64,000 nucleotides of DNA from an uncultured Verrucomicrobiota bacterium (lineage in GTDB: Bacteria > Verrucomicrobiota > Verrucomicrobiia > Limisphaerales > JAEYXS01): the NCBI GenBank assembly GCA_964589735.1, contig CAZPUL010000008.1, positions 1,213-65,212 on the forward strand, read 5' to 3'. Position numbers and translations under genes: made by a program. The notes beneath the pieces were generated by a model. That model made no database searches. It was not told the origin of the DNA and worked only from the letters and a program-made list of their open reading frames with translations. The stretch's first letter is position 1. Each line of letters begins with the position of its first letter. This document shows, piece after piece, positions 1-64,000 of the stretch.

Positions 1-26
1 TCAGGCAGGCTGAACTACACGCCTAC

Positions 27-1223
27 ATGTTCCCTACTGTCATTCCCCGCCCAGAACCTCAACGCCGTGATCTGCGTTCCCGTGATGACAGCCTGGCCTC
101 GCTGGGGCTGTTGGCCGGGCAGTTGGCTCATGATTTCAACAACCTGCTCGCCCCCATCCTCGGTTATTCCACCCTGATCAAGGAAGAGTTCCCGAACGAA
201 TCCACCGGCCAGCAGTTCGCCACCTCACTGGAAACGGCCGCGCGCCGGGCCGAAAAAATCCTCGAGCAGACTCTGCTGGCCACCCGGCCGCAAAGACGCT
301 TCTCCCCGCAGGAACTATCCTTCGACCAGCTCATCGCCGCCGAAGCCGCCAAATGGCGGGCCGAACTGCCCGTGACCGTCGGCATCGACCTGCAAGTCCA
401 GACCGTTCCTTGCACTTTGGTCGCAGATGAATATCACTGGCGGGTGGCGCTCCGGCATCTCTTGAACAATGCCCGCTATGGTTGCGCCATTGGCGGGCGC
501 ATTTCCGTCCTGGTCGAGTTGGTTGATTTGACCCCACCGGAAAGGAGCGACTTGGGACTGCCGGAAGGTCAGGTGATCCGTTTGCGCATTTCCGACGACG
601 GTTTCGGCATGTCCCCCGAAACGATCGCCCGGGCCTTCGAACCATTTTTTACCAACCGTCCCAAAGGTGCGGCCCAAGGCTTGGGCCTCACCGCCTGCCA
701 CAGCATCACGTACCTGCACGGCGGACAGATCGACCTTGTTTCTGCACCCAATGAAGGCACTCAGGTCACCATCTGGCTGCCCCGGCAATTTCTCACTCCC
801 AAGCCTGCTGCCCCCGCTCCGGACACCACCGCACGGCCTCAGGAGAGAAACGGCCAGCGCAAACGCGTGCTCATGGTCGATGACGACCCGCTCGTGCGTG
901 AAGTGATCAAGGCCGCCCTCATCAAGGCCGGCTATGAGGTGCTGACCGCCGATGATGGCCAGTCCGCCTGGAAGATGTTCTCCCGCTTTCACCGCGAACT
1001 CGGCGCCGTCCTCAGCGATTTCCGCATGCCCATCATGGATGGCGTCCAGTTGCTCAAGCAGATGCGCGAGTTGAATCCCGGCGTGCCGGTCCTGCTGCTC
1101 ACCGGTGACGTCTCTGGCGACTTGGAGAACAAGCTCAAGGAACACAATCTCTGGGTGGATGTCATCCCCAAACCCTGCCCGCTGGACAAGCTGATCGCAC
1201 AGATCGATCAGTTGCCCGCCTGA
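27..1223 (+). CDS. hybrid sensor histidine kinase (HisKA + HATPase_c + C-terminal receiver); no TM or sensor domain seen
   Basis: H-box 'LAHDFNNLLAPILGY'; ATPase G-boxes 'DDGFGM' and 'GLGLTACH'; receiver 'KRVLMVDDDPLVREV...DFRMPIMDG'. ATG at 27. Confidence 0.85.
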   Translation: MFPTVIPRPEPQRRDLRSRDDSLASLGLLAGQLAHDFNNLLAPILGYSTLIKEEFPNESTGQQFATSLETAARRAEKILEQTLLATRPQRRFSPQELSFDQLIAAEAAKWRAELPVTVGIDLQVQTVPCTLVADEYHWRVALRHLLNNARYGCAIGGRISVLVELVDLTPPERSDLGLPEGQVIRLRISDDGFGMSPETIARAFEPFFTNRPKGAAQGLGLTACHSITYLHGGQIDLVSAPNEGTQVTIWLPRQFLTPKPAAPAPDTTARPQERNGQRKRVLMVDDDPLVREVIKAALIKAGYEVLTADDGQSAWKMFSRFHRELGAVLSDFRMPIMDGVQLLKQMRELNPGVPVLLLTGDVSGDLENKLKEHNLWVDVIPKPCPLDKLIAQIDQLPA

Positions 1224-3179
1224 TCAGATCTGCAGGCCCTGCGCTTCGATAAATCCTTGCAGCTGCCGGATACGCGTGGGGTGCCGCATCTTCCTGAGTG
1301 CTTTCGCCTCGATCTGCCGGATGCGTTCGCGCGTCACCTTGAACTGCTTGCCCACTTCCTCCAACGTCCGCGCGTAGCCATCTCCCAGTCCGAAACGCAG
1401 TTCGAGCACCTTGCGCTCCCGCTCCGAGAGGCTGTCCAGCACGTTGCCCATCCGGTCTTTCAAGAGGCTGTAGCTCGTGACATCCGAGGGATTCTGCGCC
1501 GCCTTGTCCTCGATGAAATCACCGAAGCTGGTATCGTCACTGTCACCCACCGGCGATTGCAGTGAGATCGGTTGCTGCGCCATCTTCAAGATGGCCCGCA
1601 CCCGTTCCACCGGCAGATTCATGTCATCCGCCACTTCCTCCGGTGTGGGTTCCCGGCCGAAATCCTGCACCAGTTGCTTCTGCACCCGCATCAGCTTGTT
1701 GATCGTCTCGATCATGTGTACAGGTATGCGGATGGTCCGCGCCTGATCCGCGATAGACCGCGTGATCGCCTGCCGGATCCACCACGTCGCATAAGTGGAG
1801 AACTTGTACCCGCGACGATATTCGAATTTCTCCACCGCCTTCATGAGCCCCATGTTGCCCTCCTGGATAAGGTCGAGGAAGGACAGCCCACGATTCGTAT
1901 ATTTCTTGGCGATGGAAATGACCAGCCGGAGATTGGCCTCCACCATTTCCGTCTTGGCCTGCAAGGCCTTGGCCGACCACTCCAGCAATCCCTGATAGAG
2001 TTTCAGATAGGCATCTGCCGGCATCCGCACAAAATCTTCCAAGGCTTGTATCTTTTTTTCCTCCCCGTGCATGATCAATTGCACCTGTGCCGATTTCCTC
2101 TGTTTTTGCAGCTCGGCGATCAGTTTGCGACTGGCCTGGATCTTGTCATGGATGTTTTCCGCCACCACCGTCATCTCCTCGATGACCTTCTGCTTGTAGA
2201 AGAATTTGCCGAACGTCCGTTGCAGTTTGGTATCCAGTCGGCGGAACTCCTCTTCCAGCCGCGTGAGTTTTTTCTGGCTGGCCTTGCCTTCGGCCGTCCG
2301 CCAGTCGGCGTACGCCTCATCCACCTGCTGGTCCACCGCCCGCACATCCTTCACCAGTTTGCGCAACGCCTTGGTGTGTTTCTCCCGGCCTTCGATCTTT
2401 TTGTCCTGGATGACCCGGTCGAAGCGTTCCTTGGGCGGCTCGCAGATCAGCTTCTCTGCCAGTGCGATGTGCTCTTTCCCCGCAAAACCAAAACTGTGGA
2501 TGATCCGCGTGACTTCCGCCTCCGCATCCTCGATCCGCTTGGATATCTCCACCTCCTGCTCTCGCGTCAGGAGCGCCACCTGCCCCATCTGCTTGAGGTA
2601 CATCCGGACCGGGTCATCGAGGATGTCCATCTTCCCCTTTTCAAACTCCTCCTCAGGTTCCGCCTGCTTCACCTGATCCACCTCCGCCTGATCCACGATG
2701 TCCACCTCCAGACCGCGCAGGCGGCTGCACACCTCGTCCAGATCTTCCCGGGTGACGAGGTTGTCCGGCAAGGCATCACTGATATCGCCATGCGTCAGGT
2801 AGCCCTGCTCCTGCGCCAACCGCAGCAGTTCCTTCAGTTTTTCCGTGAGATCAACTCCCGCCTGGCTGCGGAATGGCTCGGCGATATGCACCGCTCCATC
2901 TCCGTTCAAGTTTGGCAATGGGGCGGCCGCCAGAGCCGCCTCCAGCTTCGCCTGAGACATGTCGTCTGGCGCAGCTTTGCGTGCCGTTGGGACCGTGACC
3001 TTACCCTTGACCGGTACCGACAGCTCCGCCTTCGCGGGCTTGCCATTTCTCGCCTTGGCCTTCAACGGCTTCTTGGACGGCATGGGCTTGGCCTTGGCCT
3101 TGCGCACCGCTTTCGCGGGCTTGCGGGTGGCAGCTTTCTTTTGAACGACCTTTTTCGCTTTGGCTTTGGACTTGGCCAT
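1224..3179 (-). CDS. rpoD: primary RNA polymerase sigma factor RpoD (sigma-70) with a Lys/Ala-rich N-terminal tail
   Basis: Region 2 '[56 protein letters not shown]' and region 4 '[30 protein letters not shown]'. ATG at 3179. Confidence 0.95.
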
Positions 3180-3299
3180 AGTTACCTCAGTTCAACGGGT
3201 CTGCTCTATCTGCCCAATCACTGGGCAATATCTTGGGTCCGCCCCTTCCGGTCAAGTGACACACCCAAATTTTCCCGGCCGCCTGTTACGTCCTTTAAA

Positions 3300-4511
3300 T
3301 CAGCGGCTTACGTCCACGCACACCAAGTCACCCTTGGCGTTGCGGGCAAAAATCTTGCCATTCGCCAGCACCGGGGCGGTCCAGCACTTGCCCCCCAGCA
3401 CCTGCGCCCGGGCCAACGGCTTGAACCCCTCCGGCGCTGCTTCCACCACCAGCAACTCGCCCTTTTCACTCAGCACGATCAGTTTGTTGTTCGCCGTGGC
3501 GCTCAGCGCCCCTACTCCCAATCCGTCCTGCTTCCACTTCACCTCACCACTACGCAAGTCCAGGCATCGTAAATCACCCGGCTTGCCCGCCGAACCATGG
3601 AAGACATACATGTGGTCTTGGAACAGCACCCCGGCATTCATATGCACTCGTGTATCTTCCGAGCGCCACAACACTTCCGGGCGGCCATCCAATATTTTTA
3701 ACAGCAACCCCGGCTGGCTGTGTGATGACAGAAAAATCCGCCCGCCATAGATCAACGGGTCCGTCGCGTTCGTGTCATACTCCGTCTGGAAGGGAAACCG
3801 CCACAGCTCCTTCCCGTTCTTCATATCCACCGCCACCAGTTCGCGATGCGACAAGATCAATGCTGGCCGTTGCTGGCTGGCGCTGAACGGCAGCGGCGAG
3901 GCATAAGCTGCTGGACCATTCGTCGAGGCCCAAAGCACTTTGCCATTCGTTTTATTGATGGCCACGCCCGCACTGCCCATGTTCAAGATCAGCGACCGCC
4001 CTTCCACCAACGGTGCTCCCGCAAAACCCCATTCCGGCACTTTGGCTCCGACTTCCTGCGCCAAGTTCTTTTGCCACAAAATCTTTCCCGTGGCCGCATT
4101 GAAGGCAAACATCTCCCCCTGCCGTCCCAGCACATAAGCGACCTCGCCCTCGATCGTCGGGGTCGTGCTTGTGCCGCCTTCGTAATAATGCGCGTTCAGC
4201 GGCTCGGGATAACTGTGCTTCCAGATCTCCTTCCCGCTGCTCGCATCCAGACAATAGACCGTGGCAGTATCCCCTTCACTGCCCAGCGTGAACACGCGTC
4301 CATTCGCCACCGCCACGCCCGAAAACCCTTGGCCCACAGCCGCTTTCCACAACCGCTTGGGACCATTGGCCGGCCAGTTCCAGCTCCAGCCGGTTTCCGT
4401 CGAGATGCCATTCTGATGGGGACCGCGAAACCGGGGCCAGTCATCGGCCCGTACCATACCCGCGAGGAGCAGGCAGAGCACGGCTGCGATGAGGCAGCGG
4501 TGGTGAGACAT
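3300..4511 (-). CDS. exported PQQ-like beta-propeller repeat protein (BamB/YfgL-like fold)
   Basis: Signal peptide 'MSHHRCLIAAVLCLLLAGMVRA' followed by 'DDWPRFRGPHQNG...' and repeated propeller blades. The internal ATG at 4511 is preferred over the ORF-track start at 4685. Confidence 0.75.
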   Translation of the reverse strand: MSHHRCLIAAVLCLLLAGMVRADDWPRFRGPHQNGISTETGWSWNWPANGPKRLWKAAVGQGFSGVAVANGRVFTLGSEGDTATVYCLDASSGKEIWKHSYPEPLNAHYYEGGTSTTPTIEGEVAYVLGRQGEMFAFNAATGKILWQKNLAQEVGAKVPEWGFAGAPLVEGRSLILNMGSAGVAINKTNGKVLWASTNGPAAYASPLPFSASQQRPALILSHRELVAVDMKNGKELWRFPFQTEYDTNATDPLIYGGRIFLSSHSQPGLLLKILDGRPEVLWRSEDTRVHMNAGVLFQDHMYVFHGSAGKPGDLRCLDLRSGEVKWKQDGLGVGALSATANNKLIVLSEKGELLVVEAAPEGFKPLARAQVLGGKCWTAPVLANGKIFARNAKGDLVCVDVSR

Positions 4512-4582
4512 GCCGCTGAGGTAGCCAGCCCGCGCTTGCTTGTCAATGGCAACCCTTTGCCCGTCCTTATCTTTCGCTAGTC

Positions 4583-6199
4583 TCATGGCGACTTCGGCTT
4601 CTCCGCCGCCTCCGCAGATTTCGCCTTGATGGCCACCGTGATCCAACCGTCCAAAGTCGCCGCCATCGTGGATGACGTACCCCATTGATTGGTCAGGCTG
4701 CTGTAAGTCTGCACCCGGCCACCCCCCACCGGCTTGATGCTCTCCACCCGGACTTGATAAATGCTCCCCGGCACCAGACTGTCGTCCGCTTTGAACTGCA
4801 ACGTCCCCTCCTTCTTCTTCGCTTCGATGACCGCCTTGGACAAAGTCAACCCTTCGACCTTCGGCTCCATGGCAAACTCAATCGCTTCGTCATAACCCAA
4901 TCGCTCCACGCCCACTTTTAGCTCCGCCGTGCCGCCTTGGGCCACGACCACTTTGCCCGTCTCATTCGTCGCCACAAAGACGGTCTTGGACGGTCGGATG
5001 CTCAACCGGTATCCTTGCTCCGGCCCGCTAAGTCGCGCGATGTGGCTCACCCGCAGGAACAGTTTCCCCTCCGCACTGGCCGTCGTTTCCAAGCCGCCTT
5101 CATCCTCGGCCGCCACTTTGCTCGTCGCCAATTCCTTGCCATCGGCACTATGCGCGCTCAATCTCACATCAGAGGGCAGCCCCAAGCGCCTCGTCTGCGC
5201 CTGCACCCGAAACTTCTCGCCCTTCTTCGCCTCCCACGCGAACCAGTCCACATCGCCTGTCTGCTCAAATCGGCCTGACACCTCGGCGGTTCCCGACAAG
5301 GCATTCGCCTTGGCTTGCTGATCATTCGGTTCCGTCTCGCTCTGCACATCCGTTGCGTCGATCGGTATCGTCACTAACGCCGCCGGCTTGCCCGCTGCCA
5401 GACGCGGCGCGTGCCATTGCGCGATGCCGACCGGCGACGGCTTGCTGGCCAATCCTTTGCTCGTCGCATCCGGCCCGTACCAGACCGATTCTCCCTTCGC
5501 ATTGCGATAGACGAAATTAACCTGCGGGATATCCCCCAAGCGCAAGGCATATACATGCTGGTCACCACCCTGATAAAAGCTGTCCCGCACTTCTATGATG
5601 ATCGTCTGCTCTTTTTTCGCTGTGTAACGCAATCGGCTGTCCTTCCCCAAGCCCGGCTCATCTTCATTGAAGGCCAGTTGCCGTCCCTGCTCATCCAGCA
5701 CGCGGATCATCGGGTCCAGCTTCGAGAGCAGGCGCTGCGCCAGCACTTCCATCGTGACCGCTTCGCCCGCCGCCAGCTTCACTTTATAGAACTCGCTTTT
5801 GTTCGCCTGAATCGTTCCCGTCAGGATTAACGCTCCCTTCAGTTCCAACGCCTTGGCGCGCGCGTCGTTGCCGCGATCTTTCCGTGCCACCAACGGCAAA
5901 TCATCGATGATGACGGTTTGCCAGGGCGTGACGTTGTCTCCTGTGAAGGCACGCAAAAAATGGATTCCGAGCGGCGCTTCCTTCGCCGGACGCATCCGCG
6001 ATTCCCCCTCTTTGGCCTCCATCTCGATGGGAAAACTCGTCCAGAACTTTACCTGACTCAGCAGCTTGGCCGCTGCCCCCTTGGAAATGGTCCATTCGCC
6101 CGGCTTCAGCACCATCGGCTCATTGGGCAGCCGCTCCTGGGCACAAGCCACCCCGATGAATGCCATGCTGGAAAAAATCGCCCACACCCCTTTTGTCAT
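4583..6199 (-). CDS. exported protein with pre-peptidase C-terminal (PPC)-like domains; function unknown
   Basis: Signal peptide 'MTKGVWAIFSSMAFIGVACAQ'. PPC-like signatures 'EPNDQQAKANAL...GDVDWFAWEAKKGEKFRV' and 'SEFYKVKLAAGEAVTMEV'. ATG at 6199 chosen because the upstream part of the ORF overlaps the DUF1501 gene. Confidence 0.6.
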   Translation of the reverse strand: MTKGVWAIFSSMAFIGVACAQERLPNEPMVLKPGEWTISKGAAAKLLSQVKFWTSFPIEMEAKEGESRMRPAKEAPLGIHFLRAFTGDNVTPWQTVIIDDLPLVARKDRGNDARAKALELKGALILTGTIQANKSEFYKVKLAAGEAVTMEVLAQRLLSKLDPMIRVLDEQGRQLAFNEDEPGLGKDSRLRYTAKKEQTIIIEVRDSFYQGGDQHVYALRLGDIPQVNFVYRNAKGESVWYGPDATSKGLASKPSPVGIAQWHAPRLAAGKPAALVTIPIDATDVQSETEPNDQQAKANALSGTAEVSGRFEQTGDVDWFAWEAKKGEKFRVQAQTRRLGLPSDVRLSAHSADGKELATSKVAAEDEGGLETTASAEGKLFLRVSHIARLSGPEQGYRLSIRPSKTVFVATNETGKVVVAQGGTAELKVGVERLGYDEAIEFAMEPKVEGLTLSKAVIEAKKKEGTLQFKADDSLVPGSIYQVRVESIKPVGGGRVQTYSSLTNQWGTSSTMAATLDGWITVAIKAKSAEAAEKPKSP

Positions 6200-6257
6200 C
6201 CGGCTGAATCTGTCGCTCAATCCCCACATTACACACATCCCCCTGAAGATTATGTCC

Positions 6258-7664
6258 TCATGCCATGATATCCATGATCGGTTTGCCCGTAGTGATGGCC
6301 AAGGGCCGGTTCGCGGCATCGTGAACCTCCGTATGCGGATCGATGCCCAGCAGATAATACATCGTCGCCGCGATGTCATCCGGCCGCACTGGATTCTCCG
6401 CCGGATACGCGCCGTTCTTGTCGGAGGCACCGTAGATATGCCCGCGCTTGATGCCCCCACCCGCCAGCAACACCGAGTAGCATTGCGGCCAGTGGTCGCG
6501 GCTCACGTCCTTGTTGATGAACGGCGTGCGCCCGAACTCGCCCATCCACACCACCAGCGTGGAATCCAGCATCCCGCGCTCTTCCAGGTCAATGAGCAAC
6601 GTCGGCAGCGTCTGGTCCGTCATCGGCAGATGATACTTCTGGATGATCGGGAACATCCGTGTGTTATCAAACCCATGCGTGTCCCAGCCGCCTGAGGTAT
6701 CGCTGCGCCCGCCGATGCTCGATGAAAAATAGACCGTCGTGAACTTCGCCCCCGCCTCTGTCAACCGCCGCGCCAGCAGGCAGCTTTGCCCGTAGGTCGA
6801 GCGCCCATACGAATCCCGCACCTTCTGCGGCTCCGCTGCGATGTTGAACGCATCCCGCAATTGCGTGGAGTCCAGCATCCCGAACGCCTTCTCGTAATAC
6901 GCATCCAGCCCCTTCGCCGTCGCCGAGATCTCGTTTAACCGCGACTGCTTGTCGATGATCTGCTGCAACTGCCGCCGGTCCCGCAACCGCTCCATCGAGA
7001 GATTCGCCGGCAGGCTCAACTCCGGCAGCGCAAAGTTCGCGGAGTTCGGATCCTGCGTGAAGAGATACGGATCATGTTCCTTGCCCAAAAAGCTCGCGTG
7101 CTGGCCCGGCGTCACCGAGCCATCCGAGATCACATACGGATACGCGATCGAGGTCGGCATCTCGCCGCGATTCGGCGCCAAGGCATCCACCACCGACCCA
7201 TAAGCCGGGAACAGCTCGATCGAATCCCGCAACCGCTGGTCATCCACCACCGGCGAACGCCCCGTCAGCGCGTAATACCCGGCCGAGTTGTGGTTCTTCA
7301 TCGTGTGATACACCGACCGCACGACCGTCACCTTGTCCATCACCTTCGCCAACCGCTCCAGCCCCTCACACAAATGCAGACCTGGCACCGATGTCTTGAT
7401 CGCTGAAAGCGGTCCCCGCACCCCTTCCGGCGCATTAGGCTTCCGGTCGAACATGTCCACATGACTCGGCCCACCCCATTGGAAAAGAAAAATGACCGAC
7501 TTCGCCTTCGACTTAAGCGTCTTTTTGACCGCCTCCGCCCGCAAAAGCCCCGGCAACGTCATCCCCAGCATGCCTAGCCCGCCCACCTTAAGTATTTGGC
7601 GGCGAGACATTTGGGTTTGCAGATAGCTGCTGCAAGCCGATGTACGTGGTCGATTTTGGCTCAT
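6258..7664 (-). CDS. DUF1501 family protein (sulfatase-like fold, Tat signal)
   Basis: 'MSRRQILKVGGLGMLGMTLPGLL' Tat-like leader, then 'VIFLFQWGGPSHVDMFDRKP...WDTHG...GEFGRTP', typical of PVC DUF1501 proteins. An alternative ATG lies at 7610. Confidence 0.85.
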   Translation of the reverse strand: MSQNRPRTSACSSYLQTQMSRRQILKVGGLGMLGMTLPGLLRAEAVKKTLKSKAKSVIFLFQWGGPSHVDMFDRKPNAPEGVRGPLSAIKTSVPGLHLCEGLERLAKVMDKVTVVRSVYHTMKNHNSAGYYALTGRSPVVDDQRLRDSIELFPAYGSVVDALAPNRGEMPTSIAYPYVISDGSVTPGQHASFLGKEHDPYLFTQDPNSANFALPELSLPANLSMERLRDRRQLQQIIDKQSRLNEISATAKGLDAYYEKAFGMLDSTQLRDAFNIAAEPQKVRDSYGRSTYGQSCLLARRLTEAGAKFTTVYFSSSIGGRSDTSGGWDTHGFDNTRMFPIIQKYHLPMTDQTLPTLLIDLEERGMLDSTLVVWMGEFGRTPFINKDVSRDHWPQCYSVLLAGGGIKRGHIYGASDKNGAYPAENPVRPDDIAATMYYLLGIDPHTEVHDAANRPLAITTGKPIMDIMA

Positions 7665-7900
7665 GACTCTCTCAATTCGACGTTTTCACACCCTAGTTCC
7701 TTCAACGAACTTCTTCTCCGTATCCGGGCGCAAAAAAGTATTGGTGACTCATCACCACTACCATTATCAGACGCCCTCATGCAAGGCACGGTTACCCCCA
7801 TTTTCCCCCGCCTTTCGTTCTCGTCCTGAACCCCGTGCCGTCAGGTCGGGGCGTTCTCGAATCCCTTTTCTCGTTCTTCATACCTCGCACCTTACCAAGC

Positions 7901-7927
7901 CCAGTATGACATCCGCTGTCATACTGG
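7901..7927. promoter_or_regulatory. perfect 11-bp inverted repeat (CCAGTATGACA-n5-TGTCATACTGG) in a divergent promoter region
   Basis: Read directly from the sequence. It lies between the divergently transcribed DUF1501 gene and the Gfo/Idh/MocA gene. No U-tract follows on either strand, so it is not an intrinsic terminator. Confidence 0.4.
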
Positions 7928-8000
7928 AAAAATAATTCAAAAAATCCCACCGCCACAATTCCCCTATGTTTTCTCTGTTGTCTCCTGTTAAAACCGGCTT

Positions 8001-8040
8001 GAACTTTGAGCTTTGAACTTCCCCCCATTTCCTTTCCCAT
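8001..8040 (+). repeat. copy 1 of a shared upstream motif: tandem YTTTGA heptads plus a C-run/ATTT..TTTCCCAT block
   Basis: 'GAACTTTGAGCTTTGAACTTCCCCCCATTTCCTTTCCCAT' ends 8 nt before the ATG at 8048. There is a near-identical core at 9574-9616. Confidence 0.55.
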
Positions 8041-8047
8041 ATTCCCC

Positions 8048-9400
8048 ATGAACCGCCGCCAATTTCTCCGTGACAGCTCTGCCGCCGTCGCCTTGACTGC
8101 CGCCGCCAGTTACGTCCCCACCACCTTTGCCGCCGACAAGCCCAAACGCGTCGGCCTCATCGGCTGCGGCTGGTATGGTAAAAGCGATCTCCTGCGCCTC
8201 GTGCAAGTCGCCCCCGTCGAAGTCGTCTCGCTCTGCGACGTCGATAAGAACATGTTGAACGACTGCGCCGACCTCGTCTCCACCCGCCAGGCCTCGAAGA
8301 AAAAGCCGCGCACCTACGCGGACTACCGCAAGATGCTCGCGGAAAAAGATCTCGATATCGTCCTCATCGCCACCCCCGATCACTGGCACGCCCTGGCCAT
8401 GATCGATGCCGTGAAAGCCGGTGCCGATGTCTATGTTCAAAAACCCACCAGCGTGGACGTCGTCGAAAGCCAGGCCATGCTCGCCGCCGCTCGCAAGTAT
8501 AAACGCGTCGTGCAAGTCGGCACCCAACGCCGCAGCACGCCGCATCTCATCGAGGCCCGCGACCAGATCATCAAGACCGGCAAGCTCGGCAAGATCGCCC
8601 ACGTGGAGATCTGCTGCTACTACCAGATGCGCGCGCGGAATAATCCGCCGGACATCGCACCGCCGGAAAATCTCGACTACGAGATGTGGACTGGCCCTGC
8701 ACCGATGCGTCCTTATAACGACCTCATTCACCCCCGTCGTTGGCGCGCCTTCATGGAATACGGAAATGGCATCGTGGGCGATATGTGCATCCACATGCTC
8801 GACATGGTCCGCTGGATGCTCGATCTCGGCGCGCCCCATCGCGTCAGCTCCAGCGGCGGCATCCTCATGGACAAGCAGAGCAAGGCGAACATCTCGGACA
8901 CCCAGACCGCCACCTTTGAATTCCCCGGCCTCAACGTTGTCTGGACTCATCGCACCTGGGGCGCACCCCCTGACCCCGAGTATCCTTGGGCCGCCATCAT
9001 CTACGGCGAAAACGGCACCCTCAAAGCCAGTGTGAACAAATACGATTTCATCCCGCGCGGCAAAGGCCAGGCCATCAAGAAAGATGTCGTTATGGAGCTG
9101 GAACAATATCCCGAGGACAAAGACGAGAAAGATTTGGAGAAACACGTCGCCCCCGCGATCCGTGGCCACATGAAAGACTTCCTCGCCGCCATCGAGAGCC
9201 GCAGCAAGCCCGTCGCGGACATCGAGCAAGGCGTCATCTCCAGCATCGCCAGTATCCTCGCGAACGTCTCGCTGGAAGCCGGCCGCTCCCTGCAATGGGA
9301 TGCCGTCAAAGGCCAGATCGTCAACGACCCCGAAGCCAACAAACTTCTCATGCGCACTTACCGCGCTCCGTGGACTCACCCCACCCCGGATAAAGTTTGA
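8048..9400 (+). CDS. Tat-exported Gfo/Idh/MocA family oxidoreductase
   Basis: 'MNRRQFLRDSSAAVALTAAA' Tat leader and Rossmann motif 'RVGLIGCGWYGKSD'. ATG at 8048 confirmed. Confidence 0.85.
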   Translation: MNRRQFLRDSSAAVALTAAASYVPTTFAADKPKRVGLIGCGWYGKSDLLRLVQVAPVEVVSLCDVDKNMLNDCADLVSTRQASKKKPRTYADYRKMLAEKDLDIVLIATPDHWHALAMIDAVKAGADVYVQKPTSVDVVESQAMLAAARKYKRVVQVGTQRRSTPHLIEARDQIIKTGKLGKIAHVEICCYYQMRARNNPPDIAPPENLDYEMWTGPAPMRPYNDLIHPRRWRAFMEYGNGIVGDMCIHMLDMVRWMLDLGAPHRVSSSGGILMDKQSKANISDTQTATFEFPGLNVVWTHRTWGAPPDPEYPWAAIIYGENGTLKASVNKYDFIPRGKGQAIKKDVVMELEQYPEDKDEKDLEKHVAPAIRGHMKDFLAAIESRSKPVADIEQGVISSIASILANVSLEAGRSLQWDAVKGQIVNDPEANKLLMRTYRAPWTHPTPDKV

Positions 9401-9432
9401 GCAGAGCGCCCGTCTCCGCCCCACCACCGTAA

Positions 9433-9476
9433 CGCAGGCTTCCAGCCTGCGGGTTATGGCAGCATCTTGCTGCCAT
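9433..9476. repeat. REP-like pair of adjacent perfect hairpins
   Basis: CGCAGGCT-tcc-AGCCTGCG and ATGGCAGCA-tct-TGCTGCCAT. The second has the same ..GCA-TCT-TGC.. architecture as the hairpin at 42954-42974. Confidence 0.6.
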
Positions 9477-9573
9477 GCTCTCCCTCACTCCTTCAAGATT
9501 GAGCCATGCTTGACGGTTGAATTCAGCCATGACTCCAACCTGAGTCCCAAGCTTTACCATTGGAACTTTTTTT

Positions 9574-9616
9574 GGACTTTGAGCTTTGAATTTTGAGCTA
9601 CCCCTATTTTTCCCAT
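9574..9616 (+). repeat. copy 2 of the shared upstream motif (three tandem heptads plus CCCCTATTTTTCCCAT)
   Basis: 'GGACTTTGAGCTTTGAATTTTGAGCTACCCCTATTTTTCCCAT' lies 56 nt upstream of the glpF ATG. Confidence 0.55.
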
Positions 9617-9671
9617 CGACGCCCTGCCCCATCCGCGCTAGCGTTTCCTTCGTTCCACAAACAAATCTCTC

Positions 9672-10400
9672 ATGAGCCCATTCGCTGCCGAATTGATTGG
9701 GACCATGCTCCTCATCATTTTAGGTGATGGCGTGGTCGCGAACGTCGTGCTTCAACAATCCAAAGGCCAGAACGGCGGTTGGATGGTCATCACCACCGGG
9801 TGGGCCCTCGCGGTCACCTTTGCGGTTTACTGCGTCGGCTCCATCAGCGGCGCTCACCTGAATCCGGCCGTCACCATCGCCGTGGCCAGCATCGGCAAGC
9901 TGTCTTGGGATATGGTGCCCGTGTACATCGCCGCGCAGATGCTCGGGGCCTTCTTGGGTGCTGTCCTTGTCTGGCTCGCCTACCTGCCGCACTGGGAACT
10001 GACCAAAGACCCGGGTGCCAAGCTCGCCGTCTTCTGCACCGGCCCGGCTGTGCGCAAACCCGCCTCCAACATGATCACCGAAGTCATCGGCACCTTCATG
10101 CTCGTGCTGGGCGTGCTCGCGATTCTCAACCCCGCCAATCTCGTTCCCAACTCCGGCTTCGATGTCGGCTTCGGCCCCTTCCTCGTCGGCATCATCGTCT
10201 GGGCCATCGGCCTCTCGCTCGGCGGCCCCACCGGCTACGCCATCAACCCCGCGCGTGACCTCGGACCACGTATCGCCCACGCCCTCCTGCCCATCGCCGG
10301 CAAAGGAAGTTCCGACTGGAGCTACGCCTGGGTGCCTATTGTCGGCCCCATCATCGGCGGTGTCATCGCCGCCTTCTTCTACATCATGCTCTGGCCTTGA
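9672..10400 (+). CDS. glpF: aquaglyceroporin / glycerol uptake facilitator (MIP family)
   Basis: Two NPA boxes, 'HLNPAVTIA' and 'AINPARDLGPR', with six hydrophobic segments. Confidence 0.9.
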   Translation: MSPFAAELIGTMLLIILGDGVVANVVLQQSKGQNGGWMVITTGWALAVTFAVYCVGSISGAHLNPAVTIAVASIGKLSWDMVPVYIAAQMLGAFLGAVLVWLAYLPHWELTKDPGAKLAVFCTGPAVRKPASNMITEVIGTFMLVLGVLAILNPANLVPNSGFDVGFGPFLVGIIVWAIGLSLGGPTGYAINPARDLGPRIAHALLPIAGKGSSDWSYAWVPIVGPIIGGVIAAFFYIMLWP

Positions 10401-10423
10401 TGTGACTGTGGTTTAACTGGCCC

Positions 10424-11971
10424 TTACTTGAGTAATTCCCGGAGTCTGGCCACATCTTCGCTTCCTGGCCGGGCCTTTTCCGCACGCTCGAACTGCTGCT
10501 CCGCCAGCACTGTGATACCGCGTAGGGCATAGTACAGCCCCCGGGTATAGGCGATGCTGGCCACCCAGTTGTCATCGCCATCTGACATCTGGTCCAGTTG
10601 CGCCAAAATGCCCCCGTAGTTTGAGAAATCATCCCCTTTCGGATCACTATTTTTTATCACCCAAAAACACGCGAACAGCTTCACTAGCTGGTCATCAGGC
10701 GCCAAGCGCGTGGCCAGTTCGATCTCTTCGGAAACATTGTCTGGCTTTCGCAACATTTCATAAGCCTTGGCCATTTTTAGATGCGTCCAGGCATCTCTCT
10801 CATATCGTTTGGCACCTTTGGCTTCCTGGATGAGTTGCTCATACTTGCCGCTGTATTCCAAAAAGTTCAGGTAGCTTCTCCAGTGATGGATATCCTCCGG
10901 CATCAATTCCGTGAGCCGTTTGGTGTAGGCCGATCCCTTCTGGTAGGCTTTTGCCTGGATGGCATAAAGCATCAGTGCTTTTCCCACCATCTCATGATTT
11001 CCGTGATCGCCCTTTTCTAAAAAATGTTCCAATCGCGGTATCAGATGAGGATCTTTTTCCAGCCATTGTAGGCGACCGGGCAATTCGTCTGCGGAGGGAC
11101 TTTCACCGCTGGTTTTCATGGTTGCCATGGTTATCAACCAGACCAGTACCGAAACATCATCCTGATGAGCTGCAGCGATCTTTCTGATTTCCTCGTCTTT
11201 GATGCTTTTGACCAGAAACAAGGTCGCATTGAACTCCCCCTGCCGACCATTGATCCGGCCCTTCAGTACATCCGCCATCGCCAGGACACAAGCACGCCCA
11301 TGATAACGGCCAAACTCATTCGTTGCCAGTTCCAGCCCTTGCTCATAATTCGACGCGGCTGCTTTCAAAAGACGGTCCAGCTTCTCTAACTGGGCTTCAG
11401 GCACCTGTATGATGCCGTTTAACAGTTCTTCCAAAGTTGACCTCCTTTGCCCCGGCGTGACCAACTGCCGTGCCTGTGTGAATTGAACGTCGGCCAGCGT
11501 CAATCTGGCAGAGGCATTTCGCGCGTCCCGCATCAATAATTCGGTCGCCACTTTTTCCGTCTCGTCAAAATCGCCCAAATTCTTCGCCGCCTCCATGAGC
11601 AACTGTTTGGTTTCTGTGTCATTTTTGCCTGACTTGGAAAGGGTCTCTTGAAGTTTGCGATAGATCGCCTTCGATTTTTCCTCTTCGTCCACCTCATCCC
11701 AAGTATTGGCCAGTTTCAGCAAAAACTGGATATTTTCACCTTGCTCCCCCAGCTTCGCTTCCATCTCTTCCGCCGCCTTCTTTTTTTGCGGTATCTCAGT
11801 CCCTTTGGCCTTGTTGAAGTCGAACTTCGATGCGGCCTCGAAATCGAATTTGAAGTGAACGGTCAGCTTGGGCAAAAACGCTGCCTTTTGGATTTCAGCC
11901 AGGGACGCCGCCGCCCAGCCTTCTGTCGTCACCATAACGAACAGGACAACAGCTAATAATGCTTTGTACAT
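10424..11971 (-). CDS. exported alpha-helical (TPR-like) repeat protein of unknown function
   Basis: Signal peptide 'MYKALLAVVLFVMVTTEGWAAA'. Helical repeat composition. No catalytic motif recognised. Confidence 0.5.
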   Translation of the reverse strand: MYKALLAVVLFVMVTTEGWAAASLAEIQKAAFLPKLTVHFKFDFEAASKFDFNKAKGTEIPQKKKAAEEMEAKLGEQGENIQFLLKLANTWDEVDEEEKSKAIYRKLQETLSKSGKNDTETKQLLMEAAKNLGDFDETEKVATELLMRDARNASARLTLADVQFTQARQLVTPGQRRSTLEELLNGIIQVPEAQLEKLDRLLKAAASNYEQGLELATNEFGRYHGRACVLAMADVLKGRINGRQGEFNATLFLVKSIKDEEIRKIAAAHQDDVSVLVWLITMATMKTSGESPSADELPGRLQWLEKDPHLIPRLEHFLEKGDHGNHEMVGKALMLYAIQAKAYQKGSAYTKRLTELMPEDIHHWRSYLNFLEYSGKYEQLIQEAKGAKRYERDAWTHLKMAKAYEMLRKPDNVSEEIELATRLAPDDQLVKLFACFWVIKNSDPKGDDFSNYGGILAQLDQMSDGDDNWVASIAYTRGLYYALRGITVLAEQQFERAEKARPGSEDVARLRELLK

Positions 11972-12034
11972 GATAAAACCCTCGGCGTCATAAAACGACT
12001 GAACCGTGACCAGCGGGCAGACCTTTCCGCTCCG

Positions 12035-13528
12035 TTACTGCGCCGCCACCCGCCCCGGCTCCCGCACGCCCGCCCCCTTGCGCTGCGTCAGCGAATCTCC
12101 CAAGTCTTCCCGCATCAGTTCCGCCAGCTTTTGCAAGCGCTCTACCACCTCCGGGTTCTTCGCCGCCACGTTGGTGGTCTCGCTCAAGTCGTTCTGCAGA
12201 TCGTAAAGCTCCAGCTCCGTCTTCGCATTCTCGTAATTGGCTGGTTTGCCGTCTGTGCCGCCCGGTTTGCCCGCCAACGTGCGATACGTATGGGGGAAAA
12301 ACAGCTTCCAGCGCCCGCTGATCACTGCCTGCAACTGGTTGTTCGCGTAATAGATGTAATATGCCTCCTGCGGACTCTTCGCGGTGGCATCACCCTTCAG
12401 CAACGACCAGATGTCCTTGCCGTCGATCTTCTTCTCCGGCAACGGCGCCCCCACCAGTCCGGCGATTGTCGGCAGCAGATCGATCGTCATCGCCGGCAAG
12501 CCGCTCACCCGGTTCTGCGGGATCTTGCCCGGCCACCGCGCGATGAACGGCACCCGCACACCGCCCTCCCACGATGTCCCCTTGCCTTCGCGCAACGGCC
12601 CCGCCGAACCCGCATGCGTGCCGTAGGAAAGCCATGGACCATTATCCGATGTGAAGATCACCAGCGTGTTGTCATCCAGCCCGTTCTGCGACAGCGCCTT
12701 CAATATCTCGCCCACGGACCAGTCGATCTCCATCAGCACATCACCATGGATGCCCGTTGCCGATTTGCCCTTGAACTTGTCCGACACATACAACGGCACA
12801 TGCGGCATGTTATGCGCCAGGTAGAGGAAAAATGGCTTTGCCTTGTTCTTCTCGATGAACTTCACCGCCCGTTCAGTATACGAAGTCGTCAGTTGCGTCT
12901 GCTCCTCCGGTGTGATTTCAGGATCAACGATCTTGTCCCCTTCAATCATCGGCAGCGCCGGATAGCGCTTCTTCTTGGGCGAATCCGCAGGCAGATCGAC
13001 GAGGTCCGGATGATACGGCCACATGTCGTTGGAATACGGCAGCCCGTAATACTCATCGAAACCCTGCCTAACCGGCAGCAACGAAGGATGATCTCCCAAG
13101 TGCCATTTACCGAACATCCCCGTCGCGTACCCCTTTTGCTTCACCACCTCCGCGATGGTCATCTCTGCCGGGTTCAATCCAATCTTTGCCCCCGGTCCCA
13201 GCGCCCCGTGGATGCCCACGCGATTATTGTAACACCCCGTCAGCAAGGCCGCGCGGGAAGCCGAGCAAACCGCCTGGCTCACATGGAAATTGACGAAACG
13301 AATGCCCTCCTTCGCCATCCGGTCCAGATGCGGCGTCTTATAGCCTTTCGCCCCAAACACTCCGACATCCGCATAACCCAGATCATCCGTGAAGATGATG
13401 ACCACATTGGGCGGACGGCTCTCTGCCGCCTGGGCCCCGGCGTTTACCAGCCAAACTGCGACCAGCCAAACTCCCAGCAGGATCTGGAAGCTTGCCGACC
13501 TTGCCTGAATGGCTGGCCGCTTATTCAT
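12035..13528 (-). CDS. arylsulfatase (formylglycine-dependent sulfatase family)
   Basis: '[17 protein letters not shown]' and sulfatase signature '[11 protein letters not shown]'. The ATG at 13528 gives a signal peptide and sits 5 nt past the upstream gene's stop. Confidence 0.9.
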
Positions 13529-14369
13529 TGTCCTTCTTTGCTTCGGAGACTTGGTTGATCTGCAACAACGAATTCTGCGCGGCCCCACTGATCTCCTCGT
13601 TACGGACTTTGGCCAGCTTCTCCAGCTTGGGCAGGGCTTCCTTGGCCGCGGGACCGTAGAGGCCCAGGGCTGACGCCGACGAAGCCACCACGGAAGTGTC
13701 CTTGTCCTCCAGCATCGTGATCAGTATCGGGATGGCCAGCTCGCCCTTGACCTGGCTCTTGCCCACTGCGGTGGCCATCCAACTGCGGACGCTTCCCTCC
13801 GCATCCTGCAACCCTTTGAGCAAAGCATCGGCCGCACCCGTGGCTTCCCCGGCTTTCATCCGCGAAAGGGACGCGGCCGCCATGGCTCGCACCTGCTTGT
13901 CAGGGTCGGAAAGCTTTTGCACTAGTGGAGTCACCGCGTCTTTGCCGATGGAACCAAAGGCGGCCGCCACATCCAGCCCGGAATCCTGCACCGCCAACAA
14001 CGGCAGCAATTCAGGGATGGCCGGGGCTGCGGCAGCTCCCAACACATTAAAGCCACGCACCGCACCAAGGCGCAGTGTATAAGACGGCGGATATTCCACG
14101 TTCAGCACCGTCGCCCATTTCTGCCGCTGTTCGGAATCCTGAGCTTTCATCATGGCCACCAAGTGTGGCAGGAAATCCTTCCCGTTGGCTTGGATCGTCT
14201 GCTTGGCCTTGTCTCGGATTGAGGTTTCCCGCGAGGCCAGTTCATCCATCCAAGTGACCACCCGTTTGCCTTGCACCTTGGGACCGCTCAAGTCCGAAAC
14301 GACCAGGGCATAACCTCCGGCGAGCAATCCGATGAAAACAAGGATACCGATGATGAAGGGCTTTTTCAT
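13521..14369 (-). CDS. membrane-anchored HEAT-repeat protein
   Basis: N-terminal TM segment '[24 protein letters not shown]', then repeated HEAT/PBS-lyase-like units ('[37 protein letters not shown]...'). Confidence 0.6.
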
Positions 14370-14426
14370 GATTTCATCCTTAATGCGCCAAACCGCCTTT
14401 TTCGACAAGGAAATCTTGCAAAACCT

Positions 14427-15275
14427 TTATCCCGGCTGGCGGACTGGCCGCTTCGTGTAATACGCCAGCCCGATGGCCAGCAATACCAGTAGGTTGCCCG
14501 CCCAGAAGTCTGAACCAGCGCCCGCCGCGCTGCTTTGCAGATATTTCCCGCCCCAGTCATAGAGCAGCAACAACCCCGCCGCGCCGATACCGAACGTCAT
14601 CCACCATTGCTTGATATCCCACACCGGATGCAGCATTAAAATCAGCACCGCCATCAGCAATAGCAGTGAGCGCATCGCCGGAAACTTGTTGATATGCGCC
14701 CAAGTCAGCAAAAACGTATTCACCCCCGGCAGTTTCACCTTCAGCTTGCCGTCCACCCGCTGGAAATTCTTGTCCGCCTGCGGGCTCATCACCTCATTCG
14801 TCCCCGCCGCCACCCATACATGGCTGAGATTTCCCACGATCCGCACATCTTCAAACCCGCGCGAACGCAGGATGCTCGCCGCCAACACCGCCTGCCCGTC
14901 GCAATCCTCCCGCTTGTTTTCCCACACCTCCGCCACCGTCGGCCAGTAGTCCGTATTGCCCCACACATCCCAATCGTAACCATATTTGATTTCGCGATAC
15001 ACGAAGCGCTCCACCGCTTTCAACTCCTCCTTCTTCGTCCCCTCCGGCTTTAACTGCTCATCGATCTTCTGGTTTATCTCCGTAAGAAACAGTGCATTCG
15101 TCTCGATCAATGAATCGGGATTCTTCCAGCGCGGAATCTGCTTCATAAACTGATCCGGTCGCGGAAAGAAAACCACCAGCGTGAACAGCCCCAACAGCAG
15201 GCCCTTGATCAGCACTCGTCGCCCTAGGGGACGCGCCGCCAGCCAATCCCACCAATCTTTCCCGCGCCCGCTCAA
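14427..15275 (-). CDS. transglutaminase-like cysteine protease-fold membrane protein
   Basis: Core 'REDCDGQAVLAASILRSRGFEDVRIVGNLSHVWV' (Cys...His) plus C-terminal TM helices. The first codon is TTG and overlaps the upstream stop (TTGA). Confidence 0.6.
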   Translation of the reverse strand: MSGRGKDWWDWLAARPLGRRVLIKGLLLGLFTLVVFFPRPDQFMKQIPRWKNPDSLIETNALFLTEINQKIDEQLKPEGTKKEELKAVERFVYREIKYGYDWDVWGNTDYWPTVAEVWENKREDCDGQAVLAASILRSRGFEDVRIVGNLSHVWVAAGTNEVMSPQADKNFQRVDGKLKVKLPGVNTFLLTWAHINKFPAMRSLLLLMAVLILMLHPVWDIKQWWMTFGIGAAGLLLLYDWGGKYLQSSAAGAGSDFWAGNLLVLLAIGLAYYTKRPVRQPG

Positions 15276-16180
15276 GCTTTCGCCTCCAGATACCCGCGCA
15301 GGACAGTCAGATCTCTCCGATACGCCTCCCGCAGGCTCTTCGCATCCTCCGGCAGAGCGTACTCCACATGCAGCAACACTGGCTGGCTATACCCGCTCGC
15401 CTTCACCATCTGGTAGAATTTCGGATTCACCATCCCCTCGCCCAGCGGCACATTCAGCGCCCTCTTGTCCTGCCAAGCGAAGTCCTTCGCATACACCAGC
15501 CCAAGATGCGTCTTGATGAGATTAAAATTCAGCTCCCAAGCCGTCCCTCCCTCCACTGTCGCATGCCGGATATCGAACGCGATGGCGATTTGCTTCGGGT
15601 CATACTCCTTGAAGAGCTGATAGATGTCCCACACCGGCGAACCGAAATAATTCGCCCCCGAATGCACCTGATACACCGCGCCCAACCCCAGCTCCTTGTT
15701 CAACGCCACGATGTCTTTCACCACCGGCTTCATCGCCTCCACCTGCTCGGCGATAGGCTTTTTCGAATCATACTTCCACGCGCCCAGGCGATATCGCTTC
15801 ACCCCGAGCTTCGCCGCCGTTCGCAGCGCCTTCTGTGTCAGCGGGTCGGAAGCATTCGTTATCGCCGTGGTGAGTTCGGTGATCTCCAGCTTCCGTTTCG
15901 CCAGCACCTCCAAAAACTTTGGCAAATCCTCCTCCACCCGTTCCGGCAAGACACGCCCTTTCGGACGCAATGCCGTCGCCACCCCCATAAAACCCAACTC
16001 TGCCAGCATATCCGCCATCTGCTCGACAGGCAGATGCTGCAATGCCTTCTCAAACGCCGCGATGGGATAAGGCTTCTCCAACGCCAAAGAATCAACTGAA
16101 GCGGTGGCCAGTGCCAAAGTAGCCACGCCAGTTCGCTCAATAAACCTGCGCCGGGACACGTGTTCACTCTGGGAAAGCAT
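15272..16180 (-). CDS. Tat-exported sugar phosphate isomerase/epimerase (xylose isomerase-like TIM barrel)
   Basis: 'SRRRFIERTGVATLALATA' Tat leader. TIM-barrel pattern with 'HSGANYFG', 'DIRHATVEGG' and 'LHVEY'. Confidence 0.7.
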   Translation of the reverse strand: MLSQSEHVSRRRFIERTGVATLALATASVDSLALEKPYPIAAFEKALQHLPVEQMADMLAELGFMGVATALRPKGRVLPERVEEDLPKFLEVLAKRKLEITELTTAITNASDPLTQKALRTAAKLGVKRYRLGAWKYDSKKPIAEQVEAMKPVVKDIVALNKELGLGAVYQVHSGANYFGSPVWDIYQLFKEYDPKQIAIAFDIRHATVEGGTAWELNFNLIKTHLGLVYAKDFAWQDKRALNVPLGEGMVNPKFYQMVKASGYSQPVLLHVEYALPEDAKSLREAYRRDLTVLRGYLEAKA

Positions 16181-16227
16181 GCCACTGTTCTAGCACCTCC
16201 ACCAAACCGTCCAAGGCTAAAGAAGCT

Positions 16228-16752
16228 TCATGACAACCGCCGAATCTCTTCTGCAGTCAGCAACTCGCGCTGCAATTCCGCAACCGCCTTCGATTGCCCT
16301 GGTAAAACCAGCTCCGGCGCAATCTCCACCAACGGAGCTAAAACAAACTGCCTCAGATGCGCCCGCGGATGTGGTATCACCAATTTCACCGTGTTCCGCA
16401 CTTCATCCCCAAAGACGATGATATCCAGATCCAACGGCCTCGGCTCATTCATCACCTTCTTAGGCCTCCGACCTAACTCCTTTTCCAATGCCTGCAACTT
16501 GCCCAGCAAACTCTCCGGCGTCTCACCCGGCAGCGGCATCAGCCCCGCCACCGCATTCACAAAGTCCAGAGAACCTGGCGGGCAATCCACCGGCGAAGTC
16601 GCCCACAAACTGGAACGCAAAAGCGGCTGGTCTGATAACTCAGCCAGCCGCTTCATCGCTTCCTGCAAAATAGATACCGAATCCCCGAGGTTCGAACCCA
16701 ACGCGATGAAAGCCATGTTTTGCATAACTATCATCTGAACGACTCTCGTCAT
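16228..16752 (-). CDS. folK: 2-amino-4-hydroxy-6-hydroxymethyldihydropteridine diphosphokinase
   Basis: 'AFIALGSNLGD', 'RPLDLDIIVFG' and 'LVIPHPRAHLRQFVLAPL'. The start may be one of several ATGs between 16716 and 16752. Confidence 0.9.
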   Translation of the reverse strand: MTRVVQMIVMQNMAFIALGSNLGDSVSILQEAMKRLAELSDQPLLRSSLWATSPVDCPPGSLDFVNAVAGLMPLPGETPESLLGKLQALEKELGRRPKKVMNEPRPLDLDIIVFGDEVRNTVKLVIPHPRAHLRQFVLAPLVEIAPELVLPGQSKAVAELQRELLTAEEIRRLS

Positions 16753-16766
16753 TCGGGCTTCGTCAT

Positions 16767-17507
16767 TTATTTGAGCCCGAGAACATCCTGCATGCTATAG
16801 ATCCCCGGTGCCTTGCCCACGACCCACTGCGAGGCGCGCAACGCACCATTCGCAAACGTATCGCGGCTCGACGCCTTGTGCGTCAATTCCACCCGCTCGC
16901 CATTGGCCGCGAAGATGACCGTGTGATCACCCACCACATCGCCACCGCGCACCGCATGGATGCCGATCTCGCTGCTCGTACGCTCGCCCACGATACCTTT
17001 GCGTCCGTGCCGCAATTCCTCTTCGAGCTGCACCTTCCGCACATCACCAAGGATCTCCAGCAACGTCGTGGCCGTGCCGCTCGGAGCATCCTTCTTCAAG
17101 CGATGATGCATCTCCACCACTTCGAGATCGAAGCTTGGCCCGAGAATCTCCGCCGCTTTGCGCGTGAGCCAGAACAGCGTGTTCACGCCCGTGGAATAGT
17201 TCGAGGCCCACACGATCGGCACCGTCGCCTTGCAGGCCGTGATGCGTTTCTTGTCTTCCTCGTTATGCCCCGTCGTGCCGATGACCAGCGCCTTCTTGTG
17301 CTTCGCGCACAATTCCGCGATGCCCGCCGTCGCATTGTGAAAGCTGAAATCGATCACCGCATCGCACTTGTCGATGACCGTCGCGATATCATCGCCCTGA
17401 TCGACCAGGCCGACGATTTCCAACCCCGCAAAACTCTTCGCACACGTCTGCAAAGCCACCCCCATGCGGCCTTTGGCACCCGTGATGATGATCTTCGTCG
17501 TGCTCAT
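16767..17507 (-). CDS. dapB: 4-hydroxy-tetrahydrodipicolinate reductase
   Basis: 'KIIITGAKGRMG' and 'EVVEMHHRLKKDAPSGTA'. Confidence 0.92.
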   Translation of the reverse strand: MSTTKIIITGAKGRMGVALQTCAKSFAGLEIVGLVDQGDDIATVIDKCDAVIDFSFHNATAGIAELCAKHKKALVIGTTGHNEEDKKRITACKATVPIVWASNYSTGVNTLFWLTRKAAEILGPSFDLEVVEMHHRLKKDAPSGTATTLLEILGDVRKVQLEEELRHGRKGIVGERTSSEIGIHAVRGGDVVGDHTVIFAANGERVELTHKASSRDTFANGALRASQWVVGKAPGIYSMQDVLGLK

Positions 17508-17516
17508 GCGCGCTCC

Positions 17517-18395
17517 TTACTTGATCACTCCCGTCGCTTTCATCGTCGCGGCCAGCGTTTCCCGGTTCTTCGCGCTGAGCGAGACCAAAGGCAGACGCAC
17601 GCCGCCCTCGATGAGGCCCATCATCTCCAGCGCCGCCTTCACGGGCACCGGATTTGATTCGATGAACAAGTCCTTGAACAACGGATAATACTTCGCGTGC
17701 AACTTCAGCGCCACGGCGGGCTTGCCGATGGCAAACGCCTTCACCATGTGGCTGACTTCCTTCGGGATAACGTTGGAGGCCACACTCACCACGCCATCCG
17801 CGCCCACCGCCATAAAGGCCAGCGTCAACGAATCATCACCGCTCAGGATGACGAAGTCCTTCGGCAACACCTGGCGAAGCTGGCTCACGCGCTCCGGCGT
17901 GCCGCCCGCTTCCTTGATGCCCACGATGTTCTTATGGGCAGCCGCGAGGCGCTTCACCGTGTCGATGCCGATCTCGATACCGCAACGGCCGGGAATGCTA
18001 TAGAGCACCAGTGGCAGCTTCGTGGCCTTCGCGATGGCGGAAAAATGCTGGAACAAACCTTCCTGTGTCGGCTTGTTGTAATACGGCGCGACCTGCAAGG
18101 AACCATCCGCGCCCACTTCCTCGGCGCGCTGGGTCAGGGAAATGGCTTCCTTCGTGGAATTTGCCCCCGTGCCCGCCATCACCTTCACCTTACCCTTGGC
18201 GAACTTCACCGCCAGCTCGATGATGCGGATATGTTCATCATAATCAACGGTTGGCGACTCGCCCGTGGTGCCCACAGGGACGATGCCATCGACGCCGCCT
18301 TTGATCTGGAGCTTGATGAGGCGCTCCAGCGCAGCTTCGTCGAGGACGCCATTCTTGAACGGCGTTACAATCGCAGTATAGGTTCCAGTAAACAT
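17517..18395 (-). CDS. dapA: 4-hydroxy-tetrahydrodipicolinate synthase
   Basis: 'MFTGTYTAIVTPF', 'VPVGTTGESPT' and 'VGIKEAGG'. The ORF-track start at 18404 is TTG; the ATG at 18395 is preferred. Confidence 0.92.
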   Translation of the reverse strand: MFTGTYTAIVTPFKNGVLDEAALERLIKLQIKGGVDGIVPVGTTGESPTVDYDEHIRIIELAVKFAKGKVKVMAGTGANSTKEAISLTQRAEEVGADGSLQVAPYYNKPTQEGLFQHFSAIAKATKLPLVLYSIPGRCGIEIGIDTVKRLAAAHKNIVGIKEAGGTPERVSQLRQVLPKDFVILSGDDSLTLAFMAVGADGVVSVASNVIPKEVSHMVKAFAIGKPAVALKLHAKYYPLFKDLFIESNPVPVKAALEMMGLIEGGVRLPLVSLSAKNRETLAATMKATGVIK

Positions 18396-18523
18396 TTGTA
18401 ACAAATGGAGGGCGAGATTTGGGCAAATCCCCCCTTTTGGCGAGTGTTTTTTGCGCCCCTTGACTCTGCCATCTCCCCTGTGCTTACTTGAGGGGCAATA
18501 CTTTTTTGTTTTTTGCAGTATCT

Positions 18524-18850
18524 ATGCCGACATACGAATACGCCTGTGAGAAGTGCGGTCACGCTTTTGAGAAGTTCCAGTCCATGAAGGATGCCGCCCT
18601 GACGGTTTGTCCGAAAGACCTCTGCTGCAAGAAGACCTGGGGCAAGGGGAAGGTCAAACGTCTGATGGGTTCTGGTGCCGGCCTGATCTTCAAAGGGAGC
18701 GGTTTCTACATCACCGATTACCGCAGCGAGGGTTACAAACAGGCCGCCAAGGCGGACGCTGGCAGCAGTGCCGGCACCAGCAAGCCGGCTGAGACCAAAG
18801 CCGCCAGCAGCGATAAACCGGCCAAACCAGCGAAAGCCAAGAAGACTTGA
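18524..18850 (+). CDS. FmdB-family zinc-ribbon protein with a Lys/Ala/Ser-rich tail
   Basis: 'MPTYEYACEKCGHAFEKFQSM...LTVCPK' (CxxC...C) and 'GSGFYITDYRS'. ATG at 18524. Confidence 0.85.
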   Translation: MPTYEYACEKCGHAFEKFQSMKDAALTVCPKDLCCKKTWGKGKVKRLMGSGAGLIFKGSGFYITDYRSEGYKQAAKADAGSSAGTSKPAETKAASSDKPAKPAKAKKT

Positions 18851-20295
18851 AGTTCTTACGTTCAGCGTCCACCCGCCTGTGCTCGCTGGTGCTCCTGGGA
18901 GCGCTGCTGGCCGCTGTGCGCGGTGAGGCGGCCGCGGTGGACACCACCATGTCCACGCAGAGCCGATCGACGCAGTTCGTGGTCATCAGCCCGTTACAGC
19001 CCTACACTTCCCGGCTTCCCAGAGACAATCCGAAGGACAACCCAAACTTGAAGGATGTCATCCGGGTGAGTGCCGCTGAGCTGGCCATCAGTTGTGAGCA
19101 GGTCAAATTCGGCCTGCTCTTGCAGTTGGATGCCGGTGACCGGTGGAAAAACCGGGTGCGCTTGCACATCAACCCGCAGATCCCGCCGCAAGCTCCGATC
19201 CTGATCAACTCCATCCAGTTCAAAAACGGTCTGCAATACAACTGGCTCTACGAACTCCAGGTGCCGGAGTACGTCGAACGGCGCAAACTCCTGCGCGCCC
19301 TCGTGCAAGTCTGCCTGGTGGAGATCGGCAACCGGAACAACCGCGAGACGAACACCGTGGATGTCCCCATGTGGCTGCGCGAAGGGCTGACCGAAATCCT
19401 GCTCAACCGCGATGGTCCCGGCATCATCGCCGAAGCCACCGGCATCCAGGAGCGTGGCAATCCCCAATTCTGGATCTTGAAGCCCGGCACCACTACCGAG
19501 AAGGTGTGGAAAGACCCGTTCAGCCTGGTTCGCGAGCGGCTTAAAGCCACCCCGCCCCTGTCCTTTTCCGATCTGAGCGTGCCGGTGGATGACCAGATCG
19601 CCAGTGTCGGGCTGGAACACTTCCAATCCTGTGCCCACCTTTTCACCAGTGAGTTGCTCACTTTGCCCGATGGCAGCGGCAAGCTCCGCACCTTTGTCCA
19701 GAATCTGCCTCATTTCTCCCACCCGCAATTCGCCTTCCTGCACGCGTTCCGCGAGCACTTCTCCTCCCCGCTGGATGTGGAAAAATGGTGGTCGCTCGCG
19801 CAGTTCAACTTGATCAGCCGCGAAGACAACGCCCGCTGGCCGGAAAAGAATGCCTTGGGCAAACTGAACGAAATCCTGCAACCCCAAGTTCAGATCCGCC
19901 TGGGGACCGATTCCCTGCCGGTCAAAGAGACCTACACCATTAAACGGCTCATCACCGAGGTGGACTTCGAGCAGCAACGACCGGTCTTGCAACAGGTCGT
20001 AGCCCAGCTCCAGCAGCTCCAATGGAACCTGCCGCCCGACCTTTTAAAATTAGTTTACGATTACCACATCACGCTGGCTACCTATCTCTATAATCGCGAA
20101 CAACTTTCAACCTCCGGCAAAAAATCCCGCACAGTGGCAGCCTCCACCGCCAAGCCGGTGGTCAGGGAGGCCCTCCAGCAATTGGAGTTTCTGGAGATTT
20201 TACGCGAGGATTTCGCCCGAATCGGTATTTCTGACATCCCAGCCGAGGCAGTGACTCAGGACCGGGTCACAGAATTCCCCAAGTCCACCCCTTGA
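18847..20295 (+). CDS. exported hypothetical protein (482 aa, no recognised domain)
   Basis: A long ORF in the coding frame with a signal-like segment 'LCSLVLLGALLAAVRGEAA'. The first codon is TTG and overlaps the fmdB-like stop (TTGA). Confidence 0.5.
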   Translation: MKFLRSASTRLCSLVLLGALLAAVRGEAAAVDTTMSTQSRSTQFVVISPLQPYTSRLPRDNPKDNPNLKDVIRVSAAELAISCEQVKFGLLLQLDAGDRWKNRVRLHINPQIPPQAPILINSIQFKNGLQYNWLYELQVPEYVERRKLLRALVQVCLVEIGNRNNRETNTVDVPMWLREGLTEILLNRDGPGIIAEATGIQERGNPQFWILKPGTTTEKVWKDPFSLVRERLKATPPLSFSDLSVPVDDQIASVGLEHFQSCAHLFTSELLTLPDGSGKLRTFVQNLPHFSHPQFAFLHAFREHFSSPLDVEKWWSLAQFNLISREDNARWPEKNALGKLNEILQPQVQIRLGTDSLPVKETYTIKRLITEVDFEQQRPVLQQVVAQLQQLQWNLPPDLLKLVYDYHITLATYLYNREQLSTSGKKSRTVAASTAKPVVREALQQLEFLEILREDFARIGISDIPAEAVTQDRVTEFPKSTP

Positions 20296-20319
20296 CATGC
20301 GGTTCCTCGCACATATAGT
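20292..20319 (+). promoter_or_regulatory. near-consensus sigma-70 promoter (TTGACA-16 nt-TATAGT) for kamA
   Basis: -35 at 20292-20297 overlaps the upstream stop codon. -10 at 20314-20319. The kamA ATG at 20328 is only 8 nt after the -10 element, predicting a leaderless or near-leaderless mRNA. Confidence 0.45.
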
Positions 20320-20327
20320 GCCGAACA

Positions 20328-21566
20328 ATGTCGACTAATACCTCGGACGCTTCGAAGGGAGACCCTGACCCTTCCGTGGAACTCCAACAGCTTAAACAGT
20401 TTCGCCCTTCTGGACGTAATGCTTGGGCGCACGTCTCGGACAAGGATTGGAACGACTGGCGCTGGCAGCTTAAGAACCGCGTCACCACCGTCGAACAGCT
20501 CCAAAAACTCATCCCCAATCTGACCACCGAGGAATACGCGGGGGCCAAACTGGCCAACACCAAATTGGCCATGGCCATCACACCGCACTTTTTCAGCCTG
20601 ATCGACGTGGATGACGTGAATTGCCCCATCCGCCGTCAGGTCATCCCCCGTGAAGAAGAGACCCAAACGGCCTCTTGGGAGATGTCCGATCCCTGTGGTG
20701 AGGATTCGCATTCACCTGTGTCCGGTCTGGTGCACCGTTATCCCGATCGCGTCCTGTTCCTCGTCACGGACCGTTGCGCCTCTTATTGCCGGTATTGCAC
20801 CCGCGCCCGTCTGGTGAGCAATGCCACGGGTTACGATTTTCACGCGGAGTTCGACAAGCAGATCGACTACATCCGCAAGACTACCACGATCCGTGACGTG
20901 CTCCTGAGCGGCGGCGATCCCCTGCTCTTCAGCGATGAGAAGCTCGAGTATCTCTTGAGCCAGCTCCGTGCCATCCCGCATGTGGAGTTCATCCGCATCG
21001 GCACGCGCATCCCCATCTTCCTGCCGCAACGCATCACCGCCGAACTCTGCGCGATGCTCAAGCAGTATCACCCGCTCTTCATGAGCGTGCACTCGAATCA
21101 TCCGCGCGAGCTTACCACCGAGGTCCGTGACGCGCTGGGGCGTTTGGTTGATGCCGGCATCCCGCTAGGCAACCAGTCCGTGCTGCTCAAGCATGTGAAT
21201 GACACGCCGGAGATCATGAAGGCACATGTGCAAAAGCTGCTCATGTGCCGCGTGCGCCCCTACTACATCTATCAGTGCGATCTCATCGCCGGTTCCGCGC
21301 ATCTGCGCACCAGCGTGCGTCGTGGATTGGAGATCATGGAGCAATTGCGCGGTCACACGACGGGCTATGCGGTACCGCAATACGTCATCGATGCCCCCGG
21401 TGGCGGTGGCAAGGTGCCGGTCAATCCCGGCTATGTCCTCAGCCACAACGCCGACCGCGTGGTCATCCGCAATTTCGAAGGCAAGGTGTTCGAATACCCG
21501 GAAGCCATCGACGGCACACCGCTGCATAAGGCACCGAAAGAGATTATCGAACCGGAGTTTGCGTAA
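20328..21566 (+). CDS. kamA: L-lysine 2,3-aminomutase (radical SAM, KamA family)
   Basis: 'DWNDWRWQLKNRV', radical-SAM cluster 'CASYCRYCTR', 'LLSGGDPL'. The ~410-aa length is typical of KamA rather than EpmB. Confidence 0.88.
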   Translation: MSTNTSDASKGDPDPSVELQQLKQFRPSGRNAWAHVSDKDWNDWRWQLKNRVTTVEQLQKLIPNLTTEEYAGAKLANTKLAMAITPHFFSLIDVDDVNCPIRRQVIPREEETQTASWEMSDPCGEDSHSPVSGLVHRYPDRVLFLVTDRCASYCRYCTRARLVSNATGYDFHAEFDKQIDYIRKTTTIRDVLLSGGDPLLFSDEKLEYLLSQLRAIPHVEFIRIGTRIPIFLPQRITAELCAMLKQYHPLFMSVHSNHPRELTTEVRDALGRLVDAGIPLGNQSVLLKHVNDTPEIMKAHVQKLLMCRVRPYYIYQCDLIAGSAHLRTSVRRGLEIMEQLRGHTTGYAVPQYVIDAPGGGGKVPVNPGYVLSHNADRVVIRNFEGKVFEYPEAIDGTPLHKAPKEIIEPEFA

Positions 21567-21591
21567 GCATTGCTGACCACTTTACCAAACC

Positions 21592-21623
21592 AAGCCGCCA
21601 AGCAATTGGCGGCTTTTTTCTTT
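21592..21623 (+). terminator. rho-independent terminator of kamA
   Basis: AAGCCGCCAA-GCAA-TTGGCGGCTT followed by a T-run (TTTTTTCTTTT). Confidence 0.8.
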
Positions 21624-21657
21624 TGCAATCAGGACGCCGGACAGAAATTCTCTCCGC

Positions 21658-23253
21658 ATGCCCCTGAATCGCCGCACGTTCCTCCAGCAGACCGGCTATG
21701 CCGGTTTGGGTCTTGGCCTGATTTCTCTCACTCCCGGATGCCAAACATCGAAACCGCCCCGTCCAGCCAGCGCTTCACTCCCCCGCAGCACACCCGAAGC
21801 TCAAGGCGTTTCCTCCACCGGTGTTCAGGCGTTCCTCGATGCCATCGCGAAGAGTAATCACGAGCTGCACAGCTTCATGATGCTGCGCCACGGCCATGTC
21901 ATCGCCGAAGGCTGGTGGGCCCCATACGGTCCGGAATACGTGCACACCATGTATTCCATGAGCAAGAGCTTCACCTCCACCACCGTCGGTTTTGCCGTGG
22001 CTGAAGGACGACTGACGGTGGAAGACAAAGTCATCTCTTTCTTCCCCGACGAGTTACCGGCGAAGGTCAGTGACAACCTCGCCGCCCTGCGCGTGAAAGA
22101 TCTGCTCACGATGTCTGTAGGTAACGAGAAGGAACCCACTGGCGTTACCGTCGCGAGCGAGAACTGGGTGAAGACCTTCCTCGCCCAAAACATCATCCAC
22201 AAGCCCGGCACAGTCTTCCTCTACAACAGCGCTGCCACGTATATGTGCTCGGCGATTGTGCAAAAGGTGACGGGCCACAAGATCATCGACTATTTGCGTC
22301 CACGCCTCTTCGAACCGCTGAACATCACCAAGGCGACTTGGGAAGAATGCCCACGTGGCATCAATACGGGCGGCTGGGGCTTAAGCGTACAGACCGAAAC
22401 CCTCGCCAAGTTCGGCCAGCTCTTTCTACAAAAGGGAATATGGCAAGGGCGACAAATCATCCCTGCTGCTTGGGTAGAAGAAGCGACCAGTCGTCACATT
22501 TTGCAGACTCCTCCCGCCAAGCCATCTCGCCCGAATGCTAAGAACGACTGGCTGCAAGGCTACGGCTATCAGTTCTGGCGCTGTCAGCAAACTGGTGTTT
22601 ATCGTGGTGACGGTGCTTTCGGGCAATACACCATCGTTTTCCCAGAGCAAGATGCCGTCGTGGTGATGACCGGTGAAAGCCCGAACATGCAGGGTGAATT
22701 GGATCTTGTTTGGGAGCATCTGTTGCCAGCCCTGAAGAAAGAAACGCTTTCAGCCAATCCATCTGCCCGAGTTCAGTTGAAGCAAACATTGGCCGGATTA
22801 ACATTGCCCATTCCAGAAGGCCAACCTGCGCGGGATTTGTCCACGCTCATCGGCCAAGGCGTCTTCAATCTAAAACCTAATAATTTGGGCTTCAAAATTG
22901 GGACCCTTACTTTCAACGCCAACACTTACGTTCTAGAATTCGGCGAAACTGGAGCCATCATTTCAGCCAGCCCGAACGGATGGTCCCGTCATGAAACCAC
23001 TCTGCCTGCACCACGCATCATCGGCGGTGGAACGCCCAAGCAAGGGACGAAGCACAAAGTGGCTAGTCGCACCGTCTGGAAGGATGATAAAACCCTCGAG
23101 TTCATCGTTCGCTACTACGAAACTCCCCACCACGACACTATCACTTGTAAGATCGACGGAAAGAAAATCTCCATCAGCTTCCTCAGCAGCATCAGCAAAA
23201 TCAGGAATACCAAAGACCCACGTCCGATATTGGAAGGCGAGTTGATAGCCTAG
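21658..23253 (+). CDS. exported serine hydrolase (class C beta-lactamase / PBP-like family)
   Basis: 'RRTFLQQTGYAGLGLGL' leader and SxxK motif 'YSMSKSFTS'. Confidence 0.8.
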   Translation: MPLNRRTFLQQTGYAGLGLGLISLTPGCQTSKPPRPASASLPRSTPEAQGVSSTGVQAFLDAIAKSNHELHSFMMLRHGHVIAEGWWAPYGPEYVHTMYSMSKSFTSTTVGFAVAEGRLTVEDKVISFFPDELPAKVSDNLAALRVKDLLTMSVGNEKEPTGVTVASENWVKTFLAQNIIHKPGTVFLYNSAATYMCSAIVQKVTGHKIIDYLRPRLFEPLNITKATWEECPRGINTGGWGLSVQTETLAKFGQLFLQKGIWQGRQIIPAAWVEEATSRHILQTPPAKPSRPNAKNDWLQGYGYQFWRCQQTGVYRGDGAFGQYTIVFPEQDAVVVMTGESPNMQGELDLVWEHLLPALKKETLSANPSARVQLKQTLAGLTLPIPEGQPARDLSTLIGQGVFNLKPNNLGFKIGTLTFNANTYVLEFGETGAIISASPNGWSRHETTLPAPRIIGGGTPKQGTKHKVASRTVWKDDKTLEFIVRYYETPHHDTITCKIDGKKISISFLSSISKIRNTKDPRPILEGELIA

Positions 23254-23260
23254 CGGTGGA

Positions 23261-23282
23261 GCGCCGGTCTCCGACCCGGCGC
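23261..23282. repeat. GC-rich hairpin (GCGCCGG-n8-CCGGCGC) between convergent genes
   Basis: 'GGAGCGCCGGTCTCCGACCCGGCGC' resembles 'AGAGCGCCCGTCTCCGCCCC' at 9402-9421. No U-tract follows. Confidence 0.4.
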
Positions 23283-23348
23283 GGATAATCAATAAGGAGT
23301 GCAAGCACCTGCATGCGGAACAAGCGGTTGCGTGACTCGCAAATTCTC

Positions 23349-23741
23349 TTACCCACCCGCAAACACCGGTCTAAATCCCGCCTCCTCCAAGATCTTCGCC
23401 GCCTCTTCCCGTTTGTCCCCTTGGATCTCGATCTGTCCATCCTTCACTGTGCCACCCACGCCGCACATCTTCTGCATCTTCTTGGCGAGCTGTTCCTTCT
23501 CCGGCAGCCCGATGCCCACAAAACCCGTCACCACCGTAACCGTCTTGCCACTGCGCCCTGCTTTTTGCCGGATTATGTCCACCCGCCCGCGGTTTTTCTT
23601 CGGCTTCGTTTCCGGCGCAGCCTGCGGAGACGGCGCTAGCGGAGAACTCGGCGCCTCCGGCAAACCTTCGCTGGAGAGCGCACCAAAAGGATTATGGCTC
23701 AGGGCCGACCCACCATCCGTCGGTATGCGTTTGCTGCTCAT
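23349..23741 (-). CDS. yciH: translation initiation factor SUI1/YciH family protein
   Basis: 'GKTVTVVTGF...LAKKMQKMCGVGGTVKDGQIEIQGDKREEAAKILEEAGF'. The ATG at 23741 follows the upstream stop. Confidence 0.85.
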   Translation of the reverse strand: MSSKRIPTDGGSALSHNPFGALSSEGLPEAPSSPLAPSPQAAPETKPKKNRGRVDIIRQKAGRSGKTVTVVTGFVGIGLPEKEQLAKKMQKMCGVGGTVKDGQIEIQGDKREEAAKILEEAGFRPVFAGG

Positions 23742-23761
23742 ATCGTACGACTCTTCAAAAA

Positions 23762-24748
23762 TCACTTCACCGGCAAAGGAATCGCCTCCACCGGCCCAAG
23801 CCACGGATAGAACGCCTTCACGTTCGCTTTGCGTCGCAGCACCTTGTCCCATTGGGTCACATAGATGTATTCCCCGCCTGGCCCACCGACGTGCACGCTC
23901 GTCATGCCCTTCTCATAAGGCTTCGGCAGCAGACCACACTCACGACCCGTAGGATCAAACACCTGCACGCCCAGCGCTGAGGACACATAGAAGCGCCCAT
24001 ACAGGTCCGAACTCATGCCATCCCCGCCGCTCGCCACCTTGTAAACCGGCGATCGCCCATCCTGGCTCTTCGCATTCTGATCCACCTCCGTCCGCATCGT
24101 CATATACGGCACCGCAGGAGTCAGCTTGCCGTCCGGTTCGATGCTGTAGGTCCACACATATTTGCCGCGTGAATCCGATACCGCCAGCGTCCGCTGGTCC
24201 GGCGAGAGAGCGATACCGTTCGGCGTGGTGAGCACACCTGAATCCACCACCTTCATCTCCCCTGTTTTCGCGTTCACAAACACCACCTGCTTTTTACCCG
24301 ACTCCGTGAAATAGATGTAGCCCTTGTGCGTCACCACCAGATCGTTCGGCGCCACATCGCTGGCAAGCACCGTCTCTTTGCCGCTGGGCAATTCGAAAGC
24401 GGACAGATGCTTGTCCTTGCCTGTGCCCGCTCCGGCATAGAGCCGGCCATCCGGCCCGAACTTCATGCCGCTCACCGGAATGCCCTCGATCACCTTGGAT
24501 TTCTTGCCATCCGGCGCCACCTTCCAGATCACCGGCGGCGTGCTGCGCATGTCGCAGAAGTAGAAATTTCCTTTGTCATCCGACATCGGCGCATCGGCAA
24601 AACCCAATCCCTCCGCCACCACCTCCCATTTCGTGTCCGGCAGAACCAGCCGATGCAACGTCATGTCGCCGCCCAGGTCCTGGGCTTTAATCGAAGAAAG
24701 TGACGTTACCCCAAAAACCGCCGCCATGATCGCCAATTTAAATTTCAT
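23762..24748 (-). CDS. exported SMP-30/gluconolactonase/LRE-like beta-propeller protein
   Basis: Signal peptide 'MKFKLAIMAAVFGVTSLSSIKA'. Motifs 'NDLVVTHKGYIYFTE' and 'PNGIALSPDQRTLAVSDS'. The ORF-track start at 24754 is TTG; the ATG at 24748 is used. Confidence 0.7.
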   Translation of the reverse strand: MKFKLAIMAAVFGVTSLSSIKAQDLGGDMTLHRLVLPDTKWEVVAEGLGFADAPMSDDKGNFYFCDMRSTPPVIWKVAPDGKKSKVIEGIPVSGMKFGPDGRLYAGAGTGKDKHLSAFELPSGKETVLASDVAPNDLVVTHKGYIYFTESGKKQVVFVNAKTGEMKVVDSGVLTTPNGIALSPDQRTLAVSDSRGKYVWTYSIEPDGKLTPAVPYMTMRTEVDQNAKSQDGRSPVYKVASGGDGMSSDLYGRFYVSSALGVQVFDPTGRECGLLPKPYEKGMTSVHVGGPGGEYIYVTQWDKVLRRKANVKAFYPWLGPVEAIPLPVK

Positions 24749-24767
24749 AACCAAATCAGTACCGCGA

Positions 24768-25649
24768 TTAATTCTTATAGCCCGCCCACAACCACTTCAA
24801 CGCCTCCGGCAGCAACGGCCCCGCCGCATTGCTGTTATGCTCCCCTTCCGTGAAATCGAAGCGGTAGTCATACTTCATATACTTCAGTGAAGACGCCATC
24901 ATCTGGTTCGCCAGCGGCCAGTTGCCGAAAGGATTGTCCAAATCATTCTTGCCGTCCTGCAGATATACGCGGATCGGTTTTTTCTCCGTCTTGCGGATGA
25001 GATACGGATACACATGCCCGCCGCGGAGATCCACGAAGCTGCCGATGGTGGTCAGCACTTTGCGGAACTGGTCCGGTCGTTCCCACGCCACCGTGAAGGA
25101 GCAGATGCCGCCCGAGCTCGCACCAGAAATCGCCCGCCCCTCTGGATCGTCCGTGATGTTATAGCCCTGCTTCTTCACCTCCGGCAGAATCTCCTCCACG
25201 AGGAACCGCGCATAGCGGTCACCCAGCGAATCATACTCGAAGCTGCGATTGCTCACGCGCCACGCATTCTCCGGCTTGTAGTTGCCGTTGTGCCCCGGGT
25301 TGATGAAAATCGCGATGGTCACCGGCATCTCACCCTTCGCGATCAGATTGTCGAACACCGTCGGCACACGCCAGTTGCCCTTCAAGTTCACATAGTCGTG
25401 CCCGTCCTGGAACACCATCACGCACGCCGGCTTCTCCTTCTTGTATTGCGCCGGCACATAGACCCACCAGTCACGCGTGGTGTTCGTGAAGATCTGCGAG
25501 GTGAAGTTTGTGTACTTCGTGATGGTCCCCGTCGGCACTCCCGCCTGCACCTCATGATACGGTGAAAGCTTCGGCTTCTCGGCGGCTGTGACGGCCTGAC
25601 TTGCTGCCACGCAAAACACCGCGAGCAAAATCAATTTCAGATGATTCAT
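24768..25649 (-). CDS. exported esterase (alpha/beta hydrolase, 'putative esterase' family); paralogue of 41998-42900
   Basis: Nucleophile elbow 'GASSGGICSF' and 'WERPDQFRKVLTTIGSF'. The ATG at 25649 gives a signal peptide. Confidence 0.8.
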   Translation of the reverse strand: MNHLKLILLAVFCVAASQAVTAAEKPKLSPYHEVQAGVPTGTITKYTNFTSQIFTNTTRDWWVYVPAQYKKEKPACVMVFQDGHDYVNLKGNWRVPTVFDNLIAKGEMPVTIAIFINPGHNGNYKPENAWRVSNRSFEYDSLGDRYARFLVEEILPEVKKQGYNITDDPEGRAISGASSGGICSFTVAWERPDQFRKVLTTIGSFVDLRGGHVYPYLIRKTEKKPIRVYLQDGKNDLDNPFGNWPLANQMMASSLKYMKYDYRFDFTEGEHNSNAAGPLLPEALKWLWAGYKN

Positions 25650-25704
25650 GGTTCTCAAAATTATCTCCGTTCGTTTTTCTGCACGCAACCGCCAAGTGCA
25701 GCCG

Positions 25705-26793
25705 TCATTTCGCTTTTTCCTTCAGCTTCACGGTTGCCTTCCGCACACAAAACGCATCCGCTCCCGAGAACACCAGATGCAGCGTCTGACCATCCGCGCT
25801 CATCCACTTTGCTGGAAAATCCGCATGTTCTCCCGGGCCTAAATCCCATTCTTTGGTGAAGTATGCCGTCGTCCACGGACCCCATGGCTCTGGCGCATCA
25901 TAGATGCCGAACCCGCCCGTGAACCGCGTATCGCCTCGATCCTTGGTAGCCCCTTCCGGCTGCGGTATCTGCTGCCACCAAAGGTAACGCTTCAATCCCG
26001 CATTGTAAGTCATCGCCGATCTTAGGCACCCGTCGCGATGCTGAAAGACGCTGCCCCGCTTCGCAATTTCGCGTGTCCACACCGGTTTCCCATCCGCCCC
26101 CAGTTTCTCATAGAACTCCCACGCGCTCCTCTCCGTGAGCTTGCCCTTCGGCACCCGCATCAGGATGAACTGATCCGCCGGCGTATCTGCTTTCGGACCA
26201 TCATGAGAATAGGCATACACAAACCCATCGCGCGCTCCCTGATAATCCTTCCCGTAATTCACAAACCCGATCAGTCCGAACTCTGGAAACCTCCACTCCG
26301 CAAAAGTCCACGTCCTGGCCTGATCTTTCGACCACGCAAGCTGCGCTTCGCCGCCCTTCTTGTCCGCGTGCCCGAACCACAGATACAGCACGCCCTCCAC
26401 CGACAGCATTCCCCAGCCCTTCAACCCAGCGCGTCCTTGTCCCAACTGCTCCGCGTCGGAACGGATGTTCACCCCTTTAAAATTCTCCGGCCCGCCCGTG
26501 ACCTTCGCGAATCCGCAGCTCAGCTTCTTCTCCACCTTCGGCACAAAGCCCGTGCCATCACCCCACGTCGTGTAGATCGCATCATCCTGCGCCCACGTCA
26601 CCGGCCAGTTATCCCCATCGCGTGCCTGGATGATGATGCTGTTCGTCGGTGCCCATTCGATCGCCTGGATCACCGGGCTGATAGGATACGAGGCCACTCG
26701 CGTCAGCTCCGCTGCTTGGAGTGATCCAAGGCACAGCGCTAGCAGGCAGGCCATCGCCGCCCAACCACTGCTCCATGTAGCACGCTTTGTCAT
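25705..26793 (-). CDS. exported hypothetical protein, probably a beta-propeller (DUF4185-like?)
   Basis: Signal peptide 'WAAMACLLALCLGSLQAAE'. Trp/Gly-rich blade-like repeats ('DGDNWPVTWAQDDAIYTTWGDGTGF'). The family assignment is uncertain. Confidence 0.45.
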   Translation of the reverse strand: MTKRATWSSGWAAMACLLALCLGSLQAAELTRVASYPISPVIQAIEWAPTNSIIIQARDGDNWPVTWAQDDAIYTTWGDGTGFVPKVEKKLSCGFAKVTGGPENFKGVNIRSDAEQLGQGRAGLKGWGMLSVEGVLYLWFGHADKKGGEAQLAWSKDQARTWTFAEWRFPEFGLIGFVNYGKDYQGARDGFVYAYSHDGPKADTPADQFILMRVPKGKLTERSAWEFYEKLGADGKPVWTREIAKRGSVFQHRDGCLRSAMTYNAGLKRYLWWQQIPQPEGATKDRGDTRFTGGFGIYDAPEPWGPWTTAYFTKEWDLGPGEHADFPAKWMSADGQTLHLVFSGADAFCVRKATVKLKEKAK

Positions 26794-28112
26794 CGCTTAC
26801 CTCGTCCCCGCTGTGCTTTCCGTTTCTGTTGCCAGAACTGCCAGCACGCCGCCCAGCCCAAAGCCACGGCGGGCACAAAGATGAATTCGATCTCGCCGCG
26901 GAATCTGGCCTGGCCCACATGCGTCAATCCGTAAACCAGTGAATAGACCACGCAATAAAGCCCCAGCACACCTTTGTATTCGAAAGGCCAAACCTTCGGC
27001 CCCCGCAAGGCAACCGCGGTGAGCACCAAAAAGACCGCCCAATAACCGATGTGCAACCAGCGCATGGTCAGGGCCTCCGCCTCACCGGAACTCCGCAAGT
27101 AACGCGCCGGAGGCATCGTCCAGAGCCACAGCATCTTTTTGAGCGTACGCTGCACAAAGGCCACCGGCTCCGCCCGCACATACTCCATCGCTTCGTCCTG
27201 CATCGCCTGCATCAGCTCCATCTCGGAGACCTTGCCACGCAACTCGAAAGCTTTAGGCGGATACTGGTTGGTGACCTCTTCGCCGCCGCCTTCCACAAAA
27301 GCCGTCCCCGTCGCGCGCGGGTTGTTCCCCATCCAAAACTCCTTGCCGAAACTGTTCTTCACCAGCAGCAGGCGACCATGTACTTGATGGTTCCGGATGG
27401 TCCAAGGCGTCAGCACCAGCAACGTGAGCAGGCCCGCCCCAAAGATCCATGCCGCCCGGGCATTGAGCCGCTGGCGGAGTGCGTTCAAGAGCAGGATACC
27501 TGACAAGAGTCCGAACACCGCCAGCAACACTGGTTGAAACAGACCGGCCACTCCGGTCGCCACACCGGTCAATGCCGCGCGCCAACCGCCTTTCGGATTC
27601 TCGCCCAATGTAAGCCAGCCCCACAAAAGCCACGGATGAAACGCCATGACGATGGCCGTGTGATGGATGCGCGTCGGATACCAATAGAGCAACGGCATCA
27701 CGCAAACGATCAACCTCGCCCACCGCGCTGTCTCCTCCCCGAACCACCGCGCCGCCAGCCAGCTCAGCGGAAAAACCATGGAGGCCGCCACCGCAGCTTG
27801 CCCCAGGCTGATAAGCAGATAGGCAAGCGGTGTTTTCCCGAACAGGCTGCCCATCCAGTAGAGCAGATAAGGATAACCCGGTGCCTGCCAGCTCGTCGGC
27901 GCGGCTGCCCGCGAAAAATCATGAGCAAAACCTTTTCCGGCCAGCAGATAATCCGCGATGCCTCCGTTCTCCCACGTCATGGGATGCCGATAATGACCAA
28001 CCGCCAGCACCGCGACCACATGCAGCAGCAGACTGGCCACGAACAGCACCTTCGGCTGGCTGAAACGTTCCAGCCACTGGTTCAAATCCATTTTGCGAAC
28101 ACCCGCTTCCAT
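26790..28112 (-). CDS. polytopic membrane glycosyltransferase (GT39/ArnT-like, PMT_2 type)
   Basis: About 10 predicted TM helices and an ArnT-like N-terminal loop. Start/stop ATGA overlap with the downstream gene. Confidence 0.55.
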   Translation of the reverse strand: MEAGVRKMDLNQWLERFSQPKVLFVASLLLHVVAVLAVGHYRHPMTWENGGIADYLLAGKGFAHDFSRAAAPTSWQAPGYPYLLYWMGSLFGKTPLAYLLISLGQAAVAASMVFPLSWLAARWFGEETARWARLIVCVMPLLYWYPTRIHHTAIVMAFHPWLLWGWLTLGENPKGGWRAALTGVATGVAGLFQPVLLAVFGLLSGILLLNALRQRLNARAAWIFGAGLLTLLVLTPWTIRNHQVHGRLLLVKNSFGKEFWMGNNPRATGTAFVEGGGEEVTNQYPPKAFELRGKVSEMELMQAMQDEAMEYVRAEPVAFVQRTLKKMLWLWTMPPARYLRSSGEAEALTMRWLHIGYWAVFLVLTAVALRGPKVWPFEYKGVLGLYCVVYSLVYGLTHVGQARFRGEIEFIFVPAVALGWAACWQFWQQKRKAQRGRGKR

Positions 28113-28182
28113 ACTTCTTATTCCCTATTCCCAGTCCTTCCCGATCTCACGGGCCGTGATTCATTGGTTTCGTTCTTCCCTT

Positions 28183-29496
28183 CTATGCCAGCTCTCGCCG
28201 CAGCTTCCACCACACATTCTCCAGCGGGAAGAACTGCGAATATAACAACCGCTCATACCGGTAATGCGCCACGATCTTCTCCAACTCCGCCCGCCGCTCC
28301 CTCAAGATAGCCTTGTCCGGTGCCAACGCCACCACCCACGCAGCGAAGGCCGGTTCCCTCACCCCGTTCACTTCCTGCCCGCGACGCGGCGCCACCTTTC
28401 CGAATTCGCGCAACTGCATCTGCGCCAGCGCCACCGATTCTTGTTCCGTCTGTTGCGGCTTCCACCACTGGTTCATCACCCGCCAGTCGTGTTCAAATTT
28501 TTTCACATCCTCGTTATCGAATTTCATGCCGATGGGCAGGCTCTCCAGCGCCACCACCGCCCCCGCCTGCAAGCCCTTCGCATACGCCGTCTTCAAATCC
28601 TTGTCCGCCTCCATCTCCCACAGCGCCCGCAAGCACGCGTTCGGAATCGATGCCGTCCAGGAATGCCGCGCGCCGTGCTCAAAGATCATACCGCCCTCAC
28701 ACGCGGCCAATCGTGTGATGTTCTTCTTGCCGCCCACCTCCAGCATCGATTGCCGATACATCTTGTCCCATTTGCTGTCACCCGTGAGCTGATGCATCCA
28801 TTTCAGCACAAACAGCACCCGCGGCGAACTCTCCCAGGAGATCTCATGGAACTGTCCCCGGATCTTGAACGGCTCCTCCGCCGGCATCTTCCAGCCCAAG
28901 GCGATGATCACGTCCACCATCTCCGTCACCTTGGCCACGATCCGCGCCCGCTCCGCCTTGTCTGGCAGATCCGTTTGCAGATACCGCCACATCCCGAACA
29001 GCCATGGGGCCGTCTGATCGTTCGAGCCCATCGGATAATGACTCATGCCATCCGTCCCCATACCGCGCGCCACGAAACCCTTCACCTCGCTCACCGATGC
29101 CAGCTTCATCAACCCCCGCGCCATCCGCCGCACCTTCTCCGCATCTGCCTTGGCTTTGGTGATCTGCCAACGATCGACCATCGCATCGATATACAAGCCG
29201 TTGAAGAATCCTCCGTTCTCGATCGGACTCCACCAACCCAACGCATTCGGTTTCCCTAAGCGGCACTCCTCCGGCGTAGGGATGATGACCTTCCCCTGCT
29301 CATCCGCGAAATCGAGCATGACATCATGCTTGTCGATCAATCGCCGCCACATCTCCTCATGCGCCGACTGCGTTGCGGCTTCGGCCTTACCTGTCTCTGC
29401 GCGCAGGATGCATGGTGCTCCCAAGGCAAATCCGACCCCTGCCTTGATTGCCATCCGCCGGGAAAATGTTTTGGTGCTTTTACCGCTCATAATCAT
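28183..29496 (-). CDS. Tat-exported hypothetical protein
   Basis: 'KTFSRRMAIKAGVGFALGAPCILRAE' leader when started at the ATG at 29496. Helical composition (possible alpha/alpha toroid). No motif recognised. Confidence 0.45.
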   Translation of the reverse strand: MIMSGKSTKTFSRRMAIKAGVGFALGAPCILRAETGKAEAATQSAHEEMWRRLIDKHDVMLDFADEQGKVIIPTPEECRLGKPNALGWWSPIENGGFFNGLYIDAMVDRWQITKAKADAEKVRRMARGLMKLASVSEVKGFVARGMGTDGMSHYPMGSNDQTAPWLFGMWRYLQTDLPDKAERARIVAKVTEMVDVIIALGWKMPAEEPFKIRGQFHEISWESSPRVLFVLKWMHQLTGDSKWDKMYRQSMLEVGGKKNITRLAACEGGMIFEHGARHSWTASIPNACLRALWEMEADKDLKTAYAKGLQAGAVVALESLPIGMKFDNEDVKKFEHDWRVMNQWWKPQQTEQESVALAQMQLREFGKVAPRRGQEVNGVREPAFAAWVVALAPDKAILRERRAELEKIVAHYRYERLLYSQFFPLENVWWKLRRELA

Positions 29497-29932
29497 GATG
29501 ATGCTTGATGTAACCCCAGAAAACCGCCTCCTCACAAGGCTGCAATTCCTTGGTGCGGAGTATTTTCTGTTGGTGAAATAGTTTTCGTTGAAACCCGGTT
29601 TGCCCACCTGTTTCTTCTCGCGGCCTGTTTCGGCCTCTCTGACACGCTCCTTTTCACGTCTCTTTATATAGACTCCTGAGCAGTGGAAAAGTTTCAAAAA
29701 AATCTGCGTTAAATGATGACTACCTCAAACTGTGCCATTTTGACTCACGTTCACACCGGATTCTGCGCCGCGCCAGCCTGCGACAAAATGTCTCACCTTC
29801 CAAAATCGCCGTGATAAGACACGTCCACCTCGCGCAACAGACCGCTCAGTGGACTTTTCCCTTGCCCCCTTCCAGACTCGACACTCGCCCCCTTTCCCGC
29901 CAATCTTGCCCGGTCGCCGTCAACTTAAGGTT

Positions 29933-30655
29933 ATGCCCGGACACAAATTCAACATCCTGTTCCTTGAGGACAATCTGGTCGCCTCTAATTTCCTGATCAG
30001 CACCCTGTCCCGTGAGCTGCCCGATGTTAAGTTTGTTCCGGCCATCACCATTAAAGAAGCCAGCCAAAAGGTTGCCGAGCAAGCCTTCGACCTCTTCATC
30101 CTCGACATCCAGTTGCCTGACGGCAACAGCATCGATTTTCTGGACGCCCTGCAAAAAGAGCACGTCACCATTCCGCGCGCCATCTTCATGACCGCCAGCA
30201 AGGTCCCGGAGTTGCGCCAACGGGCCCAAAACGCCGGTGCCGTCCGCTTTTTTGAGAAACCGGTGAAATCCAAGGAATTTGCGGTTGTCGTTCGGGAGAT
30301 TCTGGCGCTTCAGCCCGCGCCGGAGCAGCAACCCAACGCTTTCGAAGGCCTGCTGAGCTGCCTGACCCCCATCGATCTCGTCCAGTTGAAATGCCTCTCC
30401 CACGCCAAGATGGGCTTGGAATTTTTCACCAAGGAAGGCGTACGCGGGGTTGTCTATTTCCGCGAAGGCCAGGTGGTTCACGCCGCGACCGGCAATTTGA
30501 CGGGCGAAGACGCTTTTTGCCGAATCATGACCTGGAAGAGCGGTAAAATCAGCGAACTGCCCCTGCCCACCGCCCTGCCCCAGACCATCAAGGCCAACTG
30601 GAACGACCTCGTCATCCATGCCGCACACAAGATGGACGAAGCCGCCGGTTCCTAG
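29933..30655 (+). CDS. response regulator receiver fused to a DUF4388 domain
   Basis: Receiver 'NILFLEDNLVASNFL...FILDIQLPDGNSIDF'. C-terminal 'LTPIDLVQLKCLSHAKMGLEF...GVVYFREGQVVHA...GEDAFCRIMTW' is typical of DUF4388. ATG at 29933. Confidence 0.75.
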   Translation: MPGHKFNILFLEDNLVASNFLISTLSRELPDVKFVPAITIKEASQKVAEQAFDLFILDIQLPDGNSIDFLDALQKEHVTIPRAIFMTASKVPELRQRAQNAGAVRFFEKPVKSKEFAVVVREILALQPAPEQQPNAFEGLLSCLTPIDLVQLKCLSHAKMGLEFFTKEGVRGVVYFREGQVVHAATGNLTGEDAFCRIMTWKSGKISELPLPTALPQTIKANWNDLVIHAAHKMDEAAGS

Positions 30656-30787
30656 AAAAACTTGGCGCACGGTGCGTCTCGCATGCGAAATCCCTAAACA
30701 ACACCGGTGTACGATTCCCCCAGCTCCGCAGAGAGTATGACTGCCGCTTGGGAAGCGTCAGAGAAATTCGCTGACGCCAAGCCCCAC

Positions 30788-32479
30788 TCACAACCGCTCC
30801 ACCGTCACATCCCCTTGGATACCGCCCGCATCAATCGCCAGTTTCTGCCCGGTTTTGTCCTCCAGCCACACTTCAAGTTGACCCGCTCCTCTGGCCAGTT
30901 CAAACACCGTTCGCCCATCCTTTAGCGGCTGCTTCACCGTCTTCCCCTGCCACACCACCGCCATCATGGTGCCAGCCGGAATCGATTCCCGCGCACTGCT
31001 CATCTGATATTTCCCGGCCTGCTCCACCACCACCTGCCAGCCCTTCGGATCTTTGCCCGCCCACGTGAGGTCTTGGTAATAACAGAGATGCACCGGATTT
31101 TCCGCCGCATTGCCGATGTGGATGTCACCTGGCTTGAACCCTCGTGTCCCTTTCACCTCCGCGAACCATTTCTCATACGCCCCCCGCATTTTCCGTAATT
31201 GCTCCGGCTGTTCCTTGGCCAGATTCTTTTCCTCCGCCGGGTCCTCTGCCAGATCATACAGCTCCAGCACCGGCCCATTAGCCGTCACCACATTCTCCTC
31301 TTTGTTGAACGAACCCGGTGAACCCACCAGCTTCCACCGTTGGTTGATCACCGCCATGTTCTGATACGCGTGAGGGGTCAGCCCGCGATGCACCTGGAAG
31401 AACAGATTGCGATCCACCAGTTCCACCGCCTTGCTCCCCGACAGCAACGGCTCCAGATTCATCCCGTCCAGCTTCAGCTCCGCCGGTGCCGTCACACCAC
31501 ACACGCTGAGCAAGGTGGGCAGAACATCCATGTCCGCCGCGATGCGATCAATCGTCCTTGCCCCCTTCCACTTCGCCGGCCATTGGACGAAGAACGGCAC
31601 CCGGATTCCGCCCTCATAGGTCATGCTCTTGCGCCCGCGCAGGTTCATGGTGTAACGCGCCTGTTGCGGCCCGTTATCCGTCATGAAAATCACCAGCGTA
31701 TTGTCGCGCAGTTTCAGCTTCTCCAGATGCGCGATGAGCCGCCCGAAATTCTCGTCCAGATTCTGCACCATCCCATAGACCTTCGCCGTCGTCTCATCCA
31801 GCCCCAGCTCGCGATACGGCTTCACATAATCCTCACTCACCTCCAAGGGCGTGTGCGGGGCATTCAAGGGGATGTAAGCGAAGAATGGTTTCGTCTGGCT
31901 CGCCGTGGCGAATTCCATCGCAGCGTTGAAGAACACATCCGTGCAATAACCCTTCGCCTGGATGCGCTTGCCATTATGCCAAAGGAATGGATCGAAGTAG
32001 CTGTTCGGCTGAACGGGCGGCTGCGTGATGCCCCCGGACTTGTGCATCAACACTTCCTGAAAACCTTGGTCCTGCGGCCGCATCGGATAATTATCCCCCA
32101 GATGCCACTTGCCAAAGATGCCCGTGCGATAGCCACCCTTGCCCAGCAGTTCCGCAACCGTCGTCTCGTCCCCGTGCATCTTCGCACCGCCGCGTGAAGT
32201 ATGGATGACGCCTGTACGATACTGAAACCGCCCCGTCATCAAAGCCGCCCGCGTCGGCGCACACACCGGGCTCACATAGAAGCGCGTCAGCCGGATGCCC
32301 TCGCGACCGAACTTATCCAGATTTGGAGTCTTGATCTTTTCATTTCCATGAAGCCCCAAATCACCGATGCCCTGATCATCGGAAATCACGAGGATCACAT
32401 TCGGGCGGTCAGCTCCAAAAACGCCGAAAGGTAAAGCGACAAAAGCGAACGCCAGCAGGCACAAGCGCAGGAGGTTCAT
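30788..32479 (-). CDS. arylsulfatase
   Basis: 'RPNVILVISDDQGIGDLG' and 'CAPTRAALMTGR' (CxPxR). Confidence 0.9.
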   Translation of the reverse strand: MNLLRLCLLAFAFVALPFGVFGADRPNVILVISDDQGIGDLGLHGNEKIKTPNLDKFGREGIRLTRFYVSPVCAPTRAALMTGRFQYRTGVIHTSRGGAKMHGDETTVAELLGKGGYRTGIFGKWHLGDNYPMRPQDQGFQEVLMHKSGGITQPPVQPNSYFDPFLWHNGKRIQAKGYCTDVFFNAAMEFATASQTKPFFAYIPLNAPHTPLEVSEDYVKPYRELGLDETTAKVYGMVQNLDENFGRLIAHLEKLKLRDNTLVIFMTDNGPQQARYTMNLRGRKSMTYEGGIRVPFFVQWPAKWKGARTIDRIAADMDVLPTLLSVCGVTAPAELKLDGMNLEPLLSGSKAVELVDRNLFFQVHRGLTPHAYQNMAVINQRWKLVGSPGSFNKEENVVTANGPVLELYDLAEDPAEEKNLAKEQPEQLRKMRGAYEKWFAEVKGTRGFKPGDIHIGNAAENPVHLCYYQDLTWAGKDPKGWQVVVEQAGKYQMSSARESIPAGTMMAVVWQGKTVKQPLKDGRTVFELARGAGQLEVWLEDKTGQKLAIDAGGIQGDVTVERL

Positions 32480-32542
32480 GGCGATATGTAAGCAACCCCG
32501 CCCTGAATTGCCAACGGAGAAACAAAGTTAGTGTACCACCTC

Positions 32543-32580
32543 TATAAAAGAAAAGGCTGGCAGCCATTGCTGCCAGCCTT
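32543..32580 (-). terminator. rho-independent terminator after the DUF1592/DUF1552 pair
   Basis: Minus strand: AAGGCTGGCAGC-AATG-GCTGCCAGCCTT followed by TTCTTTTAT. Confidence 0.75.
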
Positions 32581-32599
32581 CCCTGTAAGCTAATTGCTA

Positions 32600-33916
32600 T
32601 CAGGCCAGATCCAACGGCCCGTTCTGGCTCAGTTCCTTGTTGCCGAAGGTCGCGATGTTATGCCCCACCGCGTGCGCCAGCGCGAGATGCAACCGGTTGT
32701 GCGGCACCTTGTCGAACTTCAGCGACCGGCCCATCTTGAACCCGAACCCGCCACCCGCCATCACGAACGGGATGTCGTTCAGCGTATGGGAATTGCCCTT
32801 GCCCAGCTCGTTCGTCCAGATCACCAGCGTGTTGTCCAGCATCGAACCCGTGCTGCCCGGCTCCGGTGTTTCCGCCAACCGCTTCAACAAGTAGTTCAAT
32901 TCACCCGCGAACCACTTGTTGATCTTGATCAGCTTCTGCTTCGCCACTTCGTCGCTGTCGGGCTCATGGGACAGGCCATGGTGACCGTCCTTGATGTCCA
33001 GCCAGTTCATCCGCGCCTGACCGACGGACTTCGTGTATTGCAACGTCGCCACGCGAGCCATGTCGTTCACGAAGCTGTTGATCAGCAAATCCACCTGCAT
33101 CCGGCTCAAGCGCGGCACATCGTCGTTCTGGCCCGCTGACACCCCACCTGCCAGTGTCGGCGCCGGGGCCAGCACCTTCTGCTTGTCGCTTTCTTTCAGA
33201 TCCTTCTCCATCTGGCGCACCAGTGTCTCATGCTGCTCCAGCATCCGCCGGTCTTCCGCGCTGATCATCTTGCGGATCTTCTTCAAGTCCGTCTGCACAT
33301 CGTCCAAGATGCTCTGCAAGCTCTCCTTGTCCTTCAACTGGCCGTAGAGCTTCTGATACATCTGATACGGGTCCGAGATCGGCGCGACCGGTTGGTTCGG
33401 TCCAGCATAGGACATGCGCGTCCAAGGATCCGCCCGGTCCGTGACACCCACACCAAATTCCAACGAGCCAAAACGTGTCTTGGTCTCTTCCTTGCTCTGG
33501 AAATAATTCTTCAGCTCCTGGTCGATGGAAATGCCGCTCGCCCAACCCGCGGGCGCACCGCCACCACCCTGCACATTGCCCGGGAACAGCTCGATGCCTG
33601 TGAGCAGGCAGCTCATACCGCGCATGTGGCTGTCGCCATCTCCGCGCACCCGGTTGGCCACGCCGTTCAGGATGAGCAGCTTGTCCTTGAACTCCTCCAG
33701 CGGGGACACGATCTCCTTCAGCTTGAACTCGCTGCCGACCTCATCCGGCCAGAACGCGGACGGAATCGTCCCGTTCGGGCTGAACATGATGACCAGACGC
33801 TGGCGCGGCCGGGCCGGAGCGGCCAGACCGAGGCTTGGCAGGCCCATCAGGAACGGCAGGGCGGCGGTCGAGAGCCCTACCCGCTTGATAAATTCACGGC
33901 GATGTATCGTGTTCAT
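32600..33916 (-). CDS. DUF1552 family protein (Tat leader)
   Basis: '[19 protein letters not shown]' and '[21 protein letters not shown]'. ATGA overlap with the upstream DUF1592 gene, the canonical pairing. Confidence 0.8.
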
Positions 33917-36231
33917 GTCTTTTTCTTCGAGCTGACGTTCTTGTCTGGATCGTGCGTGGCGGCCAGCGTGGCAATGTCCACCACCAGCTTCTGGATATTG
34001 TAACCCGACTCGGCAAACGACCGGCGCAAACGGTCCATGTGCTCCGGCCCATAAGCCATCATCGGTTGTTTGACGATCTGGTGGAACAATTGTTCGATAA
34101 AACCGTTCTGGGCCAGATCGCTGCTAACGGCGAATTCCGCCACATCCCGCGCCCCGGCCAAGCGCACCTTCTCGCCTTCGTCGGTGATGTAATCACTCAC
34201 GGCATTTACGGGCTTGCCATTCTCCGTCGTGCGGAAGCGGCCCACCGCATCATACAGCTCCAGGCTGAAGCCCAGCGGATTGATCACCGCATGGCAGGTC
34301 TGGCAGTTCTGCGACTTGGTCAGCTCGGCGACTTTCTCCCGCATGGAGAGATTCGGCGCGAATTTGGTATCCTCGAACGCCACGGCAATCGGAGGCGGCT
34401 TGAGCGCCCGGCCCACGATCTTCCGCGTCAGGAACACCCCGCGATGGATGGGCGAGGTGGACTTCTGATACGAGAACGCCGCCAGCAGATACGGATGCGT
34501 CACCACGCCGGAGCGCTGCGTCGGGTCCAGCTTCACTTTGACGAAATCCTCTTTCGCCTCCGTCTTGACCCCGTAGAATTCCGCCAGCCGCCCGTTCATG
34601 TAGAGGCTGTCGGAGAGCAGCAACTGCCGGTAATCGCCCGTGCTGCCCCACACCACATCATCGAGGAACAGGTTCAGTGATGTCCGCAGATCCGCGATGA
34701 TCTCCGGCGTGAACCCGGGATACAGTTTGCTGTCCTTGGAGACATCTTCCACATGATCCATCTGCAACCAGTGATGCAGGAAATACTGCATCTTGGACTT
34801 TGCCCGCTGGTCCGCCAGCATCCGCTTCGCCTGCTGCGCCACCAATTCCTGCGTCGCCAGCTTGCCTTCCGCTGCGGCCTTCAAAAGTTCCTTGTCCGGC
34901 ATGGAATCCCACAGTCCGTATGACAGCCGTGTCGCCACCGCATAAGGATTCATCTTATCCGTCTCCAAACCCAAGTACAGGAACTGCGGTGACTTCAACG
35001 CCAGCAACACCACCCGCTTCACGGCGGTGTCCAAATCCTTCGCTCCCGCGAAATGCGCGCCCACGTAGGTCTGCTTCTGCTCTTCCGTCAGCGGCTGCCG
35101 GAACGCCGCCTGCACGAATTCCTTGCAGAACGCCTCAACCTTCGCCGCCCGGTCCGCATCACCCGGCTTGCTGCGGGTGAAACGGTCCAGCCGCGCGATC
35201 ACGTAATTCGCCACCTCGATGCCCGCCTGTGTCGTCGCCTCATCCCACGCTTTCGAGATGCCCACGCCTCGCTCATATCCCACGCTGCTGTCATCCGGCG
35301 GGAAGGGCGTGTTGAGCACAAACGTCGAGCGCACCTGCGTTGTCGCCAAGTTCCGCATCGGGACCACTTGCTGTGCGCCATGCGGCGGCACCCATTGCAG
35401 CGAGATGGACGCCGTCTTGTCCTTGAACTTGAACACATCCAGCATCAACGGATAAGTCCGCCCGCCGATGAGCTTGATGGTCGCTTTGTGCTCCGACTGG
35501 CCGGAGGCCACCCACGCATCGATCAGCGGGTTATCCGTATCGTTGACCCACAACCGAGTCCCGTTCGGCGTCTTCAGGATGAACTCATACGTACCCGACT
35601 CCTCCGCAATGAGCGACCCCTGCCAGCGGATGGAGAACTCGTTCGTACCGGTGACCCTTGGATCGGGATTCTCGGTGCCATAGTCAAAATTGATCTGCGT
35701 ATCCACGCGATCGAACATCTTCCGCCCGAAGCCGCGCGAATTGAAATAAGACCCGCGCAATCCCCGTTCCGGCCCGATCTTTCCTTCATCCGTGGAGAAG
35801 CTCTTTAACAAATCCGCCACCGTGTTCACATACTGGCGGTTCGTCAGCCGCACCAGTTCGACCCGGGCCGGATTGTTCCGGTGCTGGGCGATCCGCGAGT
35901 AAAACGCATCATAAATATACTGAGCCACTGCCAGGGAACCCGCCGCATCCAGCATTTCCGGCTTGTCCTCCGGCATCGTGCGGTCAATGACCCGGGCCAG
36001 CTTGTCGATGGACCAGTCCCCATGCAGCGCCTCGTCATACTTGCCGTGCACACCCTCGCCCGCCTTACCATGGCAGCTCGCGCACTGCTTGCGGTAGATT
36101 TCCGCACCCGAGGGCTTCTTTTTATCTGCCGCCTGGAGGCTTGCTTGGTCTGCTAAAATGCATACCAAAGCAAGCATCCAAACGACATTCCCGCGTGACA
36201 ATGAAAACAGTCTGCCGAAAGCATCCGCCAT
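33913..36231 (-). CDS. cytochrome-c / PA14-like / DUF1587-DUF1592-DUF1595-DUF1588-DUF1585 multidomain protein
   Basis: Haem motif 'CASCHG', PA14-like '[33 protein letters not shown]', C-terminal '[13 protein letters not shown]'. The ATG at 36231 gives a signal peptide. In-frame upstream starts at ATG 36318 and GTG 36327 are possible. Confidence 0.8.
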
Positions 36232-36438
36232 GGCTTTCGCACCCCACGCAAAGCCCTTCTTTGGCAAAGAGATGCGCTCTTGGCCTGCTTCCTGTTCCAT
36301 GTTCCGGTCAAACGGCATAAAATTCACTAGGGCTTAGACGACCATATATTGCTTCAGATTCAGTTAATGACAAGTAATTCACCCTTAATTTTCCATCGCC
36401 ATCCCGGCCCCTGATTCGGCATCATCCGGCTCAACGCT

Positions 36439-37287
36439 ATGCGTGAAATCAGGAAAGCAGTCATCACCGCCGCCGGCCGCAACCAGCGTGCGCTCGCCCT
36501 CCAAACCCTCGTGGATCGCGATGGCGAATCCCGCACCGCCCTGCACATCCTCTTGAACGAGGCCGTCAGCGCCGGTTGCGAGGAGATCGCCGTGGTCATC
36601 GCTCCCGGCGATGCCTCCGCCTACGCCACTGCCGCTGGCGAACATGCCCGGAAGGTGCGCTTTGTGGAACAGCACGAGCCGCGCGGCTACGGCCATGCCA
36701 TCTTCTGCACCCGCGAGTTTGTCGGTGACCAATCCTTCCTTCACCTCGTCGGCGACCACCTATGGGTCAGCCGCTCGGATGTCAGTTGTGCCAAGCAACT
36801 CGTCACCATCGCCGCCCAACAGGAATGTGCCGTCTCCGGCGTACAACCGACCAAGGAACGCGAACTGCCCAACTACGGTGCCATCGGCGGCAAGCTCGTC
36901 TCCGGCAGCCAAGGCCTCTACGAAGTTCAGAACGTGCTGGAGAAGCCCACGCCCACTTTGGCCGAGCAGCAACTCGTCGTCCCCGGCTTGCGCGCGGGCC
37001 ATTACCTCTGTCTCTTCGGCCTGCATGTCATCACTCCCACGATCTTCAGCATCTTGGAGAAACAGCTTAACGCCTTGAAAGCTGGTGAGAAACTCCCGCT
37101 CTCTTCCGCCCTCGCCCAACTGGCACGGCAGGAACACTACCTCGCCTACGAAGTCGCTGGGGCGCGTTACGATCTCGGGTCGCGTTACGGCGTCCTGAAC
37201 GCCCAGCTCGCCCTCGCCCTCGAAGGCAAGGACCGTAGCGAAGTCCTCGCGCAACTCCTCGAACTTCTCGCCCAACGCGCCAAGTAA
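36439..37287 (+). CDS. sugar-1-phosphate nucleotidyltransferase (GalU/UTP-glucose-1-phosphate uridylyltransferase-like)
   Basis: '[12 protein letters not shown]' (GxGxR-type loop) and 'EPRGYGHAI'. Confidence 0.7.
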
Positions 37288-37309
37288 AGCAAAGAACCTG
37301 AACGCCACC

Positions 37310-40300
37310 ATGAGTTCTTTGCTAAACCTCATCACCTCGCCCGACGCCGCCACGCGCAATCAATCCCTCGACGCCTTCGCCCGCACTGCATCGCTAGACG
37401 AACTGCTCACCGCCTGCGCCGAGCTCGACACCTTCCGCCGCCGGGCGGACAACCTCTACGAACGCGTCCGCGCCCTGTTCTTCCTCTACGCCCTGCATCG
37501 CTTTCATATCCCAAATAAACTTGGGTCAGCGAATCTACGGAACGAAAACAGCAACGCTCAAATCCCCTTCCCCGGCTACGAACAGCTATTGAACCGCCGC
37601 TTTGAAGAAGCCATCGACATCTTCCTGAAATCCCAGTCCACCGATGGCCCCAGCGACGGCATCAGCTCCGCCCTCGCCGCCGCCTATCATCGCCTCGCTT
37701 TCCAAACGCTGGCCGATCAAGTCCGCCGCAGTGTCCGTTCCGTGCGTGGCAATCAATGGATGTTCCGCATGGGCCATCCCGCCGATCAACCGCTCCGCCT
37801 CCGCCCCGAACTCTTGCACCGCGCCAGTGACGGCACCTACCCCATTCTGCGCGAGCAAACGCCCGTGCGCATGGACCTCACGCACTCCGCGTGGTCAGAC
37901 ATCTTCTTCCTCGGGATGGATTATCCTGAAGGCGCGAAAGTACTGAATATCTCCGTTGACCTCGGCGTGCACGGCCGCGATAACGCTACGCGCCCGCCCG
38001 TCAGCGCCTGGCTCCGCGTCATCGATGAACCCGTCTTGCGCCTCACCTCCGTGGACCTCGGTGCCACTGCGGATATCAATTCCCTCAGCGACATCTTCGA
38101 TTTCGCCAAAGATTACCTCGGCCTGCTGAAAGCCGCCGTCATCGCCTCCGGCATCGTGCCACCCGGCATCGAAGGCTCCGGCCAATCGCTTGCTGAACTC
38201 CTCGCCCGCATCGTCGGACCCGGCAAAGGCTTGGAGATCGTCTCCTGCGTGAACGACATCCCGAAAGGTTCACGTCTTGCCGTCAGCACGAATCTCCTCG
38301 GCTCCCTCATCAGCGTTTGCATGCGTGCTACCGGCCAAGCCGCTTCATTGACTGGTCCGCTGGAAGAATCTGAACGCCGCCTCGTCCTCGCTCGTGCCTT
38401 GTTGGGTGAATGGCTCGGCGGCTCCGGCGGCGGCTGGCAAGACTCCGGCGGTGTGTGGCCCGGCATCAAGCTCATCACCGGCGTCGCCGCACATGAGGAA
38501 GACCCTGAATTCAGCATCTCCCGCGGGCGCCTGATGCCCACCCACCACGTCTTCAGCCGCGATGAGATTCCCGATTCCGCGCGTCAGGCGTTGCAAGATT
38601 CCCTCGTCGTCGTCCACGGCGGCATGGCGCAAAACGTCGGCCCCATCCTCGAGATGGTCACCGAGAAATACCTGCTCCGTAGCGAAGCAGAATGGCATGG
38701 CCGCCAGGAAGCCCTCAGCGTGCTCGACGAAGTCATCAGCGCCTTGAAGCGCGGCGACATCAAAGCCGTCGGTGCCGCCACCACACGTAATTTCCGCCAG
38801 CCCATCCAGACCATCATCCCGTGGGCCTCTACCTATTTCACTGAGCAATTGATCGCGAAAGCTGAAGCCGCCTTTGGCCGGGATTTCTGGGGCTTCTGGA
38901 TGCTTGGCGGCATGAGCGGCGGAGGCATGGGCTTCATCTTCGCACCCGAACGCAAACGCGAAGCCCAGCAACGCATGCAGCAGATCATGCTGGAGACCAA
39001 GCGCGAACTGCAGCACGCCCTGCCCTTCGCCATGGACCCCGTGGTCTTCGATTACAGCATCAACGAGCACGGCACTGTCGCGGACCTCCTGCATGGCGAT
39101 CACGCCATCATGCCCGCGAACTATTACGCGCTCACCGTTCCCGGCATGTTGCGTCAAGACCTTCAATCTCTGCCCATTTCCCGCCGCGCTGAACTCGATA
39201 AATTCGGTGCCGCCGCCCGCAACAAGCCCGAACTGCGCGGCATGGTGCAAAATCTCTTCGACATCCTCCTGCCCAAAGGCAAGTCCGAGAAGACGCAAGG
39301 CGCCTCGCTCGACGAACTGCTCGAACAAAATGGCTTCGACCGCAACCAGCACGAACAGATCCGCACCGATCTCAAAGAAGGCCGCATCGGCCTGGCCCAA
39401 AACCGCCTCCGCGCCGACACGCAAATCGAAGACTTGGCCAGCAGTGAAGTCACCGAACTCTCAGCCGATCTCGTAAATCGTAAATCCGAAATCATAAATC
39501 TAGGTGAGCAGGCTCTCCGCAATGGCGAACTCGCCATCATCAGCCTTGCTGCTGGTGCCGGTTCCCGCTGGACCGGTGGTGCTGGCACGTGCAAAGCCCT
39601 GCACCCCTTTGCCAAGCTGGCTGGCAAACACCGCACGTTTATAGAGACGCACCTGGCCAAGTCACGCCAGGCATCACAGAAATACGGCACCAGCATCCCG
39701 CACGTCTTCACCACGGGCTATCTCACACATCAGCCCACCGTCGATTTCCTGAACCGTGTTAAGAACTACGGTTACGAAGGCCCGCTCCATCTCTCTCCTG
39801 GAAAAAGTGTCGGCCAACGCTTCATTCCGACCGTACGCGACCTCCGCTTCCAATGGGAAGAGATGCCGCAGCAACGTCTTGATGAGCAGCAACAAAAAGT
39901 CCGCGACAGCCTGCGCCATGCCCTGATGAATTGGGCCCGTGGAGCCGGTGAAGCCAGCGATTACACGGACAATCTCCCGCTCCAATGCCTGCACCCCGTC
40001 GGCCACTTCTACGAAGTGCCGAATCTACTGCGCAATGGCGTGATGGCCGCCTTGCTGAAAGGACGTCCACAGCTCAAGTATCTGATGCTGCACAACATCG
40101 ATACGCTCGGCGCCAATCCCGATCCCGCCCTGCTCGGCCAGCACATCCAGAGTGGTGCGTGTCTCACCTTTGAAGTCATCACCCGCCGTCTGGAAGATCG
40201 CGGTGGCGGTCTGGCCAAGGTGAACGGCCGCGTGCGTTTCGTCGAAGGTCTCGCCATGCCGCGCGAAGAAGCCGAGTTTCGCCTGAGCTACTACAACTCG

Positions 40301-40660
40301 AACACCGCGTGGATTCACCTCGATAAATTCCTCGCCGTGCTGGGCCTGACCCGAGAAGACATCATTTCAGCCGATGACCAAAAGATCACCGCCGCCATTC
40401 GCACACTCGCGGCTAAGCTCCCTACCTACATCACGTTGAAAGATGTTAAAAAACGCTGGGGCCATGGCCAGGAAGACGTCTTCCCCGTCGCCCAGTTTGA
40501 AAAACTCTGGGGCGACCTCACCGCCCTGCCGGAGGTCGACAGCCGCTTCGTCGTCGTCCCTCGCTCACGCGGTCAGCAGCTCAAAGACCCGGCCCAACTC
40601 GATGGTTGGCTCCGCGATGGTTCTGCTGCCTATGTGGAAAACTTGTCTGCTTGGGGATAA
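37310..40660 (+). CDS. 1116-aa fusion: unknown N-terminal region + fucokinase-like GHMP kinase + UDPGP-type sugar-1-phosphate uridylyltransferase
   Basis: GHMP motif II-like 'PKGSRLAVSTNLLGS', fucokinase-like 'GGSGGGWQDSGG', motif III-like 'LGGMSGGGMGFIF'. UDPGP motifs 'SLAAGAGSRWTGGAG' and 'LMLHNIDTLGA'. Confidence 0.65.
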   Translation: MSSLLNLITSPDAATRNQSLDAFARTASLDELLTACAELDTFRRRADNLYERVRALFFLYALHRFHIPNKLGSANLRNENSNAQIPFPGYEQLLNRRFEEAIDIFLKSQSTDGPSDGISSALAAAYHRLAFQTLADQVRRSVRSVRGNQWMFRMGHPADQPLRLRPELLHRASDGTYPILREQTPVRMDLTHSAWSDIFFLGMDYPEGAKVLNISVDLGVHGRDNATRPPVSAWLRVIDEPVLRLTSVDLGATADINSLSDIFDFAKDYLGLLKAAVIASGIVPPGIEGSGQSLAELLARIVGPGKGLEIVSCVNDIPKGSRLAVSTNLLGSLISVCMRATGQAASLTGPLEESERRLVLARALLGEWLGGSGGGWQDSGGVWPGIKLITGVAAHEEDPEFSISRGRLMPTHHVFSRDEIPDSARQALQDSLVVVHGGMAQNVGPILEMVTEKYLLRSEAEWHGRQEALSVLDEVISALKRGDIKAVGAATTRNFRQPIQTIIPWASTYFTEQLIAKAEAAFGRDFWGFWMLGGMSGGGMGFIFAPERKREAQQRMQQIMLETKRELQHALPFAMDPVVFDYSINEHGTVADLLHGDHAIMPANYYALTVPGMLRQDLQSLPISRRAELDKFGAAARNKPELRGMVQNLFDILLPKGKSEKTQGASLDELLEQNGFDRNQHEQIRTDLKEGRIGLAQNRLRADTQIEDLASSEVTELSADLVNRKSEIINLGEQALRNGELAIISLAAGAGSRWTGGAGTCKALHPFAKLAGKHRTFIETHLAKSRQASQKYGTSIPHVFTTGYLTHQPTVDFLNRVKNYGYEGPLHLSPGKSVGQRFIPTVRDLRFQWEEMPQQRLDEQQQKVRDSLRHALMNWARGAGEASDYTDNLPLQCLHPVGHFYEVPNLLRNGVMAALLKGRPQLKYLMLHNIDTLGANPDPALLGQHIQSGACLTFEVITRRLEDRGGGLAKVNGRVRFVEGLAMPREEAEFRLSYYNSNTAWIHLDKFLAVLGLTREDIISADDQKITAAIRTLAAKLPTYITLKDVKKRWGHGQEDVFPVAQFEKLWGDLTALPEVDSRFVVVPRSRGQQLKDPAQLDGWLRDGSAAYVENLSAWG

Positions 40661-40748
40661 ATTGCTAGCGCACCAAATGACACACCTGCCAATAAAAAAT
40701 TTTCCGCTTTCTACGATACTTTTTAGCTCTTCTCGATGCTCCCCACGA

Positions 40749-40778
40749 TCCGTGTGAATCCGTGTTCCATCTGTGGCT
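40749..40778. repeat. short intergenic repeat-like element (CCGTGTGAATCCGTGTTCCATCTGTGGC)
   Basis: Internal direct repeat CCGTGT..CCGTGT followed by CCATCTGTGG. It resembles the abundant PVC 'IRVHPW'-type intergenic repeats. Only one copy is present in this window. Confidence 0.3.
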
Positions 40779-40819
40779 AAAAACAATTCTCTCTGTGCCC
40801 TCCGTGTCTCAGTGGTGAT

Positions 40820-41917
40820 CTATTTTCTCCCAATCAACTCCCCCACCGGCTTCCCCGCCTGCGGCACCTCCGCGCAATAATCCAGCCCGAGGAAAGCAGC
40901 CACCGTTGCCGCAACCTGGTTCTGTCCGTAGTTGCTGAGATTCGTCCGCTCACCCAACGCCGGTGTGTCTGGCCCCAACGCGCCCAGCCAGATATGGTCC
41001 GCACCGATGATGGCTGCACCGTGATTTTTCCAGTCGCTCTTACCCGCTCCCCGGCCATGATCCACCGTGATGACAAACGTTGTCTTGTCCTTGTATTCCG
41101 GCAGCGATTGCACCGTCTCCCACAACTTCTTGATCATCCCATCCGCCCGTCGCGCCGATTCCAGCACCAGATCATAACGACCTTCATGCGCCCAATCATC
41201 CGTATCGCCAAACGACAGATACATCAGCCGTGGCTTCAGCGTGCGTAGGTTCTCGATTGCTGCATGAAACATAAACGAATCGGGTAACACCCCTTTAAAG
41301 ACCTGGACCGAATCAGCTGACAATTCGCGCAAAAGATCATTGTTGCCACCTTTAGGCAGCTTCTGAAACGACTCGATATCGGAATATACCGGCAGGCCGC
41401 TCCGCTCCACGTTGAAGATATACGGAAACACATCCCAGCAAGTGAACGCCACCACCTTGCCCTTGAACGCCGGCTTGCCATTCAACCATTCCAGCATCGT
41501 CACATTCGGATTCGGCCGCTTCGCATTGCTGTTGATCCGCCGGTCAGGAAACCCACAGAGCAGCTCGTTGTAACCCGGATACGAGAAATTCATCCCGTTC
41601 GTCACCCGCACCGCACTGCCCTTGTTCGTATTGCCGAGCAATTGCCCCTGCTTCGCCACCACACTCCATAAGAACGGCATCAACGCCTCGCGCCGCGCCT
41701 CCGGCGTCTCCTGCCAATAAGTCTGGCGGACGCTGTTCGTATCTTTCACCCCGCCGTTCTCCTTGTTCAGCAAAAGCTCCTCCGCGCCCGTGAACACCTC
41801 TTGCCACCGCAAACCATCCAACGTGATAAAGATCACGTTTTTCGTCTTCAGTTCAGCCGCCGAAACCTGAAAACCGCCCAAAATCATCAATGCAATCGCC
41901 AACAGTATTTGTCGCAT
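40820..41917 (-). CDS. exported alkaline-phosphatase-superfamily metalloenzyme (phosphodiesterase/phosphatase-like)
   Basis: 'VIFITLDGLRWQE', 'FGDTDDWAHEG' and 'TVDHGRG'. Confidence 0.65.
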   Translation of the reverse strand: MRQILLAIALMILGGFQVSAAELKTKNVIFITLDGLRWQEVFTGAEELLLNKENGGVKDTNSVRQTYWQETPEARREALMPFLWSVVAKQGQLLGNTNKGSAVRVTNGMNFSYPGYNELLCGFPDRRINSNAKRPNPNVTMLEWLNGKPAFKGKVVAFTCWDVFPYIFNVERSGLPVYSDIESFQKLPKGGNNDLLRELSADSVQVFKGVLPDSFMFHAAIENLRTLKPRLMYLSFGDTDDWAHEGRYDLVLESARRADGMIKKLWETVQSLPEYKDKTTFVITVDHGRGAGKSDWKNHGAAIIGADHIWLGALGPDTPALGERTNLSNYGQNQVAATVAAFLGLDYCAEVPQAGKPVGELIGRK

Positions 41918-41926
41918 AAGTCCTAA

Positions 41927-41966
41927 GAGAAAAAACGCGTCGAACTATTTCCAAATTCGACGCGTT
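41927..41966 (-). terminator. rho-independent terminator after the esterase gene
   Basis: Minus strand: ACGCGTCGAA-n11-TTCGACGCGT followed by TTTTTTCTCTT. Confidence 0.75.
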
Positions 41967-41997
41967 TCAGATTCTTCCATTCGGCCGATAATTCAGG

Positions 41998-42900
41998 CTA
42001 TTTCTTATAATCCCGCCACATCCACCGCATCGCCTCCGGGAACAACTGCGTGCCGTGATTCGCGCTATGCACGCCTTCGCCGAACACGAACTTGTGGTCA
42101 TACCCCTTCTCCTTCAACGCCGCCGCCATCGCCTTGTTTGCTTCCGGCCAGGAACCAAACTGATTCACGATGTCATTGGATCCATCCTGCTGGAAGATGC
42201 GGATCGGCTTCTTTTCCGTGTTCCTCACCAGCTCAGGATACTTATTTCCCCCGCGGATGTTAGTAAAGCTGCCCACCGTGGTGAAGCACTTGCGGAACTG
42301 GTCCGGCCGCTCCCAGCAAACCGTCCACGCGCAGATGCCGCCTGAACTGCTGCCCGCAATACACCGGCCTTCCGGGTCCTTCGTCAGGTTATACTTCTTG
42401 CCCACCTCCGGCAAAATCTCCTCCAGCAGAAACTTGGAATACACATCGCTCAACGTATCATACTCCACACTGCGGTTCGCCGGTGAAGCCGGGCGCCCAT
42501 CCGGACGCTTGCGCGGCGGTTCACCCGGCTTCAACGGCTTGTCACCCGGACGGATGAAGATACCGATCGTCACCGGCATCTCCTTCTTGTGGATCAGATT
42601 ATCAAACACCGTCGGCGCCTTGTACATCACACCATCCTGGCAGACGAACACACATGCGGGTTTGCTCGCATTATACTGCGCCGGGACATAGACGGAATAT
42701 TTCCGCACCGTTCCCGGGTAAATCTTGCTGTTGTTCCACTCGTATTCCGTGACCTTCCCCTTCGGCACACCCGGCTGCTCCAGCGAGTCTGGCGTGAGCT
42801 TCTTGTATTGGTCATCGGGAGAAGGAGCCTTGGGCGCATCGGCTGCGTGCAAAAAAGATGCCGCCAGCAAAACGGTGCAAAAGAGCACTGGAGATTTCAT
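41998..42900 (-). CDS. exported esterase (paralogue of 24768-25649)
   Basis: 'GSSSGGICAWTVCWERPDQFRKCFTTVGSF'. The architecture matches the first copy. Confidence 0.8.
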   Translation of the reverse strand: MKSPVLFCTVLLAASFLHAADAPKAPSPDDQYKKLTPDSLEQPGVPKGKVTEYEWNNSKIYPGTVRKYSVYVPAQYNASKPACVFVCQDGVMYKAPTVFDNLIHKKEMPVTIGIFIRPGDKPLKPGEPPRKRPDGRPASPANRSVEYDTLSDVYSKFLLEEILPEVGKKYNLTKDPEGRCIAGSSSGGICAWTVCWERPDQFRKCFTTVGSFTNIRGGNKYPELVRNTEKKPIRIFQQDGSNDIVNQFGSWPEANKAMAAALKEKGYDHKFVFGEGVHSANHGTQLFPEAMRWMWRDYKK

Positions 42901-42953
42901 GATGCGCGAGTTTTGCCACGTGCCTTTAGAACTGCAAGCGGCGAATCAATGTG

Positions 42954-42974
42954 CTGCTGGCATCTTGCCAGCAG
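42954..42974. repeat. REP-like hairpin CTGCTGGCA-tct-TGCCAGCAG
   Basis: Perfect 9-bp stem with the same loop and stem-top as 9456-9476. No U-tract follows. Confidence 0.5.
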
Positions 42975-43048
42975 TAGAGGTTCACGAAAAGCAAACGGCT
43001 AGGCCACATTGCGCCCGCCCCGACTTTCTCAGCCAGATGCAGCTAGAA

Positions 43049-44944
43049 TCAATAATCGAACACGCTGATCTCACGGTTTGCCTTGCGCAGCTTGCGGCAA
43101 AGCCCAAGCGCCAGGTTCCTCAGCAAGGTGATCTTGATGTCCGGATGCGTTTTCCCCAAAGCCTCAAAATCCTCCAACGTCAGCAGCTCGCACCGCACAT
43201 CCGTATCCGCCGTCACCACCGCCGAACGCGGGGCCCGGTCCAGCATCGCCATCTCGCCGAATGCCATGCCCGGTGAAAACGTCGCGATGCGTTTCTCTTG
43301 TCCGCTGGCCAAGGTGACCGTGACACTGGTGCTGCCGGAACGCAGGAAGAACAGTTCCTTCGCCTCTTCCCCAAATCTTACGATCACCTCGCCGCGGGCA
43401 TATTTCTTATGCACCAGCAATTTCTTGATCGCTTCACGCTGTTTCGCATCCAGCCCCTCGAACAGCTCGAAATCCTCCGCCACCCCGTCCAATTCAGAAG
43501 ACCAGACCGGCAGATATTGGCCCAAGATCTGGTTTTCGCACCATTCCAAAGCCGGATCCATATCGGGAAAAGTCTGATAAATCCGCTCAAAACGGTCCTT
43601 CAGCTTGATGCGCATGTAACGGCGCAAGCCTGGCACCTTGCCCGTATTCGTGAACAGCACGGGCTTGTCCAGTTCCGTCAGCTTCATCACGAGGTCGTAG
43701 ATGAGATGACTGGCGCTTTCGTTCAGGCCGAGGGTGTGTTTGAAATCCAGCACCAGATATTCCATCCCCGCCATGTGATCCATGATGTCACGCACCACGA
43801 CATCGGCGGTCGAAAACGCCATTTGCCCCTGTAACTGATAAGCCAGGATCGCCCGGCCATGTTCCCGCAGCAACTTGGCCTCTTCCGCCGTGCGCACCCG
43901 GCTGGAATTCACTTCCGCGCCATTGAAACGGAGCCGGATGACCGACCGGCCTGCCAATGGAGTGTTGAACAGGTGCAGATCCAGATGCCGCGAGATGGCA
44001 TCGCACACTTTGATGCCGCGCACGCTGTTGCCATGCTCGTCCAGCCGCGGCGAGAAAACCCCGATGCCCATTTGCCCCGGCAGCACCGCGATGATCCCGC
44101 CCGCCACGCCGCTCTTGGCCGGCATGCCGACGCGATAGATCCACTCACCGGCATAATCATACATGCCGCACGAGCCCATCACGCTCAAAACGCTCTCGAC
44201 ATACTCGCCGCGCATGGCTTGCTTGCCCGTGACCGGATTCACGCCCCGGTTCGCCAAGGTAGCAGCCATCACCGCCAGATCCCGGCAAGTCACTGAGATG
44301 GAACACTGCTTGAAATACAGGTCCACCACTGGCTCCGGCGGTTCGGTCAGGATGTCAAAGTTCCGCAGCATGTGGCCGATGGCCCGGTTCCGATGCCCCG
44401 TCTCGTTCTCGGAACGATAAATCTCCTCGTCCAAGGCAAGCTGTCGGCCAGCCAGTGTGGAAAAAGTCTGCAAGACGCGGTTGAAACGGATCTGCTGTGT
44501 CTTGCCCGCGATCAAACCCGCCGTGGCGATCGCCCCCGCATTGATCATCGGATTGCGCGGCCGCCCCGTGCCCTGCTCCAGGCTGATGGCATTGAACACA
44601 TCACCCGTAGGCTCCACGCCCACCTTGGACATCACCACCGCCCGCGTGTTGTCCTCCAGCGCCATGCCATAGACAAACGGCTTGGAGATGGATTGGATCG
44701 TGAACTCCTGCTGGCTGTCACCCACCTCGTAAACATGTCCGCCCGCCGTGACGATGCAAATCCCGAACCAGTCCGGATTCGCCTTCGCCAGCTCAGGGAT
44801 GTACGTCGCCACATTGCCCGTCTGCACTTCGGCATAAGATTGGTGCAGATGCTTGAGATAATCGATGACCGGTGACGAGATGGCCGAGTCGGCAAGCGGA
44901 CTCTTCTTCGTGTCCGGCTGGGCTACAGTTGAAGCTTGGGTCAT
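43049..44944 (-). CDS. glsA: glutaminase A fused to a STAS-like domain and a cyclic-nucleotide-binding domain
   Basis: Glutaminase 'YIPELAKANPDWFGICIVT...QSISKPFVYGMALED'. C-terminal cNMP signature 'FGEMAMLDRAPRSAVVTA'. Central 'LVLDFKHTLGLNESA' is STAS-like. Confidence 0.85.
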   Translation of the reverse strand: MTQASTVAQPDTKKSPLADSAISSPVIDYLKHLHQSYAEVQTGNVATYIPELAKANPDWFGICIVTAGGHVYEVGDSQQEFTIQSISKPFVYGMALEDNTRAVVMSKVGVEPTGDVFNAISLEQGTGRPRNPMINAGAIATAGLIAGKTQQIRFNRVLQTFSTLAGRQLALDEEIYRSENETGHRNRAIGHMLRNFDILTEPPEPVVDLYFKQCSISVTCRDLAVMAATLANRGVNPVTGKQAMRGEYVESVLSVMGSCGMYDYAGEWIYRVGMPAKSGVAGGIIAVLPGQMGIGVFSPRLDEHGNSVRGIKVCDAISRHLDLHLFNTPLAGRSVIRLRFNGAEVNSSRVRTAEEAKLLREHGRAILAYQLQGQMAFSTADVVVRDIMDHMAGMEYLVLDFKHTLGLNESASHLIYDLVMKLTELDKPVLFTNTGKVPGLRRYMRIKLKDRFERIYQTFPDMDPALEWCENQILGQYLPVWSSELDGVAEDFELFEGLDAKQREAIKKLLVHKKYARGEVIVRFGEEAKELFFLRSGSTSVTVTLASGQEKRIATFSPGMAFGEMAMLDRAPRSAVVTADTDVRCELLTLEDFEALGKTHPDIKITLLRNLALGLCRKLRKANREISVFDY

Positions 44945-45138
44945 GTCAGGAAGCTGCGGTTAAAGTTACCCATTGTTGAAGACAGGAAAAGACGACGCCC
45001 AGGAGATCGGGCACCGGAGACAATTCTGCCAATCGAAGCCAAATCAGTTCTTTGATTGCACAGCAGCATCTCGCGCGGCGATTTATGCCGCGTGGCCATT
45101 CGAGCCGCAAGCACTCAATGGGCAAAATGCATGAAAAA

Positions 45139-45465
45139 TTATCCCAATTCTTGCTGTAACGCCACTTGGAGCTTCTGAGCGCACTCCTTCGAACACAGTT
45201 GAAACATCGCATCCTTCCCCGCCTTCTTCGCCGGGGAATCTTCTGTGACGACCATCATCGCCACCGTTTTCCCTGCTGAAAACAGCAATAAAGGTTGCAC
45301 GCTGCCCGGGGCAAACTCTTTGAACGCCTCCGGTCGGAGGCTGATGCTGATGGCAAACGCCGGGGCCTGCGGCTTGATGATGGCCGCACACCAGGCACAG
45401 CGGTTCCGCCACTTCTTCGGATCCCACTCACCCTTTTTCTTGGCTGTTTTCCTCGGAACACTCAT
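45139..45465 (-). CDS. small basic Cys4 protein (108 aa), unknown function, last gene of the bio operon
   Basis: ATG at 45465 lies 7 nt after the bioA stop. Contains 'CAWC' and 'CSKEC', a putative Zn site. Confidence 0.45.
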   Translation of the reverse strand: MSVPRKTAKKKGEWDPKKWRNRCAWCAAIIKPQAPAFAISISLRPEAFKEFAPGSVQPLLLFSAGKTVAMMVVTEDSPAKKAGKDAMFQLCSKECAQKLQVALQQELG

Positions 45466-45472
45466 GATTTCT

Positions 45473-46933
45473 TCACTTGGCAAAAACTTCTTCGATCGCT
45501 TCCAGTAATACAGCAACCATCCGCTTCATCTGGATCGGTGTTGTGCAATAGGGCGGCATCAGCGCGATCACACTCCCGATCGGCCGGGTCAACACCCCCC
45601 GCTTGGCCATAGCCCTACATACCCGTATCCCCGCCTGCTCTTTAAGGTCAAACGGTTTTCGCGTGCGCCACTCCTTCACCAATTCAACACCCGCCACCAG
45701 CCCCACCTGCCGCACATCCCCCACATAAGGTGAAGCCCATAGCATCTTCAACGCCTCATGCATGGTTTGCTGCAAAGCTGCCCGGGCACGCAAAGATTGC
45801 TTTTCCTCCAGCAAATCAAGGCTAGCCAATCCGGCCGCCGCACCTAGCTGATTCCCCGTATAGCTGTGCCCGTGGAAGAATGTTTTGAACTCGTGATACT
45901 CGCCTAGGAAAGCATCAAAAATCTTCTGCGTCGTCAGCGTCGCCGCCATCGGCAGATAACCACCCGTAAGCCCTTTCGCCAGACACAGGAAATCCGGTTC
46001 CACTTCCGGCCGCTGACAGGCGAAAAGCGTTTTGCTCACCGGCCGGTTCTCCGCCCGGATGATCGCCTCCCGATGCACCCGGCAACTGATACCCGTGCGC
46101 CCAAAGCCCGTCATCACCTCATCCGCGATCAGCAATGCCCCATGCGCTTTGGCAATATCAGTCGTCTTTTTCAACCACCCCGAAGGCTGCGGTACCATGC
46201 CCGCCGCACCTTGCATCAAGGGCTCGAACACATAACCGGCGTAAGCATTTCCTTTCTTCTTCTGCTTGGCAAATGCCTGCTCGACCTTGCCTACGCACTC
46301 CCAGTTGCATTTCCGATACGTCCGCGCGTCCGCCCGCTCTGGCTTCGCTTTGTTGAACGGACAACGGTAGCAATACGGTGCCATCACCTTGTCCGCCTGG
46401 AACAACAACCCTGAATAGGCTTTGTGAAAGAGATCGATATGTCCCACACTCACCGCGCCCACCGTATCGCCATGATACGCACCTTGGAGCGATAGAAACT
46501 TGGGTTTCTTGCTCTTACCGGTGCGTCGCGTGAATTCATACGCCAGCTTCAACGCCACTTCCAACGCCGTGGAACCGTTATCTGAATAGAACACTTTGGC
46601 AAAGTGCGCGCTTTTGCCTTTCTTCCCAGTGTTCGCCGCCTTCACCAATCGCTCTGCCAGAAAGGACGCCGGTTCATTCGCCAGTCCCAAAGCCGAGCTG
46701 TGCGATATCTTGCCGAGCTGTTTCTTGATCGCCGCATTGATCTTCGGATGCGCGTGCCCGTGCAGATTCGTCCAGATGGAGGCATTACCATCCAGATATT
46801 CTTTACCCTTGGTGTCACGTAACACCGCCCCTTTACCGGAGGCGATGACGATCGGCTCCGTGCGAAGCCAGTCGCGCATCTGGGTGAACGGATGCCAGAC
46901 GTATTGCTGGTCAAGTCGGGCGGGCGTCTTCAT
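45473..46933 (-). CDS. bioA: adenosylmethionine-8-amino-7-oxononanoate aminotransferase
   Basis: 'YVWHPFTQM', 'ADEVMTGFGRTG' and 'LCLAKGLTGGYLP'. Carries an approximately 20-aa insertion after GRTG. Confidence 0.9.
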   Translation of the reverse strand: MKTPARLDQQYVWHPFTQMRDWLRTEPIVIASGKGAVLRDTKGKEYLDGNASIWTNLHGHAHPKINAAIKKQLGKISHSSALGLANEPASFLAERLVKAANTGKKGKSAHFAKVFYSDNGSTALEVALKLAYEFTRRTGKSKKPKFLSLQGAYHGDTVGAVSVGHIDLFHKAYSGLLFQADKVMAPYCYRCPFNKAKPERADARTYRKCNWECVGKVEQAFAKQKKKGNAYAGYVFEPLMQGAAGMVPQPSGWLKKTTDIAKAHGALLIADEVMTGFGRTGISCRVHREAIIRAENRPVSKTLFACQRPEVEPDFLCLAKGLTGGYLPMAATLTTQKIFDAFLGEYHEFKTFFHGHSYTGNQLGAAAGLASLDLLEEKQSLRARAALQQTMHEALKMLWASPYVGDVRQVGLVAGVELVKEWRTRKPFDLKEQAGIRVCRAMAKRGVLTRPIGSVIALMPPYCTTPIQMKRMVAVLLEAIEEVFAK

Positions 46934-48185
46934 CAGTCCATCCTTCGGGAAATTCGTGCATCGTCTCCGCCATGATGCGGCAGAGCAATTTGATCTGTTC
47001 GACCTCATGATTGGCAGTCATCGAAACCCGTAACCGCGCCTTGCCCATCGCCACGGTGGGATAACGGATGGCCGGCACATAGATGCCTTTCTTGAGCAGT
47101 TCCGCCGCCACTTTGCGCGCGCGATTCTCCTTGCCCAACAAAACTGGCACGATCGCACTCTGCGTCGGTGGCGGTGTGATGCCTTGCGCGAGCAATTCTG
47201 ATTTCAAATGGTCGATCAATGACCACACGCGTTGCCGCCGCGTCTCCCCTTCTTCGCTTTGGATCAGCCGGATGCCCGCCGAGGCCGCCGCTGCCACGGC
47301 GGGCAAAGGCGCGGTGGAAAAGATAAAACTGCGCGCTTTGTTCAAGAGAAAATTGATGAGCGTGGCATTCCCCGCCACATAACCACCTGCTGCCCCGATG
47401 GCTTTGCCGAGCGTGCCGAAATGAATGTCGATGTCATCATGCATCTCAAAGGCTTCGGCCAGGCCTTTTCTCTGTTCACCAAACAAGCCTACCGAATGCG
47501 CCTCATCCACCAGCAACCAGCCGCCGTATTGGTGCGTGATCTCCGCGATGTTCTTCAATGGTGCCAAATCGCCATCCATGGAAAAGACGCTTTCCGTGAT
47601 GACCAGAATGCGCTTGGCCTGATGGGACTCCCCCTGAAAACGCGTCGTCCACTTGAGGATCGCCTCCAGTTTTTGCAGGTCATTGTGCGCGAACACTCTC
47701 AGCTTGGCTCCCGACAGCCGTGCGCCATCGATCAGACAGGCGTGCGCCAGCTTGTCGAGGATCACCACATCATCACGCCCCACCAAAGCACTGATCGTGC
47801 CCACGGCAGCCGCGTAACCGGAAGAAAATGCCAGTGCTGCCTCCGTCCCCTTGAATGTCGCAATGGTCTCCTCCAGTTCCACATGCGGCCGGATGTTGCC
47901 GCAAATCAGCCGTGAAGCCCCCGAGCCTACGCCGTATTTCTCGACCGCTTTGATGGCCGCTTCCTTGAGGATCGGATGATTCGCCAGTCCCAGATAATCG
48001 TTGGAGGAAAAATTAAGGCACTCGCTGCCTTCCACCTGGATGTTCACCCCTTGCGGTGAATCCACCTCACGCAAATGACGCATCAGGCCCAGCTCGACGA
48101 TCTCATCGAGCTGGTCATCCAGCGAACCGGAAAGGCTATGTTTCTTCGACGCCACGGTGCGGCTATTATGCGGGTTCAGGTCCAA
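46911..48185 (-). CDS. bioF: 8-amino-7-oxononanoate synthase
   Basis: 'LNFSSNDYLGL', 'DEAHSVG' and 'GTLGKA'. The first codon is TTG, and the N-terminus is needed for homology. Confidence 0.88.
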   Translation of the reverse strand: MDLNPHNSRTVASKKHSLSGSLDDQLDEIVELGLMRHLREVDSPQGVNIQVEGSECLNFSSNDYLGLANHPILKEAAIKAVEKYGVGSGASRLICGNIRPHVELEETIATFKGTEAALAFSSGYAAAVGTISALVGRDDVVILDKLAHACLIDGARLSGAKLRVFAHNDLQKLEAILKWTTRFQGESHQAKRILVITESVFSMDGDLAPLKNIAEITHQYGGWLLVDEAHSVGLFGEQRKGLAEAFEMHDDIDIHFGTLGKAIGAAGGYVAGNATLINFLLNKARSFIFSTAPLPAVAAAASAGIRLIQSEEGETRRQRVWSLIDHLKSELLAQGITPPPTQSAIVPVLLGKENRARKVAAELLKKGIYVPAIRYPTVAMGKARLRVSMTANHEVEQIKLLCRIMAETMHEFPEGWTDEDARPT

Positions 48186-48895
48186 GGTGCAATGCGGCTG
48201 TCGAGCTGGAAAACCTGACCGGAAACATTCTTCATCTCCGCCAGCAGTGCGATAAAGCGGGCCACTTCCGCGACTTCATTGATACGGCCCAGAGCATTCG
48301 CTTCGGCAAAAGCAGTCATGACCTCGGTGGATAAATCCGCCGTCATCGGCGTCGGCAGCACACCGGGCAAGATAACATTCGCCTGCACATTGCGTGTGCC
48401 GCTTTCCTTGGCCAGTGATTGCGTGAAACCGATCAATGCCGCCTTGGCTGCAGTATAAGCCACCTGCCCGCGCGGACCGGCGCGGGCCGCAAAGCTGGAT
48501 ATGTTGATGATATGCCCCGAACGCTGCTTGAGCATGCTGCGAATGGCGGCTTTGGAACAAAGGAACGCGCCCCGCAAGCTCACATCCATCACTCGTTCCC
48601 AATCCTCATCGGTCGTCTGCGGCAAGGTTTGGTTGATGGTCAGTCCCGCATTGTTCACCAGCAGATCAATGCGTCCCCAGCGCGCCAAAACCAGCTCCAG
48701 CGCCGTGGTCACACTCTCTGCTGAAGTCACATCCAACGCCACGGGCATGACCGTATCCGTTGCTGGTAACGCCTTCCTATGCCAGCCCGCCGCGACGAAC
48801 CAGCCACGCTGTACCAGTTCTTCCACCACAGCAGATCCCAAGCCCCCGGCAGCGCCTGTGACGATTGCGACTTGTTTCGTTTTCTCTTCCGTCAT
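48176..48895 (-). CDS. SDR-family oxidoreductase (FabG-like)
   Basis: 'VAIVTGAAGGLGSA', 'NNAG' and 'YTAAKAA'. The ATG at 48895 is preferred over the GTG at 48904. Confidence 0.85.
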   Translation of the reverse strand: MTEEKTKQVAIVTGAAGGLGSAVVEELVQRGWFVAAGWHRKALPATDTVMPVALDVTSAESVTTALELVLARWGRIDLLVNNAGLTINQTLPQTTDEDWERVMDVSLRGAFLCSKAAIRSMLKQRSGHIINISSFAARAGPRGQVAYTAAKAALIGFTQSLAKESGTRNVQANVILPGVLPTPMTADLSTEVMTAFAEANALGRINEVAEVARFIALLAEMKNVSGQVFQLDSRIAPWT

Positions 48896-48900
48896 GTTTA

Positions 48901-50130
48901 TCACTTGATACGGCGTCCGCCGATGAAACTGGCTTCCAACCTTGCATCCGTCGATAAAACCGCTTCTTCGACCCGCTTAAGGCTACCTTTGTAAGCCAAG
49001 GCAATCACATCCGCACGCATACCCGGATTCAAGCTGCCCAATTCATCCTCTAGTCCTAGTGCCTTTGCCCCATTGACCGTTGCCATCACCAGGATATCAC
49101 GAGCCATCACTTCCGTGTGCTTTAAGCAGAAACGGCACAACTCGGCCAGCATGTTCAATTCCGGAGGCTGATCACCCTCGCCTTGCATTGTCGCCAGACT
49201 ATCCGTACCGAGGCAAATGTTCACGCCTCTTTGCCGCAACTCTGCATAACGAAATGACCGGTGATCAAAGAACTCATGAGAACCAGGGCAATGCACCACG
49301 CTCGCACCACTATCAGCCAGCAACGTCATATCTGCATCAGTCAGATAGTTGGCATGCACCAACAGCGTCTGCTTCTGCAGCAGTCCACAGCGCGCAATAT
49401 GCTGCAAAGGTGTCCGCCCATCACAGTCTTCCATCGGGCGGCCAAGACTTGCGATAATTTCATAGAGAGGTCCACTCCCAAGCGTAAACATCTCAAACTC
49501 ATCTGCCGACTCTGCCACGTGGATGGCGTTAATACGGCCGGTTTCCCGCGCGCGCTGGGCACTCAGCTCCAACAAGCCCGGCAAAGTCGCATAAGTTGAG
49601 TGCGGCGAGAATCCGCCACCAAATGGACCATCTCCTAGCAATCTCTCTGCTTCAGCCAATAGTTCCACTGGCGCACGGCGGCTGATGACACCGGTCATCT
49701 CAATGAAAGGAATCACCCGCAGGGGAGTAAGTTTGGGATTGGCTGCCTGGGCCCCAGCCAGCGTCTGGATATCAGCCACCGTGGTGGCTCCGCTGTGCAC
49801 CAGCATCGCCGCGCCGGTGAGCCATTGCTCTGTCGCGGCATCCGGTGACACTTTCTGCTTCGCCGAATTGATGCTGCGTATCCATTGGGAGAATCCCTTC
49901 GTGCCCGTGAACTGGCCCGCCAGGCCGGTGTATTCCAGGTGTGCGTGGGCATTCACCAAACCGGGCATCAGGATTACATCACCCAAGTCCGTCATTTCGT
50001 CCCCCACCGCCAGCGCTTTAACTTCTGCCCACTTGCCAGCGGCAGCAATGCGCCCGTCATGCATCCAGACTCCGCCATCCTCGATCGGCGGAGCCGTCAC
50101 CGGCACCAGTATGCGTGAGCGCAGCAGCAT
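48901..50130 (-). CDS. amidohydrolase-superfamily protein (nucleoside/aminofutalosine-deaminase-like)
   Basis: 'LMPGLVNAHAHLE' metal-binding HxH motif, plus 'VHANY' and 'LGTDS'. Confidence 0.75.
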   Translation of the reverse strand: MLLRSRILVPVTAPPIEDGGVWMHDGRIAAAGKWAEVKALAVGDEMTDLGDVILMPGLVNAHAHLEYTGLAGQFTGTKGFSQWIRSINSAKQKVSPDAATEQWLTGAAMLVHSGATTVADIQTLAGAQAANPKLTPLRVIPFIEMTGVISRRAPVELLAEAERLLGDGPFGGGFSPHSTYATLPGLLELSAQRARETGRINAIHVAESADEFEMFTLGSGPLYEIIASLGRPMEDCDGRTPLQHIARCGLLQKQTLLVHANYLTDADMTLLADSGASVVHCPGSHEFFDHRSFRYAELRQRGVNICLGTDSLATMQGEGDQPPELNMLAELCRFCLKHTEVMARDILVMATVNGAKALGLEDELGSLNPGMRADVIALAYKGSLKRVEEAVLSTDARLEASFIGGRRIK

Positions 50131-50173
50131 GAAAACAAATCAGCCCGCGCTGACAATAATGCAGCGCGGGCTG
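50131..50173 (-). terminator. rho-independent terminator of hpf, abutting the next start codon
   Basis: Minus strand: CAGCCCGCGCTG-n9-CAGCGCGGGCTG followed by ATTTGTTTTC, then immediately the ATG at 50130. Confidence 0.7.
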
Positions 50174-50196
50174 GATTCAAACATTCGGTTTATCTT

Positions 50197-50553
50197 TTAC
50201 TTGAGCGCGGCCTCTTGCCGGGCGCGCTTGCTGCGGGAAGCCTGGGTCTGCTTCCGCGCCTTCCGCTTGCTGTGGTTCTTGCGGATCTGCTGTTCGATCT
50301 TCTTGGCCACCTTGTCCACTGCCGTGTAGAGATCGCTCTCCGTATCTTCGGCGAAAAGATCAGGACCCGGCACCACGAGGCGTATGGAGACGCTGTATTG
50401 CTTCTCCGGCACCTTGGTATTGTCATGCTCCAGGATCACACGCGCGTTGATCGCCCACCGGTCGAAATGCTCCAGCTTGTCGAGGCGCTCCATGATATGG
50501 TCCTCGATCGACTTGGTGAGGGTTACGTTGTGCGTTGATAGGATTAGTTTCAT
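50197..50553 (-). CDS. hpf: ribosome hibernation promoting factor (HPF/RaiA family)
   Basis: 'MKLILSTHNVTLTKSIEDHIMERLDKLEHF...ARVILE' with a basic C-terminus. Confidence 0.85.
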   Translation of the reverse strand: MKLILSTHNVTLTKSIEDHIMERLDKLEHFDRWAINARVILEHDNTKVPEKQYSVSIRLVVPGPDLFAEDTESDLYTAVDKVAKKIEQQIRKNHSKRKARKQTQASRSKRARQEAALK

Positions 50554-50668
50554 AGTCGTAAGTTGCTCCGTTTTCCCATTATAATCCAGCCAAACTAATG
50601 GCCGGAGATTGTTATTCCTTTACCTTCTGCTGCCCTCGTTCGGGAAGTCCCATGGTGTGATTCATTCA

Positions 50669-51838
50669 TCAGTTTGGACGGGTGTTTTGGACGATGCGTT
50701 CAAACGAGGCGAGCAGCCGTTGAATATAAGTTTCCGCAGAGAATTTCTCCCTCCACATTTGATGGCCATTCTTTCCCATGGCTTGCAGTTGCGTCCGGTC
50801 ACTGAACAGGTCTGACAAGGCAGTATTAAGCTCAAGCACCGACCGCACGGATAACATGACCCCATTCACGCCATTTTGCAACCATTCAGGTGTCGCTCCG
50901 CCAGCAAACGCCACCACCGGTTTGCCATGGGCCATCCCCTCCGGCCCAATCAATCCGAATGGTTCCGGCCGCAAAGTCGGTGTCACCACCACTTCTGCCT
51001 TCGCGATCTCTTCATCTACCTGTTGTGGCGAGATCTCACCGAGAAACCGGATGCGATCATCCCTGCGTATTTCTTTGGCGAGAGATTCCAACCGCGCCCG
51101 CTCCGGGCCATCTCCGCAAACCACCAGCGAACAATTGTGATGGCTCAGAAGCTGCATCGCCTCCACCACGAGATGCACACCCTTCGCGGGTACCAGTCGT
51201 GAGGCGACCATAATTCTTCCGGGAACGGTCTCGGCCTTTACCTGCGGCTCCTTCGCATACAGCGACACCACATCGATGGCTGCACGCGAGATACCGTTCT
51301 CCACCAATCCGCACGCCATGAATTCGGAGGCCACCTGGAAATGTTGCTGACTTCCTAGCGTGAGATTGCGCTGCACCCGTTGCCAGCGCTGCCAGTTACC
51401 CGCCGGATTCTTGCCGCCACAGCCGCTGGCATAATGATGCCACAGGCAAGCCGCACCGTGAGGGCGATGGCAGGCTTCATAGCCGTTCACCATGCGATCT
51501 CCCGCCGAGCAGAACCAGCTCTGGTCATGCAGGAAACGGACCATGGGCACGTTGCGGCCGGCTAATTCCAAGAAGAAAGGATGATCTATCTGGTGTACCT
51601 GCACGATGTCTGGCCGAAAATCGTGGAGTATCTCCTCCCAACGCGCTTGCAGGATACTGTCTCCCACGCCCAAGGAGAAACGGTACACGGGGCATTGCAC
51701 CTCACTGCTCTGCCCGTCCCAATAGGCCAGCCCCACTGCATGCCCGGCACCGGCCAGCAGGCCCAGCGTCTCCACCACCACGCGATTGGCGCCGCCGGTG
51801 TGGCAGCGGGCACTTTCATTGACCAGCAGGATGCGCAT
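50669..51838 (-). CDS. glycosyltransferase family 4 (GT-B)
   Basis: 'MRILLVNE...GGANRVV' and C-terminal 'EPFGLIGPEGMAHGKPVVA' (E-x7-E region). ATG at 51838. Confidence 0.8.
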   Translation of the reverse strand: MRILLVNESARCHTGGANRVVVETLGLLAGAGHAVGLAYWDGQSSEVQCPVYRFSLGVGDSILQARWEEILHDFRPDIVQVHQIDHPFFLELAGRNVPMVRFLHDQSWFCSAGDRMVNGYEACHRPHGAACLWHHYASGCGGKNPAGNWQRWQRVQRNLTLGSQQHFQVASEFMACGLVENGISRAAIDVVSLYAKEPQVKAETVPGRIMVASRLVPAKGVHLVVEAMQLLSHHNCSLVVCGDGPERARLESLAKEIRRDDRIRFLGEISPQQVDEEIAKAEVVVTPTLRPEPFGLIGPEGMAHGKPVVAFAGGATPEWLQNGVNGVMLSVRSVLELNTALSDLFSDRTQLQAMGKNGHQMWREKFSAETYIQRLLASFERIVQNTRPN

Positions 51839-51846
51839 TGGTCCGT

Positions 51847-52272
51847 TCAGTTCGCCTTGGCTGGCGGATGATCTCCATCCGGCAGCAACGGCGAACCGCA
51901 TTCAAAACAAAAGTTCGATTTGGGCGGGCAGCGCGTGCCGCACTCGGCACAGTTGAGATGCGCTTCCTTGTGCCGCTTATGGATGATCAGATTGCGGATG
52001 TAGGGGATCCACGTGAAGGCGTAGGCCCAGATGAACACAGAATCTTTCTGGTAAAACAACGCATAGCTCAACAAAAGCAGCGAACCGATCAGGCTCAATA
52101 CCCAGAAGGCGGAAGGCACGACCACTTTCTTCAACTTCTCGGTGGCATACCACTGCACGATGAAACGGGAGAAGAACACCATGTTCCCCACCCAGCCGAC
52201 CACTTTCCAGACATGCCACTCAATCCCGAGAAACTTGCCACCGGGGAAGACGAGGTTTTGCAGCCAATCCAT
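51847..52272 (-). CDS. lipid-A-disaccharide synthase N-terminal (LAB_N) domain membrane protein with a C-terminal zinc ribbon
   Basis: 'VGWVGNMVFFSRFIVQWYATEK' and 'CAECGTRCPPKSNFCFECG'. The ATG at 52272 is preferred over the TTG at 52311. Confidence 0.65.
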   Translation of the reverse strand: MDWLQNLVFPGGKFLGIEWHVWKVVGWVGNMVFFSRFIVQWYATEKLKKVVVPSAFWVLSLIGSLLLLSYALFYQKDSVFIWAYAFTWIPYIRNLIIHKRHKEAHLNCAECGTRCPPKSNFCFECGSPLLPDGDHPPAKAN

Positions 52273-52327
52273 ATCTAGTTGGATTAAGCCCGCAACCCGA
52301 CGCCCTGACAAACAGAAAGCCCACGGT

Positions 52328-53446
52328 TCATGGCGTCTTCTCCGCGAGCAATTTCTTCACCTTCGCTTCCAGATCCTCGCGGGCGTTCAGGTCGTGCAGT
52401 TTGCCCTGCTTGTCGATCAGCCACATGGTCGGGATCGCCGAGATGCCATACTTGGCCGCCCAGCCGCCGTCCGGATTCGCGGCGTCAAAATGATGCAGCC
52501 AGCTCATCCCGTGCTTCGCCACCGTGCTCTTCAGCACATCCATCTCCTGATCCATGTTCACCCCGATGATCTCGAAACCTTGGGTGCGGTACTCCTCGTA
52601 GAGCTTCTTCATGTTCGGGACCTCGGCCATGCAGGGGCCGCACCAGCTCGCCCAGAAATCGATCAACACCACTTTGCCCCTCAGTTTCTCCAGGTTGATC
52701 TCTTTGCCGTCCAAACCCAGCGCGATGAACACGAACGGTTTCCCCACGGAGTCATAGCGTTTGAGCTGGTTGCGTACGATATTCTTTGCCGCCACTGGCA
52801 GATTGGACGCCTCGATCTCTTTGGCCAGCCTTTGGGCCCGGGGAATATCCTCATCCTGTGCCGCCGCGATGGCGAGCTGGACCAGCAGATTGTAAGGCTC
52901 GTTCCGGCCGGGAAACTCCTTGATCAGCTGGCGAGCGCCCTTTTCCATCGCGTCCATGACCGCCGGGGTGCCCGCGCTACGCAGCGCCCGGGCATCCTGC
53001 TGCACATGCAGAAGGCGCAGACGTATCCGTTCATCTTCCGAGATGTCGGCTGAATTCAGGAGGGACTGCCGCAACTCCTGCAACCGCACCAACCGGTTGG
53101 TGTTGCCCAACTGCACCGAGGTCTCATTCAGTTTGAGCTCCTTTTCCCGCGCGATCTTGGCATTGGGATGGGCCGGGAATTTCTCGTAGAAAGCCCGGGC
53201 CAGATCGGCCGCCTTGGCTGTCAGCAGGCCGTTGTTCATCTCATACGCGATGATCTGCTCCGGTGTCGGATCCTTCCCTTTCCATTCCGCTGGCGGGCCA
53301 CCCGGTGGCCGCGAAGCTTTCAAGAATTCCTGCCAGGCCTTCTGCGCCTCCTCCGCCTTGTCCTGGTCTTGGGCTCCGGCAGACAGCGAAACCAGCAGGG
53401 ATGCGGCGAACAGCAACCTCTGGCCGATGAGCATAATACGTTTCAT
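52328..53446 (-). CDS. exported TlpA-like thiol:disulfide oxidoreductase with an N-terminal helical domain
   Basis: 'VVLIDFWASWCGPCMAEVP' thioredoxin CxxC motif. A signal peptide follows the ATG at 53446. Confidence 0.85.
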   Translation of the reverse strand: MKRIMLIGQRLLFAASLLVSLSAGAQDQDKAEEAQKAWQEFLKASRPPGGPPAEWKGKDPTPEQIIAYEMNNGLLTAKAADLARAFYEKFPAHPNAKIAREKELKLNETSVQLGNTNRLVRLQELRQSLLNSADISEDERIRLRLLHVQQDARALRSAGTPAVMDAMEKGARQLIKEFPGRNEPYNLLVQLAIAAAQDEDIPRAQRLAKEIEASNLPVAAKNIVRNQLKRYDSVGKPFVFIALGLDGKEINLEKLRGKVVLIDFWASWCGPCMAEVPNMKKLYEEYRTQGFEIIGVNMDQEMDVLKSTVAKHGMSWLHHFDAANPDGGWAAKYGISAIPTMWLIDKQGKLHDLNAREDLEAKVKKLLAEKTP

Positions 53447-53450
53447 GGCT

Positions 53451-54245
53451 TCACCCTTTCTCCACTTTTTGGGGAACTTCGGCAAGCCAACGTTCCAGCG
53501 CGATTTTCAACCGCCGCAATCGGCGGGGATTCTCCGGTGCGGCAAAGTCTGCTTCGCGCCCGTCCGGTGGTGGTTGCGCCAAGGCAAGGTCCACCGAGGC
53601 CAGCAAGGTCTGCAGGTCTCCTGCGGAGATCTTCGCCAGCGCTTTTTCCTCCTGCTCTAGCCGCATCGACTTGCGGGCAAACTCCAGCAGCATCGGACAC
53701 AGTTCGAGACAGGGAATCAGGCTCTTATCCGTCCGTTCGTCTGCCGGAAGCTCCGGCCCGCCCCACAAACGCTGCTTCAGGCAGGAATCCCGGTGACACG
53801 CCGCCAAGGCCGCGTCCCGCACCTGGGTGTCGCTCAGCATCTGGGTGATGCGATACATGCCGGTCTGGCGATTGACATAGTCGCGATAATGCGTGACCGG
53901 CACCGGGATCTGGCGGGCAGCATACCAATCCGCCAGCGCACCCGGATAAAGATGTGCCAACGCCGTCTCGAGTTCCTCGTTGGAATGGGCCAGCGCCCGC
54001 CAGCCAGTGCGCAGGTTGGGCGCGGACTTCAAGGGCCGGAAGGCTCCGGTCTGGGTGTGATTCGCAAGATTCCTGAGTGATTCGATCGCCACCAGTTCCA
54101 GCGCCGAATCCGTGACGGCAGCATCCGTCACCTGCCGCAGCTCAAAGGCATCTCCCCGGCGGCTGATCAATGCCTGGGCAAATTCCAGATGGTGGGGCAG
54201 CTCCCTTATGAACGCCTGCAAGGCCGGGTTGTCAGTTCTGGTCAT
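53451..54245 (-). CDS. conserved hypothetical protein (possibly DR2241-family)
   Basis: Clean 264-aa ORF, 4 nt upstream of the next gene. Conserved-looking Cys residues ('ACHRDSCLKQ', 'IPCLELCP'). The family name is from memory only. Confidence 0.4.
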   Translation of the reverse strand: MTRTDNPALQAFIRELPHHLEFAQALISRRGDAFELRQVTDAAVTDSALELVAIESLRNLANHTQTGAFRPLKSAPNLRTGWRALAHSNEELETALAHLYPGALADWYAARQIPVPVTHYRDYVNRQTGMYRITQMLSDTQVRDAALAACHRDSCLKQRLWGGPELPADERTDKSLIPCLELCPMLLEFARKSMRLEQEEKALAKISAGDLQTLLASVDLALAQPPPDGREADFAAPENPRRLRRLKIALERWLAEVPQKVEKG

Positions 54246-54309
54246 GTGCTAGCAACTTAGCCCAGCCCGTCATTTTGCCAAATGCATTTGCGGTATCGGA
54301 ACCAAAAAA

Positions 54310-55650
54310 TCAGCCGACCTTTTCCTTATTGTCCGAACCGGGCAGATCGTTGGTCAGTTTCCACTCGGAATCCTGCCGCAGATAGACCGTCTGCGTCGGG
54401 AAGGCGAACTCGATCTGTTCTTCATCGAAGCGGCGTTTCACTTCGAGGTTCATCACGTGCATGCCGGTGAGATAATCACGGTATTCCGTGTCATTCCACC
54501 AGTGAACCACCTGGATGTCCAAGGAAGAAGCGCCGAAGCGGTTGAAGCTCACCAGCAGATCCTGAGTCTTCTCATGCTTGCTATAAACCTCCTTGAGGAT
54601 GTCCACCGCCCTTTGCAGCTTGGCGTGCGGCGTGTCATAGGTCACACCGATGAACATCGTAGTCTTGATGGTCGGACGCCGGGTCACGTTCGTGATGGTG
54701 GCATTGCCCATTGTCTTGTTCGGGATGGTGACGAGGAAGCCGTCCAGATTCCGCACCCGCGTGCTGCGCAGACCGATGGTCTCCACCGTGCCATCCACAG
54801 CATCGAGCTGGATGCGGTCCCCGATGCGGAAAGGCTTGTCCAAAAATACCGCGACAGCACCGAAGAGGTTCGCCAGCGTGTCCTGGGCCGCGAGGCCGAT
54901 GGCCAGACCACCGATGGACAAGGAGGCGATCGCTGCCGTGATATTGATCCCCAGGTTTTGCGAGGTCACCAGCACGGAAACCACACAGATGAAAGCCTTC
55001 AGGCTTTTGCGGACGATGGGATAGAGCTGGTCATCAAACGCCCGGTCCTCCTCATGTTTGGCGCGTTCCCGCCAATAACCCATGAACAGGTCCACCAATT
55101 TCATGATCATGTAGGTCAGCGACACCGCCACGACGATGAGCAGGCCCTTGGAAAGGAATTTCTCAATGATGTCCGGCCAGTCAAAAACGCTCAGTCCGAC
55201 GTGCAGGAAGATGACGAAACTGACGACTTTCACCGGGCCATGCACCAGTTCCAAGAGCAGATCATCGAACTGCGTGGTAGTTTTCTTGGCCCATTGCTTG
55301 AGAAACACCCCCACCAGATAATCCAGCATCTTGGAGATGTAGAACGCCAAGAAGATGTAGATAAGCGACGAGCAATACTTCCACAATGGATTGCTGAATA
55401 CAATCGTGTCCCGGAGAAATTCATTCTGATCCAGACCGAAAGTCAGCCAGTCCTGGCTCTCCTTGGGTTCCTTGTCTGCCTTTTCCTTGGCCTGATCTTC
55501 CTTGAGCGCTTGGGCACGCCTCAAGGTCGTGGTGTTGGTGGAGCCGCCCGGAGCAGTATTCGTCTGGGCACTGGCATAAAAAGACCACAGCAACATCAGC
55601 AGGCACAGCCCGATGAAACCGCGATAGAACGTCTCAAACTTCAACTTCAT
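54310..55650 (-). CDS. mechanosensitive ion channel (MscS family)
   Basis: 'FRIGDRIQLDAVDGTVETIGLRSTRVRNLDGFLVTIPN' plus N-terminal TM helices. Confidence 0.88.
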   Translation of the reverse strand: MKLKFETFYRGFIGLCLLMLLWSFYASAQTNTAPGGSTNTTTLRRAQALKEDQAKEKADKEPKESQDWLTFGLDQNEFLRDTIVFSNPLWKYCSSLIYIFLAFYISKMLDYLVGVFLKQWAKKTTTQFDDLLLELVHGPVKVVSFVIFLHVGLSVFDWPDIIEKFLSKGLLIVVAVSLTYMIMKLVDLFMGYWRERAKHEEDRAFDDQLYPIVRKSLKAFICVVSVLVTSQNLGINITAAIASLSIGGLAIGLAAQDTLANLFGAVAVFLDKPFRIGDRIQLDAVDGTVETIGLRSTRVRNLDGFLVTIPNKTMGNATITNVTRRPTIKTTMFIGVTYDTPHAKLQRAVDILKEVYSKHEKTQDLLVSFNRFGASSLDIQVVHWWNDTEYRDYLTGMHVMNLEVKRRFDEEQIEFAFPTQTVYLRQDSEWKLTNDLPGSDNKEKVG

Positions 55651-55722
55651 AAATTTCTAATAGACTCAAAAAATGCGGAGCGTCAACCGTGGAGGAAGAC
55701 CTTTGGAGTCGCGCAGATGGTA

Positions 55723-55935
55723 TTAGCCCCCGGCAACGATGCGGACGATCTCCAGCCTGTCTCCGGGCTGGACCATGCGCTGGGAAAATTCCGAGGGCGG
55801 CACCGCCTCCCCGTTCAGTTCCACCACCACACTGCGCGGCAGCAACTGTTGGCGGGTGAGAAAATCGGCCAGCGGACAGGGCTGCGCCAGCGGCAGCGGA
55901 CGTCCGTTCGCGATCACTGTGTTCGGTTCATTCAT
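55723..55935 (-). CDS. thiS: sulfur-carrier protein ThiS
   Basis: 70 aa ending '...GDRLEIVRIVAGG' (C-terminal GG). ATG at 55935. Confidence 0.85.
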   Translation of the reverse strand: MNEPNTVIANGRPLPLAQPCPLADFLTRQQLLPRSVVVELNGEAVPPSEFSQRMVQPGDRLEIVRIVAGG

Positions 55936-55943
55936 GGCCGGGC

Positions 55944-57041
55944 TCATTCACGCAACAACTTCACCGGTTCCGGCTGGCCATCCAACTGCACCTTCACCGA
56001 ATCGGCCAGTATCTCCAGCACCTTGACCGAACGTTTTTTCCCGGCCACTTCCAGCTCGACCGTCTCGTCTTTCATGAAAGTCTTGCCATTGATCAACGCA
56101 AGGGTCTTTTCCTTGGTCACGATCACACCCTTCAACTGCAAGCGATCGTAAGTGGTGCGGCTGGCCTTCGGACCGGCCGTCCACATGGGCTGCACGGGCG
56201 CATCTTGGTAGGTCAGTTTGAAATCCACCTCGTCCAGCACAGGTTCCCGGCCGTCTTTCACCCAATCCAGGATGCGGCCCAGCCCGTGCACCTTGTAGAA
56301 CTTGGCCGCCGTGGTGATGCGCCCCTCCGTGTAACCGTTCTCCATGATATTCTTGATCTGGCCATCCCGGCGGGACTGCTCCATGAGCGCCAACGCCACC
56401 ACCTCGCAGACGGCCTCGATCGTCTGCGGCTCGATCGTGCGGTCCTTGGGCTTGTTCTCATTGATCCACAAGTGCGTGTATTCATGGGCACACACCGCCG
56501 CCATCTCGTCCTTCCACAAGCCGCGATAGAGCAGAATCGAGTGGGCAAACCCGCCACCGACCGGACGTGAGGTGGCCATGCCATGTCGTTGATTGGCGAC
56601 CGCATTGCGCTGGCCATCTTTGATGTTCCAGTAATCGATGTCGTAGATGCTCAGGGTCACCGCCGGATGCCGCAGGGTCATCCGCCCGCCGGTCATCTGC
56701 AAGAGATCCGCCGTAACGCTCACAAAGATCTGGCGGATGTCCTCGTCTTTCACCGCAGCGTTCGGATAATCTTGCGCACAATAATAGCGGCCATCCCCAG
56801 ATTTCTCTGCCTCCGGCTTGACCGGCAAACCGCAGAGGGAGCAATTCTGCTTGAGTTCCTTGCACTCGGGGCAGATGAAGACTTCTTTCTTCGTCGTAGG
56901 CAGGATGTAGTTCCAGTATGGCCCCGGCTTGATCTGCTGACTGCAGACCACGCAATACAGGACCTTGGTCTCTGCACCCCAGCCCCGCACGGATAGAAGC
57001 AGGCCCAGCAGCAAACAGCCAAGTTGTAAGGTGCGGTTCAT
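55944..57041 (-). CDS. exported LIM-like zinc-finger + DA1-like HExxH metallopeptidase-domain protein
   Basis: Signal peptide 'MNRTLQLGCLLLGLLLSVRGWGA', Cys pairs 'CVVCSQ...CPECK...CSLCG', and 'VCAHEYTHLW' (HExxH). Confidence 0.55.
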   Translation of the reverse strand: MNRTLQLGCLLLGLLLSVRGWGAETKVLYCVVCSQQIKPGPYWNYILPTTKKEVFICPECKELKQNCSLCGLPVKPEAEKSGDGRYYCAQDYPNAAVKDEDIRQIFVSVTADLLQMTGGRMTLRHPAVTLSIYDIDYWNIKDGQRNAVANQRHGMATSRPVGGGFAHSILLYRGLWKDEMAAVCAHEYTHLWINENKPKDRTIEPQTIEAVCEVVALALMEQSRRDGQIKNIMENGYTEGRITTAAKFYKVHGLGRILDWVKDGREPVLDEVDFKLTYQDAPVQPMWTAGPKASRTTYDRLQLKGVIVTKEKTLALINGKTFMKDETVELEVAGKKRSVKVLEILADSVKVQLDGQPEPVKLLRE

Positions 57042-57049
57042 CAATCCAG

Positions 57050-58252
57050 CTAGGCCGTCAGCGCGGCATCCCAATCTTTCCAGACCGGTTCGTATCCCAG
57101 GCGGCGCAAGACCTCAGCCATCTCTTGCGGAGAACGTTCATCCGCGATGTCAAATTGTCCAGTCGCATTCGTGCTGCGTTCGGGCACCGCCGACCACTCG
57201 CTGGCGCCGGAGGCCAGTTCCACGATACGGCCCTTCTCCGTGCGATGGATGCGATCTTTGCCCGCTCCCGTGTAGCCGCCCGGTTCCGTATGGCTGCCCG
57301 CGCTGATCATGGTGATGCCCAGCGGCATCAGGCCATCGCGCAAACGCGCCGGTTCGCGGGTGGACAATACCAAGCCTACATCCGGCAGGAAGAGGCGGAA
57401 GGCACAGATCAATTGCGCCAGTTCACGGTCACCCAGATGGGTCAGTGGTTGAAACTCACCCGCACACGGACGCAAGCGCGGGAGGGAGATGGTCACTTGT
57501 GATTTCCAGCAATGGCGTAGCAGGTATTGCGCGTGGGCAGCCACGGAGATGGCTTCGTAACGCCAGTCCGCCAGACCATACAGCGCGCCGATGCCCAAGC
57601 GACGGAACCCGGCGGCATAGGCCCGCTCTGGAGTTTCCAGACGCCAGTCGAAATTGCGTTTTGGACCGGCCGTGTGCATGTCGGCATAGATGCCACGGTC
57701 ATAGGTTTCTTGATAGACGACTAGGCCATCCGCCCCAGCTTCCACGATAGGCCGGTATTCGTCTGTCTGCATCGGCCCGACTTCCAACGAGACACTGGGC
57801 AGCTCGGCGTGGAGGGCACGGGTGCAATCGGCCATGTATCCGTTGGAGACGAACTTGGGATGTTCGCCTGCGACCACCAGCACGTTGCGAAACCCCTGCT
57901 CTTTCAAGGCACGGGCTTCATGCATCACTTCTTCCACGGAGAGGGTCACACGCAGAATGGGATTGTCCCGGGAGAAGCCGCAGTACTTGCAGTTGTTGAT
58001 GCATTCGTTGGAAAGATAAAGCGGGGCAAACAGCCGGATGACGCGGCCATAGCGTTGCCGCGTGAGCACTTGCGAGCGCCGGCCCAGCTCTTCCAGGGAC
58101 TCCCCCGCCGCCGGGGACAGCAAGGCGGCGAAGTCCGCGAGATTGGCCGGGGCCTGCTGCAGCACCTGGCGCACCCGCTCCCGCCCTGCGTTCCGGGCCA
58201 CGTCCAACAAGGCCGGAAAGGGCAGCGCATCGAACTCTTTCACAAACGACAT
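57050..58252 (-). CDS. thiH: 2-iminoacetate synthase (tyrosine lyase) ThiH, radical SAM
   Basis: 'LSNECINNCKYCGFS' CxxxCxxC motif, about 400 aa. ATG at 58252 (MSFVKEF). Confidence 0.85.
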   Translation of the reverse strand: MSFVKEFDALPFPALLDVARNAGRERVRQVLQQAPANLADFAALLSPAAGESLEELGRRSQVLTRQRYGRVIRLFAPLYLSNECINNCKYCGFSRDNPILRVTLSVEEVMHEARALKEQGFRNVLVVAGEHPKFVSNGYMADCTRALHAELPSVSLEVGPMQTDEYRPIVEAGADGLVVYQETYDRGIYADMHTAGPKRNFDWRLETPERAYAAGFRRLGIGALYGLADWRYEAISVAAHAQYLLRHCWKSQVTISLPRLRPCAGEFQPLTHLGDRELAQLICAFRLFLPDVGLVLSTREPARLRDGLMPLGITMISAGSHTEPGGYTGAGKDRIHRTEKGRIVELASGASEWSAVPERSTNATGQFDIADERSPQEMAEVLRRLGYEPVWKDWDAALTA

Positions 58253-58336
58253 GGCCCCACAGTAACAAAAGGCCGCCCTCATTCAAGGGGCGCCCTCAAT
58301 ATTGCCAAATTTGACTTGCGGATACGGAACTGACGG

Positions 58337-59689
58337 TCAGGTTCCCGAGGATTTTTTGAGGCGGAAAAAGACCGTGCCTGACGAGGCATCCACCGTAACG
58401 GTCAGGTCGGAGCCATCCGCCACCGGGGCGATTCCCACCGGCTGCCAGTTGTCGGGAGAGAATGAAGTGGTGGATTCCAAGGTGAAATCAGCCGCCGCAT
58501 TAGGCCATTTCACGATGACGTTGCTGCCTGATTTGACGATGGTCAACGCAGGCGCGGCAGGCCCGGAAACGGTGATGCTGACGATGCCCAGAGCATAGCC
58601 CTGCACGCTATCCGTGATGAGATAGTAAAAAGTATCCACAACGGACTGGCCCAGACCCAGATTTTGCAGAGTCGATGAGGCTCCGGGATTGTAGATGAAA
58701 CTGCCGTCCGCATTCAGGGTGACCGTTGCGCCCAGTTCGCTGGTGGCGGCGTAAGCGGGAATCGTGGACTGCAAGGCATGAAGCGAGCCGACGTAGGTAA
58801 TGTCGGGATCGAGGGCTGTGCCGGCAAAGGCAGCGCCCGCAGGTGTCAAAGGCAAGTTGGCACTGGTAGCTCCGTTGTCATCAGCCAAGACCGTACCCTC
58901 ACCTGAGCTATTAACCATGCGATCTTCATTTGTCACGTTAACGATACGGATGCGGTCCACCCGGCCATTGGCTGCTACACCAAAAGTATCGAGATTAAAC
59001 TTTGTGGAAAAAAGGCCCGGAGCAAACGACTCGTTATAGCGCTTAAATGATTGCGCCTTGAGATACACCCACGAGCTCCAGACATCATCAACAGGATTGT
59101 GCACTTGGATCATGTAGGCTTCGGCACCACCTGTGGTGTCACCTGCCTCAAACACCACAAAATCATCACCTGTCAGGTTGGTTAACATCACACCGGCCGC
59201 CCACCGTAGCTCTATCCCGCTGCGATGTGCCGTTCCATCATTGTTCAGCGGCAAATTCACTGCCTTGGTTAGAGTAGCGTCGGTAGAATTGGCATATAGA
59301 TGACCCGCTGACAGTCCCATCAAAAAACCAGCTGTGCTATCAGGAAAACCCACCGGGTTGCTGGATGTCCCTTGAGGCAGCGCAGTTACCACAGCGTTGC
59401 TGTAAGTGCCCGCTGACAGGGTAAAAATCTGGTTCGGCGTGAGCGCCTGGTCAAAGGTGATGCCGTCAAACGTGAACGTCTGGGAGACTAGCGCAGATAT
59501 GGTAAGCGATTGTCCGCTATTATCTGGGGTATCATTCGCCAAAACACCGGGGGCGGTGATAGAGAGAGTCGCGTCTTTGGAGACGGCGTAGGTGTCATTG
59601 GTGGCGATGGGAGCGCGGGCAAATGCCGACGGGAGTCCGCCAGCAAGAATGACCGCAGCTAATACAAGGGAGCGGATGGGAATACACAT
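58337..59689 (-). CDS. exported cadherin/VCBS-like repeat protein with a conserved C-terminal beta domain
   Basis: 'APIATNDTYAVSKDATLSITAPGVLANDT' and 'VDTFYYLITDS'. C-terminal 'LTIVKSGSNVIVKWPN...FFRLKK'. Confidence 0.6.
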   Translation of the reverse strand: MCIPIRSLVLAAVILAGGLPSAFARAPIATNDTYAVSKDATLSITAPGVLANDTPDNSGQSLTISALVSQTFTFDGITFDQALTPNQIFTLSAGTYSNAVVTALPQGTSSNPVGFPDSTAGFLMGLSAGHLYANSTDATLTKAVNLPLNNDGTAHRSGIELRWAAGVMLTNLTGDDFVVFEAGDTTGGAEAYMIQVHNPVDDVWSSWVYLKAQSFKRYNESFAPGLFSTKFNLDTFGVAANGRVDRIRIVNVTNEDRMVNSSGEGTVLADDNGATSANLPLTPAGAAFAGTALDPDITYVGSLHALQSTIPAYAATSELGATVTLNADGSFIYNPGASSTLQNLGLGQSVVDTFYYLITDSVQGYALGIVSITVSGPAAPALTIVKSGSNVIVKWPNAAADFTLESTTSFSPDNWQPVGIAPVADGSDLTVTVDASSGTVFFRLKKSSGT

Positions 59690-59832
59690 AAAGACAGTTC
59701 TTTTTATTGCTCTGTTTCATGTGTCTCCCTGATGGCAAAATAAGGTTATCGGGCCTCAACGCAAAAAGCAACACACACTACACAACTGTACTAATGCTCG
59801 TAGTGGACACCTTTAGCGAATTATTACTGCAA

Positions 59833-59863
59833 ATAAAAAACGCGGGATGAAACATCCCGCGTT
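59833..59863 (-). terminator. rho-independent terminator of ndk
   Basis: Minus strand: ACGCGGGATG-TTT-CATCCCGCGT followed by TTTTTATTT. Confidence 0.8.
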
Positions 59864-59903
59864 CGCCATAAATCAGAACTCCCCCCTACGGGGAGGATTC
59901 CGC

Positions 59904-60317
59904 TTAGAAAATCTCTTCCTGCTTGAAGAAGCGCTTCACCTCGGCGGCGGCGTTCTCCGGCGTGTCGGAAGCGTGGACGATGTTCTCCATCTTCGTCTTG
60001 CCCAGATCGCCACGGATGGTGCCCTTCGGCGCCTTCGTGGAGTCCGTGGGGCCGACCATATCGCGCACCTTGGCGATCACGTCCCGGCCTTCCAAGATCA
60101 TGGCGACCACGGGGGCGGACTTCATGAACCCGGCGATCTCCGGGAAAAATGGCTTGTCCGCCAGGTGGGAATAGTGGTCCTTCAGCAACGCGTCCGTCAG
60201 TTGCATCATCTTGCAGGCGCGCACTTTCAGCCCGCTCTGCTCGAACCGCCCGATCACTTCCCCGATCAGGTTTCGCTGCACGCAGTCAGGCTTCAACAAA
60301 ATCACAGTCAATTCCAT
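59904..60317 (-). CDS. ndk: nucleoside-diphosphate kinase
   Basis: 'ELTVILLKPDCVQRNLIGEVI' and 'NIVHASD' (active-site His). Confidence 0.93.
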   Translation of the reverse strand: MELTVILLKPDCVQRNLIGEVIGRFEQSGLKVRACKMMQLTDALLKDHYSHLADKPFFPEIAGFMKSAPVVAMILEGRDVIAKVRDMVGPTDSTKAPKGTIRGDLGKTKMENIVHASDTPENAAAEVKRFFKQEEIF

Positions 60318-60418
60318 AGGCGGGAAAAGCTACGTGTTCGTATCTTTGAGAAAAGCAAAATCTTAAGGTCTTTTTGGTCTATTTTTGCCCTTCCCGACCC
60401 CAAAATGGCCTCCGGGAA

Positions 60419-60451
60419 GCAAAAAGGCCGATGGAATCGCTCCATCGGCCT
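60419..60451 (-). terminator. rho-independent terminator of cysK
   Basis: Minus strand: AGGCCGATGGA-GCGAT-TCCATCGGCCT followed by TTTTGC. Confidence 0.75.
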
Positions 60452-60470
60452 CTTAAAAACAGGAGGTGGC

Positions 60471-61466
60471 TTAGCCGCCCACTTCGGCTTTCGCCTCGGC
60501 GGCGAGGGCCGTGCTGAGGTAGCGCTCGCCCGTGGAGCAGGCCACGGTGACGATGGTCTTGCCCTTGTTTTCCGGGCGTTTGGCGATCTCCAAGGCGGCC
60601 CAGACATTGGCACCGGTGGAGATGCCGACGAGGATGCCCTCTTCCTTAGCCAGACGGCGGGCCATGGCAAAGGCGTCGTCATTCGTCACTTGCACGGCTT
60701 CCACGATCTGCGGATTGCCGGCGGAATCCTTCAGATGGAGGTTCTTCGGCACGAAGCCCGCGCCGGTGCCCTGAATCTTATGCGGGCCGGGTTTCACGGA
60801 TTCGCCATTCAGCGTTTGCGTGATGACGGGAGAATCTTTCGGCTCCACGGCGATCGCCTGGAAGGACGGCTTCTTCGGTTTGATGACTTCGCAGCAGCCC
60901 GTGATGGTACCACCCGTGCCGACGGCGGCCACGAGGATATCAATCTTGCCATCCGTGTCTTCCCACAGCTCCACAGCGGTCGTCTTCTTATGGATCTCCG
61001 GATTCGAGGGATTCTCGAACTGCTGCGGGATCCATGCATTCGGCGTTTCCTTGGCCAATTGCTCGGCCTTGTTGATGGCGCCGCGCATGCCTTCCGCGCC
61101 CGGCGTCAGGACAAGCTTCGCACCCAGCATCGCCAGCAACGTGCGGCGCTCCAGTGACATCGTCTCGGGCATGGTGAGGATGATCTTGTAGCCCTTCGCC
61201 GCGGCGACGAACGCCAGCGCGATGCCCGTGTTACCGCTCGTCGGCTCGATGATGACCGTGTCCTTCTTCAGGATGCCCGCCTTCTCGGCGTCCTCGATCA
61301 TCGCCATGCCGATACGGTCCTTCACGCTGCCCAGCGGGTTGAAGAATTCGCACTTGAGCAAAATGCTGGTGCCGGGATCGATGCCTGCGCTGGCAGGAAT
61401 GCGATTCAGGCGGACAAGCGGTGTACGCCCGACCGTCTCCACGATGTTGTTATAGATGCGTCCCAT
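60471..61466 (-). CDS. cysK: cysteine synthase A (O-acetylserine sulfhydrylase)
   Basis: '[11 protein letters not shown]', '[14 protein letters not shown]' and 'GTGGTITG'. Confidence 0.93.
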
Positions 61467-61598
61467 AATCTTGTTTCGAAATCTTTATCAAATTAAGCCG
61501 GAAAAGTATGGGCAAGTTTCCGCGCATTGCCCGTTTGGAGCAAGATTTTTCCCATGGAGCCTTAGATTTGGGATTTTGCGCTGCCCCTGAAAGCAAGT

Positions 61599-62448
61599 GT
61601 CCCCGCCCGGTCTTGCGACCAGACGGGGACAAAATGGGGGGTGGGAGTTCGCCACACTCTCTTTCCCGAGCTGACATTAGGCGCGCTTTGGCTGCCAGCT
61701 TCCCGACGCCATTCTCCACGGCAAGCGGAGTTGTCGGCCTCGTAGCAGGGCCGTCCAGCGTCTTGCGACGGCTGGATTGTTGAGTGAGGCCTCTGGGCCC
61801 GCTTCGGCTGGTGGTTGCGCCACCGGCTGGCGGACCGGGTCAAGACACGCTAGTGACTGCTTTCCGCGTCTTGACCTCTCTGCCCGGGGTCGGCCACCGC
61901 TTTTGGCAGTGCGTTGGCCCCGTGCAACGGGTCTGACCTCTTAACTCTCAGATCGCTTTTCGCTCACATGCCAGCGAACCGTTTTAGCGGCGTCGCCAGC
62001 CTGGTTGGAAGGTTTTCACAGGCCTTGCCCGGACCCAGTGTCCTTCCCGGGGACTGCATCCGCTTGTTCACCTTTCGGTGTTTTTCGCGGCGTGGCTCTT
62101 AACCACGTTTACGCCGTCTCCGTGCTGATGCGCAGTAGCTATCTTACACCCTCTGGGGTGACTGCGATTCATGCGTGCCCGAAACCAGCCCGCATTACTT
62201 TACTCGGTTCGGAACGGTTTCTAATCGCTCCTGGCCGCCGGATGCCTTTTTTCGCGTTTTACTGGAACGGGCGCGACCCCATCCAGTGGCATCGGTGAAT
62301 CCTGCCTGCAGCGTTGACCCTTTCGGGTTTCGTTGAGGGGCCGGACCAATCAGCCTGTCCCGGCCTTTCCCCCGTTACCGGGGATTATCCTGAAGCGGCT
62401 TCCATCGACTCTCGCCGTTTTTCGGCCGCTTCGGTTCTTTCAGAGAAC
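61599..62448 (-). ncRNA. candidate large (~0.85 kb or longer) highly structured ncRNA, class unresolved
   Basis: No credible ORF exists in 1.25 kb. At least 12 perfect or near-perfect hairpins are present. On the minus strand the loops are GNRA: GCAA at 61599-61630 and 61755-61775, GAAA at 62069-62080 and 62317-62328, GUAA at 62370-62383. Five G·U pairs on the minus strand (helices 61599-61630, 61838-76, 61970-62000) would be A·C mismatches on the plus strand, against one case of the opposite kind (61807-27). Confidence 0.5.
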
Positions 62449-62450
62449 GC

Positions 62451-62721
62451 ATTCACAATAACATATTTCCCCGAACTGACTACGAATTCTTATTCACAAC
62501 TTGTGCACTTCTAATGATAAATCGTGATTTCAAAAAACCTCGTTTTCCTGAATAAAAACTAACATTCCCAGCCAGTGATCAAAGTTATTCACCGCGAAAT
62601 CATGATCAAAAACACCTCTGGTGAATAACTTCAGAACATCAATTCACAAAAATGTAGCAATTCTTTCTTCAAGATTTGAATTTCCACCTCGGAACAAACT
62701 ATCGCCTCAAAGAAAACACCG
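62451..62721 (-). promoter_or_regulatory. AT-rich segment with repeated ATTCAC boxes; putative promoter/operator region for the downstream (minus-strand) structured RNA
   Basis: ATTCAC at 62451, 62493, 62587 and 62642, plus an inverted GTGAAT at 62621. An 11-bp inverted repeat AGTTATTCACC...GGTGAATAACT spans 62583-62631. There is a sharp GC drop relative to the flanks. Confidence 0.35.
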
Positions 62722-64000
62722 TTATTTCTTGGGCTTTATTGAATATTTGTGGGCTATTTCGAAGGATTCCCCTGACTCTTTCCCAGTCGTTTTTAGATAC
62801 TGGATTGTTGACTCATCCTGCGTGACCACGACGCGAATAATCCCCGAACTCGGCAACACCACCCCACTCTTGTAACCGTATTCTTCCGCGCTTCGGACGG
62901 TTCCGCGCGGATGCCCCGGTTGCGGCACTTCTTGGTAGATGACTCCGTCCAGTTCCTGTTTCACAAACAGATGGTCATGTCCGTGAAACACCACATTCAC
63001 GCGATGCTTCACCAGCAACTGATGGATGGGCATGGCCCAGCATGGACGCTTGCTCGCGAATTCACCAGCACCGCTCAAACCTTGCCCGCCCCACTCAAAA
63101 TACTTCGCCGCCTCCACTCCACCGCGTGCTTCCTTGCTCGTCCCGCCCGCCAGATGATGCAGGAACACAAACCGATAATTCGCCTGGCTCGTCTCCAGTG
63201 TTTTCTTCAACCACTCATACTGCACCCCGCCCAGAGTGCGGTTCCAATTATCTTCACCACGTGTCTTGCTGCGCGTATACCAGAACGGATCCAGCACGAT
63301 GAACTGGGCATCTCCCCATGTCCAAGCGTAGTAGTCCTCCAACAAACCGGCTTGCGGATCCGGCGTTGTATTTCCAGTGTAAAATTCATTGGGCAACGGA
63401 TTCGGGAAGTAGCGTTTGCGCATCTGATTGGACCACACTGCGGCATTGTCCGTCGTGCCATCGAGAAACCATCCCGCCTCGCCATCATGATTCCCCAGCA
63501 CTAAGTATACGGGCGCTTGCTGCCCAATGATCCCGAAGTAATACCGCTGCGCCAGATACTGTTTCGCTGCGTCTTTGTAGTTCGTGTACTTGTCCGTCAT
63601 GAACGTGTCACCGAGGTCGATGTGGAAATCCGTTCCCGACAGAATTGCATTCGTGAGGCTGCGCTTATAGATCTCCGGCTCCGTCCCAAAATCCAGATGC
63701 GGGTCGGCCTGCACCGTGAAAGTGAACGTGCTCCCCGATGGACGCGCTGTCATGAACGTCCCTCCCGCACTGCTTTCAAAACCCTCTTTCCCCATCGCTC
63801 GCGAACGAAACTGAAAATGATAACGCGTGTTTGCCTGCAATCCCTCGAGCAGCAACTCCACCGGCTCCCCCTTCGCGAACTTCCGCTTCGTCGTTTCCTT
63901 CGCATACACGCCCGGCTTTGTTCCATAGGCTACATACCCCTCACGGTCCTCATAGGTAAGCACGCTCAAGGTGATGGAACTCTTCGTTGGCCGCCCCAAG
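62722..64000 (-). CDS. metallophosphoesterase (PhoD / purple-acid-phosphatase-like); N-terminus probably beyond the window edge
   Basis: 'FHIDLGDTF', 'LVLGNHDGE' and 'VVFHGHDHLF'. The ORF is open to the window end (its first codon in the track is TTG at the edge). Confidence 0.8.
   Translation of the reverse strand, partial: LGRPTKSSITLSVLTYEDREGYVAYGTKPGVYAKETTKRKFAKGEPVELLLEGLQANTRYHFQFRSRAMGKEGFESSAGGTFMTARPSGSTFTFTVQADPHLDFGTEPEIYKRSLTNAILSGTDFHIDLGDTFMTDKYTNYKDAAKQYLAQRYYFGIIGQQAPVYLVLGNHDGEAGWFLDGTTDNAAVWSNQMRKRYFPNPLPNEFYTGNTTPDPQAGLLEDYYAWTWGDAQFIVLDPFWYTRSKTRGEDNWNRTLGGVQYEWLKKTLETSQANYRFVFLHHLAGGTSKEARGGVEAAKYFEWGGQGLSGAGEFASKRPCWAMPIHQLLVKHRVNVVFHGHDHLFVKQELDGVIYQEVPQPGHPRGTVRSAEEYGYKSGVVLPSSGIIRVVVTQDESTIQYLKTTGKESGESFEIAHKYSIKPKK

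Follow-up and report, generated by a model that had tools for sequence, protein, structure and literature searches.

A MISL RNA gene in a Verrucomicrobiota genome: extended boundaries, covarying pseudoknots and DnaA-box-like sites upstream of its putative promoter

Positions 61590-62450 of the window (by which we mean the whole 64,000-nucleotide stretch of DNA that was analyzed) almost certainly carry, on the minus strand, a gene for MISL RNA (Rfam family RF03079), a large structured RNA. Taken as a whole, the region is very probably best explained as a stand-alone MISL RNA gene of about 860 nt, with DnaA-box-like sites at its promoter. When the entire window was searched with cmscan, the RF03079 model matched positions 62390-61644 of the minus strand with a score of 542.4 bits, as compared with a gathering score of 274.6. 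The match has an E-value of about 1e-164 to 7e-164, spans model positions 1-751 of 751 and is not truncated, such that the RNA core (61644-62390, minus strand, 747 nt) is defined by the model as well as by the covariation described below. Full-length matches to the same model, scoring 367-603 bits, were obtained in all 18 of the homologous loci that we sampled.

The original prediction placed a large non-coding RNA with a tertiary fold on the minus strand of an ORF-free gap. Indeed, according to the ORF list and Pfam, only short ORFs lie between the end of the cysK-like ORF (61466) and the end of the metallophosphoesterase ORF (62722), and the RNA itself is borne out by the full-length MISL match and by covarying helices. 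The two identities that had been offered for this RNA did not survive. The first, an undescribed class of large structured RNA, now has practically no probability given that a curated family is matched over its full length, both here and in the 18 related loci, even though the searchable literature holds nothing on the biology of the RNA. The second, a highly divergent and expanded RNase P RNA (rnpB), is just as close to impossible. All that speaks for it is a local resemblance of some strings to CR-I, P13 and CR-III, along with the large, GNRA-rich and pseudoknotted build that MISL shares with RNase P RNA. Against it, searches of both strands of 61300-62800 gave no match to an RNase P model or to any other ribozyme model, even at E<=10, the MISL family accounts for the region in full, and the invariant CR-I and CR-V strings are absent, the prediction itself having noted that invariant elements are not intact. 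Verrucomicrobiota, moreover, carry ordinary type-A RNase P RNAs. A clean full-length Rfam match to RNase P had been named as a refuting result; the search gave a match of this kind, but to MISL and not to RNase P. No match to the GOLLD, ROOL, OLE, HEARO, raiA, group II intron or tmRNA models was seen, either at the gathering threshold across the whole window or at E<=10 in the region.

As the class is already in Rfam, where it is typed as a gene (sRNA) and not as cis-regulatory, it should be considered as catalogued and the find as a re-discovery; pipelines that annotate with Rfam would name the MISL locus. MISL presumably belongs to the 224 motifs described by Weinberg et al. 2017 (NAR 45:10811). 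It is not named in the main text of PMC5737381, and in the searchable literature we found no paper on its function, the sole mention being its use in in-vitro SHAPE. MISL is one of few bacterial RNAs of such size without known function.

The strand could not be assigned from folding energies. The minus strand of 61590-62455 folds at -380.3 kcal/mol (z = -4.83, with 0 of 20 shuffles as good) and the plus strand gives z = -4.06; as both strands fold well, thermodynamics alone leaves the strand unsettled. We assign the minus strand because the full-length Rfam match lies there and because more model pairs are canonical when this strand is read. Specifically, 165 of the 177 RF03079 model pairs are present in the window copy, and 152 of these are canonical on the minus strand (including 12 G.U pairs), as compared with 145 if the plus strand is read. 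Most of the helices that had been listed were found again in comparative data. Eight of the local hairpins are helices of the Rfam consensus and covary, as does the long-range GAUGCC/GGCAUC helix, while the GCUGGCGA/UCGCUGGC helix is absent from the Rfam structure yet also covaries. The AAGCGGC/GCCGCUU pairing (62393-62431) is a conserved covarying hairpin on the 5' side of the Rfam model; on its 3' side, the 14-bp helix (61599-61630) proves to be the hairpin of a conserved terminator. Only the GCGAUU/AAUCGC pairing had to be given up, as it shows no compensatory change and conflicts with a covarying helix. The five GNRA loops could be read off the projected structure and the terminator site (GUAA, GAAA, GAAA and GCAA, plus GCAA in the terminator). 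An array of REP elements was also considered for the region and rejected, since the region is not repeated in the window, the rest of which gives only chance matches of 13-14 nt.

All the Verrucomicrobiota loci retrieved, at least 120, contain MISL homologues, and about 100 of them hold the RNA end to end. MISL is also carried by complete genomes, OY970130.1 and OZ245769.1 among them, and cultured carriers include strains of Opitutus, Lacunisphaera, Nibricoccus and Pedosphaera. It should be noted that these loci were retrieved with one exact conserved 22-base block as the pattern, and the sample is thus biased towards conserved members. Among the loci listed, the carriers are almost all Verrucomicrobiota metagenome-assembled genomes (MAGs). 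In an alignment of 99 sequences made with MAFFT L-INS-i, 85% of cells are paired at the model pairs, as compared with 36-42% upon sliding of the partners, both partners change at 126 of 165 model pairs, and none of 500 shuffles reached any of the covariation measures. Helices 8, 12, 13, 14 and 17 look weak in the same covariation table because L-INS-i misaligned some variable hairpins between clades. Many unpaired nucleotides are invariant across the homologues.

Further to the nested Rfam structure, additional helices and pseudoknots were found that, taken together, are paired in 95.9% of cells (29-45% when slid), and in 17 of 21 pairs, both partners change. Pseudoknot PK-c (62252-62276, minus strand) joins the hairpin loop UCGCG (62276-62272) to CGCGA (62256-62252), and its pair types are CG95, GC89/AU8, CG54/UA40 and GC71/AU19. 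The long-range pseudoknot PK-d (61951-62143, minus strand) pairs GAUAGCU (62143-62137) with AGCGAUC (61957-61951); its family consensus is GGUUGC x GCAACC, with 99.5% of cells paired and UA75/CG21 at one pair, and the window copy has one A.G mismatch. In pseudoknot PK-e (61853-61967, minus strand), the loop of the 12-bp hairpin supplies UCAC (61856-61853) as the partner of GUGA (61967-61964). This pairing is 6 bp long in most homologues, as compared with 4 bp in the window, and is 97.1% paired, with all six pairs changing on both sides. The outer helix GCUGGCGA/UCGCUGGC, which encloses the GCCG/CGGU hairpin (61970-62000, minus strand) and lies outside the Rfam nested structure, has five pairs that are 89.3% paired, four of which change on both sides, with up to six pair types. 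A fourth pseudoknot, PK-g, probably links the loop of the 5' hairpin to an invariant UCA segment; its predicted core, UGAA (62442-62439) with UUCA (62299-62296), is 90% paired, with UA45/AU42 at one pair. The covariation of PK-g amounts to essentially one compensatory event between two clades. A mutual-information scan also gave the pair 644:679, which was set aside as isolated and as splitting by clade only. Covariation shows the MISL fold to consist of some 30 helices, which at least three internal pseudoknots hold together; the covariation-supported pseudoknots show a compact fold, not a string of hairpins.

Conserved elements also extend the gene on both sides of the Rfam model. On the 5' side, the hairpin GUUC-UCUGAAA-GAAC (62434-62448, minus strand), the loop of which can form PK-g, lies outside the model. 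This conserved hairpin is found 56-61 nt upstream of where the model begins, and TGnTAnnnT precedes it. The GUUC motif is found in essentially all loci, with the stem paired in 98%. Between this hairpin and the model lies the variable hairpin AAGCGGC/GCCGCUU (62393-62431, minus strand), likewise outside the model, which closes just before GGAUAAU and whose closing stem is 90-96% canonical in 98 sequences, with four to six pair types per pair. In the anchored consensus of 25 clade-A loci, TGnTAnnnT is placed about 8 nt upstream of the GUUC motif, and in the window, this corresponds to the extended -10-like element TGTTATTGT (62455-62463, minus strand), recognized by its conservation across species. 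We infer that transcription starts at about 62449 +/- 3. A scan with the sigma-70 consensus gave no promoter in 61300-62900, and the call of a promoter and start hence rests on cross-species conservation only.

On the 3' side, the conserved tail CACCCCCCAUUUUG (61630-61643, minus strand) joins the model end to an intrinsic terminator (61588-61631, minus strand), which consists of a 15-bp GC-rich stem with a GCAA loop, followed by CUUGCUUUCA. The tail reads CAYCCCC(C)-AUUUUG in the displayed loci of both clades. The terminator is the only terminator-like site in 61300-62900; its stem covaries (97-100% canonical, up to four pair types), and in 85 of 112 loci, the 8 nt that follow the stem include at least three T. 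The tail CUUGCUUUCA of the window's own terminator is U-poor. An independent MISL transcript with these predicted ends is likely. Such gene boundaries, adding about 60 nt on the 5' side plus the 3' tail and terminator, are needed if MISL is to be transcribed, probed or imaged.

These ends bear on whether the RNA might be a cis-acting 5' leader (a riboswitch or attenuator) of the downstream cysK-like gene. This gene is on the same strand, 130 nt downstream of the RNA, and cysK is also found downstream of MISL in eight related loci; the window CysK is 86% identical to that of one Verrucomicrobia MAG (L003) with the same MISL-cysK arrangement. Nonetheless, we consider a leader very improbable: the conserved intrinsic terminator stands between MISL and cysK, the downstream gene in Opitutales is typA or another, often on the opposite strand, an RNA of about 860 nt with pseudoknots is far above the size of known leaders, and the Rfam type is that of a gene. 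The earlier statement that this is not a simple 5' leader holds, and the promoter-like and terminator elements, together with neighbors that vary among loci, favor a stand-alone RNA gene. When referring to gene context, it should be considered that our statements cover only those ORF clusters confirmed by Pfam, as the clustering of ORFs suffered from high-GC shadow ORFs, with an antisense one taking the place of the window's cysK. Within these confirmed clusters, MISL is flanked in Opitutales by HrpB and TypA, and in a Limisphaerales-like clade by an M23 peptidase, a lipoprotein-like ORF, CysK and Rho. The window encodes PVC-type PSD/PSCyt proteins, and the taxonomic setting of its MISL copy is consistent with that of the other members. 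ARAGORN found no tmRNA or tRNA in the window. Carriage by phages or plasmids was considered and rejected, as MISL is absent from the phage and plasmid collections searched and occurs in only three short IMG/VR fragments.

Upstream of the putative promoter, the window contains three DnaA-box-like 9-mers. The distal box of the cluster, TTATTCACC (62620-62628, minus strand), has one mismatch to TTATNCACA; the same 9-mer, again with one mismatch, is found at 62585-62593 on the plus strand, where it reads GGUGAAUAA on the RNA strand. The third, TTATTCACA (62490-62498, plus strand; TGTGAATAA on the RNA strand), is an exact DnaA box at the conserved promoter-proximal position and is the only exact DnaA box in the 64-kb window. 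Across two Verrucomicrobiota orders, two to four such 9-mers occur at fixed positions upstream of the promoter despite differing neighbor genes. Counted against the canonical consensus TTATNCACA, which may not be this phylum's own, boxes reach a density of 15.3 per kb in the zone from -260 to -100, as compared with 0.18 per kb elsewhere in the loci (about 87-fold), and exact boxes number 49 in the zone and 2 elsewhere, an enrichment of about 900-fold. At least one box is present in 95 of 100 loci and at least two in 82, GGTGAATAA is the second commonest 9-mer in the upstream zone (59 of 100 loci), and none of 200 permuted motifs reached the box count in the zone. As this zone has a GC content of 54% across the loci, base composition does not explain the enrichment. 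The sites thus occupy conserved positions beside the putative MISL promoter, as would be predicted for a DnaA-regulated promoter, and we consider it somewhat more probable than its opposite that DnaA binds these boxes and regulates MISL.

The upstream 9-mers might instead be the operator of another transcription factor or belong to a divergent upstream gene, a reading that we regard as unlikely, albeit one to be taken seriously. The commonest box, TTATTCACC, is one mismatch away from the canonical form, such that a different DNA-binding protein could recognize it, and the commonest box form GTTATTCACC departs from TTATCCACA in its final base. Two Opitutales boxes, moreover, form an inverted repeat (TTATTCACCG-n8-CGGTGAAnAA), as preferred by dimeric regulators, and the upstream gene is divergent in many loci. 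However, the 900-fold enrichment concerns exact TTATNCACA matches, and perfect TGTGGATAA-type boxes in clade A follow one another head to tail, spaced by about 12 bp, an arrangement typical of DnaA arrays. Furthermore, the box-to-promoter distance is kept though the upstream gene differs, and in the window, the upstream gene is co-directional.

A cluster of DnaA boxes next to an AT-rich spacer could also mark a chromosomal origin, in which case MISL would be an origin-proximal transcript that aids opening or priming, or a regulator similar to CcnA. Clusters of two to four boxes in 82% of loci fit such an explanation, as does the window spacer at 62453-62721, which is only 36% GC. The plus-strand GC skew of the window is strongly negative and its cumulative skew is still falling at the right end, so that an origin somewhere to the right is possible. 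CcnA of Caulobacter crescentus, a non-coding RNA reported to be located at the origin (PMC8959179), serves as a loose precedent. Still, an origin at MISL is improbable and was rejected on GC skew, which does not flip at the boxes: of 49 loci, 40 keep the same sign across MISL and only 3 show an origin-type flip, although this test is coarse, with flanks only 1.5-4 kb long. The window itself shows no flip at 62.5 kb, and past the boxes its skew is still negative (-0.18). The recurrent neighbors include neither dnaA, dnaN nor another replication gene, the boxes are in a fixed register to the promoter, as in a regulated promoter, and the 54% GC of the zone in other loci means that there is no general AT-rich unwinding element.

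Returning to the MISL gene as a putative DnaA-controlled transcription unit, the following course of events may be proposed. From a sigma-70-type promoter that carries an extended -10 element, transcription would start near 62449, pass through the conserved pair of 5' hairpins and then the 747-nt Rfam core, and stop at the intrinsic terminator at about 61590, yielding an RNA of some 860 nt, with the downstream cysK-like gene as a separate unit. MISL would thus be a stand-alone, trans-acting RNA and, should its synthesis be under DnaA control, its level would follow the replication-initiation state of the cell. The RNA may act as a protein-binding scaffold, for which HrpB is a candidate partner in Opitutales, or as a catalytic RNA. 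We give the scaffold an even chance, whereas a ribozyme is rather doubtful, and some other mode of action equally so. Only tentatively do we suggest that MISL is a DnaA-regulon RNA and that the RNA, or the boxes together with transcription, feeds into replication or cell-cycle control; the RNA might serve as a ribozyme or a protein-binding scaffold, or the locus might handle DnaA in a datA/DARS-like manner that depends on transcription. The class itself is known and the DnaA link is the testable new lead, as the conserved box cluster at the promoter provides a concrete and cheap hypothesis on MISL function. If true, the function of an orphan large bacterial RNA would for the first time become accessible, and MISL would, to our knowledge, be the first large structured RNA controlled by DnaA.

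When compared with known systems, the window copy shares sequence and nested secondary structure with MISL (RF03079) over the full model, and nothing contradicts its membership. What lies beyond the RF03079 covariance model is the 5' extension of about 60 nt, the 3' tail and terminator, three to four pseudoknots, a helix extension and the upstream DnaA-box cluster. ROOL, GOLLD, OLE, HEARO and raiA resemble MISL in being several hundred nt long, with many helices, GNRA loops, pseudoknots and invariant unpaired nucleotides, and in having been found by comparative genomics, with function unknown at discovery. ROOL and GOLLD are often found near tRNAs and in prophages (PMC5737381). Unlike these two, MISL gave no match in the phage and plasmid collections and lies among housekeeping chromosomal genes in Verrucomicrobiota. 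RNase P RNA (RF00010/RF00011) is likewise large and pseudoknotted, and both RNAs have a conserved core and are probably single-copy in a genome, whereas MISL is roughly twice its size and lacks the CR-I or CR-V signature. By analogy, CcnA would share with the proposed MISL its being a non-coding RNA tied to replication and cell-cycle circuitry. CcnA is reportedly small and is said to base-pair on the ctrA and gcrA mRNAs, while MISL is about 860 nt long, does not lie at a skew switch and has no sequence in common with CcnA. As for the boxes, DnaA-box clusters outside the origin are known from E. coli (datA and DARS) and from B. subtilis. The MISL cluster may be likened to these in that two to four boxes lie away from the skew switch, by a promoter and in a fixed register. 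The known non-origin clusters, to the best of our knowledge, flank protein-coding genes or act as DNA elements; the cluster described here differs in that its sites are predicted from sequence and that the linked gene is a structured RNA of about 860 nt.

The gap between a cysK-like ORF (60471-61466, minus strand; Pfam PALP, 254 bits) and a metallophosphoesterase ORF (62722-63999, minus strand; Pfam Metallophos) holds only short ORFs, as the original prediction had it. When the whole window was compared with Rfam 15 at curated thresholds, a single match was obtained, namely MISL RNA (RF03079), on the minus strand at 62390-61644, with 542.4 bits against a gathering score of 274.6 (E 7e-164). 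The match covers model positions 1-751 of 751 and is not truncated. In the window copy, 165 of the 177 model pairs are present, and 152 of these are canonical on the minus strand (12 G.U included), as compared to 145 when read as plus. The region is MISL RNA, a typical representative of an Rfam family that is known yet functionally orphan. The large tertiary-folded RNA predicted on the minus strand was thus read correctly, as the full-length minus-strand match indicates, and the two identities offered for it were wrong: this match, above the gathering score, places the region in a described class rather than an undescribed one, and no RNase P match at E≤10 speaks for a divergent rnpB. The proposed Rfam scan did return a known family in full length, the family being MISL and not RNase P. 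Indeed, a permissive Rfam scan of 61300-62800 (E≤10) gave, besides MISL, only four sub-threshold chance matches, with RNase P, group II intron, GOLLD, ROOL, OLE, HEARO, raiA and tmRNA all absent, and ARAGORN reported neither tRNA nor tmRNA over the window. The predicted density of hairpins is real, with a folding energy of -380.3 kcal/mol (z = -4.83 against dinucleotide shuffles) for the minus strand of 61590-62455, yet the plus strand also has a low z (-4.06), so that the strand is not chosen by thermodynamics. A REP array was ruled out, as nothing from the region is repeated in the rest of the 64-kb window.

To collect homologues, we searched GTDB, at one genome per species, with the conserved block CTGAGAGNTAAGAGGNNAGACCCGT, which yielded at least 120 loci. 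Among the matches listed, the hosts are nearly all Verrucomicrobiota MAGs (Opitutaceae, Lacunisphaera, Nibricoccus and Opitutus; Limisphaerales and Pedosphaera; Verrucomicrobiales), and MISL is kept in at least two orders. Using the window RNA as the query, nhmmer found a homologue in every one of the 120 loci listed, end to end (741-800 nt) in about 100 of them, the remaining hits being cut by a contig end or partial over the query. The scores split into two groups, a Limisphaerales-like one close to the window (clade A) and an Opitutales one (clade B), and RF03079 was matched in full length in all 18 loci sampled over both clades (367-603 bits). One copy, in Verrucomicrobia bacterium UBA6614 (L111:4045-4937), reaches 893 nt through insertions at several places, which add up to roughly 140 nt, and still matches the full Rfam model with 493 bits. 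All sampled genomes among the matches listed have one locus, besides one Opitutales MAG with identical copies on two contigs (L054 and L115), duplicated either in the genome or only in the assembly. Six MISL contigs (L025, L032, L033, L059, L064 and L066) come from bins labelled Dongiaceae, Stutzerimonas, Saccharimonadales and Bifidobacteriaceae, the Stutzerimonas-labelled scaffold being 858 bp; as these copies group within the Verrucomicrobiota clades, mis-binning or contamination is likely.

As for mobile elements, blastn of MISL gave no match among 50,697 phage records or 72,556 plasmids. A scan of IMG/VR gave three contigs only (L121-L123; 2.2-2.4 kb, classed viral), in which MISL fragments are cut at the contig ends and nothing outside MISL resembles the genome loci; these are probably mis-classified chromosomal fragments.

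The Rfam structure was projected onto an alignment of the window copy and 98 distinct full-length copies. In this alignment, 85.0% of the cells at model pairs are paired, compared to a shuffled mean of 71.3% and to 36-42% with partners slid, and the covariation score is 0.391, compared to 0.159 shuffled and 0.06-0.09 slid; none of 500 shuffles attained any of these measures. The check for conservation and covariation thus came out in favor of the helices, with changes on both sides in 126 of 165 pairs. A few helices are weak, at variable hairpins that MAFFT does not align properly across the two clades. Eight of the local hairpins originally predicted, together with GAUGCC/GGCAUC, are Rfam consensus helices; GCUGGCGA/UCGCUGGC lies outside the Rfam structure yet covaries (5 pairs, up to 6 pair types), and GCGAUU/AAUCGC is unsupported in the alignment. 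A mutual-information scan, followed by counts per helix, supports three pseudoknots, i.e., pairings across the nested helices: UCGCG with CGCGA (a hairpin loop with its own 3' flank), GGUUGC with GCAACC (an internal loop with a strand about 190 nt downstream) and CUGCAA with UUGCAG (a single strand with the loop of the 12-bp hairpin). Taken jointly with a helix extension in the same alignment, these are 95.9% paired, compared to 29-45% slid, with both-side changes in 17 of 21 pairs and values that 0 of 500 shuffles attained. A fourth pairing, of the 5' hairpin loop UGA(A/U) with (U/A)UCA at model positions 92-95, is complementary at three pairs in 98 of 98 sequences; its fourth pair changes from A-U to U-A between the clades and, as this is essentially one compensatory event, the pairing is only probable. 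Many unpaired nucleotides of the fold are invariant.

The conserved gene extends beyond the Rfam model at both ends. At the 5' end (62393-62448), a hairpin common to all loci listed, GUUC-(A/C)UUGA(A/U)A-GAAC, lies 56-61 nt upstream of GGAUAAU, the start region of the Rfam core, with its stem 98% paired. It is followed by a variable hairpin, the closing stem of which is 90-96% canonical with 4-6 pair types per position; the predicted AAGCGGC/GCCGCUU helix (62393-62431) is this second, covarying hairpin. At the 3' end (61588-61643), a conserved CAYCCCC-AUUUUG tail precedes an intrinsic terminator, consisting of a GC-rich stem of 12-15 bp, mostly with a GCAA loop, and a U-rich tract. The predicted 14-bp helix at 61599-61630 proved to be this conserved terminator hairpin, the only terminator-like site reported by a scan of 61300-62900. 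In clade A, a conserved TGnTAnnnT immediately precedes the GUUC hairpin, with TTGTC about 17 nt further upstream, and clade B has, upstream of the hairpin, GTGACTTT, a gap of about 17 nt and CAnnnT. The window counterpart is the promoter-like element TGTTATTGT (62463-62455); a generic promoter scan of 61300-62900 found no promoter. From these ends, MISL would be an independent transcript of roughly 860 nt, starting at about 62449 and ending at about 61590.

The neighboring genes differ between the clades. The Opitutales context is a divergent HrpB helicase upstream and TypA/BipA downstream: an HrpB-type DEAH RNA helicase gene lies about 200 nt upstream in at least about 30 loci (e.g., L053, L094, L007 and L027), and typA/bipA follows on the same strand in at least about 27. 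Either HrpB may work with MISL RNA as a partner, or the arrangement may simply be inherited synteny. In clade A, an M23 peptidase and a lipoprotein-like ORF are divergent upstream, and CysK and Rho lie downstream; the window has the MISL-cysK arrangement, its CysK being 86% identical to that of L003. A cis-acting leader is unlikely in view of the variable neighbors and the terminator. High-GC shadow ORFs interfered with the automatic analysis of gene context in the loci, and a 436-aa ORF at 59847-61157 (plus strand), antisense to ndk and cysK, was dismissed as such. Elsewhere, the window contains genes for an rpoD-like sigma-70 factor (651 aa; 1224-3179), a sulfatase (30788-32479) and a PVC-typical PSD/PSCyt (DUF1592/DUF1588) cytochrome-domain protein (33913-36327), all on the minus strand and consistent with a Verrucomicrobiota chromosome.

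Adjoining the putative promoter upstream, both clades have DnaA-box-like 9-mers at fixed positions, laid out as GGTGAAnAA-n2/3-TGTGnATAA in clade A and TTATTCACCG-n8-GGTGAAnAA-TTGnGnnGAA in clade B. We counted TTATNCACA with at most one mismatch in the 100 listed loci, from two orders, that have enough upstream sequence. The density at -260 to -100 is 15.3 per kb, compared to 0.18 per kb in the other 615 kb (about 87-fold), with 49 exact boxes in this zone and 2 elsewhere; at least one box occurs in 95 of the 100 loci, and two or more in 82. With the motif permuted 200 times, the count never came close (mean of 11, compared to 247 observed) and, as the zone is 54% GC, base composition is not the cause. 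In the window, three such 9-mers lie at 62490-62628 within a spacer of 36% GC, and that at 62490 is the only exact box in the 64 kb. We lean slightly towards DnaA binding these boxes and controlling the promoter. As far as skew can tell, the cluster is not a replication origin (oriC): in a coarse test on short flanks, the sign of GC skew does not differ between the two sides in 40 of 49 loci and an origin-type flip is seen in 3, and the window skew remains negative beyond the boxes. Plus-strand skew in the window is strongly negative up to about 54 kb (-0.13 to -0.28), close to zero between 54 and 62 kb, and again negative (-0.18) from 62 to 64 kb. As the minus strand also has most of the long ORFs, it looks like the leading one, so that MISL and replication would run in the same direction here. 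The skew in most Opitutales loci suggests the opposite orientation of MISL.

We suggest that MISL RNA acts in trans. The chances that it would do so as a protein-binding scaffold seem about even, and a trans-acting ribozyme would be a rather unlikely role. The searchable literature has hardly anything on MISL, and no paper discussing its function was found there, nor one linking DnaA boxes to MISL or to any Verrucomicrobial RNA. MISL is presumably one of the 224 motifs of Weinberg et al. 2017. The main text of that paper (PMC5737381) does not mention it, and the only other mention in the searchable literature is the Ribonanza preprint, where a MISL RNA window was used for chemical mapping. The RNA class is already known. 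Our analysis establishes the MISL identity of this region, the conserved pseudoknotted fold and the conserved sequences of the boxes and of the promoter- and terminator-like elements. The DnaA-box association is the foremost lead, besides the extended gene model and the pseudoknots; for none of these did we find an earlier description, and they make the function of this known class approachable by experiment.
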